Assembly: GCA_951406725.2 (NCBI GenBank) | Contig: OX597822.1 | Coordinates: 116,498,001-116,562,000 of the forward strand | Length of the DNA: 64,000 nt | Reading direction: 5' to 3' | Source: Octopus vulgaris | Taxonomy: Eukaryota | Program-made: the position numbers and the translations under genes | Part shown: positions 1-64,000 of the stretch, one piece after another | How the letters are laid out: each line of letters opens with the position of its first letter | Numbering within the stretch: position 1 is the first letter of the stretch | Notes under the pieces: generated by a model | Database searches by the model: none | What the model was told of the DNA's origin: nothing | What the model saw: the letters and a program-made list of their open reading frames with translations, nothing else

Positions 1-179
1 TATACCATCTAGAAAATTACATATTATAGAAAGATTAAATATAAGATAAAACATATAACGATGATTAAGTAATGTGCAAAATAATAAATAAAACGTATAT
101 ATTTGGTATAATATGTAATTTTCTAGATGGCATAATTTAATTTTTCATTATTGAATTGATAAAAGGTGGTTTTTTTCTA

Positions 180-182
<3 letters not shown>
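1..182. mobile_element. Penelope-like terminal fragment with internal inversion (same family as 22281-22612)
   Basis: 1-110 is the reverse complement of 22455-22562, and 108-182 matches 22537-22610 directly. It ends in (TA)n. Confidence 0.5.
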
Positions 183-223
<41 letters not shown>

Positions 224-278
224 ATATATTGATTCTACTGCAATTATCAAGTGAGCAATTATGTTCTATTACCTACAG

Positions 279-395
279 AATGTTGCATGAGCGATACAGC
301 ATCTGAGCATGTTTTTACATTAACAAGCTGACAGGCGTATGGGACATGTAGTGTAAGAATCGGGAAAACGGCTCAGTGGATGAAGAGCGAGGCTT
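279..395 (+). CDS. Candidate host exon (possible ATG at 380, MKSEA; product unknown)
   Basis: Unique sequence with acceptor TACCTACAG at 278 (alternative CAG at 334) and donor GTGAGT at 396. It ends in phase 1, compatible with the exon at 759. Confidence 0.25.
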
Positions 396-758
396 GTGAG
401 TTGTTCCACATCAATTTGACAGATGGCATTTCAATTTATCAGTGTAAAATCTCTTAATGAAGATATAGTTGACTGACACAAAATATCAGTCTACAGGATG
501 TATATATTTATAACTCCCAAAATATCTTTCTGACTCAGATGCTAATTTTAATTCAATTATTTTTTTTTTCTTTAAGGATTCTTTTTTTATTATTTTATAA
601 TTTCTTTTTTGCCCTGTGGTTTTTCTCGGTTTTCAATTTCCTATGGGTGTGTGTGTGTATGTATATGTGGGCATATATGTATATATGCTTATATATATAT
701 GTATATATTTATATTACACTCACACAGATGTTTTCTTTATGTATTTTGACTCCTGTAG

Positions 759-853
759 CTGACCGTATGTTTCTCTCTGCAAGTGGTAAACTTCCTAGAA
801 CTCGTAGATGGTCTTACCGTTTTATGGCAGCACAATCCTTAAATCAGCATCCA
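759..853 (+). CDS. Candidate internal coding exon (xDRMFLSASGKLPRTRRWSYRFMAAQSLNQHP), product unknown
   Basis: Pyrimidine-rich tract plus TAG at 756-758, an open frame, donor GTGAGT at 854, and non-repetitive composition. Confidence 0.4.
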
Positions 854-1071
854 GTGAGTGTCTCTCCTCCTGCTCTGCGTGTTCTGCTGTCATATTTCTT
901 GAAGGTTCATCAACTGTTGGGTATTAGTTCATTCTCTGAGTTCCATTCATTGGTCAAGACCAACCTCACATCCTCATCTCTAGGCTCAAACCTGGGCAAA
1001 GGTGTTTTGAAACAGACTGGTAATTGCCCGTCTAAGCCAGCAAGCCACCTCTCTCCATGTTGCTGATGTTA

Positions 1072-1328
1072 TCATCATCATCTCATCCTCCTCCTCCACC
1101 TCCTCCTCATGATCATCTTTTCCTCCTCCTCCTCCACCTCATCATCATCATCTTCCTCCTCCTCCTCATCATCATCATCTTCCTCCTCCTCCTCATCATC
1201 ATCATCTTCCTCCTCCTCCTCATCATCTTCCTCCTCCACCTCCTCCTCCTCCTCATCATCATCATCATCATCCTCCTCCACCTCATCATCATCATCATCT
1301 TCCTCCTCCTCCTCATCATCATCATCAT
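1072..1328. repeat. Compound (TCA)n/(TCC)n microsatellite
   Basis: Read directly. It explains the poly-D/E, poly-S and poly-L/I ORFs. Confidence 0.95.
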
Positions 1329-1835
1329 TGCTGTCATTTAAGATCCATGTTCTATGCTGGCATGGGCTGGGCAGTTTGACAAGATTTGACATGTCCAAGG
1401 TCTGTACTGAGCTCCATTATCTGCTTTGGCGTAGTTTTTACAGCTGGGGGGGGGGGACCCTTCCTAAGGCCATCCACTCCACAGCATAAACTGAGTGCTT
1501 TGTTTTTCATATCAACTGCACTATTGAGGTTGCCATGCAGCTCACAGAACTATGTGCTCTGGAGGAAGTAATGGAGGGTTAGCTTCATACTTGGGGCCAA
1601 GGGGGAATACTACAAGAGAGGTGGGGGCAGACCAGATTCTTGCAGTGAGATCTGCATGGGTCCTCACATGTTGGTGGGAGTAATGGGGGAAGAGAAGAAA
1701 TGATCTGGAAGAAAAGCAGTACTTTTGAACCTTCGACTCTGTCAGTTACAACAATGAGTGAAGAAGGAGTGTTCCAATGGATCCGATCAAGGGAACAGCC
1801 TGCTTGTCCAAGTAGCTGGGAACTCCACGAATATA

Positions 1836-2235
1836 CTCTTTTACTTTTTTACTCCTTTACTTGTTTCAGTCATTTGACTGTGGCCATGCTGGAGCACCGC
1901 CTTTAGTTGAATCAAATTGACCCCAGGACTTACTCTTTGTAAGCCTAGTGCTTATTCTATCGGTCTCTTTTGTCGAACTGCTAAGTTATGGGAACGTAAA
2001 CACACCAGCATTGGTTGTCAAGCGATGTTGGTGGGGACAAACACACACACACACATATATTTACATATATACAAAGGGCTTCTTTCAGTTTCCGTCTACC
2101 AAATCCACTCACAAGGCTTTGGTCGGCTCGAGACTATAGTAGAAGACACTTGACCAAGGTGCCTCGCAGCGTGACTGAACCCGGAACCATGTGGTTGGTA
2201 AGCAAGCTACTTACCACACAGCCACTCCTACGCCT
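1836..2235 (-). mobile_element. tRNA-derived SINE family A (CORE-like), near full length
   Basis: Reverse complement of the 47599-48009 type: B-box-like GGTTCAGTC, ACCTTGGGCAAGTG-like core, and ...TGACTGAAACAAGTAAA tail. Confidence 0.85.
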
Positions 2236-2239
2236 ATGT

Positions 2240-2460
2240 GTACCCTTCATGCAGTTTTCAGAGAGATCCAGCATGTCACAGAATGTGACACGGCCAACCC
2301 CTTCGAATTACGGGTACTACTCATTTTTGCCAGCTGAGTGGACTGGAGCAATGTAGAGTAAAATGACTTGCTCAAGAACACAATACGTTGCCAGTAATCG
2401 AACCCATGCCCTTATGATTGTGAGCTGAATACTAATAATCACTAAGCTATGCACCTTCAC
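2240..2460 (-). mobile_element. tRNA-derived SINE family B fragment
   Basis: Reverse complement of the CTCCAGTCCACTCAGCTGGCAAAAATGAGT block seen at 3629-3880. Confidence 0.7.
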
Positions 2461-3628
2461 TACTTTAGGACCCAATATGGTTTAAAACCAGAGCTGCTGT
2501 TAGAACATAGAGATCCAAAATAGACACTACAAGAAATTTTGCCCAATGTTCTGAGTTTCCCTGATCCATTGGCCTTGAAATATCACTAAGCATTTTGTCC
2601 GGCAAATGAAAATGTTGCCAACTTGAAATGACTTTTGTAGAGGCACAAGCATAGCTGTGTGGTCAGACGTTTGCTTCTCAAACACATGGTTTCAGGTTCA
2701 TCCCCACAGTATGGTACTTTAGGCCAGTGTCTTTTAATTGAGCTCTTCCCTGTCCAAAAGCCTCGTCAGTGGATTTGGTCGATGGAAACTGAAAGAAACC
2801 CATTGTGTGTGTGCACGTGTGTGTGTGTACATGCATGTGTGTGTGTGTGCACACACATGCGTGCATATGTGTGTGTCTGTGTGTTGCTATTGCCTTACTT
2901 TGATTTCACATGGTGGTTGTAAATGAGTGTCACTGTCACACAAGCGGTGTACTTCTTTTCCAATCTTCTGTGAAAACATGTCAGGCCACGGGGGAAGCAT
3001 TACCTCACTTGGAAAGAAATAAGGTTGGTGACAGGAAGAGCATCTGGCTGTAGGAAAAAATCCACCTCAAGAAATTCCATCTTAACCATGGAAGCATGGA
3101 AAAGTAAATGTTAAGGCAATGATGATAAAACGATGATTACAAAATTAATTTTGCCGTTTTACGATGCTCTGAACTGTAATTTGTAATTCTATCCTTTTTG
3201 AGATAATTAATCTGTCATTTGATACGAGCTTAAAAGAATCCTGGTTTATGAGATTATGTGAGCGTTACCATTATTATTCAAGAGTTTAATCTTCATTCTG
3301 AAATTTTTCCTGATTATCATCAATTCGATTCCTGGACCAGGCGACACGTTGTGTTCTTGAGCAAAACACTTCATTTCACGTTGCTCCAGTCCACTCAGCT
3401 GGCAAAAATGAGTAACACTGCGATGGACTAGCGTCCCGTCCAGCTGGGGGAACACATATGCCATTGAAACACGGAGTGGTTGGCGTTAGGAAGGGCATCC
3501 AGCTGTAGAAACATTGCCAGATAAGACCGGAGCCTGGTGCAGCCTCCTGGCTTCCCAGATCCCGGTCGAACCGTCCAACCCATGCTAGCATGGAGAACGG
3601 ACGTTAAATGATGATGATGATGATGATG

Positions 3629-3880
3629 TGGAGGCGTGTGGCTTAGTGGTTAGGGTGTCAGCATCGTGATCCTAAGATTGTGGTTTCGATTCCTGGACCG
3701 GGCGACGCGTTGTGTTCTTGAGCAAAACACTGCATTTCCCGTTACTCCAGTCCACTCAGCTGGCAAAAATGAGTAACACTGCGATGGACTGGCGTCCCGT
3801 CCAGCTGGGGAACACATATGCCATTGAAACCGGGAAACCGGGCCCATGAGCCTGGCTAGGCTTGAAAAGGGCGCATTTAC
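3629..3880 (+). mobile_element. tRNA-derived SINE family B
   Basis: A-box TGGCTTAGTGG, B-box GTTTCGATTCC and central CTGCGATGGACTGGCGTCCCGTCCAG. A partial duplicate lies at 3320-3470. Confidence 0.85.
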
Positions 3881-4604
3881 TTTATTATCATCAATTTAAC
3901 TTGTTTTACAAGCCAACACATGGAAAAAGTTGAGCAATTCAAATGCAGGAGTTTATTTACTTTTAGTAAGCAGGGTACAAATGTAACTATAATTTTCAAT
4001 TTTGGGGTTTCTACTGTGGAGTTTATTAACTCTTTTGATACCGACCTATCTGAGACCATGGTGTGTGTGTGTGTATGTATGTATGTATGTATCTGTGTGT
4101 CTGTGTTTGTCCCCCCCCCACCACCACCATCGCTTGACAACCGATGCTGGTGTGTTTACATCCCCATAACAGCAAAAAGGGGCTGATAGAATAAAGTACT
4201 AGGCTTACAAAGAATACAAATGGTGTTGATTTGTTTGACTAAAGGCGGTGCCCCAGCATGGCCGCGGTCAAATGACTGAAACAAGTAAAAGAAATAAAAA
4301 AGGCATTATTTCATGCTGCTTCCCTCCATTCAACTGATTCAGGCCTCTTTCCTTCCAGCTGTCGCATCTTTCCTGTTGCTTTTGGGTTAAGGATGGGCCA
4401 TCCTGCTCTAACAACTCACCCAATTTGTCCCTTTACCAATAAATTCTGATAGGGGGCTGTGAGCAAAAAAAAATAGATTCAATCAGAGTACATTAGCTGT
4501 CGTTCATCTCTCAGTGTGGATTTCAGCACAAGGATTAATGGGATTAATGGGATTAATGGGATTGTGGTTGTTGTTGTTTGACTCTCTTGGGTTAATCCAA
4601 ATGT

Positions 4605-5060
4605 CCGGTCAGTTCACTGTCATCGATTCACCGCAAGGAAAGTTCACCGTCTTCAATTCACCATTTTTTTTCTCAATAAAATAGTTTTTAACTGTAAACC
4701 CTTTCGTTAACGTATTTATTTTGAGATGCTCTGTGTGTCTTTCAGTTACTTTAAATATAACAAAGAATTTAATAAAATAATTTGGTTATCATTCAGCTAG
4801 TGTTAGGAACATAAATTGTGACTAAGGTTTGGTGGAAGATTTTAATTCAAAACCTATGAAAACAAGACATTTGTACTACAGAGCCAGAGCTGGTTTCAGC
4901 CGGGTTGGTATCAAAAGGGTTAAGGGTAAGTTACTACGGATAGATTTTCTCAGTCAACTTTCCTCACAGTGAACTTGCTTCACGGTGAACGTTCATCACA
5001 GTAAATTGATGGCAGTGAACTCTGCTGCAATGAATTGATGGTGGTGAACTCATCTGTAAT
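4605..5060. mobile_element. Fold-back-like DNA element with ~15-bp subterminal repeats
   Basis: TTCACYG repeats on the left (4610-4665) mirror CRGTGAA repeats on the right (4965-5052). Confidence 0.45.
4699..4919. mobile_element. piggyBac-like MITE
   Basis: CCCTTT...AAAGGG termini, with TTAA on the right and TAAA on the left. A related end is at ~6641. Confidence 0.6.
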
Positions 5061-5736
5061 CAATCCTAATCAAGCAACTCTATGATCAAAGGCATTCCTC
5101 CCATGACCATCCACACTTCTATTCATCTAAAGTGCATCTAAGTCCACATTATCTTATGTGTTGCTAGGGTGTGATATGAGTGAATTTGACTGCTACTTCT
5201 AGGAAGTCAATCAACTGCATAGAGGCTTCCTCATTGATGTTGTGATTGCTGTTGTTGCTGTTTATGCATGTCTGTTTTTTTTTTTATATTTATCCAGACA
5301 GAATATTTTTATTATTTTTATTCTAAAATGTTTTTCTGAGGTGTGGTTGATGTGTCTGAAGTTTTGCAGAAATTGAATATTTAGTGGCAAGTTTTGTTTG
5401 TGTGGATTGGAATCTATTGCAGCAACAAACAGTGACCTTTGCAAGCCTGTATGGTCTTTCATTTTGAGTATTTTCATTTCATTGTGTAGGTGGCCTATGG
5501 GTGCGGTCTGTGTTCTGGCTGGCATGATGTATCGTATTGTGTTTTTGTGGAGAGATTGGGTGAACCCCAATGAACAGGACTTGAAAATAATATATAATGG
5601 ATCAAATACAAAGAGGTGGTGGTGAATTGGCAATCATCAAAGTATTGGACAAAATGCTTAGAAGTGTTTGTCTTGGTTCTCTATGCTCTAAGTTCAAATT
5701 TCACTGAGGTTGACTTGGCTTTTCATTCTTATTTTA

Positions 5737-6635
5737 TTTAGTTCTCTCCCTTCCATGAGACACGTAAGACCACAACATGATCTCTCCAACCAGATCTGTT
5801 TTCTACTACTGTTCTGGTCCCATTCTAGCTACTCCACACTCCTCATCTCCTTTCCTTGTCAATGGTTCTTCCCCATGTGGCTTTAGGGTGGACTGCTTCT
5901 CGCTTTTCCTCAGGCTGTCTCGTCAGTGCCACCATATGTTTCGGTAACCATATGTTACAGGTTGTGATTTTTGGCATTGCCAGTGACCTCGAAGGCCACT
6001 GGGCTTCCCTCAGGCTTTGTCCCATTGGTATCATTCAGCTTTTGGTCGCTACCCCATCCTCAGTCATGGCTTTGCCAGGGTCAAGCAGGTTTTGATCTGT
6101 TGCAGTTTCTGTAATCAACCCAATTTTTACAGTGTGTAGGTGATTAGTCCTCCACCCAACCCCATTCCGGGAGGACTGGGCCTTTTTATCATGATGTGCA
6201 CTCACTATTCCAGCATCCATAAAACTAACAGATCTGGATCTCTGGTGATATGAAACTCCACAGCTTGGTGATAGGAGGTGGGGGGAATTTTTGAGGTGGT
6301 TCTAGCTCACCTGACAGACTCATTATTGGGCACATGGGGTATTTAAAGGGACACAGGTTCCCCTTCCTAAAACCCTACCAGCCCTGATGAGCCTGTCACC
6401 ATATGGTCTATGACTGCTTATTCACCAAGTGGTCCTGTTGTGGGCCTGCTTGCTTATTTTGCAGCTGTCCACATACTTGTGGTCATCCCACCATCCACTG
6501 CCCAGTAGACATGCCCATAAGGAGATGGTTACCCTGGCCCCATTCTTCATGGGACCTCCAGCATAGTAGGACATGGGTTCATCCTTCTGGGGCAGTTGGT
6601 TGGCCGAAATGTCAGAGGGCCAGGCAGGATTCTTG
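5737..6635 (-). mobile_element. Internally deleted (bipartite) RTE-type non-LTR element
   Basis: On the minus strand a long UTR and an ORF start (MIPMGQSLREAQWPSRSLAMPKIT) join directly to an RTE C-terminus-like segment (VALTRQPEEKRE..PKATWGRTI..ENRSGWRDHV). Confidence 0.55.
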
Positions 6636-7092
6636 TATTATTAACCCTTTTCATACCAATCCACCTAAGATTGTTCCTGGTTCTGTGATACAAACTTTGT
6701 GTGCAAAAATGCTTCATGGCCAATATTTTCCCTCAAACATTATCAAAATATCATCATCGCTTCCAGTGTAACTAATTACAGCTGATGTACATCTCATCAT
6801 TGTCATTTTAACATCCACTTTTCCGTCCTTGAATGGGTCAAACAAAATTCATCGAAGTGGATTTTTGACAAGTTTTTCAGTTCTTCCAGTCATTAGCCCT
6901 CACATTTTGCCAAGTAAGATAATATTTCCCTGATACCCTAAAAAAAAAGCAGTAGAATGACCAGACATGTTTTCATGGAAGATTGCAAATGAACAATTCC
7001 CATGTATGATGGTGATGTTTATTTTGTATCATTTATCTGTTATTTGCTTCAATCATTTGAATGCGGTCATGCTGGAGTGCTACCTTGAAGTG

Positions 7093-7475
7093 CATGGTTC
7101 CAGGTTCAGTCCGACTGCGTGGCACCTTGGGCAAGTGTCTTCTGCTATAGCCTCGGGCCGACCAAAGCCTTGTTAGTGGATTTGGTAGATGGAAACTGAA
7201 ACAAGCCCGTCATATATATGTGTGTATATATTATACATATATATGTATGTATGTGTGTGTATATGTTCGTGTGTCTGTGTTTGTTCTCCCCACCATCGCT
7301 TGACAACCGATGGTGGTGTGTTTATGCCCCCATAACTTAGCGGTTTGACAAAAGAGACCGATAGAATAAGTACTAGGCTTATAAAAAATAAGTCCTGGGA
7401 TTGATTTGCTCAACTAAAGGCGGTGCTCCAGCATGGCTGCAGTCAAATGACTGAAACAAGTAAAAGAGTAAAGAA
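7093..7475 (+). mobile_element. SINE family A
   Basis: Matches 47599-48009; 5' truncated. Confidence 0.85.
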
Positions 7476-7645
7476 AGATTAAATGAATCGACACCAGTAT
7501 TCATTTTTTTGTTTTTTTCTAAGCCTGGTACTTATCCTATCAGTCTCTGTTGCTGGACTGCTAAGTTATAGTGATGTAAACATACCAACATCAGCTGTCA
7601 AGTGGTGGTGGGAGACAAACACACCGACACGCACACACACACACA

Positions 7646-7687
<42 letters not shown>

Positions 7688-7702
7688 TATACATATATAT
7701 AC

Positions 7703-7735
<33 letters not shown>

Positions 7736-7928
7736 CATATATATACATACAAATATATATATATATACATACATACAAATATACATATATATATATATAT
7801 ATATATATTCTATTTTTCATTTACTTCGAAATTTGCTATTAAATTGTGGTTTTGGCTGTGTTGGCTGCTATTTCTAGCATGTAAAAATTACCTGTTAAAG
7901 GGTAATTTTCTATTTTAAAATATGTATT

Positions 7929-7983
<55 letters not shown>

Positions 7984-8444
7984 TGCTACAATGGGCTTCT
8001 TTCCGTTTCTGTCTGCCAAAGCCCCACTCAAGGTAGAAATAGCAGAAGACACTTGTCCAAGGTGCCTCACAGTGGGACTGAACCCAGAACCTTGTGGTTG
8101 GGAAGCAAGCTTCTTACCACACAGCCATACCTGTTTGTTTATAGTTAAGGTATGTCAAGATGACATGAAGACACATTCATACATATACATATGCATACAC
8201 ACACACACACATATCATTAGGAAAAAAAAAATCTTATTGTTTCAGCATTTATAATCAGTAGTACTTGTAAAAATGTCATTTTCCATTCCATTTCTAGTTC
8301 CTGGGTGATTGGATTTACCATTATCCCTGATACAAGGAATCTACTCTGCCTCATATTTGTCAAGCTTCTGAAAAGGTCATCTACACACATGAATAATTCT
8401 TCTGCTTTGAAAAAAATAGGCATACATATATGTAGGTATGTGGT

Positions 8445-9010
8445 CACTTTCGATATGTCAGATCACTTTCGTGTGCTACTGGTAACATGTAGCCCAGTAC
8501 AACCTGTTGCATGGTCGGGTTGTCGGCGACTAAACCGGCAACCCCACCAAGCTTGCTTGGTGAGGAGGGTGTTTATTGAACACCCTGCGGGATGAAAAAC
8601 AAAACCCGTCAAAGGGCGAAGGAACTCTTGAGAGTCAACGGCCATCCAATATATGTCTTAAGGCTGTCTCATGCGCGGGGACATAGAAATAATCGGACTG
8701 AATACCCGATCGCGCAGTTAAACCATTGGGAGTGGAGGACTCCTAGCCTTTGTTAGGGCATCCTTCTAGGAGAAGGTAACTCAGGTAACTGGGATAACTC
8801 CAACATAAAACCTGCGGCTCAGTAGTTACCGATGATGTTGACTTGTTCTTCTTTTCGGATTATGGCTGCCGTTGCTTAGTGAGTGGGATTGACTCAGTGC
8901 ACAGCCTTTCCTCACTTTAAAAAAAATCTTCTTGCACAGACATTGCACGATAACAACATTGATTAAGCTTTGTGCAATGGCCATACTCGATAACGAGGGG
9001 GCAGCCACCA
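8445..9010 (+). mobile_element. Non-coding structured interspersed element, probably derived from an RTE 5' UTR (copy 1)
   Basis: Closely similar inverted copy at 17207-17757. It has consecutive hairpins and a GGGCATCCTTCTAGGAGAAGG motif resembling RTE 5' UTRs. Confidence 0.6.
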
Positions 9011-9056
9011 TGCATGTATGTATGTATGTATGTATGTATGTATGTATGTATGTATA

Positions 9057-9103
<47 letters not shown>

Positions 9104-9258
9104 ATGCATGCATGTATATATGTACATATGTGAGTACACACACACACATGAGCTGTCTATAAGGCTGAGCTCTTTATGGATGCAAAAACCATTGGTCACT
9201 CTATGACCAGCCATATAATTAGCTTCCCATATATATGTATATATATATATATGTATAG

Positions 9259-9660
9259 GGGGAGAATTCACAAAAAAAAAACCAAAGACGAAGACAGGTG
9301 GTGTAGACAACAAACAGATGTATTAGTTTAACGCTCAGGAAGTGAAGAAGTCTTTAACATTTTGAGCCTACGCTCTTCCACAGAAAGGAACACAGAAAGA
9401 AACAAGGAGAGAAAATAAAGAAAAAAAGTGGCTAGATTCATATATATATGTGACCGCATGTGTATCATTGGGGTTTTTTTTCCTCTGTCTTCCCTTCCTT
9501 GGATCTTTCCTTTTTCTATGTTTCTAACGAAGAGCTCCGCTCAAAACACTAAATCCTCCTTCTTTCTTTCCTTTCTTGAGCGTCCAATAACACTATACTT
9601 GTTCCACGTCCTCGCGTTGTTGTGTTTTCTCTTTGTGTTTTCATGTTTGGATTAACTATA
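9259..9660. mobile_element. Two divergent Penelope-like terminal fragments with decayed hammerhead-like motifs
   Basis: 9259-9427 (minus) is homologous to 29560-29720; 9450-9660 (plus) is homologous to 49350-49550. Both have a GAGC-loop-GCTC stem II between degenerate CTGANGA and GAAAC. Confidence 0.5.
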
Positions 9661-9668
9661 TATATATA

Positions 9669-10191
9669 CAGACCGAGACCTATGGAAGTATGCTGTGCGT
9701 GAGAAGGACAAGTGAGACCATAACCCATGGCCTCTACCTGGGATGTAGTCAGTCCACTTATGCGTACCTTTCCTTCTTGGGACACAAAACTCTACGTGTG
9801 AAGACCTGTTGAGGCAAGTGAGAATCAGAATCAAAATCGATCAACATCAATGGAAATTGTAGCCATGATACCAGTGCCGGTGGCACGTAAGTGAACCATG
9901 CAAATATGGCCATTGCCAGCCTCACCCCGACAGGCCTCTGTGCTGGTGGCACGTAAAAAGCACCATCCGACCGTGGCCGTCTGCCGGCCCCATCTGGCAC
10001 CTGTGCCGGTGGCATGTAAAAAGCACCCACTACACTCAGTGGTTGGCGTTAGGGAGGGCATCCAGTTGTAGAAACATTGCCAGATCTGACTGGGCCTGGT
10101 GCAGCCTTCGGGCTTCCCAGACCCCAGTTGAACCTTCCAACCCATGCTAGCATGGAAAGCGGACGCTAAATGATGATGATGATGATGATGA

Positions 10192-10193
<2 letters not shown>
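9669..10193 (+). mobile_element. RTE-clade LINE 3' end (3' UTR and (TGA)n tail)
   Basis: Homologous to 41900-42424. Confidence 0.8.
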
Positions 10194-10229
<36 letters not shown>

Positions 10230-11026
10230 ATACGTGTGTGTGTGTGTCCAAATATATAAGAGAATGAAAGAAAGTATACATGTATGTATATGTGTGTATG
10301 TATTTATGTTCATTTACGTGCATAGTGTCAATTTAGTTTTAGCATTGACAGATATAATGGAAATATAATCAGTGGAACTCCAGAGAGCCACATCGAGGTC
10401 TGAGCTGGTAAGAGCCAATACAATAAAAACAACAAATAAAAAATAATTTAGTTTTCACCGAAAATGTTAAATATTTATTTCTCTTTCTGATAACCTAATA
10501 TTCCTCCAGTGTTTTTTTTTCCCCCCCACTTTCTCTTAAACAGACCCAAGTATGGACTTCTCTTTCCGTTTGAAACTTTTGCCTCTCAACACACAGTTCT
10601 TTCCACTGACAAGGTACTACATTTATTAATCAATAAATCCATTTATACATTACTTTGCATTTTATTGTTGAAATCTATTTGTTTGACGTTCATAGCTGCC
10701 ATTCTTATAGTCCTATCTCCACCGCCAAGACCACCACCACCACCACCACCACCACCGCCGCTGCCGCTGCCGCTGCCGCCGCCGCCACCGCCACCACCAC
10801 CACCACCTCCACCTCCACTACCATCCGGTGATGGTCTAGCAACAAACAAACAAGATTACGATGTCAAAAATGTCAGTGTTGGTAATGGGGGAAAATATCG
10901 AATTCTCATTACATAAATAAGAAATTGAAAAATATGAAGACTCAAACCTAGCAGCATCCTCCTCTTTCCGGCTGAGGAATTATAAATCACATCAAGATGC
11001 CTACAAACACATTTGTTTCTTCTTGC

Positions 11027-11058
<32 letters not shown>

Positions 11059-11281
11059 GTCATCGTTTCCCAGCATCCTCTCCTCTACGCTTGCATAGGC
11101 TGGGCTGTATTTGTTGAGGCAGATATTCCACTGCCAGATGCCCTTCCTGTCATCACCTGCCCCCTTCCACTTGCATGACAGCGACGCTCGGTTACACAGT
11201 GTCAAGACAAGGAGACACAAACACACACGCACATATACATACATGTGCACACACACACATACATGTGCACCTGCACACACA

Positions 11282-11500
11282 CAGAATCGTTAGCACGCTA
11301 GGTGAAATGCCTAGCGGTATTTTGTCTGCCATTACATTCTGAGTTCGAATTCTGCCAAGGTCGACTTTGTCATTCATCCTTTCAGGGTCGTTTAAATAAG
11401 TACCAGTTACGCACTGGGGTCGATGTAATCAAATTAATCCCTTTGTCTGCTCTTGTTTGTCCTCTCTATGTTTAGCCCCTGTGGGCAATGAAGAAATAAA
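11282..11500 (+). mobile_element. tRNA-derived SINE family C (Nin/Deu-like core)
   Basis: GAGTTCGAATTC B-box and CATCCTTTCAGGGTCG...AAGTACCAG core. Other copies are at about 12830-13185, 18860-19015, 25510-25730, 31520-31840, 33908-34118, 35538-35628, 42440-42675 and 43970-44130. Confidence 0.75.
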
Positions 11501-12313
11501 TCTGCACACGCATGTGGATGCACACAAACACACATACACAAACACACACACACACACACACACACCCAGAGTTTTCATCAACCAAATTCACTCACAAGGC
11601 ATTGGTTCGCCCAGGATTTTAGTAAGTAGTGGAAGCACATGGCTTACTGGCTAGGATGCTGGAATAATGATCTAAAGATTGTGGTTTCAATTGCTGGACT
11701 GGGCGACGTGTTGTGTTCTTGGACAAAACACTTCATTTCACGTTGCTCCAGCTCACTCAGCTGACAAAAGCAAGTATTTCTGTGATGGACCAGCATCCCG
11801 GGGTAACGAGTCTAGGAAACTGGTCCTTGACTCGGGAAGGATCTTTAACCTATATTTTTTTTTATCCTTTGTTTTATTAAAAGTCAATAACCCAAGATGC
11901 TGCACTGTGCAACTAACCCCAGACCCATATAGTTGCGGAACAAGCTCCTTAAATCACACTTTGTCTACAAAATAATTACATCCAAAATTTACCCTTGAGA
12001 AATATAAAATTTTAGAATTCCACTACCTCTTGGTTAGTCATTATTCACAGAAGTTATTTCAGGAATGGTACAACAGAAGAATAAAGCTTTTTATGTAGCA
12101 TAAATGGCAAGAGGAAACAATTTGCTGAAAGAGTTTACTTGGTTAAAAACAATAAATCACTTTGAGAGCAGATTTCATTCTTTTATATTTTTTTTTATAT
12201 TGGTTTCAGTGACTCAAACCAATAAAAGACTGTTGCCATGCTTGGAACACTATTTTCAAAAGTTTTAGTCAGTTAAATCAGCCTTTGTAATTCTTTCAAT
12301 CTAGTATTTGGGT

Positions 12314-12630
12314 TGTGGAGGCGCAATGGCCCAGTGGTTAGGGCAGCGGACTTGTGGTCGGAGGATCGTGGTTTCGATTCCCAGACCGGGCGTTGTGTGT
12401 GTTTATTTAGCGAAAACACCTAAAAGCTCCATGAGGCTGTGGCAGGGAGTGGTGGTGACCCCTGTTGTACTCTTTTGCCACAACTTTCTCTCACTCTCTC
12501 TTCCTGTTTCTTGAGTAACGCTGCGATGGACTGGTGTCCCGTCCAGCTGGGGGGAACACATACGCCACAGAAACCGGGAAACCAGGCCCATGAGCCTGGC
12601 TAGGCTTGAAAAGGACGACAAAAAAAAAAG
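12314..12630 (+). mobile_element. tRNA-derived SINE with family D head and family B tail
   Basis: The head matches 24457-24645 and the tail matches 3770-3870. Confidence 0.8.
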
Positions 12631-13544
12631 TATTTGGGCTGGATTGCTCATGTTCAGTCCACTACAGGACAAAGTCCTCAGCACATTCTCTTCACCAACC
12701 ACAATTTGATGCGTAGGCTGTGAATTTGAGCATGAGATCATACTGGTTTGATGAGCCTACTCTGCCACAGTGGCTCAATATGGCTGGCAGAAGGGTGCAG
12801 TTTTTATACTCATACCTGAGAGTAGTTAAGTTGATCAGATCAACCCCAGTGCTCAAGTGGTGCTCATTTTATCAATCCTGAAAGGCTGAAAGGCAAAGTT
12901 GACCTTGGCAGAATTTGAACTCAGAACATCAGGATGGATGAAATACCTATTTGTTTATTACCCACAAGGGGCTAAACATAGAGGGGACAAACAAGGACAG
13001 ACAAAGGTATTAAGTTGATTACATCGGCCCCAGTGCATTGCGTAACTGGTACTTAATTTATCGACCCTGAAAGGATGAAAGGCAAAGTCGACCTCAGTGG
13101 AATTTGAACTTAGAACGTAGCGGCAGACGAAATACCGCTAAGCATTTCACCTGGCGTGCTAACGTTTCTGCCACTTTGCTGCTTTACTTAGTACTTAGGT
13201 TATCACTCCATATTTAATGACATGTTTAAGTTACCATAAAGGAGCGTCACACGATCCACTGACTTACACTGGCAAACACAAACAAGGGCATGGATTCGGA
13301 CATAGACACATACACACATTTGGACACAGCACACACACACACACACACATATTAAGGAACACAAGTGAGCTGAGAGAAAAACTGAGCACAAGAGGCACCA
13401 GGTATTGTGTGCAAGAGAGAGAGAGAAGACTGCATTGGAAAAATGTATGTGATGTTTAACTATATATACAATATAGTGCTTCATTTTTTGGTGGGATCAA
13501 CAAAAATGGTACTCCATCCAGTGAGAGATAAATAACATTTACTA

Positions 13545-13810
13545 CATACAGAATTTACATGCAAGCTACCATTAGTTTCATGCCTTTGAAAATACAATGG
13601 TTGGACAAGCTTGTACAACATGCTGTGTATTTTGAGGCTCAAATACAGCGTGGCTGCTCTTATTCATTGTCATTGTTTCTCTCAGAGAGCATTCATGTTG
13701 TATTTTGAGCTCAACTGATTGCCTGAAAATACAGGACATGCTATAGAAACTTGTCTGATCATTGTATTTTCATAAGGATTAATAGTAGCTCTTATTTAAA
13801 TTCTGTGTAT
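13545..13810. mobile_element. Diverged inverted-repeat element (old MITE)
   Basis: ACAGAATTTA...TGAAAATACAATG mirrors CATTGTATTTTCA...TAAATTCTGT. Confidence 0.45.
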
Positions 13811-13848
13811 GTATATATATATGTGTGTATATATATATGTATATATAC

Positions 13849-13895
<47 letters not shown>

Positions 13896-13939
13896 TATAT
13901 ATATATATATATATACGGGTGTGTGTGATTGTGTATAGA

Positions 13940-15200
13940 AGAATATATTAATAAAAGGAATTCCAACCTTGTCTGATTTTCACATTTTATTTACAATCTT
14001 ATAATGATATAAGATAATATAATATAATAAAATAAAATAATAGAATGTTAAATGTTCATTCTGATTGAACTAGTACTTTCATGCATTAAATTATGCAATC
14101 TTCGGATTCATGTAGTAGTGGTAACAGTCATGCTTCACAATTTTTTTACTGTAGCGAGATAGTTAAATCTGTGCCTTAAATACACCTGTGTAGGCTCCAG
14201 ATTGCTAGGTTTTGCAAACTGTATTCTGACCAATCAGTGTGTAGTATAACTCAATTACTTAAGCTGATTGGTTTAGGCATCATGCTTTGTTGGACATGTC
14301 AAGAGTCCTGTATCTTAACCCTGGCCGAGGCAGCAATTGTTGGGCTATTTTTAGAAATGTTGTAAATAGCCTTTGTCAGGGATTTTTATATTTCATTTGT
14401 CATCATCATCATTGTCAGCACCTTAATTATTATTGCTAGTGGTGATGGTGGTGGCAATAGAACTTTTAACCCTAAATAAGATAATTTTCCTGCTATCTTC
14501 GTCTTGATCACCTTTAGTATTGTTGTTGTTGTTAGTGGTCATGGTCGTAGCAGTGGAAGTAATACCTCTAAGTATTATTATTATTGCTTATTTTGCTTGG
14601 GTTCGAATTTATCAATAAAATTCTTTTCTCTGATTTTCCTCTCGATTTCACTTGGGCTGTGTAATTTGTAGAATGGAAATATTATATATATTTTCCGACC
14701 ACATGTTGCTAGGTGGTTACTCAAAGGTATCTGACGGACCTCTGAGTCTCTAATCTGTTGTCGTTGTACACGTGAGCGTTCTGATAGTGCATTTCCCGTC
14801 TGATTTACATATATTTCTTCACAATTTGGGCATTTGATGCAGTAAATTAAATTTCTGCTTTTGCAGTTCATATTCGCGTTTGTGAATATTTTCCCGGTTT
14901 TTGTGTTTATATATTGGCCGGTATGTATGAATTGGTATGTGCCACACCGGCTATCATTGCATTTAGGTACAGTGAATGTTTGGTCTTTGTTGCTAAGGTC
15001 AAATTTTGCCTTTGTTAGTAATGTTTTCAAGTTTTTAGGCTGTCTTTTACTAAGTACCATAGCTCGATCCGTGATTGTCTTTTAATTCATTACTTTGGGC
15101 AATGATTGGTAGGTTTGCTTTGGCAATGTTGAAGATATTCTGGTGACATGGGTTGTGTGTCACTATGAATGGTATGACTTGTTCTTGTTTTCCTCTTCCT
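13940..15200 (-). mobile_element. Penelope-like element 3' fragment: GIY-YIG endonuclease remnant plus pLTR
   Basis: ORF 14581-15060 has the GIY-YIG signature of Penelope elements (NCKSRNLIYCIKCPNCEEIYVNQTG..LSER..H..ERKIREKNFI). Downstream are a hammerhead-like motif (14061-14112) and AATAAA. Confidence 0.85.
14581..15060 (-). pseudogene. GIY-YIG endonuclease domain of a Penelope-like retrotransposon
   Basis: Translated motifs LIYCIKC and YVNQT (degenerate YIGQT), with the conserved R and E. Confidence 0.85.
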
Positions 15201-15731
15201 TATAGGCACAGGCCTAGATGTGTGGTAAGTAGCTTGCTTACTAGCCACATGGTTCCGGATTCAGTCCCACTATGTTGCATCTTGGGCAAGTGTCTTCTAT
15301 TATAGCCTTGGGTCGACCAAAGCCTTGTGAGTAGATTTGGTAGACGGAAACTGAAAGAAGCCCATTGTACATATATATGTATGTATATATGATTATATAT
15401 GGCAATGATAATGGTGATGATGATGATGATGATGATGACGACGATGACGACGATGGTGATTATGTCAGGTTGTTTCTCTGTGAGTGTTACAAGCCATACA
15501 TAACCTGGTCAGCCTGTTATTTGGACTGGTCATCGGAGTTGAAACTGACATCCACAGCATGCAAGCCTGGTGAGGAGGACCTGGGCCCCTAAACTTATGT
15601 GCACCACCACCACCACCACCACCGCTGCTGCTGTCACTGTCATTATTGGCAAATTGTTCATTGTGCTCATGCCTTTAGCCTCTATTCTGGCCATTTCTGG
15701 TCCAAATATTCTGTACGTTTTACGTTGAAGT

Positions 15732-16055
15732 GAAGGTGCACAGCTTAGGGGTTAGGGTATTTGGCTTATGATCATAAGGTCATGAGTTCAATTCTTGGCA
15801 CTGCATTGTGTTCTCGAACAAGGGACTTTATTTCACATTGCACCTGTTCACTCCTCAGCTGGCAAAAATGAGTTGTACGCGTATCAATGGGCCAACCTTG
15901 TCACACACTCTGTGTCATGCTGAATATCCCTGAGAACTACATTAAGGGTGCACATGTCTGTGGTGTGCTCAGCTGCTTGCACATTAATTTCATGAGCTGG
16001 CTGTTCCATTGATTGGATCAACTGGAACCCTTGTCATTGTAACTAACAGAGGGCT
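15732..16055 (+). mobile_element. tRNA-derived SINE with family B head and family D tail
   Basis: The head resembles 3629-3770 and the tail resembles 24645-24830. Confidence 0.7.
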
Positions 16056-17206
16056 AGTTTATGCTAAAACTAGCCAGATCCAAACTCTCACACTTACCCT
16101 CCAATGTCACTAAAAATATACAAATGCACCATTGAAATCTGAAAGCTACAAGATAATGTGTGATAAATTGAAAACAATGGGACCATATAAGCAATGCACA
16201 CCACAAAGAAATCTGAATGCCAAAGGATTAAGGCAATATTGCACAAGACATTGGATTTCCACGGGCTACAGTACAAGACATACCTTCTCGACTTGCCACA
16301 CATGCAGAAGGATTGAACCTGGAATCATGAGGTTGCAAAGCAAACCTCTTAAATCACACGGCTTCACCAATAATATTTTCCTTCCAAGAGGAAGTCTTTA
16401 ACCATTCTCAATAATAATTTGTCGCAAAGGTTATGATGAATAACTTATTACAAAGGTTATGATGTCTCAACAGATCGGCGGTACCTGTCTTTTCCAAATC
16501 CACATTCTGTCTTCCGGTGATAAACATAAATCTCATCAAGACAAAAGTGATGTTACATCGGAACGATAAAGTCCGATTTATACATAATCACATAATCAAA
16601 TTTAGGTAATTGTCTCTTTGTTTTATTTGACCTTTAACGATTTCGGCAGCAGCATGGGGTCACCGCTATTTTGACAGAAAGAATTATAGATATTATTTAT
16701 TTATTTATGTCTTGAAGGGTTGAAGAGAGGTCTGTGCTACGATAGAATTTTCAGCAGCTCTTACAGTGAATGGATAGAAGCAGAGATGCACATCTTGATG
16801 GCACATGCCTTTGGCGGTATGTTGATGTATATGTATGTGTGTGTGTGTGTGTGTGCATGTGTGCTTGCCAGAGTGCATGTGTGTGTTTATAAGTGTGTGT
16901 GTATGTGTGACAAAGTGTATGTGTGAGGATGTTTGTAAGTGTGTATGAGTACGTGTGTGTGTTTGTGTATGTACACTTGTATATCAAAATGAGTATTAAT
17001 GAGTATTTGCATATCAGCGTGTGTGTGTGTGTGTGTAAGCTACCTATGAGGTTATCCTGTGAAACAAGTTCAATTCCTGCTTCAAACATACCAAAAATTT
17101 CTGACTAATTTACATTGAAAGATAAACACTTCATTGGCTGTTTATATCTGTCTGTCTGTGTGTCTGTCTGCCTATGACTCTGTCACACACACACACACAC
17201 ACACAC

Positions 17207-17757
17207 TTGGTGGCTGCCCCCTTGTTAACGAGGATGGCCATTGCACAAAACTTAATCAATGTTATCGTGCAATGCCTGTGCAAGAAGATTTTTTTTAAGT
17301 GAGGAAAGGCTGTGCACTGAGTCAATCCCACTCACTAAGCAACAGCAGCCATAATCCGAAAAGAAGAACAAGTCAACATTATCGGTAACCACTGAGCCGC
17401 AGGTTTTATGTCGGAGTTATCCCAGTTACCTGAGTTACCTTCTCCTAGAAGGATTCCCTAACAAAGGCTAGGAGTCCTTCACTCCCAATGGTTTAATCGC
17501 GCGATCGGTTATTCAGTCCGATTATTTCTATGTCCCCGCGCATGATACAGCCTTAAGACATTTATCGGATGGCTGTTGACTCTCAAGAGTTCCTCTGCCC
17601 TTTGACAGGTTTTGTTTTTCATCCCGCAGGGTGTTCAATAAACACCCACCTCACCAAGCAAGTTTGGTGGGGTTGCCGGTTTAGTTGCCGACGACCCGAC
17701 CATGCAACAGGTAGTACTCGGTTACATGTTACCAGTAGCACTCGAAAGTGACCTGAC
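17207..17757 (-). mobile_element. Non-coding structured interspersed element (copy 2 of 8445-9010)
   Basis: Reverse complement of 8445-9010, embedded in (CA)n. Confidence 0.6.
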
Positions 17758-17798
17758 ACACACACTTACATACATATATACATACATACATACATACA

Positions 17799-17829
<31 letters not shown>

Positions 17830-17837
<8 letters not shown>

Positions 17838-18192
17838 TAATATCAAAGGGTAATCAGAAATATTAAAAATTTCCATTACCAGTGGCCTAGCGTGTAAAAA
17901 TTTAGTCAATAGACTATATATTATTCATATAAATAAAGTGTACATTTAAACACATAAGAGGTATCCATCATTGGATTCCTTGCATGCTAGAGAGAACAGT
18001 TAAATTCCAAACCACTATTAGGGATAAAATCTCAAAGGGAATGAAAATGAGTTAGATGGTAAATGTGTTTATTTTTCATTCCCTTTGAGATTTTATCCCT
18101 AATAGTGGTTTGGAATTTAACTGTTCTCTCTAGCGTGCATAGGGTCCTATGATGGATGCCTCTTATGTGTTTAAATGTACACTGTATTTATA
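17830..18192. repeat. Fold-back element with ~120-bp inverted arms (17928-18048 / 18072-18192)
   Basis: Near-perfect inverted repeat flanked by TA/CA microsatellites. Confidence 0.8.
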
Positions 18193-18483
18193 CACATACA
18201 TACACACACACACACATATATATATATGAAATCAGGAGATGGAGAACAAATTTATTTATAATTACACGTGTTTCATTTGCTAATAATAATTATAAAATAA
18301 TTGAATAATATTGTTTGATTCTCTGTCTGAGGAATTTCTAACAGGAGATATCTTACGTGTTTCTCCTACATGTACAGTTTTGTAACTGCTATTAGCAAAT
18401 GAGACATGTGTAATGTTGAACAAATAACACCAAAAGTATTTTCCAATCTCCTCTTTTGATATGTAATTACTTTGCAAAACTTA

Positions 18484-18501
18484 ATAATAGCAATAATAAT
18501 G

Positions 18502-18574
<73 letters not shown>

Positions 18575-18603
18575 TAATAATAATAATAATAATGATGATG
18601 ATG

Positions 18604-18667
<64 letters not shown>

Positions 18668-18690
18668 TAATAATAATAATGATGATGATG

Positions 18691-18757
<67 letters not shown>

Positions 18758-18780
18758 TAATAATAATAATGATGATGATG

Positions 18781-18838
<58 letters not shown>

Positions 18839-18858
18839 TAATAATAATGATAATAATA
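18484..18858. repeat. (TAA)n/(TGA)n microsatellite
   Basis: Read directly. Confidence 0.95.
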
Positions 18859-19276
18859 CATCTGTCTCAGTACGAAACTGGTACTTAATTTATCAACTAC
18901 GAAAGGATGAAATGCAAAGTCGACCTCAATAGAATTTGAATTCAGAACATAAGGGTGGACGAAATACTGCAATGCATTTTGTCCGGCATTCTAACGATTC
19001 TGCCAGCTTGCACCTAATAATAATAATAACAACAACAACAACAACAATTATAAACATTCAGGCAATATGTTTTGATAAGTTACACACCCTATGTGTGTGT
19101 GTATATAGATAGACAGCCAACAACTGTTGAAGGGTCATTCTCTTTTTCTTTGAATTACTTATCCTGTTTTCCATTTTTCTCTCTCATTGTTTGCGTTTTC
19201 AACTCATTTGTTTTCGTATTTCATGTTGTTTACTGTTGGTGACGTCCTGCTCCCATTTATGCAAATATATATTTAC

Positions 19277-19664
19277 ACTTTTACTTGTTTCAGTCATTTG
19301 ACTGTGGCCATGCTGGAGCACTGCCTTTAGTCGAGCAAATCGACCCCAGGGTTTATTCTTTGTAAGCCTAGTACTTATTCTATCGGTGTCTTTTGCCGAA
19401 CCGCTAAGTTACAGGGACGTAAACACACCAGCATCAAGCGATGTTGGCAGGGGGGGAGGGACAAACACAGACACACAAGCATATACACACACATACATAT
19501 ATACGGCAGACTTCTTTCAGTTTCTGTCTACCAAATCCACTCACAAGGCTTTGGTCGGCCCAAAGCTATAGTAGAAGACACTTGCCCAAGGTGCCACGCA
19601 GTGGGACTGAACCCGGAGCCATGTGGTTTGTAAACAAGCTACTTAGCACACAGCTACTCCTACT

Positions 19665-19666
<2 letters not shown>
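19277..19666 (-). mobile_element. SINE family A, full length
   Basis: Reverse complement of 47599-48009. Confidence 0.85.
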
Positions 19667-19702
<36 letters not shown>

Positions 19703-19971
19703 TGCATCTCACTTTTTACCTCTTAGTTGTTTTTGTCGTTAGACAGTGGCCATGGTGGGGCACTGCCTTGAAGAATTTTAGTCGAATGAATCGATCCCAG
19801 TGCTAATTTTTTTTAGCCTGGTACTTATTCTTTCAAAGTTATGGGGATGTAAACACACCAACACCAGTTGTCAAGTGGAGGTGGGAGGCAAACACAGACA
19901 CACATGCAAAAGCTGATGGATAGGCAGACACACACATGCACACATACAAACATATATATATATATATATAT

Positions 19972-20785
19972 CATCATCATCATCATCATCATTATTGTCC
20001 GCTTTCCATGCTAGCATTGGTTGGACGGTTCAACTGGGGTCTGAGAAGCCAGAAGGCTGCACCAGGTTCCAATCTGATCTGGCAGTGTTTCTACGGCTGG
20101 ATGCCCTTCCTAACGCCAACCACTCCGTGAGTGTAGTGGGTGCTTTTTACGTGCCACCGGCACAGGTGCCAGACGAGGCTGACAATGGCCATGATCGGAT
20201 GGTGCTTTTTATGTGCCACCGGCACAGAGGCCAGTCAGGGCAGTGCTGGCAACGGCCACGTTCAGATGGTGCTTTTTATGTGCCACCGGCATGGAGGCCA
20301 GTCAGGGCAGCACTGGCAACAGCCACATTCGGATGGTTCTCTTATGTGCCACTGGCACTAGTATCACAGCTACAATTTCCATTGATGTTGATCGATTTCG
20401 ATTTTCACTTGCCTCAACAGGTCTTCACAAGTAGGGTTTGTGTCACAAGAAGGAAAGCCATGCATAAGTGGACTAGCTACATCCCATGTAGAGGCCACGG
20501 GTTATGGTCTCACTTGTCCTGCCGGGTCTTCTCACGCACAGCATACTTCCAAAGGTCTCGGTCTCTAGTCATTTCCTCGGTGAGACCTAAAGTTCGAAGG
20601 TCATGCTTCACCACCTCATCCCAGGTTTTCCTGGGTCTACCTCTTCCACAGGTTCCCTCAACTTCTAGGGTGTGGCACTTTTTCACACAACTATCTTCAT
20701 CCATTCTCGCCACATGACCATACCAGTGAAAACGTCTCTCTTGCACACCACAACTGATGCTTCTTAGGTCCAGCTTTTCTCAGGT
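19972..20785 (-). mobile_element. 5'-truncated RTE-clade LINE (ORF C-terminus plus 3' UTR)
   Basis: ORF 20510-20746 reads ERRFHWYGHVARMDED..GRGRPRKTW, typical of RTE C-termini; (TGA)n tail. Confidence 0.85.
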
Positions 20786-21263
20786 AATGTGGTACAATTG
20801 TTTCATGCTACTTCATTTTATTAAACACTGTAAGTATTACATCAGTTTTAAAATGTCGAGCAATCTTCAGCCACTTATAGAAATTTTCCTATCAAACGGA
20901 CAACGCACATTCTTATCTCTATTTCATTTGCCAACATTATAAAGAGGGTAGATATACAGACAGAGAGGTTGATTTCATTCTTAAGAACATGATAGTATTA
21001 AATCTACTCTCTGACTGTAGATTTTTTCACTTTGTTATTTATATCTGGGGATTCTCTTTTTTGGTTGGATGGAGACAAAGAATTTTTCTATTTATAGATA
21101 TAGGAAGGTGTAGAAACAAATGTCAAAACCTATTCCTATTCTGAGGAACCCAGCCCAGATATATTTGAATGCACTATAGCAAAAAGCTAGTATATTGAAG
21201 TGAGAGGGGTAGGGGAAGATAGACTATTATTGTTCCAGGGATTTTAATGTCCCTTACCATTTA

Positions 21264-22211
21264 ACAGCCAGAATCCATATTAATAGATTTAAGTAAATAT
21301 TCTTTAGACAATTTTCTAAATGATTTCAATAAACATTAGTATCTTATATAGGGATAGGAAATATAGAAATCATTTCATATTTATATAAATATATATATAT
21401 ATATATCAATTGCAGCATGGAAGGTGTTTATAAGCCATTTAAGAAACACACAAAAGCCGTTCGATTCACTCCAACATTTAAGTTTAATTTGTCAAATTAA
21501 ACTTAAATGTTGAGGTGAATCGAACGGCTTTTGTGTGTTTCTTAAATGGCTTATAAACACCTTCCATGCTGCAATTGCTTTCGTTTCAGCACACGATCTC
21601 AGATCAAATTACTTGCTATGCGAGTACATCTCCGTAATATATATATATCCATTTCCATTAATTAATAATCATAATTAGCTAGTAAGTGGTGATTTTTTTA
21701 ATGAGTTGAATTAAGAGAAAATGTTAGACATAATATTTACTGTGGAAAAAACATTATTAATTTAGTACATATATCAGGAGTCAATAAGATATATTAAAAA
21801 GTAATGGAAGGGAGGTAATCAAGATGAACCAAGTAATTTCTCTAGAAATATGAAATAATCACAAATAATTCCACACACCTGGAGAAATTACCTGGCTCAT
21901 CCCGATCACCTCCCCCCCATTACTTTACACCTCATTGACTCCCAACCCATGTACCAAATCAATAATGGTTCCCTCAGGGTTAGCAAATACCATGTCTAAC
22001 ATTTCCTTTTAATTCAACTCACCAAAACAATCCCCACCCACCAGCCAACTATGACTATACACTAATGGAAATGGACATATACATATTTATACAAATACGA
22101 AATGACTTCTACACCTTCCATCCCCACACAACATACCAATGCCTATTGAAATCATTTAGAAAATTGTCTAAAGAATATTTACTTAAATTTCCTAATACAG
22201 AATCCGGTTGT
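21264..22211. repeat. Long inverted repeat with A/G-asymmetric arms, interrupted by a nested hairpin element
   Basis: The left arm (21264-21400 plus 21640-21860) pairs with the right arm (21866-22211). Confidence 0.85.
21407..21637. mobile_element. Palindromic element (arms 21407-21577, plus tail) inserted in (TA)n
   Basis: CAATTGCAGCATGGAAGG...CCTTCCATGCTGCAATTG, near-perfect with a minimal loop. Confidence 0.8.
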
Positions 22212-22280
22212 CCATATGGTTCTGGGTTCAGTCCCACAGCATGACACCTTGCACAAGTGTCTTCTATTATAGCCTCAGGT

Positions 22281-22612
22281 CACACATGTTTTGTGGCTAT
22301 ATTTAAGAAATGGTTAGAGTAGAAATATTAGTAGTAGTAGTAAAATCACTTCAATATAAATATAGCCACTCATCAGGTTAAAGATAACTACTACCACTAA
22401 TATTTTTACTATTATCATTTCTTAAATATAGCCACAAAACACGTGTCGTTATTCTACCAAATATATACGTTTTACTTATTGTTTTGCACATTACTTAATT
22501 ATCGTTATATTTTTTATCTTATATTTAATCTTTCTATTATATTTAATTTTCTAGATGGTATAATTTAATTTTTCATTTTGAATTGATAAAGGGTGTTTTT
22601 TTTCTAATTTAC
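22281..22612. mobile_element. Inverted Penelope-like terminal repeat with a hammerhead-like motif
   Basis: The minus strand reads CTGATGA-GTGGCTATATTT...AAATATAGCCAC-AAAAC. The plus-strand half ends AAAAC-ACGTGTC-GTTA. Confidence 0.6.
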
Positions 22613-22707
22613 ATATATATATATATATATATATTATATTTTGGTAAATTTTATTTAGTATTTCTAAATTGAATTTTTTCCTGTAAGTTTTTAATAGTAT
22701 TCCCTCA

Positions 22708-22820
<113 letters not shown>

Positions 22821-23285
22821 TATACATGTATGAATATGAACTGATTGGTTAACTGATGGTTGCCTTTAAATGTAATACTAAAGCATTATTTTGATGACAA
22901 CATTACAAATTCTGTGTTCGTGTGTATATGTATGAATGAATGCTGTATGTGTGTGTGTATGTAGTACATGTGTAAATATGTGTGCATATATGTAGGTGTC
23001 AATCATAAAGATAGATATATGTGTCTTTTGAGACCAGTGTAGCGTGACATTCTAACCACCTCCTGTTTATGCTCTTTGGGAATATACGTATCCGGTGACC
23101 CATGAATAGAATGAAAAAATCTTTTTCTTGTAAACACACTTAATGCCTTTTCAGCTTTTTATCCTTCATATTTTTTTATCTTTATCTTTTTACTATTTTA
23201 TTTTTATATCTTTTGGTGCTCTACAGCTAAATTTTGGTAAACGAACAAATGACTAATTACTTTATGGTTACATTTTGAGATTTTA

Positions 23286-23648
23286 TTCTTTTACTTGTTT
23301 CAGTCATTTTGACTGTGGCCATGCTGGAGCACCACCTTTAGTTGAACAAATCAACCCCAGGACTTATTCTTTATGAGCCTAGTACTTATTCTATCAGTCT
23401 TTTTTGACGAACCGCTAAGTTACAGGAACGTAAACACACCATCATCGGTTGTCAAATGATGGTGGGAGGACAAATACATGCATAGATATATACATGACAG
23501 GCTTCTTTCAGTTTCCTTCTACCAAATCCACTTACAAGGCTTTGGTCAGCCCAAGGCTACAGTAGAAGACACTTGCCCAAGGTGCCATGCATTGAGACTG
23601 GACCCTGAACCATGTGGTTGGGAAGTAAGCTTCTTACCACATGGCCAC
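23286..23648 (-). mobile_element. SINE family A
   Basis: Homologous to other family A copies. Confidence 0.85.
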
Positions 23649-24231
23649 TATTTTTTGCTGCCAAATAATCACATGACTGTATACCCGTTCTTCACTTCAG
23701 CTTTATTATTATTCTTATTTTAATATCCTTTGTCTGAAATCTTGTGACCTCTTCAGTGGCTCTCCATCCCATGTGTCTCCTACTGTCCTGCTTAGTCCAT
23801 TCTGTCTTTAATTACTTTATTTTTGATTTTACTGTATTTATTCTCTGAGTCAATAAACCAACTTGCTTTCCTGTTTCAATACGTTCCCAATATGGGCATT
23901 CTAGTATCTTAACAAATACATCTCAGGTTTGCTGCTATATAATGAGATACCATAGCTAAATGTAACAGAGGCTAAAGTTTCCTGTACATGAAATGTTCTG
24001 AGAAATCTTATTCATTATGTTACAACCGAATTATATATGTATATATGTGCAGCTATGTCTACATATATATGTGCTGGGCCTTTTGGTGTTGTTGATGCAA
24101 CTGGTTACAGATTACGAAACAGTTGTCAACAAATGGAATATATATTTCCTCACTCACTTCTCTAATTTTGTAAATTTTTTTTAATGATTTATATATACAT
24201 ATATGTAAGTATGCATGCATGTTTGTATGTA

Positions 24232-24290
<59 letters not shown>

Positions 24291-24456
24291 TATATACATA
24301 TATATATACATATATATATACACACGCTTGCATACATACATAATATATATGTACATACATACATAGATGCGTACATTCATACACACACATGCAATTATAT
24401 ATATATATGCATATATGTATGCATGCATGTATGTATGTAGGTACGTATGTATGTAT

Positions 24457-24832
24457 GTGGAGGCCCAGTGGTTAGGGCAGCGGACTCGCGATCATAGGAT
24501 CGCGGTTTCGATTCCCAGACCGGGCGTTGTGTGTGTTTATTGAGCGAAAACACCTAAAAGCTCCACGAGGCTCCGGCAGGGGATGGTGGTGATCCCTGCT
24601 GTACTCTTTCACCACAACTTTCTCTCACTCTTACTTCCTGTTTCTGTTGTACCTGTATTTCAAAAGGGCCGGCCTTGTCACTCTCTGTGTCACGCTGAAT
24701 ATCCCCGAGAACTACGTTAAGGGTGCACGTGTCTGTGGAGTGCTCAGCCACTTACACGTTAATTTCACGAGCAGGCTGTTCCGTTGATTCGGATCAACTG
24801 GAACCCTCGTCGTAACAGACGGAGTGCTTCCA
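24457..24832 (+). mobile_element. tRNA-derived SINE family D, in a (TATG)n tract
   Basis: tRNA-like head CCCAGTGGTTAGGGCAGCGGACTCGCG...GTTTCGATTCCC; CpG-rich, so probably young. Confidence 0.85.
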
Positions 24833-27496
24833 ATGTATGTATGCATGCATGTATGTATGTATGTATGTATGTACGTACGTATGTATGTATGTATGTACAT
24901 ACGTATGTATGTATGCATGTATGTATGTATGTATGTATGCATGTATGTATGTATGTTTGTATGTATGTATATTGTATGTGTATATATGTATCTATGTATG
25001 TATATGTGTGTGTATGTATGCATGTATGCATTCATGCATGTGTGTATGTATGTATGTATGTATGTATGCATGTATTACTAATTGCAAATCTGCTTCAGTT
25101 AGATAAAAGAAAAATCTGAAAAAGCAGAGCTAAAATTTCGCTTTTTCTTTTTTTTGTTTAAATAGCTTCAATGAAAAACCATGTAAAGAGCTGTCAAAGT
25201 CATGCAACTGCAAACGAAGTGAACTCTTCTTACAAAGGAGAAAAAAAAAGGACAAAAGCAGAACAAGAGAAATCAAAGTGATATTATAATATATAATATT
25301 TCAGTCGAATTATTATAATATGATAATATGATATAAAAATAACTATTTTATTGATTTCTACAATATGATAAACTCTAGTTAAAAGATGAAATATTTCTAT
25401 CATGTATTTCTGTAGATATTACAAATCAGAAAGACTGCTTTTGAAAGTATATTACAGAAATGTGAAACCCCAGTTTTTAGTGCATTGTTTCAAAGTTGAA
25501 TGATATCTAATAATGGTTCTAAATGTTGGTACAAGGCCTGTAACTTCGGGTGAGGGGATAAGTCGATTACACTGACCCCAGTGTCTAACTGGTCCTTATC
25601 TCCTTGATCCTGAAAGAATGAAAGGCAAATTTGACCTCAGTAGAATTTGAACTCAGAACGCTAAGATGAGCAAAATGCTGCTGAGGATTTTTCCCGGTGC
25701 AGAAATGATGCCCGGTGCCAGTTCTCCACCTTTTAGTTATTGAAGCAATAATAACTGTAATAATAATCACTTCTAAATACATTTCGTTGTCAGAAGTAAA
25801 GGGATAAAGACCTCTTTTGGTCATGAATGACCATGGGATTGCACCTAGAAAGTTACCTTCCAAGGCACAAGTCTGGACAAGGTTGTTTATGGAAGATCAG
25901 CATACCAGCCGTGTATACCAGCCTCCCATCTCTATGCCACCAATGTTATTCAAGGGAAAGGCAAAGGCCGATACAGCTTGGCACCTGTGACGTTGCAACT
26001 CATTTCTACAGCTGAGTGAACTGGAGTGACATGAAATAAAGTGTCTTGCTCAAGAACACAACACACAGCCCAGTCCAGGAATCGAACTCACTACCCCGTG
26101 ACTGTGAGCCCGATGCAGAAGTACAGTCAGTTCTATAGATTTCACTTGCCTTCATAGACTCCAATGAATGGGTTAATACACAAGTGTATGAGCATTCATG
26201 AATATAGGTGTCTATACATGGATTTGTGAATATGTATGCATAATTATGAGTGACAGTGTCAATAAACTAGCAGTGGGGATCTGTGTGTATATAAAATAAT
26301 TATCACAATATATGCGTTGAATATATGCATGTGTAAATGGATGTAGTTAATTGTTTCCTTGAATGAGTTTATCTAGGTTGTTGGATTCAATAAAAGAATT
26401 TTCCCTTTGATGTTCTGTTAACAAGTCTGCTAGTCAAGCAACAATATCTGTGAAGACTTCAGAATACTTGATTGTCAAATCTAGCTATCTAGCCACTTTA
26501 TTTGTTGATGGTGGCACAGTGGGACATAAAGTTGTACTGATAAACCAAATTGTCGAGATAAAACTAAGGTAATTATCTTGTCAAATTCTATTACTCCTTT
26601 CTTATCCATTTTACTCCCTTTCTTTTTATAGTTCTCTTGATTGAATACGATTACTAGCAATTGCCTACGCCAGAATGCTACGTGGGCACTTACTATTAAG
26701 ATTGCAAGATCAATCGGCATATTGCATTTTGTGGAGTTCTGATGGATTAATTCTGTCATGCACTGTAAAAGAAAACTTGCACACTGCATGGAATGAATAA
26801 ATAATTGGTAACAATAAGATGCCACATTGGTTATAATGGAAATTGACGAAACAATTGTAAACAATGTAGTAAAAGGAACTTGCTAATCTCATTCTTTGAT
26901 ATTTTTTATTAAATGTACTCTACAGATATTTAGAGGATTTTCAGATTATGGACAGTAGTGTCATAAGGAAGCTTTCCACTTTTCTATTTTCAGGTAGTCA
27001 CCATCTGTAGAGGTGCCTCATAAGGGAAATTCTTGGATTACATATAACAATTTACTTATTGAGACCCATTTCCTCTCATTGTTTTAGCTTTAAAGATGAA
27101 GCCACTCTGCTGGCGAGGTGGGTGAGCCAGTTATTACCGCTTCTGTTTAGTTAGCTTCTGACAAACAGACTCCATACTTGCTTCTGTGAGGTAGTCCTTC
27201 CATAGAGGTGGTAGTCTGGTACCTTTGTAGCTTGGTTGGACCTGCCAGGTATACATCCTGCTACCATAGCAACCAAACAACCATTGCCACTGTTACCTCA
27301 CTATGAGGTACCGTAGTAGGATTTTGCAACACGCATGTGTGCCCACGCATACACACACACAAATACATACATTATGAGAGGTATTTCAGGATATATTTGG
27401 TAGTTTAATAAAACAACTTTAATCTGTCAAAAACCAAAAGCAATAAAAATGTTTAAAAAAATGTACTCACCACATCAATATGGCTGTTTAATGGGA

Positions 27497-27987
27497 TCTG
27501 GTGATCCCGTTGTCACCTAGAAAATGGTAGAGGTTCATTCACCTGCTTTCAATATACACTGGGTGCAGATTGCATCAATAACCAACTGGAGGAGGCTCTT
27601 CCTGGGGTTAAAAATGGTAGTAACATCAAACGGCCATATTGATAATCATTACTTCTCAGTAGAATCACTATTCTCATCTCTTGTACAGATTTTCTAATGA
27701 GCTACTTTACTTGTTGCAAGATCAGTGACTGATTTGTCCCTTGGTTTTCTATAAACTGCAAGGGGGAGATAATTCCTGCATTCTCTAGTGGTCAGGTGTT
27801 CACTTCTGACGATGGACACAAATAGTCTGAAACTCTTTGGTCTGGTGATCCTATCGTCTGCTAGAAGATGGTAGACGTTTGCTCCCCTGCTTGTAATATA
27901 TACTGGGTATAGATTGCATTGATAACCAGCTGGAGGAGGCTCTGCCTGGGGTTAAAAATGGTAGTAATGTCAAACAGCTATATCGAT
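27497..27987 (+). repeat. Diverged direct repeat, period 344 bp (27497-27643 vs 27841-27987)
   Basis: TCTGGTGATCC...CTGGAGGAGGCTCT.CCTGGGGTTAAAAATGGTAGTAA occurs twice. Confidence 0.85.
27798..27850 (+). ncRNA. Type I hammerhead ribozyme-like motif
   Basis: TCACT-T-CTGACGA-T-GGAC(ACAAATA)GTCT-GAA-ACT(CTTT)GGT-C-T-GGTGA. The core boxes are intact, and stems I-III form if G-U pairs and a mismatch are allowed. Confidence 0.55.
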
Positions 27988-28011
27988 GTGGCAATAAACT
28001 ATACTGATGGA

Positions 28012-28541
28012 TCTCTTATATAAAATCTGTTCTGTCTGTCTGTGTGTCTTCTAGGATCTCGGGCATCCTCCATCCGATTGCACTCAAATTTGATATGTAG
28101 ATACCGACGGTATCCGGGCATGTAGAAGTCTTGAAAAAATTACAAAAATCGATTCCAGGTGAGAATGCGATCAATAAAACCGTGGGAACATGTATTTATA
28201 TGTGCAAGTACATCAGCTGTTGTGATCGATACTACGCGTATGCAAGAAAAATGCACGTGCAGTTTGTGCAAAAGAAATAATGCCACAAAATGCAGTATAT
28301 TTAAGAGACCAAAAAAGTAAGATGCAAAAGAGATATTTCCTTCAAACTTGGCATGAAGGAAGGAAAGACTATTTGGTTTCTCAAGAAGTATTTTTTTTGC
28401 CTTAACTTCGTTTAACAAAACCCAAAATTTTATTGAAATAAAGGTATGCTTAATTAGTTTTAATGAAAAGAAAACAGTGATTGCTTTTTATTCAGCAGAT
28501 ATGATTCAGCACCATCCATTGGACAGGGAGCGTTTTGCTCG
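28012..28541 (+). mobile_element. Non-autonomous Helitron (copy 1)
   Basis: A|TC 5' end, ~175-bp 5' block shared with copy 2, and a degenerate 3' hairpin followed by TTTTGCTCG. Confidence 0.7.
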
Positions 28542-29094
28542 TCTAATATATAAAATTCGTTATCTGTCTGTGTGTGTGTGTCTTCTAGGATCTCAGGCGT
28601 CCTCCATCCAATTGCGCTCAAATTTGATATGTAGATACCGACGGTATCAGGCCGTGTATAAGTCTTGAAAATATTACAAAAATCGATTCCAGGTGAGAAT
28701 GCGATTGATAAAGCCATTTTTGTCCTGCTTTTCTTCTGTCAACCTGTACATAACTGCACCTTCCATTTTTTGTTGTTTTTGTACTGTTTAAAGGCACGTT
28801 TCTTTCCTGCCAAGCTTACTATTTAAACTATGTTTGTGTTCTCCCAGTCAACAGCCTTATCATTACTGGTACTTCAATCTCTTCGGTTGCATATTTGTGT
28901 GAATAAAATCGTTTTTCTTTGGAATAGAAAAAAAGTCTATCTTTATTTCTTCTTTTGCTGATGTCTCAAATTTAGGTTAAATCAGTGTTTCTCAAAGGGG
29001 AGGCCTATGGGATGGTCGGACAAGTTGTTTTGAGAAAATTTGGTTTAAATGTTTGACAACTCAGCCCCGTCAATTGGACGGGGGCGTTTTGCTC

Positions 29095-29095
<1 letters not shown>
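28542..29095 (+). mobile_element. Non-autonomous Helitron (copy 2, tandem)
   Basis: TC start, 3' hairpin GCCCCGTC-AATTG-GACGGGG(G)C, then TTTTGCTCG|T. Confidence 0.75.
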
Positions 29096-29132
<37 letters not shown>

Positions 29133-29456
29133 AAATGTTAGCACTAAGCAGTGTTTAGGTATGAGTAGAATTTAGGTTAGTTGAAATATGTTTGTGACAT
29201 ATTTCAATTGTTAAAAGGCAAATACATTGCAGTTACCATGGAGACTATATCTCTCTTATGGTAAAAAGGTGTCAAAACACCCAGTTCACTCAGTGTCGTC
29301 ATCTATTAGGAATCTCAGACATCAATGTTTCAAGCTTCTTGGCTCTTGTCAATGAGATGTACTTAAGAGAGGCAACTTTGAATGAACTTATAAAGTCATT
29401 GCTTTATGTATGTTTTTGCACTAGTAAATTGCCTGATTGAGAAAGATAACGAAATG

Positions 29457-29498
<42 letters not shown>

Positions 29499-30106
29499 GT
29501 ATAACATCTAATTACCTTTGTCCAGCCAGCTGCCATGATTGACTGCTAGCTCCAAAAGGGTTTTTATTCTCTTTCTGTTTATTTCCTTGTGTTCCTTTCT
29601 GTTGAAGAGCTTAGGCTTGAAACATAAAACATTTTCTCACCTTCCCGAGCATTAAACTAATACACCTGCTTGTTGTTTATACACCTGTCTTCGTCTTTTG
29701 TTTTGTTGTAAATTTCAATTATATATAGAGAGAGAGAAAGAGAGAGAGAGACACACACACACACACATACACATGTATGTATATGTGTCTGTATGTATAT
29801 GTGTCACCCCACCATTCCTTGACGACTGATGCTGGTGTGTTTACGTCTCCGTAACTTAGCAGTTCAGCAAAAGAGAATGATAGAATAAGTACTAGGTTTG
29901 CAAAGAATAAGTTCTGGGGTTGATTTGTTCAACTAAAGGTTGTGCTCCAGCATGGGCACAGTCAAATGACTAAAACAAGTAAAAAATATATATATACACA
30001 CATACGCATGCTCACACACGCACACACACACACACACACACACGCACACACATATATATATGTATATAAATGTGTGTGTGTGTGTATAAATATGTGTGTG
30101 TATGTG

Positions 30107-30161
<55 letters not shown>

Positions 30162-30535
30162 AAAGAGAGTGAGTCAAATAGATAGATAGATAGGCAGACA
30201 AGCAATATAGAGTAGTTTTGATATGTCAAACACCTTCTTCTGTGTGTGTGTGTGTGGGTGTGTGTGCTAGTGCACACGCATGTATGTGTGAGTGTATGAA
30301 TGTGTGTGTGATTGTGTGTGTGTGTATGTGTGCATGTGTGTGTGAGTATGCTCATGTGCGTGTTTAAATTTCATAATAGAACTAACATTTCAGGGAAATT
30401 AGCATAATTTCTCAGAAGATTACAGGAATTCAGTTTCAACTGTTATTTGCCTCTTTTCTCCACCCTTATATATACCAACAGCTCTCTCACCCTCTTTATC
30501 TCTCTCTCCCTCTCCCTCTCCCTCTCTCTGTATGA

Positions 30536-30573
<38 letters not shown>

Positions 30574-30610
30574 ATGTGTATGTATATGCATATGTATGTA
30601 AGTGTGCATG

Positions 30611-30643
<33 letters not shown>

Positions 30644-30669
30644 TTGTATGTATGCATCTATCTATCTAT

Positions 30670-30715
<46 letters not shown>

Positions 30716-30726
30716 GTATGTATCTA

Positions 30727-30777
<51 letters not shown>

Positions 30778-30792
30778 TTATATGTATTTATC

Positions 30793-30825
<33 letters not shown>

Positions 30826-31305
30826 ATATATATATATATATCTATATATATATATATATATATGTATGTATCTATATATATATATATATCTGTCTGTCTG
30901 TGTAATGTTTCTCAAGAGTGAAATAAGAGGCATATACTCCAAAATGTTTGCCGAAAATGAGGTAACGCACTTCCGTCCTCTTGAATCATCCAAATAATTC
31001 CTGTCCAGTGAGCCAGCCAGCCCAGCTCTTCCTTACCCAACTCTTCCTCGCCCACCACTACACAAGCAAGCAGATGACACACACCACAGCTGTAATGACA
31101 TCAAATTGACAATATTTCTTCGTTTTAAAATCCTCCTCACTTGCCAGGAAGTGCTACGGTCCTCGTTTAATGCTAATTAGGACGGTGTTATTTAGATTTT
31201 CTCGGAAGCACTTTTGTTGGAATCATTCGTTCCACTGCTCTAGAATTTTCTCCCTTATTTCTTTATCATCATCATCATCATCATCATCATCGTTGTTATT
31301 ATTAA

Positions 31306-31382
<77 letters not shown>

Positions 31383-31857
31383 ATGGTGGCAGTGGCATTG
31401 CTGCTGCTGCTGTCATCATCATCATCACCATCATCACCATCATTTTATTTATGGGGGTGTTATTTTCTTTTTCTTTGATTTACTAAGTAATGTTCAATAA
31501 TAATAATAAGAAGAAGAAGAATTCCTACTATAGGCCTGAAATTAAGGGGGCAGAAACTAATTGATTTTATTGGCCCCAGCGCTCAACTGGTACTTATTTC
31601 ATCAAATCTGAAAGAATGACAGGCAAAGTTGATCTTGGTGGAATTTGAACTCAGTTCACAAAGCTTGAAGAAATGGCACTAACCATTTTCTCTGGCTGAT
31701 GTGCTAACTATTCTGCCAGTTCACTGCCTTTAAAAATGAAAGGCAAAGTTAACCTCAGTGAGATTTGAACTCAGAACATAAAGAGCCGGAAGAAATTTAG
31801 CTAATCATTTTATCTAGAGCTCTAATGATTCTACAAGTTTAATATTCAAAATAATTG

Positions 31858-32835
<978 letters not shown>

Positions 32836-32836
32836 G

Positions 32837-33230
32837 GACGTAGTCTTAATTAAGAAAGAAAACAAACTATGCTGGATCATAGATATAGCATGCCCAGCTG
32901 ACAACAAGGTATGTGATAAGGAAGAAAGAAAAGTCGAGTGATATGACAGGTTAGCTTGGGAAGTTAAGCAGTTGTGGTCAATGGAAAAAGGTGGTAGTGG
33001 TGCCAATAATTGTCAGAGCCCTGGGAACAGTAAGCAAAAATTTTGAGAAGTATGTGGGACAAATACGGGCTGCAATAAGGGTGGAGCATTTGCAGAAAAC
33101 AGCACTGCTTGGAACTGGTCAAATACTCCAGAAGGTACTCGAAAACTAAGAGGTGTTACCTTAGTTCACTGGTCATGAACAGCTGACACCGTAATACATC
33201 TCCAGCGTTAGAATCTTTGCAAAGGCAATG
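32837..33230 (+). mobile_element. R4/Dong-like non-LTR retrotransposon 3' end (restriction-like endonuclease)
   Basis: DVVLIKKENKLCWIIDIACPAD..KEERK..Y..VPIIV.ALG..LQKTALLGT, flanked by (TAA)n. Confidence 0.85.
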
Positions 33231-33331
33231 ACAATAATAATAATAATATTAATAATAATAATAATAATAATAATTTATTTCTTTATTTAAAATATTTATT
33301 TCTTTAATAATAATAATAATAATAAAAATAA

Positions 33332-33842
33332 TGTGGCTTCTTATCTTAACTGATTGGAAGTGTTATCATGTACATTGCTTTGTCTTGGTGTAAAAGATAG
33401 GCTACAGCAAATATTCTGCTCAATTTGCTTGTCAGTTGTTTGACTTTAACCAGTTGAGCATGTCCCTTCGTGGCTGACGATATGTGCATCTCTGATCACG
33501 AGCAGAAGTAGTGGGGGAGCATCATAGCCATGTGTTGAGAGGGATTCTTTGGGGTTTGAATAATTCACCTCTGGAAACATGGGTGTTTCATTCAACATCC
33601 TTAAACAACCTTTATTCAGGGACCTTTTGAGTGGGATGGGTTACTCGACCAGAAGAAAATTCTAACTGGGCCCCACCTGCAAGGTCATGCGCTGTTTATC
33701 TTGATATGAGATCATGTCACACACATATGGTTGTGATGCATGTGCCTGGTGTACCCTTATCAGACGGGTAGTCATGATGGGTATACTGGGCTTCGTATAT
33801 TTTACCCGTGTCACTTTGATGGCATGCACTACTCTCTCACTC
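33332..33842 (+). mobile_element. Non-coding (TAA)n-embedded element, putative Dong-mobilised non-autonomous element
   Basis: Embedded in TAA repeats, with its 5' part repeated at 35441-35537. The 3' end CTCTCTCACTC(AAT)n is shared with 44443-44800. Confidence 0.55.
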
Positions 33843-33849
33843 AATAATA

Positions 33850-33889
<40 letters not shown>

Positions 33890-34134
33890 TAATAAGGATA
33901 ATAATAATGGCTTCAAAGTTTGGCACAAGGCCAGCAATTTCAAGCGATAAGTTAACTAAATCAATCCCAGTGTTCAACTGGTACATATTTCATCGACCCT
34001 GGAAGGATGAAAAGCAAAGTCCACCTTGGTACAATTTAAGCTCAGAACATGAAGATGGATGAAACGTCGCTAAGCAATTTGCCCTGCATGCTAACAATTC
34101 TGCCAGTTTCACCACCTTAATGTTAATAATAATG

Positions 34135-34173
<39 letters not shown>

Positions 34174-34208
34174 GATGATAATAATAAAAATAATAATAAT
34201 AATAATAA

Positions 34209-34579
34209 ATACCTGTTGTCATAGGTGCCCTGGGAATGATAGCGAAAGGGACTGATTGCTACCTAACTCAGATACCAGGAAACCCCAAAATGGCAGAAAT
34301 TCAAAAGATAGTGCTCATGGGAACTGCACATATCCTACGCAAAATACTCTCTATGTAATCCCAAGGTTTAAAACAAACTTTTTTGTTCATTTATTTAAAT
34401 TTAAAAAATTTTTTTTTTTTAAATTTTTTTTTTTATGTATTAGACATTCACTAGTACAACACCAAAAAAAAAAAAAAACCCCAAATATATGGCACAGAAC
34501 TTCCAACCTGTTGTCTCTTGAGGTCTCTGGGTGAGACTTGGAGCCAACTTGTACAGACATAAAGCAAAAGTCAAACATA

Positions 34580-34581
<2 letters not shown>
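34209..34581 (+). mobile_element. R4/Dong-like 3' end (short copy)
   Basis: Nearly identical to 34976-35402 (IPVVIGALGMI..QKIVLMGTAHILRKIL), in TAA repeats. Confidence 0.85.
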
Positions 34582-34641
<60 letters not shown>

Positions 34642-34650
34642 GTAGTAGTA

Positions 34651-34725
<75 letters not shown>

Positions 34726-34731
34726 GTAGTA

Positions 34732-34768
<37 letters not shown>

Positions 34769-34770
<2 letters not shown>

Positions 34771-35402
34771 GAACTTCACCATTCAAACTGACAGGAAGAT
34801 AGATGCAAATAGGCCAGACATTATATTGAAAGACTTCAGACAAAGAACATGCCTCCTCATTGATATGACTGTCCCAATCGATATAAACGTATCTGTCAAG
34901 ACCTACCAAAAACTGAGCAAGTATAAAGATCTTGAAATAGAAATCAGCAAAATGTGGAAGCTGAAGACTAAAACAATACCTGTTGTCATAGGTGCCCTGG
35001 GAATGATAGCGAAAGGGACTGATTGCTACCTAACTCAGATACCAGGAAACCCCAAAATGGCAGAAATTCAAAAGATAGTGCTCATGGGAACTGCTCATAT
35101 CCTACGCAAAATACTCTCTATGTAATCCCAAGGTTTAAAACAAACTCTTTTGTTTATTTATTTTAATTTTTAAAAAAATTTTTTTTTTATTATTTTATTT
35201 TTTTAATTTAATTTTATTTTATTTATTTTTTTTTATTTATTTATTTATTTTTTTTATGTATTAGGCATCCTCTAGTACAACACCAAAAAAAAAAAAAAAA
35301 ACCCAAATATATGGCACAGAACTTCCAACCTGTTGTCTCTTGAGGTCTCTGGGTGAGACTTGGAGCCAACTTGTACAGACATAAAGCAAAAGTCAAACAT
35401 AG
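34769..35402 (+). mobile_element. R4/Dong-like 3' end with RLE domain
   Basis: WNFTIQTDRKIDANRPDIILKD..LIDMTVP..KLSKYKDL, a PD-(D/E)xK-type RLE, flanked by (TAA)n. Confidence 0.9.
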
Positions 35403-35438
<36 letters not shown>

Positions 35439-36243
35439 ATGTCCTGATGCAGTACCAGGCAGTGGCTTTCATGGCTTCTGATCTTAACTGATTGGAAGTG
35501 TTATCATGTACAGTGTTTTGTTTTGGTATAAAAGATCATGGCAGAATTTGAACTCAGAACGTAAGGATGGGTGTAATGCTGCTAAGCATTTTGCCCAGTG
35601 TGCTAACGATTCTGCCAGCTCACCACCTTAATAATAATAATAAGAAGAAGGAGGAGGAGGAGGAGGAGGAGATGTTGAAGAAAGGAAATTGGGGGGATGT
35701 GGAGGGAGAATAATCATTCCGTTATTGACCCCTCCCCCACAAGGTATTATAATGGTACAAAAATAAGAAATGTTCACTGGTGGTTATTGTCAGTCTGTTG
35801 GTTAAAATGACAGAAGTTCCAGTTGATCCGATCAATGGAACAGCCTGCTTGTGAAATTAACATGCAAGTGGCTGAGCCCTCCTTATAGACATGTACCCTT
35901 AATGTATTTCTTAAGGAGGTTTAGTTTGACACAGTGTGAGACAAGGCTGGCCCCCTTTGAATGACAGGTACAGCTCATTTTTGCCATGTTGAGTGGACTG
36001 GAGCAACATGAAGTAAAGTGTCTTGCTCAAGGATACAATGGCCTGCTAGGAATTGAACTCACAGCCTTACGATTGTGAGCCGAATACCCTAACCGCTAAG
36101 CCAAATGCCTTCACTACTAGTGGTTACAAAGACAGAAAGGACAACATGGAATGTTAAAAAACACAAAGAGAAATTAGAAAACAAGATGGAAGTTATGAAA
36201 TATATGAAAGGAAGTATCAAAAATGTTAATGGTACACACGTAC

Positions 36244-36836
36244 ACTCTAGCTCTTACTCTAACCATCACCCTAATCTTAACTCTAACCCTAATACTCACT
36301 TCAACTTTAATCCTAACTCTAACTGTATAACTTACCTTAATGCTAACCCTAACCCTAAATCTAACCCTAAGCCCTAAATCTTAAAGCTAACCCAAACCTT
36401 AAAGCTAACCCTACCCAAAATCCTCACCTTTATGCTAACCCTAACCTCTAATCCTGACCCTGACCGTAACCCTAATCCTGACATTAACTGCAAACTATCC
36501 CTTGCTGTAACACTAAATCTAACACATCCAACCCTAAACTAAACCTTTAACTTTAGCTTAACCCTAATCCTGACCTTTAATTTGACCCTTACCCTAATCC
36601 TGACATTTCCTTTGACCATTACTCTAACTTTGACATTAACCTTCACCCCATAACCCTAACCCTATCCTTTATCATAACTCTAAACCTAACCCTGACCCTA
36701 TCCCTAATCCTAATGCTAGTCTTCTGTCCAAATCCAGTCCTTAATCTTAACCTCTAACCCTTATTCTAACCCTAACCCTAGACCCTAAACTCTAAACCCT
36801 TACTCTATCTCTGTCTCTAACCTTAACCTTAACCCT
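36244..36836 (+). repeat. Degenerate interstitial telomere-like (TAACCC)n tract
   Basis: Hexamer periodicity with CCTAAC, CCTGAC, CTTAAC and CCTAAT variants. Confidence 0.85.
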
Positions 36837-36917
36837 ATGTACACACACACATAAGTTTAGTTATACACACAATACTATATGCACACATTAATACATATAC
36901 ACATATTTATAAATACA

Positions 36918-36952
<35 letters not shown>

Positions 36953-37112
36953 CACGTAAAAAACACCCACTACATCACGGAGTGGTTGGCGTTAGGAAGG
37001 GCATCCAGCCGTAGAAACACTGCCAGATCTGACTGGGTCTGACGAAGCCTTCCAGCTTCACAGACCCCAGTTGAACCGTCCAACCCATGCTAGCATGGAA
37101 AGCGGACGCTAA

Positions 37113-37150
<38 letters not shown>

Positions 37151-37327
37151 ATGTATGTATGTATGTATATGTATAAACATGCATCTGCACCTGTACATGC
37201 ACAAATATGCACATGTACATACATACACACACCCATATGCAAACACATGCATATACACACATTTTTGCACCGAAATAAAAAAAAATATAATAAAGCACAG
37301 AATAATTAAAACAAAATATAATTTTGT

Positions 37328-37669
37328 TGTAGTGGAAATGGTGGACCCCTCCCCCGGGACAAGTGAGACGACGTCAGCCAGTACAAGGAGTTGTGTGTCA
37401 GTCGTTGTGGAGTCATTGTATGAGTTCTCAGTTGGAGTTAAGTGTCAGTTACGTGTTACAGTCAAGTTCAAGTCACAATTGAGGCAAGCAGTTCAAATTT
37501 GGTGTCTTGCAGAGCTATCAGCAATAATAGCATGAGAGACAAAGTGGTGTGTTACCATTCCGGTATAGAAGAGATACACTGTATCCAATACCAAGAAAAT
37601 ACCGTGATTACTAGAGTAGATATATAGTCTCAACAGTGGCTGCACATAATAAGTGTGGAAAACACCACA
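37328..37669 (+). mobile_element. Possible solo LTR
   Basis: TGTAGTG...CACCACA imperfect inverted termini; no clean target-site duplication. Confidence 0.3.
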
Positions 37670-37899
37670 TGATAACAAATTTAAAGAAATAAGTTAGGAT
37701 TTTCTAACTAGGATAAATTAGGGCCTTCCATGACCATGTTATCTTAATCATGTCTCAAATTGTGTTTGAGGGCAGCTAAATGTACTATGAAGCATTTTTG
37801 AGGCATTTGGTGTTGGAAAAACACCATCTTCAAGGTAATCTCTTTTGAGAATGTCTTGATTTTATTTTTACTAGTAATCTGTCTTTTGTATATTGTCTA

Positions 37900-38990
37900 T
37901 ATTCTGAACATACCTGTTTTATGTCTTTCTAACTTCTTAGGAGAGTCAATGACACCACAGTTGCACAACTTTGTTAACTATTTGTTTGGTCTTTTGTAGA
38001 ATGGTGAATTCTAGTTTGTCTACATTTTTTTCTTTTTTTTTTCCTGAGGACAAATTTTTATTCTTGTTTCTACGGATTCATTCCTCTTCTCTTATTTTCA
38101 TTATTTTATGTTGAGTCAACTTCTTCTGTGGTGCTTTTCTGTTTTCCTTTTGTGTTTTGATGACACTTTTGAGAAGATACTATCGGTTGGTACTGCTAGG
38201 AGACAAGGCACTTGCTCATTAATTTGTGATACTGGATCTAAAGATATTTCCTTTGCTATTCCATAATCTTTGGATGGAAGTGCTTTGGAAACTGGAGTTG
38301 TCTTTTTTTTTTTTTGCTGTTGTTCGTTATAATTTTCCTTTCCCTTTTTTTTGATTACTCATCCCAGTTCTTCAAGTCATTCAGTTCTGAGGCTTATCTT
38401 ACTCCAACAAAGGTAACTACTTGGCTTTCTACCCTGTATCATCAATCCCATATCTTTTGCTTTTGTGGCCTTCAGGTGTCATTAATACTTACTGGTCCAT
38501 TTTGACGACCAATAACTTCAGCTCACTTTCCATTAAGTCTATTTTAACCAATCTTCTGTATTTTGACCCAAAAGTCCCTTCTATCGATGGGTCTACATTG
38601 TGCCCAATGTTTCTTATTGTAATTCTTGTGTTTCTTCTACTCATGTACTAGGGCACAAATGTATACTCAGAGGTATATCCCACAAATTCAGCCTATGTTT
38701 TGACTGCATCTTCAGTTTGAAAAGTATGCCAGATAGTGGCATAGCTTCTGTTTTCTCAATTGAAATAACTTCTCCCAATGTGTCCTGGAGGGTTTGTTGT
38801 GCTAGTTGACATGAGGGGAAAATTTAGTCTCCTTCTCTCTTTTCATAAGTAGAGGCATATAACTTCACCCTCTCCAGGGTTATCTCTTGTGGTTAAGCAA
38901 AGCTGTCGGAATTTACAAAATCCTCCCTGCTCCATTTTTTTCTGATAATGGTGTTAAGTCCAAATATTCCAATTCCATCGATGGAATTTG
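37900..38990 (-). pseudogene. Highly decayed LINE ORF1-like remnant (L1/Tx1-type?)
   Basis: Broken minus-strand frames (FVP-YMSRRNTRITIRNI; IQGRKPSSYLC, resembling a decayed zinc knuckle) and an A-rich sense strand. Confidence 0.3.
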
Positions 38991-39073
38991 CACTGAAAGG
39001 AAAATTTTCTTCAATCAGCTGCTATATGCAGTATTTAGAATCATATAACAATAACAACAACAACAACAATAAT

Positions 39074-39535
39074 AATTGATGCTCTGAGACCAGACATTGT
39101 TGTAGTAGATAAAGGGAAAAGAAAACTAGGGTCATAGATATTGCCATACCTGGGGATGCAAGAATAGGGGACAAAGAGCTGGAAAAGGTAGAAAAACTAC
39201 AAATTACTAAAAGATAAAATTGTCAGAATGTGGGCAATGATGAGAGTAACAGTTATTCCAGTAGTTGTGGGGGCATTCGGAACACTAAATATGTTGGAGA
39301 AATTGGAATTGACATGAGGACAGAGTATGTCCACCAAAATGCTCTGTTGAGGACAACTAAGATTTTGAGATTGGGACTTAGGTGTTGGTTATCTTCCATA
39401 AAAATTAACGCTTAAGCACCAAGTTTTATCATTTGTGGAAAGAGACCCAGTGAGACCTTTGACCAGGGGATGCTGTCTGCTTGCACAGAATCAAACAGAG
39501 CAAGTAAGATCAAGAGGTCTGAGAAGTAGAAAAAA
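39074..39535 (+). mobile_element. R4/Dong-like 3' end, decayed
   Basis: RPDIVVVDK..VIDIAIPGDARIGDKELEK..VIPVVVGA..QNALLRT, next to AAT/AAC repeats. Confidence 0.8.
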
Positions 39536-39852
39536 AAATATAATAACAATAATGATAATAATTTCTTGCAAAGATACAAAGCAAGACATTTTGGAGACAA
39601 TATTAATCATTATATTGATCCCAAGACTTGACTGATTCTTTTAAAACTTTGGAAGGGTGAAGATAAAGTTAACCTCAATAAAATTTTAATACTCTAAAAA
39701 CAGTCTAATATCAATGTATATGCAGATTTTGCAATATAGATATTAACTGTGAAACATTTGAAGGTTAGCAACCGGGAGAAATCTAGCAGTAAAACCGAGT
39801 CTCAGTAATAGGTATTCATCAAGCCAAGCCAGCATGATCATAAAATTCAAAT

Positions 39853-39895
<43 letters not shown>

Positions 39896-39922
39896 GTATA
39901 TATATATGTATATATGTATATG

Positions 39923-39954
<32 letters not shown>

Positions 39955-40007
39955 TGTATGTATATAAATATAAATGATGATGGCGCCAACTTACATATAT
40001 GCCAACA

Positions 40008-40041
<34 letters not shown>

Positions 40042-40656
40042 CATACATATACATGCACATACATATACATGCACATGTACCTATACACACACACACACAT
40101 GCACACAAACACATACAAATATAACAAATAAAATAGGAAACAAAATAAAAAGAAGCCAAAATAAATAACAAAGTGAAAGCAAAGATAAGCAACAACAACA
40201 CCGTTAATAATAACTGCAACGGTAACAACAACAACAGCAACAGCAACAACGTCATATTGTTATATTAGTAAGACTAGCCATGACAGTAACTACATTTCCA
40301 CAAAGGAAGTCATTTTTCATTTTAACTTCATAAATGTGTTTTTATTGCAGTAATTTTAGGTGATATATATTGTTTTAAATACGTGTGATAGCATCATGTG
40401 TGTGTGTTCCTTGAGAGTGGTGTGTGTGCGTGTGTGTCGGATGGGTGTATACATATACACACATACAGATATCTGTATGTGTGTGAGTGTGTGTGTATGT
40501 GTGTGTGTGTGCACATGTGCGCATGTGCTCGCATGTGTGTATGTTTGTATTTATGTACTTATGTGTATGTATATACAAATATATATATATATGTATACAT
40601 ACATATATATATATATATATCTTGACTTACGCATATATATGTGCATACATCTCACA

Positions 40657-40714
<58 letters not shown>

Positions 40715-40811
40715 GTACATATATATAAACAGACAGATAGATAGATAGATAGATAGAAACATACCTACATACATGCATACATACATACATGCATATTTAC
40801 ATACATACATT

Positions 40812-40861
<50 letters not shown>

Positions 40862-40879
40862 TATATGTGTGTGTATTAA

Positions 40880-41345
40880 TATGTATGCAGCTGAAAAACC
40901 TTTCAACGAATCACTTCAGATTCATTTCAAAACTTCTTTGAATTTGGTTAAGATTCTCAAATACCTGCAAGAGGGCATAATATGTCATACCCCTAAGGGA
41001 GTGAGTAGGATAGGGGTTAAGCATTACAGACCCACCTCTCCAATTTCATATATCAAGGAAATCATGGAAGAACAAATTGCCAGACAGAAATTTAGAAGAG
41101 AATTACCTTCTCTGTGATGCTCAGCATGGTTTCCACCCGTCTGGAAGTTACCCCACACATCTTACGTAACAGTACACCTGGATATTTAATCTGCTGTTCA
41201 GCCAATCAAATAAACGTGTGCTGTGTCCGGACTTTACAAAGGTTTGCAACAAAATGTGTTCATGGACAATATTTCACAAGGTAAATGATCTTAGAATTGC
41301 TGGGAAACAAAGAGAATGGTTGTGTAGGACTTCTTTCACTCTTTG
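40880..41345 (+). pseudogene. Decayed CR1/L2/jockey-type reverse transcriptase fragment
   Basis: HYRPTSPISYI.EIME..LLCDAQHGF..DFTK motifs across frameshifts. Confidence 0.6.
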
Positions 41346-41556
41346 ACATTTTTCTGTAAAAAGTAATGCTTTTCCATATGTTAGTTGAATATGCTTTTTG
41401 ATCATACATTTATAGTGTATGTAAATTAGGAGTCTGCTAAACTTGTCTAACCTAATTTGCATAATAGTTCAAGCACTGATAAGGTAGATTAATTAAGTAA
41501 TTAACAAGACTAAAATTATATGTTAATTAAAAATGTATACACACATGTATGTATGT

Positions 41557-41596
<40 letters not shown>

Positions 41597-41659
41597 ATGT
41601 ATGTATGTATGTATGTATATATATATTTATATATATATTTATATATATTATATATGTGT

Positions 41660-42424
41660 TCATACTCGACAGAGTGTAAGTACCTTGAGAGAAAAGTTGA
41701 ACCTAAGAAGCATCAGTCGTGGTGTGCAAGAGAGACGTTTACACTGGTATGGTCATGTAACGAGAATGGATGAAGATAGTTGTGTGAAAAAGTGCCACAC
41801 CCTAGTGGTTGAGGGAACCTGTGGAAGAGGTAGACCCAGGAAAACCTGGGACAAGGTGGTAAAGCACGACCTTCGAACTTTAGGTCACACCGAGGAAATG
41901 ACTTGAGACCGAGAGCTTTGGAAGTATTGCTGTGCATGGGAAGACCCGGCAGGACAAGTGAGACCATAACCCATGGCCTCTACCTGGGATGTAGCCAGTC
42001 CACTTATGCATGCCTTTCCTTCTTGTGACACAAACCCTGCTTGTGAAGACCTGTTGAGGCAAGTGAAAATCGAAATCGATCAACATCAATGGAAATTGTA
42101 GCTGTGATACCTGTGCCGGTGGCACATAAGAGAACCATCCAAACGTGGCTGTTGCCAGCACCACCCCTACTGGCCTCCATGCCGGTGGCACGTAAAAAGC
42201 ACCATCCGATTGTGGCCGTTGCCAGCCTCGTCTGGCACCTGTGCAGGTGGCACGTAAAAAGCACCTATTACACTCACGGAGTGGTTGGCGTTAGGAAGGG
42301 CATCCAGCTGTAGAAACACTGCCAGATCAGACTGGGCCTGGCGCAGCCTTCTGGCTCCCCAGACCCCAGTTGAACCGTCCAACCCATGCTAGCATGGAAA
42401 ACGGACGTTAAATGATGATGATGA
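41660..42424 (+). mobile_element. 5'-truncated RTE-clade LINE
   Basis: ERRLHWYGHVTRMDEDSCVKK..GRGRPRKTW, then 3' UTR and (TGA)n. Near-identical to 19972-20785. Confidence 0.85.
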
Positions 42425-43144
42425 TATATATATATATATTATTTCTTTATTACCCACAAGGGGCTAAACATAGAGGGGACAAACAAGGACAGATAAAGGG
42501 ATTAAGTCGATTACATCGACCCCAGTGCATAACTGGTACTTAATTTATCGACCCCGAAAGGATGAAAGGCAAAGTCGACCTCAGCAGAATTTGAACTCAG
42601 AACGTAGCACACAGATGAAATACTGCTAAGCATTTCGCCCATCATGCTAACGCTTCTGCCAACTCACCACCTTTATATATATATATATATGTCTTACTGT
42701 CATAACCAGAATAACAAGAGAGCCATGAACACTGAGAATTGGTGTTATATCTGAAAAAAATGTTGGATGATGATGGTGGAGGTAATATGTACAGGGCCTG
42801 CTTCTGCTAAAAAATTTAGACATAAAAATGAGTGTTAACATTCTTGAAACATTCTTGATATAGTAAGCAAAAGCGTTTTAATTAATTAAAATTCCAAATT
42901 TAGTAATTTATAAAAAAAGAATGATTGCTTTAATCTCTAAAGCTGTAATTGTAATTAAAATTTTTCATCTTACTACATCAAGTATGTTAGCATCCACTCA
43001 CTGTTAAGTTTTAATACAGAGGGTGTCTCTGAGTTTTGTTATAAATACTCAGTCATACACATGAATACACAAACATATAGAGATTCACACTTGTCTAGAT
43101 GCATCAAATATATATATATATATATGAAGCATCTAAACAAGCTT

Positions 43145-43191
<47 letters not shown>

Positions 43192-43337
43192 AAATAGAAA
43201 GATGAATTTTCTTGTTACAGATTATTCAAAAGTTTAACCGATACCTGGGTAGCAAAAATCACAGCAGAAAATACACGGTTGGAGATAAGACCATTTGGTG
43301 TTGCAAGAGTGCGTTGGTGCGGATAATTGAAGTTTAA

Positions 43338-43453
43338 TATTATTATTGAATGGAAGAAATGGAGTTGAACGAAGATTGTACAGAATTCCTTTTATTACAT
43401 TCTGTACAATTCTGTACAATCTTCGTTCAACTCCATTTCTTCCATTCAATAAT

Positions 43454-43457
<4 letters not shown>
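43338..43457. repeat. Perfect ~50-bp-arm hairpin at the end of a TA-embedded element
   Basis: TATTATTGAATGGAAGAAATGGAGTTGAACGAAGATTGTACAGAAT and its exact reverse complement. Confidence 0.85.
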
Positions 43458-43506
<49 letters not shown>

Positions 43507-44159
43507 TATACATATATATATACATTAAGATCAAAATATGCCTGGAATTGTGACCATCATACTGAAGTCCAGATTCACTCCCTACTGCATTCCATATTTA
43601 ATTAAGTTTTGGGGTTTATCTCCCCTTCCATTTTAGACAAGAATCATTCATTTACATTGTGCTATTTTAATTTATCACAATTTAGTTGTCAAATATGTGA
43701 AGGTGCATGACCCAGTGGTTAGGGGGTTGGCTTGATGACCATAAGGTCATAGGTTCAATTTCTAGACTGGCAGGATGTTGCACCCTTGAGAAAGATGCCT
43801 CATTTCACATTGCTCCAGTCTACACAGCTGAAGACGAGTGCCAGCCAACTGCTAGATAATGTCATTCTAAAAACAAACCATCACACCATTGAAATCTTGG
43901 AGTTATGAGATAAAACAGGATTAATTCAAAACAATGTGAAAAAAATAAGCATCACATTTGACAGTAGGCCGAGAGCTGGGTGAAATGCTTAGATTTCAAA
44001 TTCCGCCAAGGTTGACGTTGCCTTTCATCCTCTTGGGGGTCAATAAAATAAGTACCAGCTGAACACTGGAGGTCAATGTAACCAACTTACCACCCCCCAA
44101 TTGCTGGCCTTGTGCCAAAATTTGAAACCATTATTTTCATTTCTGGTTTCCTTTCATTA

Positions 44160-44404
44160 TAGCCTTATTCCAGCTGCCTTAGTACCGGGCATCCTCCGGA
44201 GGCCAACAGTAGCAAGGGCACCTTGGTTTTGCTACGCATGCTAGAATTATCACCATATTTATTCCATTTTAGATGGAGAGTTCTTTCCGTAGTATATGGG
44301 TTGTACCCATCAAGGTTATCTTTTGTAGTCTTCAGAGATTGGAGTTACCAGAGTGTTGCTTAATATACTTCTCAGCTCCCTTCTTTATCGTTCTCAACAC
44401 ACCA

Positions 44405-44405
<1 letters not shown>
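44160..44405 (-). mobile_element. R4/Dong-like 3' end fragment
   Basis: The minus strand reads ITLMGTTHILRKELSI*; adjacent to (TTA)n. Confidence 0.6.
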
Positions 44406-44442
<37 letters not shown>

Positions 44443-44443
<1 letters not shown>

Positions 44444-44800
44444 GAGTGAGAGAGCAACGCACTTCCCGATTGTTATTCTTGGGTTGAATAATATCGGTAT
44501 TATTTAATTTGTTCATAGTTTTTTTGTACATGGTGTTTGGGGCCGGAGATGATCTGGTGTTGCTGGATTGTAATGTATCAAGCATGTTTACATGTTGTGC
44601 TGTGTTAGAGGTGGAGAGGATATCGATTTAAAATACATCATTTCGTTTGGAAAATAGTAATAAATTTCAATGAGTATTACTTACTCGGATATAGTCCAAT
44701 CCTTTGTCAGTTATTTTTTGGCTCCATGCAATGTCTTTGTTTCCAATGTTTGTGGATAGATTTCGGAGCACTGTTTTATCGCTCTCACATGTTAAACATA
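44443..44800 (-). mobile_element. Second (TAA)n-embedded non-coding element
   Basis: Flanked by TTA repeats; the minus-strand 3' end is GCTCTCTCACTC(AAT)n. Confidence 0.5.
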
Positions 44801-44807
44801 TTATTTA

Positions 44808-44840
<33 letters not shown>

Positions 44841-44924
44841 GTTATTGTTGTTATTAATACTATCCAAAAGGAACCAAATATTTCATAGAACTAATTCATT
44901 GCTTTACTTATAAGATAATCAAAT

Positions 44925-45275
44925 TTGTCCCCTTCGGGACAGTGCCATTCAGTGATACAACCACTGTCCAACAATGCTTTTAACAGTTTGGGAACGCATC
45001 CTAGAGCATCCTTTCAGGGTTATTTGTGATCCTCATAGAGAACCTTCAACCATCTCACCTATCGACTTAAATTGGCAACCTTTCAGGGTGGATTACATAT
45101 ATCAGAAGAAAAAAATGTCTGCAGGGTGGGGGTGGGGGCAACACTAGGGATTAGGGTGGCTAGGATATGAGTCATTTCATGCTTTGCCAAAAAAAGTCAC
45201 AGACAAGGAGTGATGCATGAGTATTGAATTGCCATGGTGCAGCAGCAGCATCCAGGTTTTGTCTGTCCATGCCTC
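44925..45275 (-). pseudogene. Decayed mariner transposase C-terminus
   Basis: Minus-strand frames give LLHHGN (HHDN-like), FLAKHEMT, ADIFF, DAF and EGDK. Confidence 0.6.
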
Positions 45276-45306
45276 AGGGTACTTTCTATTTATCTGTCTA
45301 TCTATC

Positions 45307-48300
45307 TATATATATATATATATAATTCTTTGTATCTCAATCTGTTCCCAATCATTCTCTAACGGCTGAACCAAACCAAATCAAATTTTACACGGTAATA
45401 CTTTGAGACCCCAGGAGTGTCAACACGTAATGTTTTGGGATTAATTTACACTGCATACAAATATACAGACACACTATATTTGGTACTTTATTAAACACAT
45501 ACACACACATCTACACATACATACCTGACGACTGACATGTGTGATGTGCAGGCTGCCCAGTGTCAATACAAAATTTTATTTTCATTTCCATTAAAGCAAT
45601 ACACATTTACTGTTAATAATCATCATGGCAGTTGCAAGGTAAAATATAAAATTCTTTGTCTCTCTGTAACAATTATTGTGGCATTTACCATTAAATCAAC
45701 AGTTCCATACATGTGCTTATATTTCATTAATTTACATTGCATACAAAAAATACAGACATACTATATACATACAACTGCTTACAAAAATAGAGATTGATGT
45801 ATATTTTTTCTATATTCATGATTTTTTTGGTTACAATATTAAAAAAATATGCTACATACATATACACACACAATAGTCTCAACAGAGAAGGTGAGATGTC
45901 TATCACCTCATTGGTTCCTTGTTACCCACAAATGAACAACCAAAATTCCTCCAAATTTACTTTATGAGTGACGTAGGGCAACAAACCCAAAGGAGGTGTC
46001 AAAACTTCAGAAATTTGGATATAAATATTGTTTACCAATTGCAAAGTATGTTACAAGAAAACAATGCCCTGGTTCAAGCCTCTAAAACAGTTATTGAACA
46101 ACAGCCTCTAAGTGATTACCAAATAGTTATCCCCGCTGACAAACAACCTCATCATCAACATGTACATCGTTTTAATGAGCCTACATCAAATGAAGTAGCC
46201 ACCCTTATGGTAGGTGATCCCCATGACAATCCTGATATTCTCATTCATGCTCAAGATAACATTAAACGTGTTTCAGAGACTCGTTCCTCTTACGATGCTC
46301 TCCAGTATTCTCTTATTCTGTGGAATGGACAAAATGGGTAAAATTTCAATATTCCATAGATTCAACTTGCAACAGGTAAGCCAATTACAAACAAAAAAGG
46401 TGACGTCAAATGGCTTCTATTCTTACCGACTGATGTTAGGACCGGAACAATCAAATCAGTTACGCATATCGTAATCTACTTCAATAATACCTGGTTGATA
46501 TCTATGCTAACGTTGAGAGTGAGTGTCTCTTATACATTTGTGACAATCAAAAACAGTTAAGGGCTGAAAATTATGTCCATCTTCAAGATGCTTTCAGGAC
46601 AGATGGTGATATTCAAAACATGGGGCATCTTATAATCCTCCCATCATTATTCACAGGTGGTCCTCGATATATGCACGAATGAAAACAGGGTTTATATGAC
46701 ATAGGTCAGGACATATGGAAAACCGGATATTTTTGTCACCTTCACTTGCAACCCTCAATGGGAAGAAATAAAACCCAACTTTCTTCCACGTCAAGAACCC
46801 TGTCATCGACATGATATTATTGCAAGAGTGTTTCATCAAAAAGTTATGAAAATGGTTTATCTGATCACCAACACAAACATTGCCATTTTTGGACCAACTA
46901 TTTGTCATATGTACACTATTGAATGGTAAAAGAGAGGCCTTCTGCTGTTTTGGTTACACGAAAAAAATTCATCTCAACCAAATTGATACCATCATTAGTG
47001 CTGAATTACCAGACCCAGAAAGAGACTCAGAACTATTTGAAACTATAAAAAACACAGATGGTTCATGATCCATGTGGTACAAAGAATTTCAATTCTATTT
47101 ATATGGTGGATGGTAAGTGCACCAAACACTATCCAAAGCAGTTTTTAGATGAAACTCAAATAGGATATGATGGTTATCTGCTCTACAAACGTCATGAACC
47201 ATGCCAGGGAGGATTCAGAGCAAGCATTGGAGTACGACAGAACTGTCAGTTAGAAATTGATCACAGGTGGATTGTTCCATACTGTCCAATATTGTGCAAA
47301 ACTTTCAATGAGCACATCAATGTGGAATTTTGCAATTCTGTCAAGTCAATCAAGTATGTCTGTAAGTATATAAACAAGGGATCTGATATGGCAATGATTG
47401 GGCTAAAACATCCAGATAAAAATGATGAGTGAACATGTGACCAGATGGCTTGATATATTAGCAGCAATGAGGCAGCATGGAGACTTTTCAATTTTCCAAT
47501 TCATGAAAGGTGTCCAGCAGTAGTTCATCTTGCCATACGTTTAGAAAATGGGCAGCATGTAATCTTTAATCTTTAATCTTTAATCCTCAAAATCCTCAGC
47601 AGGAGTGGCTGTGTGGTAAGTAGCTTGCTTATCAACCACATGGTTCCGTGTTCAGCTCCACTGCATGGCACCTTGGGCAAATGTCTTCTACTATAGCCTC
47701 GGGCCGACCAAAGCCTTGTGAGTGGATTTGGTAGACAGAAACTGAAAGAAGCCCGTCGTATATATATATATATATATATAATTATATATGTATATGTGTG
47801 TATATGTTTGTGTGTCTGTGTTTGTCACCCAACATCAGTTGACAACCGATGCGTTTGTGGCCCCATAACTTAGTGGTTCGGCAAAAGAGACTGATAGAAT
47901 AAGTACTAGGCTTATAAAGAATAAATCCTGGGGTCGATTTGTTCGACTAAAGGCGGTGCTCCGGCATGGCCACAGTCAAATGACTGAAACTAGTAAAAGA
48001 GTAAAAGAGGTTATGCAGAAAATACAAACTCCTCAGAAACAACACTTACTGCTTTCTTTGAACTTTCTCATCCGGACTCTTTTGCTGCAACCTTACTCTT
48101 CCAACAAGTCCCAAACTTCTACACATGGATTCAAACTGATAAGAAGAGGTTAAGAGGAGGTCAAGAGGAAGAGATGTTGAAGGATGGCCGGGAGTTAAGA
48201 AAGATGATGCACCCGGAAGGGTCTCTACTGTACATCCGAACAACTTTCAATGCTATTTTCTTCACATGTTATTTCATGTGGTTAGAGGACCAAAGTCTTT

Positions 48301-48958
48301 TCAAGATCTTAGAATGGTTAATGGTTGATGGTCAACTATGTGAAACTTATTGTGAATAATGTCACAGACAAGGACCGTTAGAAACTGATTCTCACTGGGC
48401 TGACACGTTAACTGAAGCCACCGTTTCAAGTTCTCCCACTCAGCTGAGGAATTTCTTTGCAATAATGCTTCACACATATGGCTTGTTGAATCCAAAACAG
48501 GTATGGGAGAATCCCAAGCATGAACTAAGCGAGGATTTTCTCAATCATGCGTAAAGGGAGAATCCAAACCTTGACCTTCAATTAAATGACTCTATTCTCA
48601 AAGAGACTTTGATACTGCTTCCGAATAAACTCCATCATTTGGGAGGGAAAGATCTAAATGAGTATGGATTGCCACTACCAACAGACAGCAACAGAATTTG
48701 TGCCATGAAATCCTCTGAGAAACTTCCTGTAATTTAGATGCTCTGGAACAGTTTGTCACAGAAAATGAGCCGAAACTTTAACAATTGCAAAGGTATGCAT
48801 ATACTACAATCATTGATGCATTCAAACATGAATGAGGTGGGGTTTTCTTTTTGGATGCTCCTGGTGGTACAGGAAAGACATTCCTAATGAATTTACTTCT
48901 TGCTACAGTCTGCCAACAGAATCAAATTTCCTTAGGTGTTGCATCTTCTAGTATTGAA
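45307..48958 (+). mobile_element. Decayed autonomous-type Helitron (5' end, Rep, start of PIF1 helicase), 3'-truncated
   Basis: PKFLQIYF, RFNEPTSNEVA, SYDALQY, TFTCNPQW, HDIIARVF, EW*KRG, MVHDPCG, WIVPYCP, HINVEFC, KYVCKYINKG, YISSNEAAWR and Walker A DAPGGTGKTFL; many stops and frameshifts. Confidence 0.92.
47599..48009 (+). mobile_element. SINE family A inserted in the Helitron
   Basis: Full head-to-tail SINE that interrupts the RepHel frame. Confidence 0.9.
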
Positions 48959-48986
48959 AGTGGTTTGGGGGTCCTGATAAATGGTG

Positions 48987-49027
<41 letters not shown>

Positions 49028-49042
49028 CTATACTTTATTGGC

Positions 49043-49250
49043 TTAACAAGGCTACTGATGGTTTCATGTAGTAAAAATCTCTCAGCAATTATGAAGCCGA
49101 TCACATGGGAACGTTGGTACTTGTCTCCATCTTAGATGAGTTTAGTACCAGGACCACAAGATGGAGACAAGTATTAACATTCCCATGTGACAGGCTTGAT
49201 AATTGTTGGGAGATTCCTCCTGACATGAAACCATTGGTAGTCTTGTTAAC
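49043..49250. repeat. Diverged inverted repeat (~90-bp arms)
   Basis: TCACATGGGAACGTTGGTACTTGTCTCCATCTT / AAGATGGAGACAAGTATTAACATTCCCATGTGA. Confidence 0.7.
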
Positions 49251-49411
49251 TCACAAATAAAGAATATTTATCCACCTGTGCAGTGTTAAGTATTCATTCT
49301 CACAGTTCGATATTAGCATGTATGGACTGTTGGTGATATATTAGCATATATGTGGACTGTTGGTGATTTGTTTCATCTGTCTTCCTTTTCTCTTGGACTT
49401 TCCTCTGTTTC

Positions 49412-49450
49412 CTGTTTCTGAAGAAGAGCTTTGATTGAAATGTAAAACAG
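49412..49450 (+). ncRNA. Minimal type I hammerhead-like motif in a Penelope-like end (mutated)
   Basis: CTGTTT-CTGAAGA-AGAGCTTTGATT-GAAA-TG-TA-AAACAG. Stem I is perfect; stems II and III are decayed. Confidence 0.55.
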
Positions 49451-49593
49451 CCTGTCTTTCCTTCTTCAAGCGTCTTATTAATACTTTGCATGTACCACAT
49501 CCTTGCGCTGTTGTTTTTGCTTGTCTTTTTCTCCATTTTTTTTATTAATCATATATATATAGATATAGATACATAGATATAAATATGTGTATA

Positions 49594-50433
49594 TGGAAGT
49601 ATGCTGTGCGTGAGAAGACCCGGCAAGACTAGTGAAGCCATAATCCGTGGCCCCTACCTGGGACGTAGTCAGTCCACCTGTGCATACCTTCCTTCTTGTG
49701 ACACTTGTGAAGACCTGTTGAGGCAAGTGAGAATCGAATCGTATCAAATCAAATCGAACCAAATCAAAATAGATGAACATCAATGGAATTTGTATCCTTG
49801 TGGTACCAGTGCCGGTGGCACATAAGAAAACCATCCGAACGTGACCGTAGCCAGTACCGCAATGACTGGCCTCCGTGCTGAGGGCACGTAACAAACACCA
49901 TCCGAGCATGGCCGTCCGCCAGCCTCGTCTAGCACCTGTGTCGGTGACACATAAGAAACACCATCCGAGCGTGGCCGTCTGCCTGCCTCGTCTGGCACCT
50001 GTGTCGGTGGCACATAAAAAACACCATCCGAGCGTGGCCGTCTGCCAGCCTCGTCTGGCACCTGTGTCGGTGGCACATAAAAAACACCATCCGAGCGTGG
50101 CCGTCTGCCAGCCTCGTCTGGCACCTGTGTCGGTGGCACATAAAAAACACCATCTGAGCGTGGCCGTCTGCCAGCCTCGTCTGGCACCTGTGTCGGTGGC
50201 ACATAAAAAACACCATCCGAGCGTGGCCGTCTGCCAGCCTCGTCTGGCACCTGTGTCGGTGGCACATAAAATCACCCACTACACTCTCGGAGTGGTTGGC
50301 GTTAGGAAGGGCATCCAGCTGTAGAAACACTGCCACATCTGACTGGCCTGGTGCAGCCTTCGGGCTTCCAGACCCCAGTTGAACCGTCCAACCCATGCTA
50401 GCATGGAAAGCGGACGTTAAACGATGATGATGA
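49594..50433 (+). mobile_element. RTE-clade LINE 3' UTR with expanded 63-bp tandem repeat (49830-50275)
   Basis: Unit CACCATCCGAGCGTGGCCGTCTGCCAGCCTCGTCTGGCACCTGTGTCGGTGGCACATAAAAAA, about 6-7 copies. Confidence 0.85.
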
Positions 50434-50473
<40 letters not shown>

Positions 50474-50539
50474 AACCCAGTGTAAGCTATGGACACACAA
50501 GAGGTGCAGCAATATCAAAGGAAGCTAACTGGGAAGATA

Positions 50540-51640
50540 GTTTTTGTTTGTGGCAAATGCTCAGGGGCAATAACACTGAAAATGTGCAGAAAACAGCTTC
50601 CGTCACCTTCCAAGGAAAAGAACTACAAGTAGTTGATAGGTGACCAAGTCAGTAGCAGGGATGGTTGCTATGAGATCATAGCTGCTAGAATAAGAATAGC
50701 CTGGGCAAAGTTCAGAGAGCTCTTACCTCTGGTGACAAAGGGCCTTTGCTCAGAGTAGACTGTATGACGCATGTGTGTGTACAGCCAAGCTACATAGCAG
50801 TGAAACATGGGCCATGACTGCTGAGGACATGCGTAAGTTTACAAGGAATAAAGCTAGTATACTCTGCTGGATGTGCAATATCAGTGTGCATACTCAACAG
50901 AGTGTAAGTACCCTGAGAAAAAAGTTGAACGTAAGAAGCATCAAATGTGGTGTGCAAGAGAGACGACTGCACTGGTATGGTCATGTGTTATGTATGGATG
51001 AGGACAGCTGTGTGAAAAAGTGTCACACCCTAGAAGTAGGGGTAACCTGTGGAAGAGGTAAACACAGGAAGACCTGGGATGAGGTGTTGATGCATCTTTG
51101 GAGATATACTGTGCTTGAGAAGACCCTGCAAGCCAAGTGAGACCATAAGCATGGTCTATGCCAGTGCTGCACAACCAGCCCATTTAAGAGTACCCTTCAA
51201 TCATTGGGCAATAAACGGCACTTGCAAAGACCTGTTGAAGCAAGTCATAGTCATGTCCAATGACAGAACTGCTTGATTGGCACCTGTGCTGGTGGCACGT
51301 AAAAAGCACCATTCGAGCATGGTCAATGTCAGTGCTGCCTGAATGGTCCCATACCAGTGGCACATAAAAGGCACCATTCAATCATGATCATTGCCATTAC
51401 TGTCTGACTGGCTCCCATTCTGGTGGCACGTAAAAAGCACCATTCGAGCATGGTCATTGCAAGTGCCGCCTGACTGGCCCTACACACTCGGAGTGGTTGG
51501 TATTAGGAAGGGCATCCATCTGTAGAAACTTTGTCAGATCAGAGTGGAGCCTAGAGCAACCTTCTGGTTTGCCAGCCCTCAGTCAACCTGTCCAATCCAT
51601 GCCAGCATGGAAAGTGGACATTAAACGATGACGACGATCA
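50540..51640 (+). mobile_element. RTE-clade LINE 3' fragment
   Basis: ARIRIAWAKFRELLP..SETWAMT..RRLHWYGHV followed by the 3' UTR. Confidence 0.85.
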
Positions 51641-51779
51641 TATGTGGGAATGTGAAACTCCGAGTAACAGTTCTTGTGATGTCTTTGCAGCTTTATTAAT
51701 AAAGCATGTGTGTGTGTGTATGTGTATGTATATATGTATGTATATATGTATGTATGTAAATATATATATTGTATAGATC

Positions 51780-52560
51780 ATTATCATCATCGTTTAGCAT
51801 CCGTTGTTCATGCTGGCATGAGTTGGATGGTTTGACCAGGGCTAGTAAGCTGATGGGCTGCACCAGACTCCAGTGTGATCTGGCATGGTTTCTACAGCTG
51901 GATGCCCTTCCTAATGCCAACCACTCCAAGAGTGTAATAAGTGCTTTTACATGCCACCAGCATGGGTGTCAGTTGCGTGACACCAGTATCTGCCACGACT
52001 ATGATTTCACTTGGCTTGATGGGTCTTCTTCTCGAGCACAGCATATTGCCAAAGGTCTTGGTCATTTGTCATTGCCTCTGTGTGGCCCAGTGCTCAGAAG
52101 GTGCTTTTTACGTGCCAGTTACGTGACCCCAGCAATGGTCACAACTACGATTCCACTTGGCTTGATGGGTCTTCTTCTCAAGCATAGCATATTGCCAAAG
52201 GTCTTTGTCAATTGTCATTGCATCTGTGAGGCCCAGTGCTCAAAGGGTGCTTTTTACGTGCCAGTTACGTGACCCCAGCAATGGTCACAACTACGATTCC
52301 ACTTGGCTTGGTGGGTCTTCTTCTCAAGCACAGCATATTGCCAAAAGTCTTGGTCATTTGTCATTGCCTCTGTGTGGCCCAGTGCTCAGAAGGTGCTTTT
52401 TACGTGCCAGTTACGTGACACCAGCAATGGTCACAACTACGATTCCACTTGGCTTGATGGGTCTTCTTCTCAAGCACAGCATATTGCCAAAGGTCTCAGT
52501 CACTATTCATTGCCTCAGTGAAGCCCAACATTCGAAGATCATGTTTCACCACCTCATCTG
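51780..52560 (-). mobile_element. RTE-clade LINE 3' end with 146-bp tandem repeat (about 3.5 copies)
   Basis: Period 146 (stops at 52126, 52272, 52418); tail homologous to the other copies. Confidence 0.8.
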
Positions 52561-52709
52561 TTGGGTGAATCCCAGCTGTTTCCTATTGAAACACATCTGC
52601 TTATTCCATTATTACAACCAATATATATCCATTATTATTGTTGAATGTAAATCAAAATACACATTAAAATTGGGGCTTATGGAAATATTATTTGCAGAGT
52701 TGTTGAATA

Positions 52710-53020
52710 AACAAAACAGGAAAACAGAAATTTTTTTGAATTATCTATTCTCCATTACATGTGTTTCATTTTCTAATAGGGATCACAGTGATTTACATGT
52801 TATATAGACATGTTCAGAATTTCCTATTAGAGAAATCATAGAACAGAAAAGTTTATAATAATTATGATATATAATGAAATTTTCTTACATGTCGATATAA
52901 CATGTAGATCTTACATGTCGATATAACATGTAGATCTTTGTGATTGCCATTAGAAAACAAAACACGTGTAACAGAGAATAAAGATTACCAAAAAAATTTC
53001 CATTTTTCAGTTTTGTTTTT
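52710..53020. mobile_element. Diverged MITE-like inverted repeat
   Basis: Arms about 52710-52822 and 52876-53018, with an internal 26-bp duplication. Confidence 0.55.
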
Positions 53021-54030
53021 ATATATATATTCTGTTATTCTTTTTTACTTTTGCTTGTTTCAGTCATTTGACTGCAGCCATGCTGGAGCACCATCTTAAA
53101 GGGTTTTTTAGTCAAAGAAATCAATCCCAGGACTTATTCTTTGTAAGTCTAGTACTTATTCTATCAGTTTCCTTTGCTGAACTGCTAAGTTACAGGGATA
53201 TAAGCACACCAACATCAGTTTTCAAGTGATGGCAGGGAAACAAACACTCACACATAAATATATATATATATATATAAATATATATAGGAGCCTGTCAGGA
53301 GGCCTGGCATCGATCACTTTTGGATAGTGCTTTTTATGTGCCACTGACTGGCTCTTGTGCCTGTGGCATGTAAAAAGCACTATCCGAACATAATTGATGC
53401 CAGACCTGTCTGACTGGCACCTGTGCTGGTGGCATGTAAAAAGCACCCACTACACTCTCGGAGTGGTTGGCATTAGGAAGGGCATCCAGCTATAGAAACA
53501 CTGCCAGATCAGATTGGGCCTGATGCAGCCACTGGTTCTCCAGACCTCAGTCAATCCATCCAACCCATGCCAGCATGGAAAACAGACATTAAACAATGAT
53601 GACGACAATGATGATGATGATGATGATGATGATATATATGACAGGCTTCTTTCAGTTTCCATCAACCAAATCCACTCACATAGTTTTGGTCAGTCTGAGG
53701 CTAAAGCAGAAGGCACTTGCCCAAGGTGCCATGCAGTGGGACCGAACCCAGAGCCATGTGGTTGGGAAGCTAGCTTCTTACCACACACACACACACACAT
53801 TTAGTGCGTCATTTTTTCAAGGTGGTAGAGGGTAATTTGTGGGAATTTGTCTGCTATTTCAAGGTCAAGCAACTGCATAGAGGATCTTTCGTTACCTCGT
53901 GTTTTATCAGTAAAAAAGTTTAGGCAGAATAACAGATTAAGCAACTTGTCATATTCAGCCACAAAATTCCAAGGTAGGATGATACCTTTCAGCATTCCAT
54001 TATTACATGCATACATTTATATATATGTAT

Positions 54031-54387
54031 ATATAATAACAATATAATAAATAAATAAAATATATGCATATATACATACATATATGTACATACTTACATC
54101 TACATGTATATTACCTTGGAAACACGCATTGAGTCAAACCAGGGGCAGCTGATGAAGGGGAATTTTCCTTGTATTGTTTGTCCTGTACTCTTTTTTTTTG
54201 TTGTTAAAAAAAAGTCCGTTTCCTTGTTTGATTTTATGTTTTCGTTTCTCGTTGTGTTCTACGTTTATTTGTGGTGTCCTGTACTTATATATATATATGC
54301 TTGTATATATACATGTAGATGTAAGTATGTACATATATGTATGTATATATGCATATATTTTATTTATTTATTATATTGTTATTATAT
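54031..54387. repeat. Perfect ~80-bp inverted repeat around a Penelope-like end fragment
   Basis: 54031-54111 is the reverse complement of 54307-54387. Confidence 0.8.
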
Positions 54388-54426
54388 GACCCAACACACG
54401 CGGTGTTTCTCTTCTCCAAGTAAGTT

Positions 54427-54474
<48 letters not shown>

Positions 54475-54710
54475 CATCCTCCTCCTCATCATCATCATTG
54501 CCATTGTTATCATTCAACATCTGTTTTCCATGGTGACATGAGCTTGACAGTTCAACAGGAACTGGCAAGTCAGAAGATTGCACCAAGCCATGCTATCTGC
54601 TTTAGAATGGTTTATCTGCTTGGATGCCTTTCCTAACGCCATACATTCATACATACACACATACATACATACAATACATACATACATACATACACACACA
54701 CATACATACA

Positions 54711-54741
<31 letters not shown>

Positions 54742-55479
54742 GCATGTCTGTCCATCCATCTGTCTGCCCATCTGTCCATCCATCCACCCGCCTGCCTGCC
54801 TACCTGCCCGTCTGTCTGTCTTTCTATCTATCTATCTATCTATCTATCTACCTACCTACTTCTCTATCTATCTATCTATCGATCAATTTCTTTGAAAATC
54901 AAAGAGAAAGAAGATAACTATGGACAACTGCTTTGAAACCTCCAATTTTCTACTTCTGGATTACAAATCTGCATTTATACCAATAATAATTGGAACACTT
55001 GTTTTTGTAAGTAAATAAGATAATAAAAAGGTAAAGTTATCTTCTTGAGTCTTGCCTGCCCATAAGGGCCGGTTTCCCAGTTTCAATGGCATATAAATTC
55101 CCCACCTGGACAGGACACCAATCAATTGCAGCGTTTTTTTTTGCCAGCTGAGTGGACTGGAGCAAAGTGAAATGAAGTGTTTTGCTCAAGAACACAACAC
55201 ATTGCCCAGTCCAGGAATCGAAACCACAATTTTACAAACATGCGCCCAACACCTGTAACCACAAAGCCATGTTCCTCCACTTTTGTAAGTAAATGCCTAA
55301 CTGTCTGTCTGGAAATCAACCAACAGATACAATCTGTAAGTGGAACAGTAAAAATATGCAAGACTTTTCTCAAGTTTAAAATGTGACGTTGGTTTTGATA
55401 TCTACATTCCAAAGATGGAGCTTTGTATCTTTGTATGTATATATATATGTGTGTGTGTGTATGTATAAATATATATATA

Positions 55480-55718
55480 CAGGGTTGGCCAAAAGTCACC
55501 TGACAGAAAATCAAAACCATTTAATTCCAAGATTAAAACAAAAAATCATTTCATATGAGACTTCGCTAATAAATAGACAAATGTTGAAAAAAAAACATGA
55601 TTTTAACTCACAGCTTCCAATTATTAAACATTCATAATTGGAATGAACAAATAAAATTTGAATATTAAGTATTTAAGGAATTTTGATTTACTGTCAGGTG
55701 ACTTTTAGGCCAACCTTG
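55480..55718. mobile_element. Tc1/mariner-type MITE
   Basis: TA|CAGGGTTGGCCAAAAGTCACCTGACAG...CTGTCAGGTGACTTTTAGGCCAACCTTG|TA. Confidence 0.85.
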
Positions 55719-55866
55719 TAGATGTCTATACTTTATTAATAAAATACATTACTCAACTTCTGGTATTCAAGTACTATTTTCTCTACCTTGTTTCACATTC
55801 ATATCCTTACTCTGGTATATATATACATATATATATATATATGTACATATGTATATATAAATATAC

Positions 55867-55904
<38 letters not shown>

Positions 55905-55978
55905 GTATATATATATATGTATATATATATGTATATATATATATGTGTATATATATATATGTGTGTATGTATATATAA

Positions 55979-56012
<34 letters not shown>

Positions 56013-56229
56013 CATCATCATCATTTAACGTCCGCTTTCCATGCTAGCATGGGTTGGACGGTTCAACTGGTGTCTGGGGAGCCCGAAGGCTGCACCAGGC
56101 CAGTCAGATCTGGCAGTGTTTCTACAGCTGGATGCCCTTCCTAACGCCAACCACTCCGAGAGTGTAATATATATGTATATATATATATGTATATATATAT
56201 ATATGTATATATATATGTATATATATGTG

Positions 56230-56280
<51 letters not shown>

Positions 56281-56389
56281 ATATATATATATGTATATAT
56301 ATATGTGTGTATATATATATGTATATATATATATATGTATATATGTATGTATATATATATATATGTATATATATGTATATATATATATA

Positions 56390-56420
<31 letters not shown>

Positions 56421-56501
56421 GTATATATATGTATATATATATATATGTATATATATATGTATGTATATATATATATGTATATATATGTATATATATATAT
56501 A

Positions 56502-56553
<52 letters not shown>

Positions 56554-57006
56554 CATGTATGTATGTGCATGTATGTATGTGCTTATCTTTCACTACTTGA
56601 GAACTGGTGTTGCTTTATTTACATCCCTGATAACTTAGCACTTCAGCTAAAAGAGACCAATGAAATAAGTAAGTAAACATGAAATAAATACTGCATTAAT
56701 TTGATCAACTAAATTCTTCAAGGCAGTGCCCCAGCATGGCCACAGTCCAACGACTGAAACATGTAAAAGAAACGAAAGAAATAAATACAATTTTGTTTTA
56801 TCAAGTGGCACCAGGCGTACAATTGAAACCGGCCGTGGACTGGAATTAACAGATGTTGTTGGGAATGGAAAGAAGCAGTATATATGCTGATAATTATTTG
56901 TATAATATAAATATATATATATATTCATTATATTTATGTTTGTGTGTGTGCGCACGTATGTGTGTATGTGTAAACATACTGACACTCACACACACACACA
57001 CATGTC

Positions 57007-57045
<39 letters not shown>

Positions 57046-57699
57046 GTATGTATATATGTATGTATATATATATATATATATATACATACACATATGTATG
57101 TATATATGTATATATATGTATGTATATATATATATATATATATGTATGTATATGTGTTAGTATATATATATATATGTGTGTGTGTGTATATATATGTTTA
57201 TATATATACAGTGTATATATATACAAATATATTATTTATGTATTGTGTATATAAGTGTATGCATGTGTGTGATTACATGTGGGTGTATGTGAACGCAGAT
57301 TTGTATGTGTGTATGTTTATGTGTGTGTATATGTGCATGATCATGCGTCAGAAACTATGTGTAGGTATCTGAGGGAATTTGCGAGTATATATAAAGACTG
57401 TAAGAGTATGAATGTATATGCGTAAGCATTCATGTATGCGAATATGCATGTGTGTGTGTGTGTGTGTGTGTGATTACGTTTATGGATGTGGAAATTTGAT
57501 AACACATTTTGGCAATTTGTACAAATGAGTAAGATAATTTCTTAAACATATCCACAGTTAAGTTGACTTGAGGAATTCAAAGAGGTCTTTGCCAAAATAA
57601 ATTGGTTCTGGAAGTGACAAGCGTGTCATTTACAATAGTCATGGAAAGACCAGATACAATATATATATATATGTATATATGTATACATATATACATACA

Positions 57700-57735
<36 letters not shown>

Positions 57736-57878
57736 TATCTATATATATATATATGTATGTATGTATATGTATGTATGCATATATATCTATATATATATAC
57801 ACATACATACACATGCATATATGTGTCTGTGCGTGTATACATACATATCTATCTATCTATCTATCTATCTATCTCTCA

Positions 57879-57953
<75 letters not shown>

Positions 57954-58225
57954 CAGGGGTGCGATGGATGAATTGTCATCATTTTATATTTTTAATTTTA
58001 CGCATGTGCATTATTTGTTTTTGATTTTGTTGACTACACAGTATAGTAGGGTTAGTTGGGCACCATCTTTGAGAGAAACAACAGCATGACACAATTTACT
58101 CTGCCAGAAATTTGGAAACAACATGCTGTACTGCTTGGCATTCATGCTGGAAGCTCCAAAATGAACTTTTCAGAGTGTTTGGGTTTCAGTCTGGGGACAG
58201 TGCACCACATCAACTTAGAGTGATA
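57954..58225 (+). mobile_element. Tc1/mariner 5' fragment with transposase N-terminal HTH-like start
   Basis: TA|CAGGGGTG terminus; ATG at 58086 gives MTQFTLPEIWKQHAVLLGIHAGSSKMNFSECLGFSLGTV. Confidence 0.5.
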
Positions 58226-58836
58226 GAAATCAAACATCTAGAGAGAGGGAGGCAGATATCATCGTCATCCTTTTAATGTCCACTTTTTCATGCTCTCAAG
58301 GGTTGGATAGAATTTGGTAAGGTGTATTTTTTTATGGTTGGATGCCCTTCCTGTCACCAGCCCTCACTTGTTTCAAAGTAATTCCCCCGTGACCAGACAT
58401 GTTTTCATTGATTACTGGAAACGAAGGATACTGCTTGCAAGACGGTGGCACTTGTTTACAGCTATCATGTGATGCCAAGGGAAGGAAACAGAAACACACA
58501 CACATACACACAGTAACATACAGGCATGGCTGTGTGGTAGGGAGTTTGCTTTCCAATCACATGGTTCCAGGTTCAGTCCCACTAAAAGAAGCCCACTGTA
58601 TATAAAGCTTCCAATACACTCTGTCTGTCGTATTGATCATTTAAAATATACTAAAAGTGCACCAAGGAATTCCTCACGTAGTTCCGGTGACAAAAGTGCA
58701 GGACCATGTGTAACACCTGGTAACCATAAGTGTTGAACATGCTATGCAGGCACACTATGAGGAACATTCCCAAAACAAGAATTTGGATTCTATACTTTAA
58801 AGTTTCCTATCTAAACTTTAATTCTAAATATAACTA

Positions 58837-58869
<33 letters not shown>

Positions 58870-60290
58870 ATCATCATCATCATCATTTAACGTCCGTTGT
58901 CCATTCTGGCATGGGTTGGACAGTTTGACCAAGGCTGGCAAGCTGGAAGGCTGCACCAGACTCCAATCTGATTTGGCATGGCTTCTACAGCTTGATACCT
59001 TTCCTAATGCCAACCACTCTGAGAGTGTAATGGTTGCTTTTATGTGCCACTGGTATGGGTGCCATTTGCGTGACACCAGTATGTGTCACAATTGTGATTT
59101 TATTTGGCTTGATAGGTCTTTTTCTAAAGCATGACATAATGCCATGGTCTCAGTCACTCATCATTGCCTCTGTGAGGTCCAACACTCGAAAGGAGCTTTT
59201 CACGTCTCATCGGCATTGGCCACTTCACCTCCATGAAGCCCAATGCTCAAAAACGGCTTTTTATGTGACACCAGCACCGTGTTACGTGACACCATCACTT
59301 GGCTTTATGGGTTTTCTCAAGCATAGCATATTGTTAAAGGCCTCAGTCACTAGTCATTGCCTCTGTAAGGCCCAACATTCAAAGATCATGCTTCACCACG
59401 TCATCCTATGTCTTCTTGAGTCTACCTCTACCATAAGTTAACATCCACAGTTAGAGATTAACACTTCTTTACACAGCTGTCCCCGTCTATGTGCATTACA
59501 TGACCATACCAGCACAGTTGTCTCTTGCACACCACGTCTGATTCTTCTTACGCTTAACTTTTCTCTCAAGATGCTTACACTCTGTTGAATATGCACACTG
59601 TATATTCAGCAAAGCATACTGGCTTCATTTCTTTCAAGCCTACACTTGTCCTTAGCTGTTACAGCCCATATTTGATAGCTGTTTTCACACAGGCATCATA
59701 CAATCTGCCTTTCACTCTGAGGGAGAGGCCCTTTATTGCCGGCAGAGGTAGGAGCTCTCTGAACTTTGCTCAGCTTATTCTCACTCTCACAGCTATATTC
59801 TCGAAGCACCCACTTCTGCTACTAACTTGGTCACCTAGATAACGGAAGCTATTGATGTGCTTGAGAAGACCCGGCAAGCCAAGTGAGACTGTAACCATGG
59901 CCTATGCCAGTGCAGTATAACCAGCCCACTTAAAAATACCCTTCAATCATTGGGCAATAAATTGCACTTGTGAAGAGCTGTTGAGGCATGTGAAATCGTT
60001 GTTGTGGCTGATGACAGTGCCACCTGATTGGCACTCATGCTGGTGGCACGTAAGAAGCACCATTCGAGCATGGTCGATGCCAGTCCTGCCTTACTTGTTC
60101 CCATACAAGTGGCACATAAAAAGTACCATTTAAGCGTGGTCGTCGCTAGTGCTTTGGTAAGCAGAACTGGTGATGTGGGATTGGATTCTGGTGTAGTCTT
60201 CTGGCTCGTCACCCCACAGTCAAACCATCCAACCCATGCCAACAAGGAAAATGGACATTAAACGATGACAATGATGATGATGGTGATGAT
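58870..60290. mobile_element. Two RTE-clade LINE ends joined head-to-head (58870-59850 minus; 59856-60290 plus)
   Basis: Both are homologous to 50540-51640, with (TGA)n tails pointing outward. Confidence 0.75.
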
Positions 60291-61080
60291 ATGTATATAT
60301 ACATACATATGTATGTATATATATAAATATATATATACACATACATATATATGTATATATATATATATATACATATGTATATATATGTATATATATATAT
60401 ATATACATATGTGTATATATATATATATATATATATTTGTGTGTGTCTCTTTGTTTGTGTTAGCCCCCCCCCCCCCCATCGCTGCTTGACAACCAGCGCT
60501 GGTGTGTTTACATCCCTGTTACTTAGCTGTTTCCCAAAAGAGACAGATAGAATAAGAACCAGGCTTTAATGTAAAAAGGCACTGGTGTTGATCAATTCGA
60601 TATTAGGTTTCCCTAATAATACAATGCAGAAGCAAAAAAAATCAAATATGCACATTCTCTGTGTCTTTTTTCTTATTCTTTAATTTCAAATTTAAACTTC
60701 AAATCCCACCAAATATTATGAAGAAATGATTATCTCCCATGCATTAACTGCCCACTAGGGACTCCACGTATAATGTATACTGTTTCTATAATATTGTAAC
60801 TATCATGTATAGCAATTCAATAATACTGTGTTCTACATCTGTTCAATCTGAGGTGAGGTGTCTCACCTGGTCTAATGACATTCAGGTGTTCTTTAACACT
60901 CAGCATTATGTCAGGAGATATTCCAGATGCTATCTCACAGCAAATTCAGTTCATAAACACAACCCTTACCCTGTGTATGTGATCAATAATGTTTACATTC
61001 CTAGAGCTGGTTTTAATTCATAATTTATTTCACTTTCACATGTGCTATGTTGCAGCACATCAGTAAATAGTTTTCACTCT

Positions 61081-61644
61081 AGGTGTAGGAGTGGCTGTGT
61101 GGTAAGTAGTTTGCTTACCAACCACATGGTTCTGGGTTCAGTCCCATTGTGTGGCGTCTTGTGCAAGTGTCTTCTACTATAGCCTCGGACCAACCAAAAC
61201 CTTGTGAGTGGATTTGGTAGACAGAAACTGAAAGAATCCCGTTGTATACACTACCGTCAGAAATTAATTAGCACCCTTGATTTGCTCTTCACTCAAGGTA
61301 TGTGCTGTCACCTAGTGGCCATATCTCGAACTATTGCTTTGTTGCGAGTTCACTGTTGCGCAGAACGATGACGTAACTTTGTTTGCAGAGCAGTTTGAGA
61401 GTCTACAGCCTTATGATGTTGACATAGCAGTGCAACAACTTGGAGTGCGGATGCAGACAAATCTTCCTTTGTTTAATAGATATAGGTAGCGCCTCGCAAG
61501 GACCGAAATCACACCATACTAAGTTTTCTCATCCCGTAAGACGTTTTGAACAGCTCATAGGTTAATTGATTTAACCTATTTAATGTAGAAATTTGAGAAG
61601 TGCTAATTAATTTCTGACGCAAGTGTATATGTATATATATGTAC

Positions 61645-61688
<44 letters not shown>

Positions 61689-61885
61689 TGGTGTGTCTGT
61701 GCTTGTCCCCCCAACATCACTTGACAACCGATGCTGGTGTGTTTACGTCCCTGTAACTTAGCAGTTCAGCAAAAGAGACCGATAGAATAAGTACTAGGCT
61801 TACAAAGATCGATTTGCTCGACTAAAGGCAGTGCTCCAGCATGGCCACATTCAAATGACTGAAACAAGTAAAAGAGTAGAAGAGT
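61081..61885 (+). mobile_element. SINE family A interrupted by a MITE
   Basis: Head at 61081-61246 and tail at 61626-61885. Confidence 0.85.
61249..61625. mobile_element. Tc1/mariner-type MITE nested in a SINE
   Basis: TA|CACTACCGTCAGAAATTAATTAGCAC...GTGCTAATTAATTTCTGACGCAAGTG|TA. Confidence 0.85.
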
Positions 61886-63086
61886 ATATAACTCACAGAC
61901 CAGAGATCCAATTCATTTTGGTTTCGTCTGAGTGTATGGTATTGATAATCCACAGCAATGGCAAAATATTGGTATCCACCAGTCTTGGATTCAATCCAAA
62001 GTGAGTTGTCTTGTGTGATCTATGACATTCGTGTGTCCTTTAGTACTCAGCTTTATCTTACAGAGCCATCCCAGACATTATCCAGCAGCAAATTCAGCAG
62101 ATAAACAAAACACATACACTGTGTCTGTGCAATTGATAATGTTTACCAAAAACTGGCACTCCATTGGTCACAATGACGAGAGTTCCTGTCAATTCAATCA
62201 ACGGAACAGCCTGCTTGTGAAGTTAACACACAAGTGACTGAGTACCTCATTGATATGTGTCCCCTTAATGTAGTTTCTAAGGAAATTCAACAAAACAGAA
62301 TACGACAAAGATGGAGCAACAGGAAATGAAGTGTTTCGCTCAAGGGCACAATGCACTACTAAGAATTGAACACAGGACCTTACAATCATGAGCTGAATAC
62401 CCTAACCATTCAGTTATGTGCCTTATCTATAATTTACAACTGTTCTATAATATTGTATCAATGATAATCATCAGCATTGGAGCTTCTATTATACTGGACA
62501 TTTCTGTTATGCAACGAAACTCACACCTCTTCAGTTTGCAATGTTCATTCACCCAATCTGTATATTTTAGTCGTATAAGATTTAGATCATCTCAGGAGGT
62601 CTAAAAAGACAGACTTGTGTACGTAGTAATAATCATGCTTATCAAAGACCAATGAACTTTTAATTAATTTGAAATTTACTTTTTGACTAAATTTAATCAT
62701 TAACTCTAAACAAGATTTTTGTCTCTTTACGAGGAGTGAAATTTTAATTAATTAAAAGTTGAATGGGGGTGCTCATTATATTATCCTTTACCCGTTCAGT
62801 CATTGTACTGTGGCTATGCTGGAGCACTACTCTGCAGGGATTTAGATGAAGAAATTGAACCCAGTACTTATTTTATAAGTCCACTACTTATTCCATTGGG
62901 TTTTTTTTCAAACTGCTAAGTTACAGGGACATAAACAAAGCAACACTACTTGTCAAGCTGTGGGGAAGAAACAAACACAGACACAAAGACATACACACTT
63001 ACACACCTATATCAAAGTAGTATAGTTTCCATGAAGCATTGTCTGATATATATAATTATATATAATTATATATATATATATGTATA

Positions 63087-63123
<37 letters not shown>

Positions 63124-63309
63124 TACAGACTTCCACGCCTCTTAACAGTTTCTGTTTTCGACATTCACTCACAAGACATTGGTCAGTTCACAGCTGATGT
63201 AGAAAGCACTTGCTCAAGGTGCTGTGCAGAGGGATTGAACCCAAAACCACATGGTTGCAAACTGAGCTTTGTAATCAAACTGCCATACCAGCATCTGTAT
63301 GTTATCTTT

Positions 63310-64000
63310 ATCGGTCATTAGACTGCAGCCATGCTGGGGCATCGCCTTGAAGAATTTTTAGTTGAATGTATCAACTTGAGGAGTTATTTTTTTAAAGCTG
63401 GTACTTATTCTATCAGTACCATTTGCCAAACTGCTAGGTTACAGGGATGTAAATACAGCAACACTGGTTATCAAGTGATGGTGGGGGACAAACACAGACA
63501 CAAAGACACACACATAGATATATACATACATATATATATATATATATATATTTTATCCCTCTCTCTCTCTTTCGGAGAGGCACAAGCACCTACACACACG
63601 GCAGTAACTTCCACCTACCGAATTCAATCACAAAGCTCCGGTCAGCTCGGGGCTATAGTGAAAGACACCTACCCAAAGTGCCACACAGTGGGACTGAACC
63701 CGAAACCATATAGCTAGGAAGCAAGCTCCCTAACCACACAGCCATGCCCGCGCCTATATATATATATATATATATATGGCTGTGTGGTAAGTAGCTTGCT
63801 AACCAACCACATGGTTCCGGGTTCAGTCCCACTGCGTGGCATCTTGGGCAAGTGTCTTCTGCTATAGCCCTGGGCCGACCAATGCCTTGTGAGTGGATTT
63901 GGTAGACGGAAACTGAAAGAAGCCTGTTGTATATATGTATATATGTATGTGTGTGTGTGTTTGTGTGTCTGTGTTTGTCCCCCTAGCATTACTTGACAAC
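63310..64000. mobile_element. Head-to-head SINE family A pair (63310-63755 minus; 63777-64000 plus)
   Basis: Two SINE heads separated only by (TA)n. Confidence 0.8.

Follow-up and report, generated by a model that had tools for sequence, protein, structure and literature searches.

In plant organelles, C-to-U edited RNA undergoes retroprocessing, and an edited RNA state is thereby made genomic via cDNA; the Octopus vulgaris locus described here would be comparable in that respect, but the plant process involves a different enzyme, is site-specific rather than a form of hyperediting, and is organellar. Deaminase scars in genomic retroelements are established for APOBEC enzymes (PMC4866542; PMC2873906), whose DNA editing is recorded in LTR retrotransposons of vertebrate genomes, with invertebrates serving as the negative control (PMC4866542). 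Like the changes reported here, those scars are strand-biased, fixed in genomic retroelement copies, and detected by polarization against the family; however, they are G-to-A changes made on the cDNA of LTR elements in vertebrates, whereas the octopus changes are A-to-G and were most likely made on RNA (PMC4866542). For ADAR, a review notes scars in the proviral DNA of two avian retroviruses (PMC12925331). These share with the octopus copies the clustered A-to-G changes, at 35–50% of adenines, the inverted-repeat setting and, on our reading, fixation via reverse transcription, but they come from exogenous viruses in culture, whereas the octopus changes lie in an inherited Penelope-like element, SINEs, and an apparent intron retrocopy, and are common to several samples and to a second organism label. 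Ultra-edited RNAs of inverted Alu pairs are a further parallel, with a deficit of 5′ G, an excess of 3′ G, and an inverted SINE pair in pre-mRNA, but those edits are in RNA only and ours are in genomic DNA at a new locus (PMC3197674). The editing of repeats in cephalopod RNA is known (PMC9068888), and the accessible text of another account (PMC5974252) contains nothing on the re-integration of edited RNA. In a literature search covering mainly openly available papers, we found no description of SINE, Penelope, or intron retrocopies that stand in the genome with ADAR hyperediting.

An inverted repeat with a single-class mismatch bias

The window analyzed here is a 64,000-nt stretch of contig OX597822.1 (positions 116,498,001 to 116,562,000), placed on contig C9 of the 2.8-Gb genome. 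It contains an inverted repeat with the following features (window coordinates):

20510..20779, minus strand: 3′ fragment of a presumed LINE-like ORF (89-aa open frame), adjoining the left arm
20782..21847, minus strand (element sense): left arm, the unedited non-coding 3′ region of a probable Penelope-like element (29 family loci, 82–92% over the paired part)
21388..21635, no strand assigned: later insertion of ~249 nt within the left arm, missing from the right arm and the family
21407–21577, inside that insertion: near-perfect hairpin/palindrome of 171 nt with a 1-nt spacer, arms 98% complementary
21847..22220, minus strand, antisense to the element: right arm, a further segment of that element in inverted, head-to-head orientation, hypermutated from A to G
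21873..21879, minus strand: four A-to-G changes without counterpart in the present left arm, from alignment to the family majority
22144..22191, minus strand: part of the right arm, 48 nt long, whose 20 successive adenines are all unedited (longest such run, permutation p=0.002)
22212..22280, plus strand: SINE head fragment minus its first ~35 nt (SINE match starts at 22212)

Local alignment of 21264–21846 with the reverse complement of 21871–22211 yields 67 mismatches in 329 aligned columns, viz. (left/right) 49 A/G, 6 G/A, 2 C/T, 1 T/C, and 9 transversions, the imbalance of A/G over G/A having a binomial p of 1.8e-9. This bears out the first-pass annotation, which had estimated by eye about 40–50 sites with A on the left and G on the right. 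Its claim that the other hairpins of the window lack this bias also stands: when the 165 inverted alignments of the masked window were ranked, considering only those with at least 12 mismatches, the outer piece of this repeat had the highest single-class share (0.70), with the runner-up at 0.47. The feature which it had placed at 21264..22211 is confirmed as such, with limits now corrected to an element beginning at about 20782 and a right arm of 21847 to about 22220.

The junction of the left arm with the adjoining ORF fragment, which we take to be of LINE origin, is single-copy. At the other end, the SINE fragment overlaps the right arm by about 9 nt, since the family match reaches 22220, and shows by eye no T>C excess; this SINE is broken by a second inverted-repeat element (22287–22447). 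The 171-nt palindrome interrupts a run of TA in the left arm and has very high depth in DNA runs, which suggests a MITE-like hairpin of very high copy number.

Two short-read runs, X1 and X2, each yield one 357-nt contig across 21817–22173 with 0 differences, a span that takes in the junction between the arms and the greater part of the right arm; they share one organism label but represent two samples and two studies, and X1 may be the assembly's own sample. A run under a different organism label (X3) covers 164 nt at 22001–22164 with 2 differences, at a depth of 2.7. A further run (X4) has depth across part of that arm but gives no assembled piece among those listed, and is left out of the evidence. 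No RNA run containing the right arm is present among the sequencing runs listed. The inverted repeat is present in real DNA and is probably old. The first-pass annotation had named an assembly or polishing artefact, seen in raw reads, as a refuting outcome; the exact match of the short-read contigs in two samples rules out such an artefact as the source of the A/G bias.

The right arm is the derived arm

A BLAST search of the genome with the G-rich right arm as query gave 45 matches, of which the best apart from the arm itself reached 80%. Thirty loci were fetched with this query; the 29 outside the window are far closer to the left than to the right arm, from which they differ almost only at the A/G sites. 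Measured against the family majority, the right arm has G at 49 of 138 conserved A (36%; 55/149 with a looser column filter) and 9 other changes, such that A-to-G makes up 49 of its 58 changes, on one strand. The family copies have 0–6 A>G changes each; for the left arm, A>G stands at 5/141 and T>C at 0/114. Where the left arm has A and the right arm G, the family majority is A in 53 of 54 columns (A in 1444 of 1552 family cells), even though the G-rich arm was the query by which the family was gathered. A degenerate 25-mer, searched exhaustively, has 58 genomic matches, of which 50 contain no G, six contain one, one contains two, and the right arm contains five. The right arm is the derived arm and the ancestral state is A, which excludes cytidine deamination of the left arm.

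The first-pass annotation had weighed two options and favored C-to-U deamination of the left arm, which is refuted by the family A at these columns. Neither of its two hints survives: the G-rich unpaired flank (21180–21263) is ordinary family sequence common to other copies, and the restriction to a single arm gives no information on direction. Polarization by the family consensus, which it had itself called for, gives A and favors its other option, namely the reverse transcription of an ADAR-edited RNA into the right arm. We accordingly assign a negligible probability to an account by APOBEC- or RIP-like deamination of the left arm, by two subfamilies, or by an assembly artefact. There is no G-rich subfamily among the 58 matches or the 45 BLAST hits, and the short-read contigs are identical to the assembly. 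The A/T derived from ancestral G/C that mark APOBEC/AID- or RIP-type activity are not seen in the inverted repeat, and 190 kb of repeat-covered sequence contains 0 clusters of G>A or C>T versus 7 of A>G or T>C.

Identity of the repeat

The family extends about 640 nt on one side and >1,300 nt on the other, into a broken frame with a weak GIY-YIG match (PF01541 in locus L013; E=2.2e-4, 21.9 bits versus a cut-off of 22.6). The putative GIY-YIG ORF, collinear in this and other loci, sets the sense strand of the element. The family also shows an internal tandem of about 255 nt and opposite-strand (head-to-head) segments in 17 of 63 other loci. The short fragments examined gave no Pfam match to a Penelope-type reverse transcriptase; in family fragments we recognize what we take to be motifs of its thumb region. 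A hammerhead ribozyme in the terminal repeat is a feature of Penelope-like elements, and no hammerhead family is among the Rfam matches of two loci (L013 and L020). With moderate confidence, we interpret the repeat as belonging to a Penelope-like retrotransposon, of which it would be the non-coding 3′ region. The likeness to described Penelope-like elements extends to the tandem and inverted terminal segments and probably to the GIY-YIG-type ORF (PMC3846280).

The left arm has its sense on the minus strand, and the right arm is inverted relative to it, head-to-head; the A-to-G changes of the right arm therefore lie on the antisense strand of the element. An antisense template has been proposed for head-to-head Penelope arms (PMC3846280). 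The accessible part of that account describes no hypermutated arm in these elements, whereas here the edits would mark the antisense strand as the likely template (PMC3846280). More generally, such edits would show which RNA strand served as the template of an insertion, and would make the choice between sense and antisense templates of Penelope inverted arms testable.

The two arms have no common private allele and differ at 12 of 177 non-A columns; a tree places them in one subfamily but not as sisters, a weak result in that only one or two columns separate cleanly. The nearest copy (L002) differs from the right arm at 10 of 193 non-A columns. Genome searches for a source locus with either right-arm junction return the window only, which is also the only match to hypermutation patterns for Penelope copies. 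A further site with 1,430 matches, searched on both strands, gave no hypermutated Penelope copy, a weak blank given that mismatch searches may be non-exhaustive. No second hypermutated copy was found among the 17 other inverted arms and L135, which are clean, and beyond the right arm the largest A>G value among the family's inverted arms is 12/75, from a copy that is old and diverged; for this family, the hypermutated arm is one event.

In one family locus (L014:2507–3037) the Penelope-like frame runs into a long (AAT)n, an asparagine-rich stretch reminiscent of the N-rich inserts reported in Penelope elements of rotifers. The window, too, contains long arrays of (AAT)n (31829–32938).

Neighbor preference and folding of the right arm

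Sorted by 5′ neighbor, the A-to-G changes of the right arm fall at 27/60 adenines after T, 19/52 after A, 5/17 after C, and 4/20 after G; by 3′ neighbor, 13/25 are changed before G and about a third before the other bases, with 7 of 11 TAG contexts edited. Tests on single neighbors in this arm are not significant (p=0.13 and 0.11), and its 3′ part has p=0.15, whereas the full context, scored with the weights of the independent SINE set described below, gives a one-sided permutation p of 0.013. The published ADAR motif has G depleted upstream and enriched downstream (PMC3197674), and the order of neighbors in the right arm is weakly suggestive of the published order. From this pattern and the confinement of edits to duplex arms, we infer ADAR as the enzyme. 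The genome encodes an A_deamin domain at four loci, the members of which may be ADAR, ADAD, or ADAT.

The two arms as they now stand pair in a long duplex (−273 kcal/mol, z −31), and the spacer between them is also able to fold weakly on itself. Yet the present hairpin was probably not the duplex that underwent editing: its left arm carries no edits at all (0/114), unlike what a single hairpin RNA would predict, and four edits lie beyond the left-arm end. Those four edits, at 21873..21879, may also hint faintly at an editing partner longer than the present left arm.

The unedited island of the right arm is nearly identical to the left arm. It might reflect either protection of this stretch or a local gene conversion event with the left arm as donor.

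Edited SINE copies across the genome

A SINE 29-mer with seven forced G has 40 sense-strand matches in the genome among 88,557 matches, i.e., a low rate of at least 40 in 88,557, with copies carrying exactly four forced changes apparently under-returned by the search. An antisense-strand pattern at another SINE site has 3 matches, of which two (L063 and L064) show no clear cluster; the two patterns, coming from different SINE sites, are not matched. Twenty-nine of the first 30 sense matches have at least five of the seven forced G, versus a chance expectation of 0.004–0.34 that allows for one of the seven sites being a subfamily polymorphism (~32/100 rows). Outside the pattern, A>G changes number 190/709 in 35 distinct copies as against 18/668 in 33 unselected ones, after removal of two duplicates (L048 of L047 and L056 of L055), four polymorphic A columns, and a microsatellite. 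Three copies (L129–L131) were scored apart (6/83, 9/84, and 11/85), and L032, L042, L061, and L129, with few edits outside the pattern, may reflect mild editing or chance. The edits of the set follow T at 61/153, A at 108/298, C at 13/63, and G at 8/195, and precede G at 63/164; judged by its neighboring bases, the set carries the ADAR context, with 5′ G depleted and 3′ G enriched.

Scanned without regard to mutation class, 515 kb of sequence, of which 190 kb was covered, yielded the 7 clusters mentioned above, all of them A>G or T>C and all within the arm in the window or copies already selected; none of 73 unselected SINE copies is an outlier. The edit haplotypes are different in all 35 copies and all four gametes occur at 184 of 190 site pairs; therefore, the edited SINEs do not descend from one edited master, and we reject such a master. 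Label changes on a tree of edited SINEs number 19 versus 23 ± 2.2 when shuffled (p=0.06). Among 20 inverted SINE neighbors of edited copies, 19 have no opposite-strand change (43/770 versus a background of 168/2825), indicating that the editing mostly did not take place at the present loci. An intrinsic SINE hairpin as the substrate is unsupported (z −1.7, one natural copy).

A retrocopy with an unedited source and other paired cases

The single exception among these neighbors is a locus (L051) with two inverted SINEs, both with A-to-G changes on one strand, and a spacer matching a second locus at 98%. The copy (L069:4143–6334, contig C22) spans 2.2 kb, and its source (L070, contig C2) precedes, in the same orientation, a coding exon for the alpha-catenin N terminus (E=7e-7). 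Compared with the source, the copy has A>G at 21/65 in arm 1, 1/180 in the spacer, 43/98 in arm 2, and 3/102 in the tail, the two SINE arms together amounting to 64/163. The SINE arms of the source are unedited, even though the pair lies in a gene. The 5′ truncation of the copy falls within the upstream SINE, and the 3′ end of the copy coincides exactly with the (GAT)n tail of another SINE, past which the loci diverge. No target-site duplication is visible at the ends of the copy, which combines the retrocopy hallmarks of an unedited source elsewhere, 5′ truncation, and a 3′ end at a retroelement tail. Its edits are on the pre-mRNA (alpha-catenin) strand and restricted to arms able to pair as RNA, a pattern to be expected if a retroelement enzyme copied hyperedited RNA from the intron. 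A further head-to-head SINE pair (L071:4664–5257, G000:C20) has A-to-G changes on the same strand in both arms, at 14/32 in the upstream arm versus 12/90. No source was found for the flanks of L071 and L072, and the flank searches as a whole found a source in 1 of 3 cases.

The C2 source has gained two insertions that the copy is without. The copy carries what we take to be a U6-like fragment and a hAT-type MITE with an 8-bp duplication.

These pairs bear on the alternative of an in-place process, in which a transcribed hairpin was edited and the right arm was overwritten by its cDNA, or hairpin DNA was itself deaminated. It would be in keeping with the long duplex formed by the present arms and with the editing of both arms of L071, whose flank source was not found; but it leaves the untouched left arm and the edits past its end unaccounted for, the inverted SINE neighbors are unchanged in all cases except one that is a retrocopy, and the genic C2 pair stayed unedited. 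We regard it as highly improbable. We also hold it very unlikely that an error-prone polymerase built the inverted arm. The incorporation of G opposite T or U is an error of the Pol eta or iota type, or of a reverse transcriptase short of dATP, and could account for both the single arm and the 5′ A/T preference; the 3′ G enrichment in the right arm alone is not significant. However, 36% of the adenines are changed with almost no other class, while polymerase error is far lower, the 17 other inverted arms of the family and L135 are clean, and polymerase error cannot account for edits that halt at the duplex borders in the C22 copy.

Proposed origin of the edited copies

The A-to-G direction, the antisense strand, the presence in the DNA of several samples, and the membership of a genome-wide class that includes one case with an unedited source are all observed. 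We propose that the right arm very probably arose from an ADAR-hyperedited RNA that was reverse-transcribed into germline DNA. The antisense RNA of the Penelope-like element would have been edited by ADAR while double-stranded, its inosines would have been read as G by the reverse transcriptase, and the edited copy would have been joined head-to-head to an unedited copy of the element in the germline, with the two arms coming from different templates. In one such scenario, the Penelope reverse transcriptase would finish an unedited sense RNA and then, at the TA-rich junction, switch templates to an antisense RNA that had already been edited; we consider this the most likely two-template route and place in it about half of our confidence in the origin as a whole. 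Alternatively, edited RNA might have been patched into a break at an existing, older copy.

The Penelope arm is edited on the antisense strand, opposite to most SINE matches (40 sense versus 3 antisense, from patterns that are not matched). This polarity, together with the ADAR-like context, would also fit a process in which ADAR acted on the DNA of a cDNA:RNA hybrid; the right arm would then be first-strand cDNA that was made from sense RNA and deaminated before the second strand was synthesized. In vitro, the DNA of DNA:RNA hybrids can be edited by ADARs, but the review that reports this limits such DNA editing to dA-C mismatches and mutant enzymes (PMC12925331). Moreover, the left arm would likewise be first-strand cDNA and yet is unedited, the SINE matches are sense-polar, and in the C22 copy the edits lie on the pre-mRNA strand and only in the arms that pair as RNA. 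We deem this process unlikely; if it did occur, it would be an A-to-I equivalent of APOBEC restriction, acting beside an RNA-templated route for the SINEs and the intron.

RNA editing is treated as non-heritable, and the dozens of genomic copies, one of them with an unedited source, would indicate that hyperedited RNA has entered the germline. On our preferred reading of reverse-transcribed edited RNA, ADAR activity would have a direct route to heritable mutation in a cephalopod genome with extreme editing, and the edited copies would constitute a fossil record of past germline editing. They also call for caution in editing callers and in repeat dating, as edited-looking sequence is present in the DNA itself.

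Further observations on edited SINEs

In the edited SINE copies (L032–L061 and L108–L114), the last 45 nt (SINE positions 341–385) are nearly edit-free (10/296), while light editing is seen in the 5′ head (16/185); the sparing of the last 45 nt would fit a requirement for an intact 3′ end in retrotransposition. One unselected SINE (L132:1436–1812, G000:C1) has three A-to-G changes in the 29-mer and 6/86 overall, reflecting either mild editing or chance. A tail-to-tail SINE pair (L073:4631–5105, G000:C14) is edited in each member on its own sense strand (11/45 and 14/61), and might represent two edited insertions side by side.
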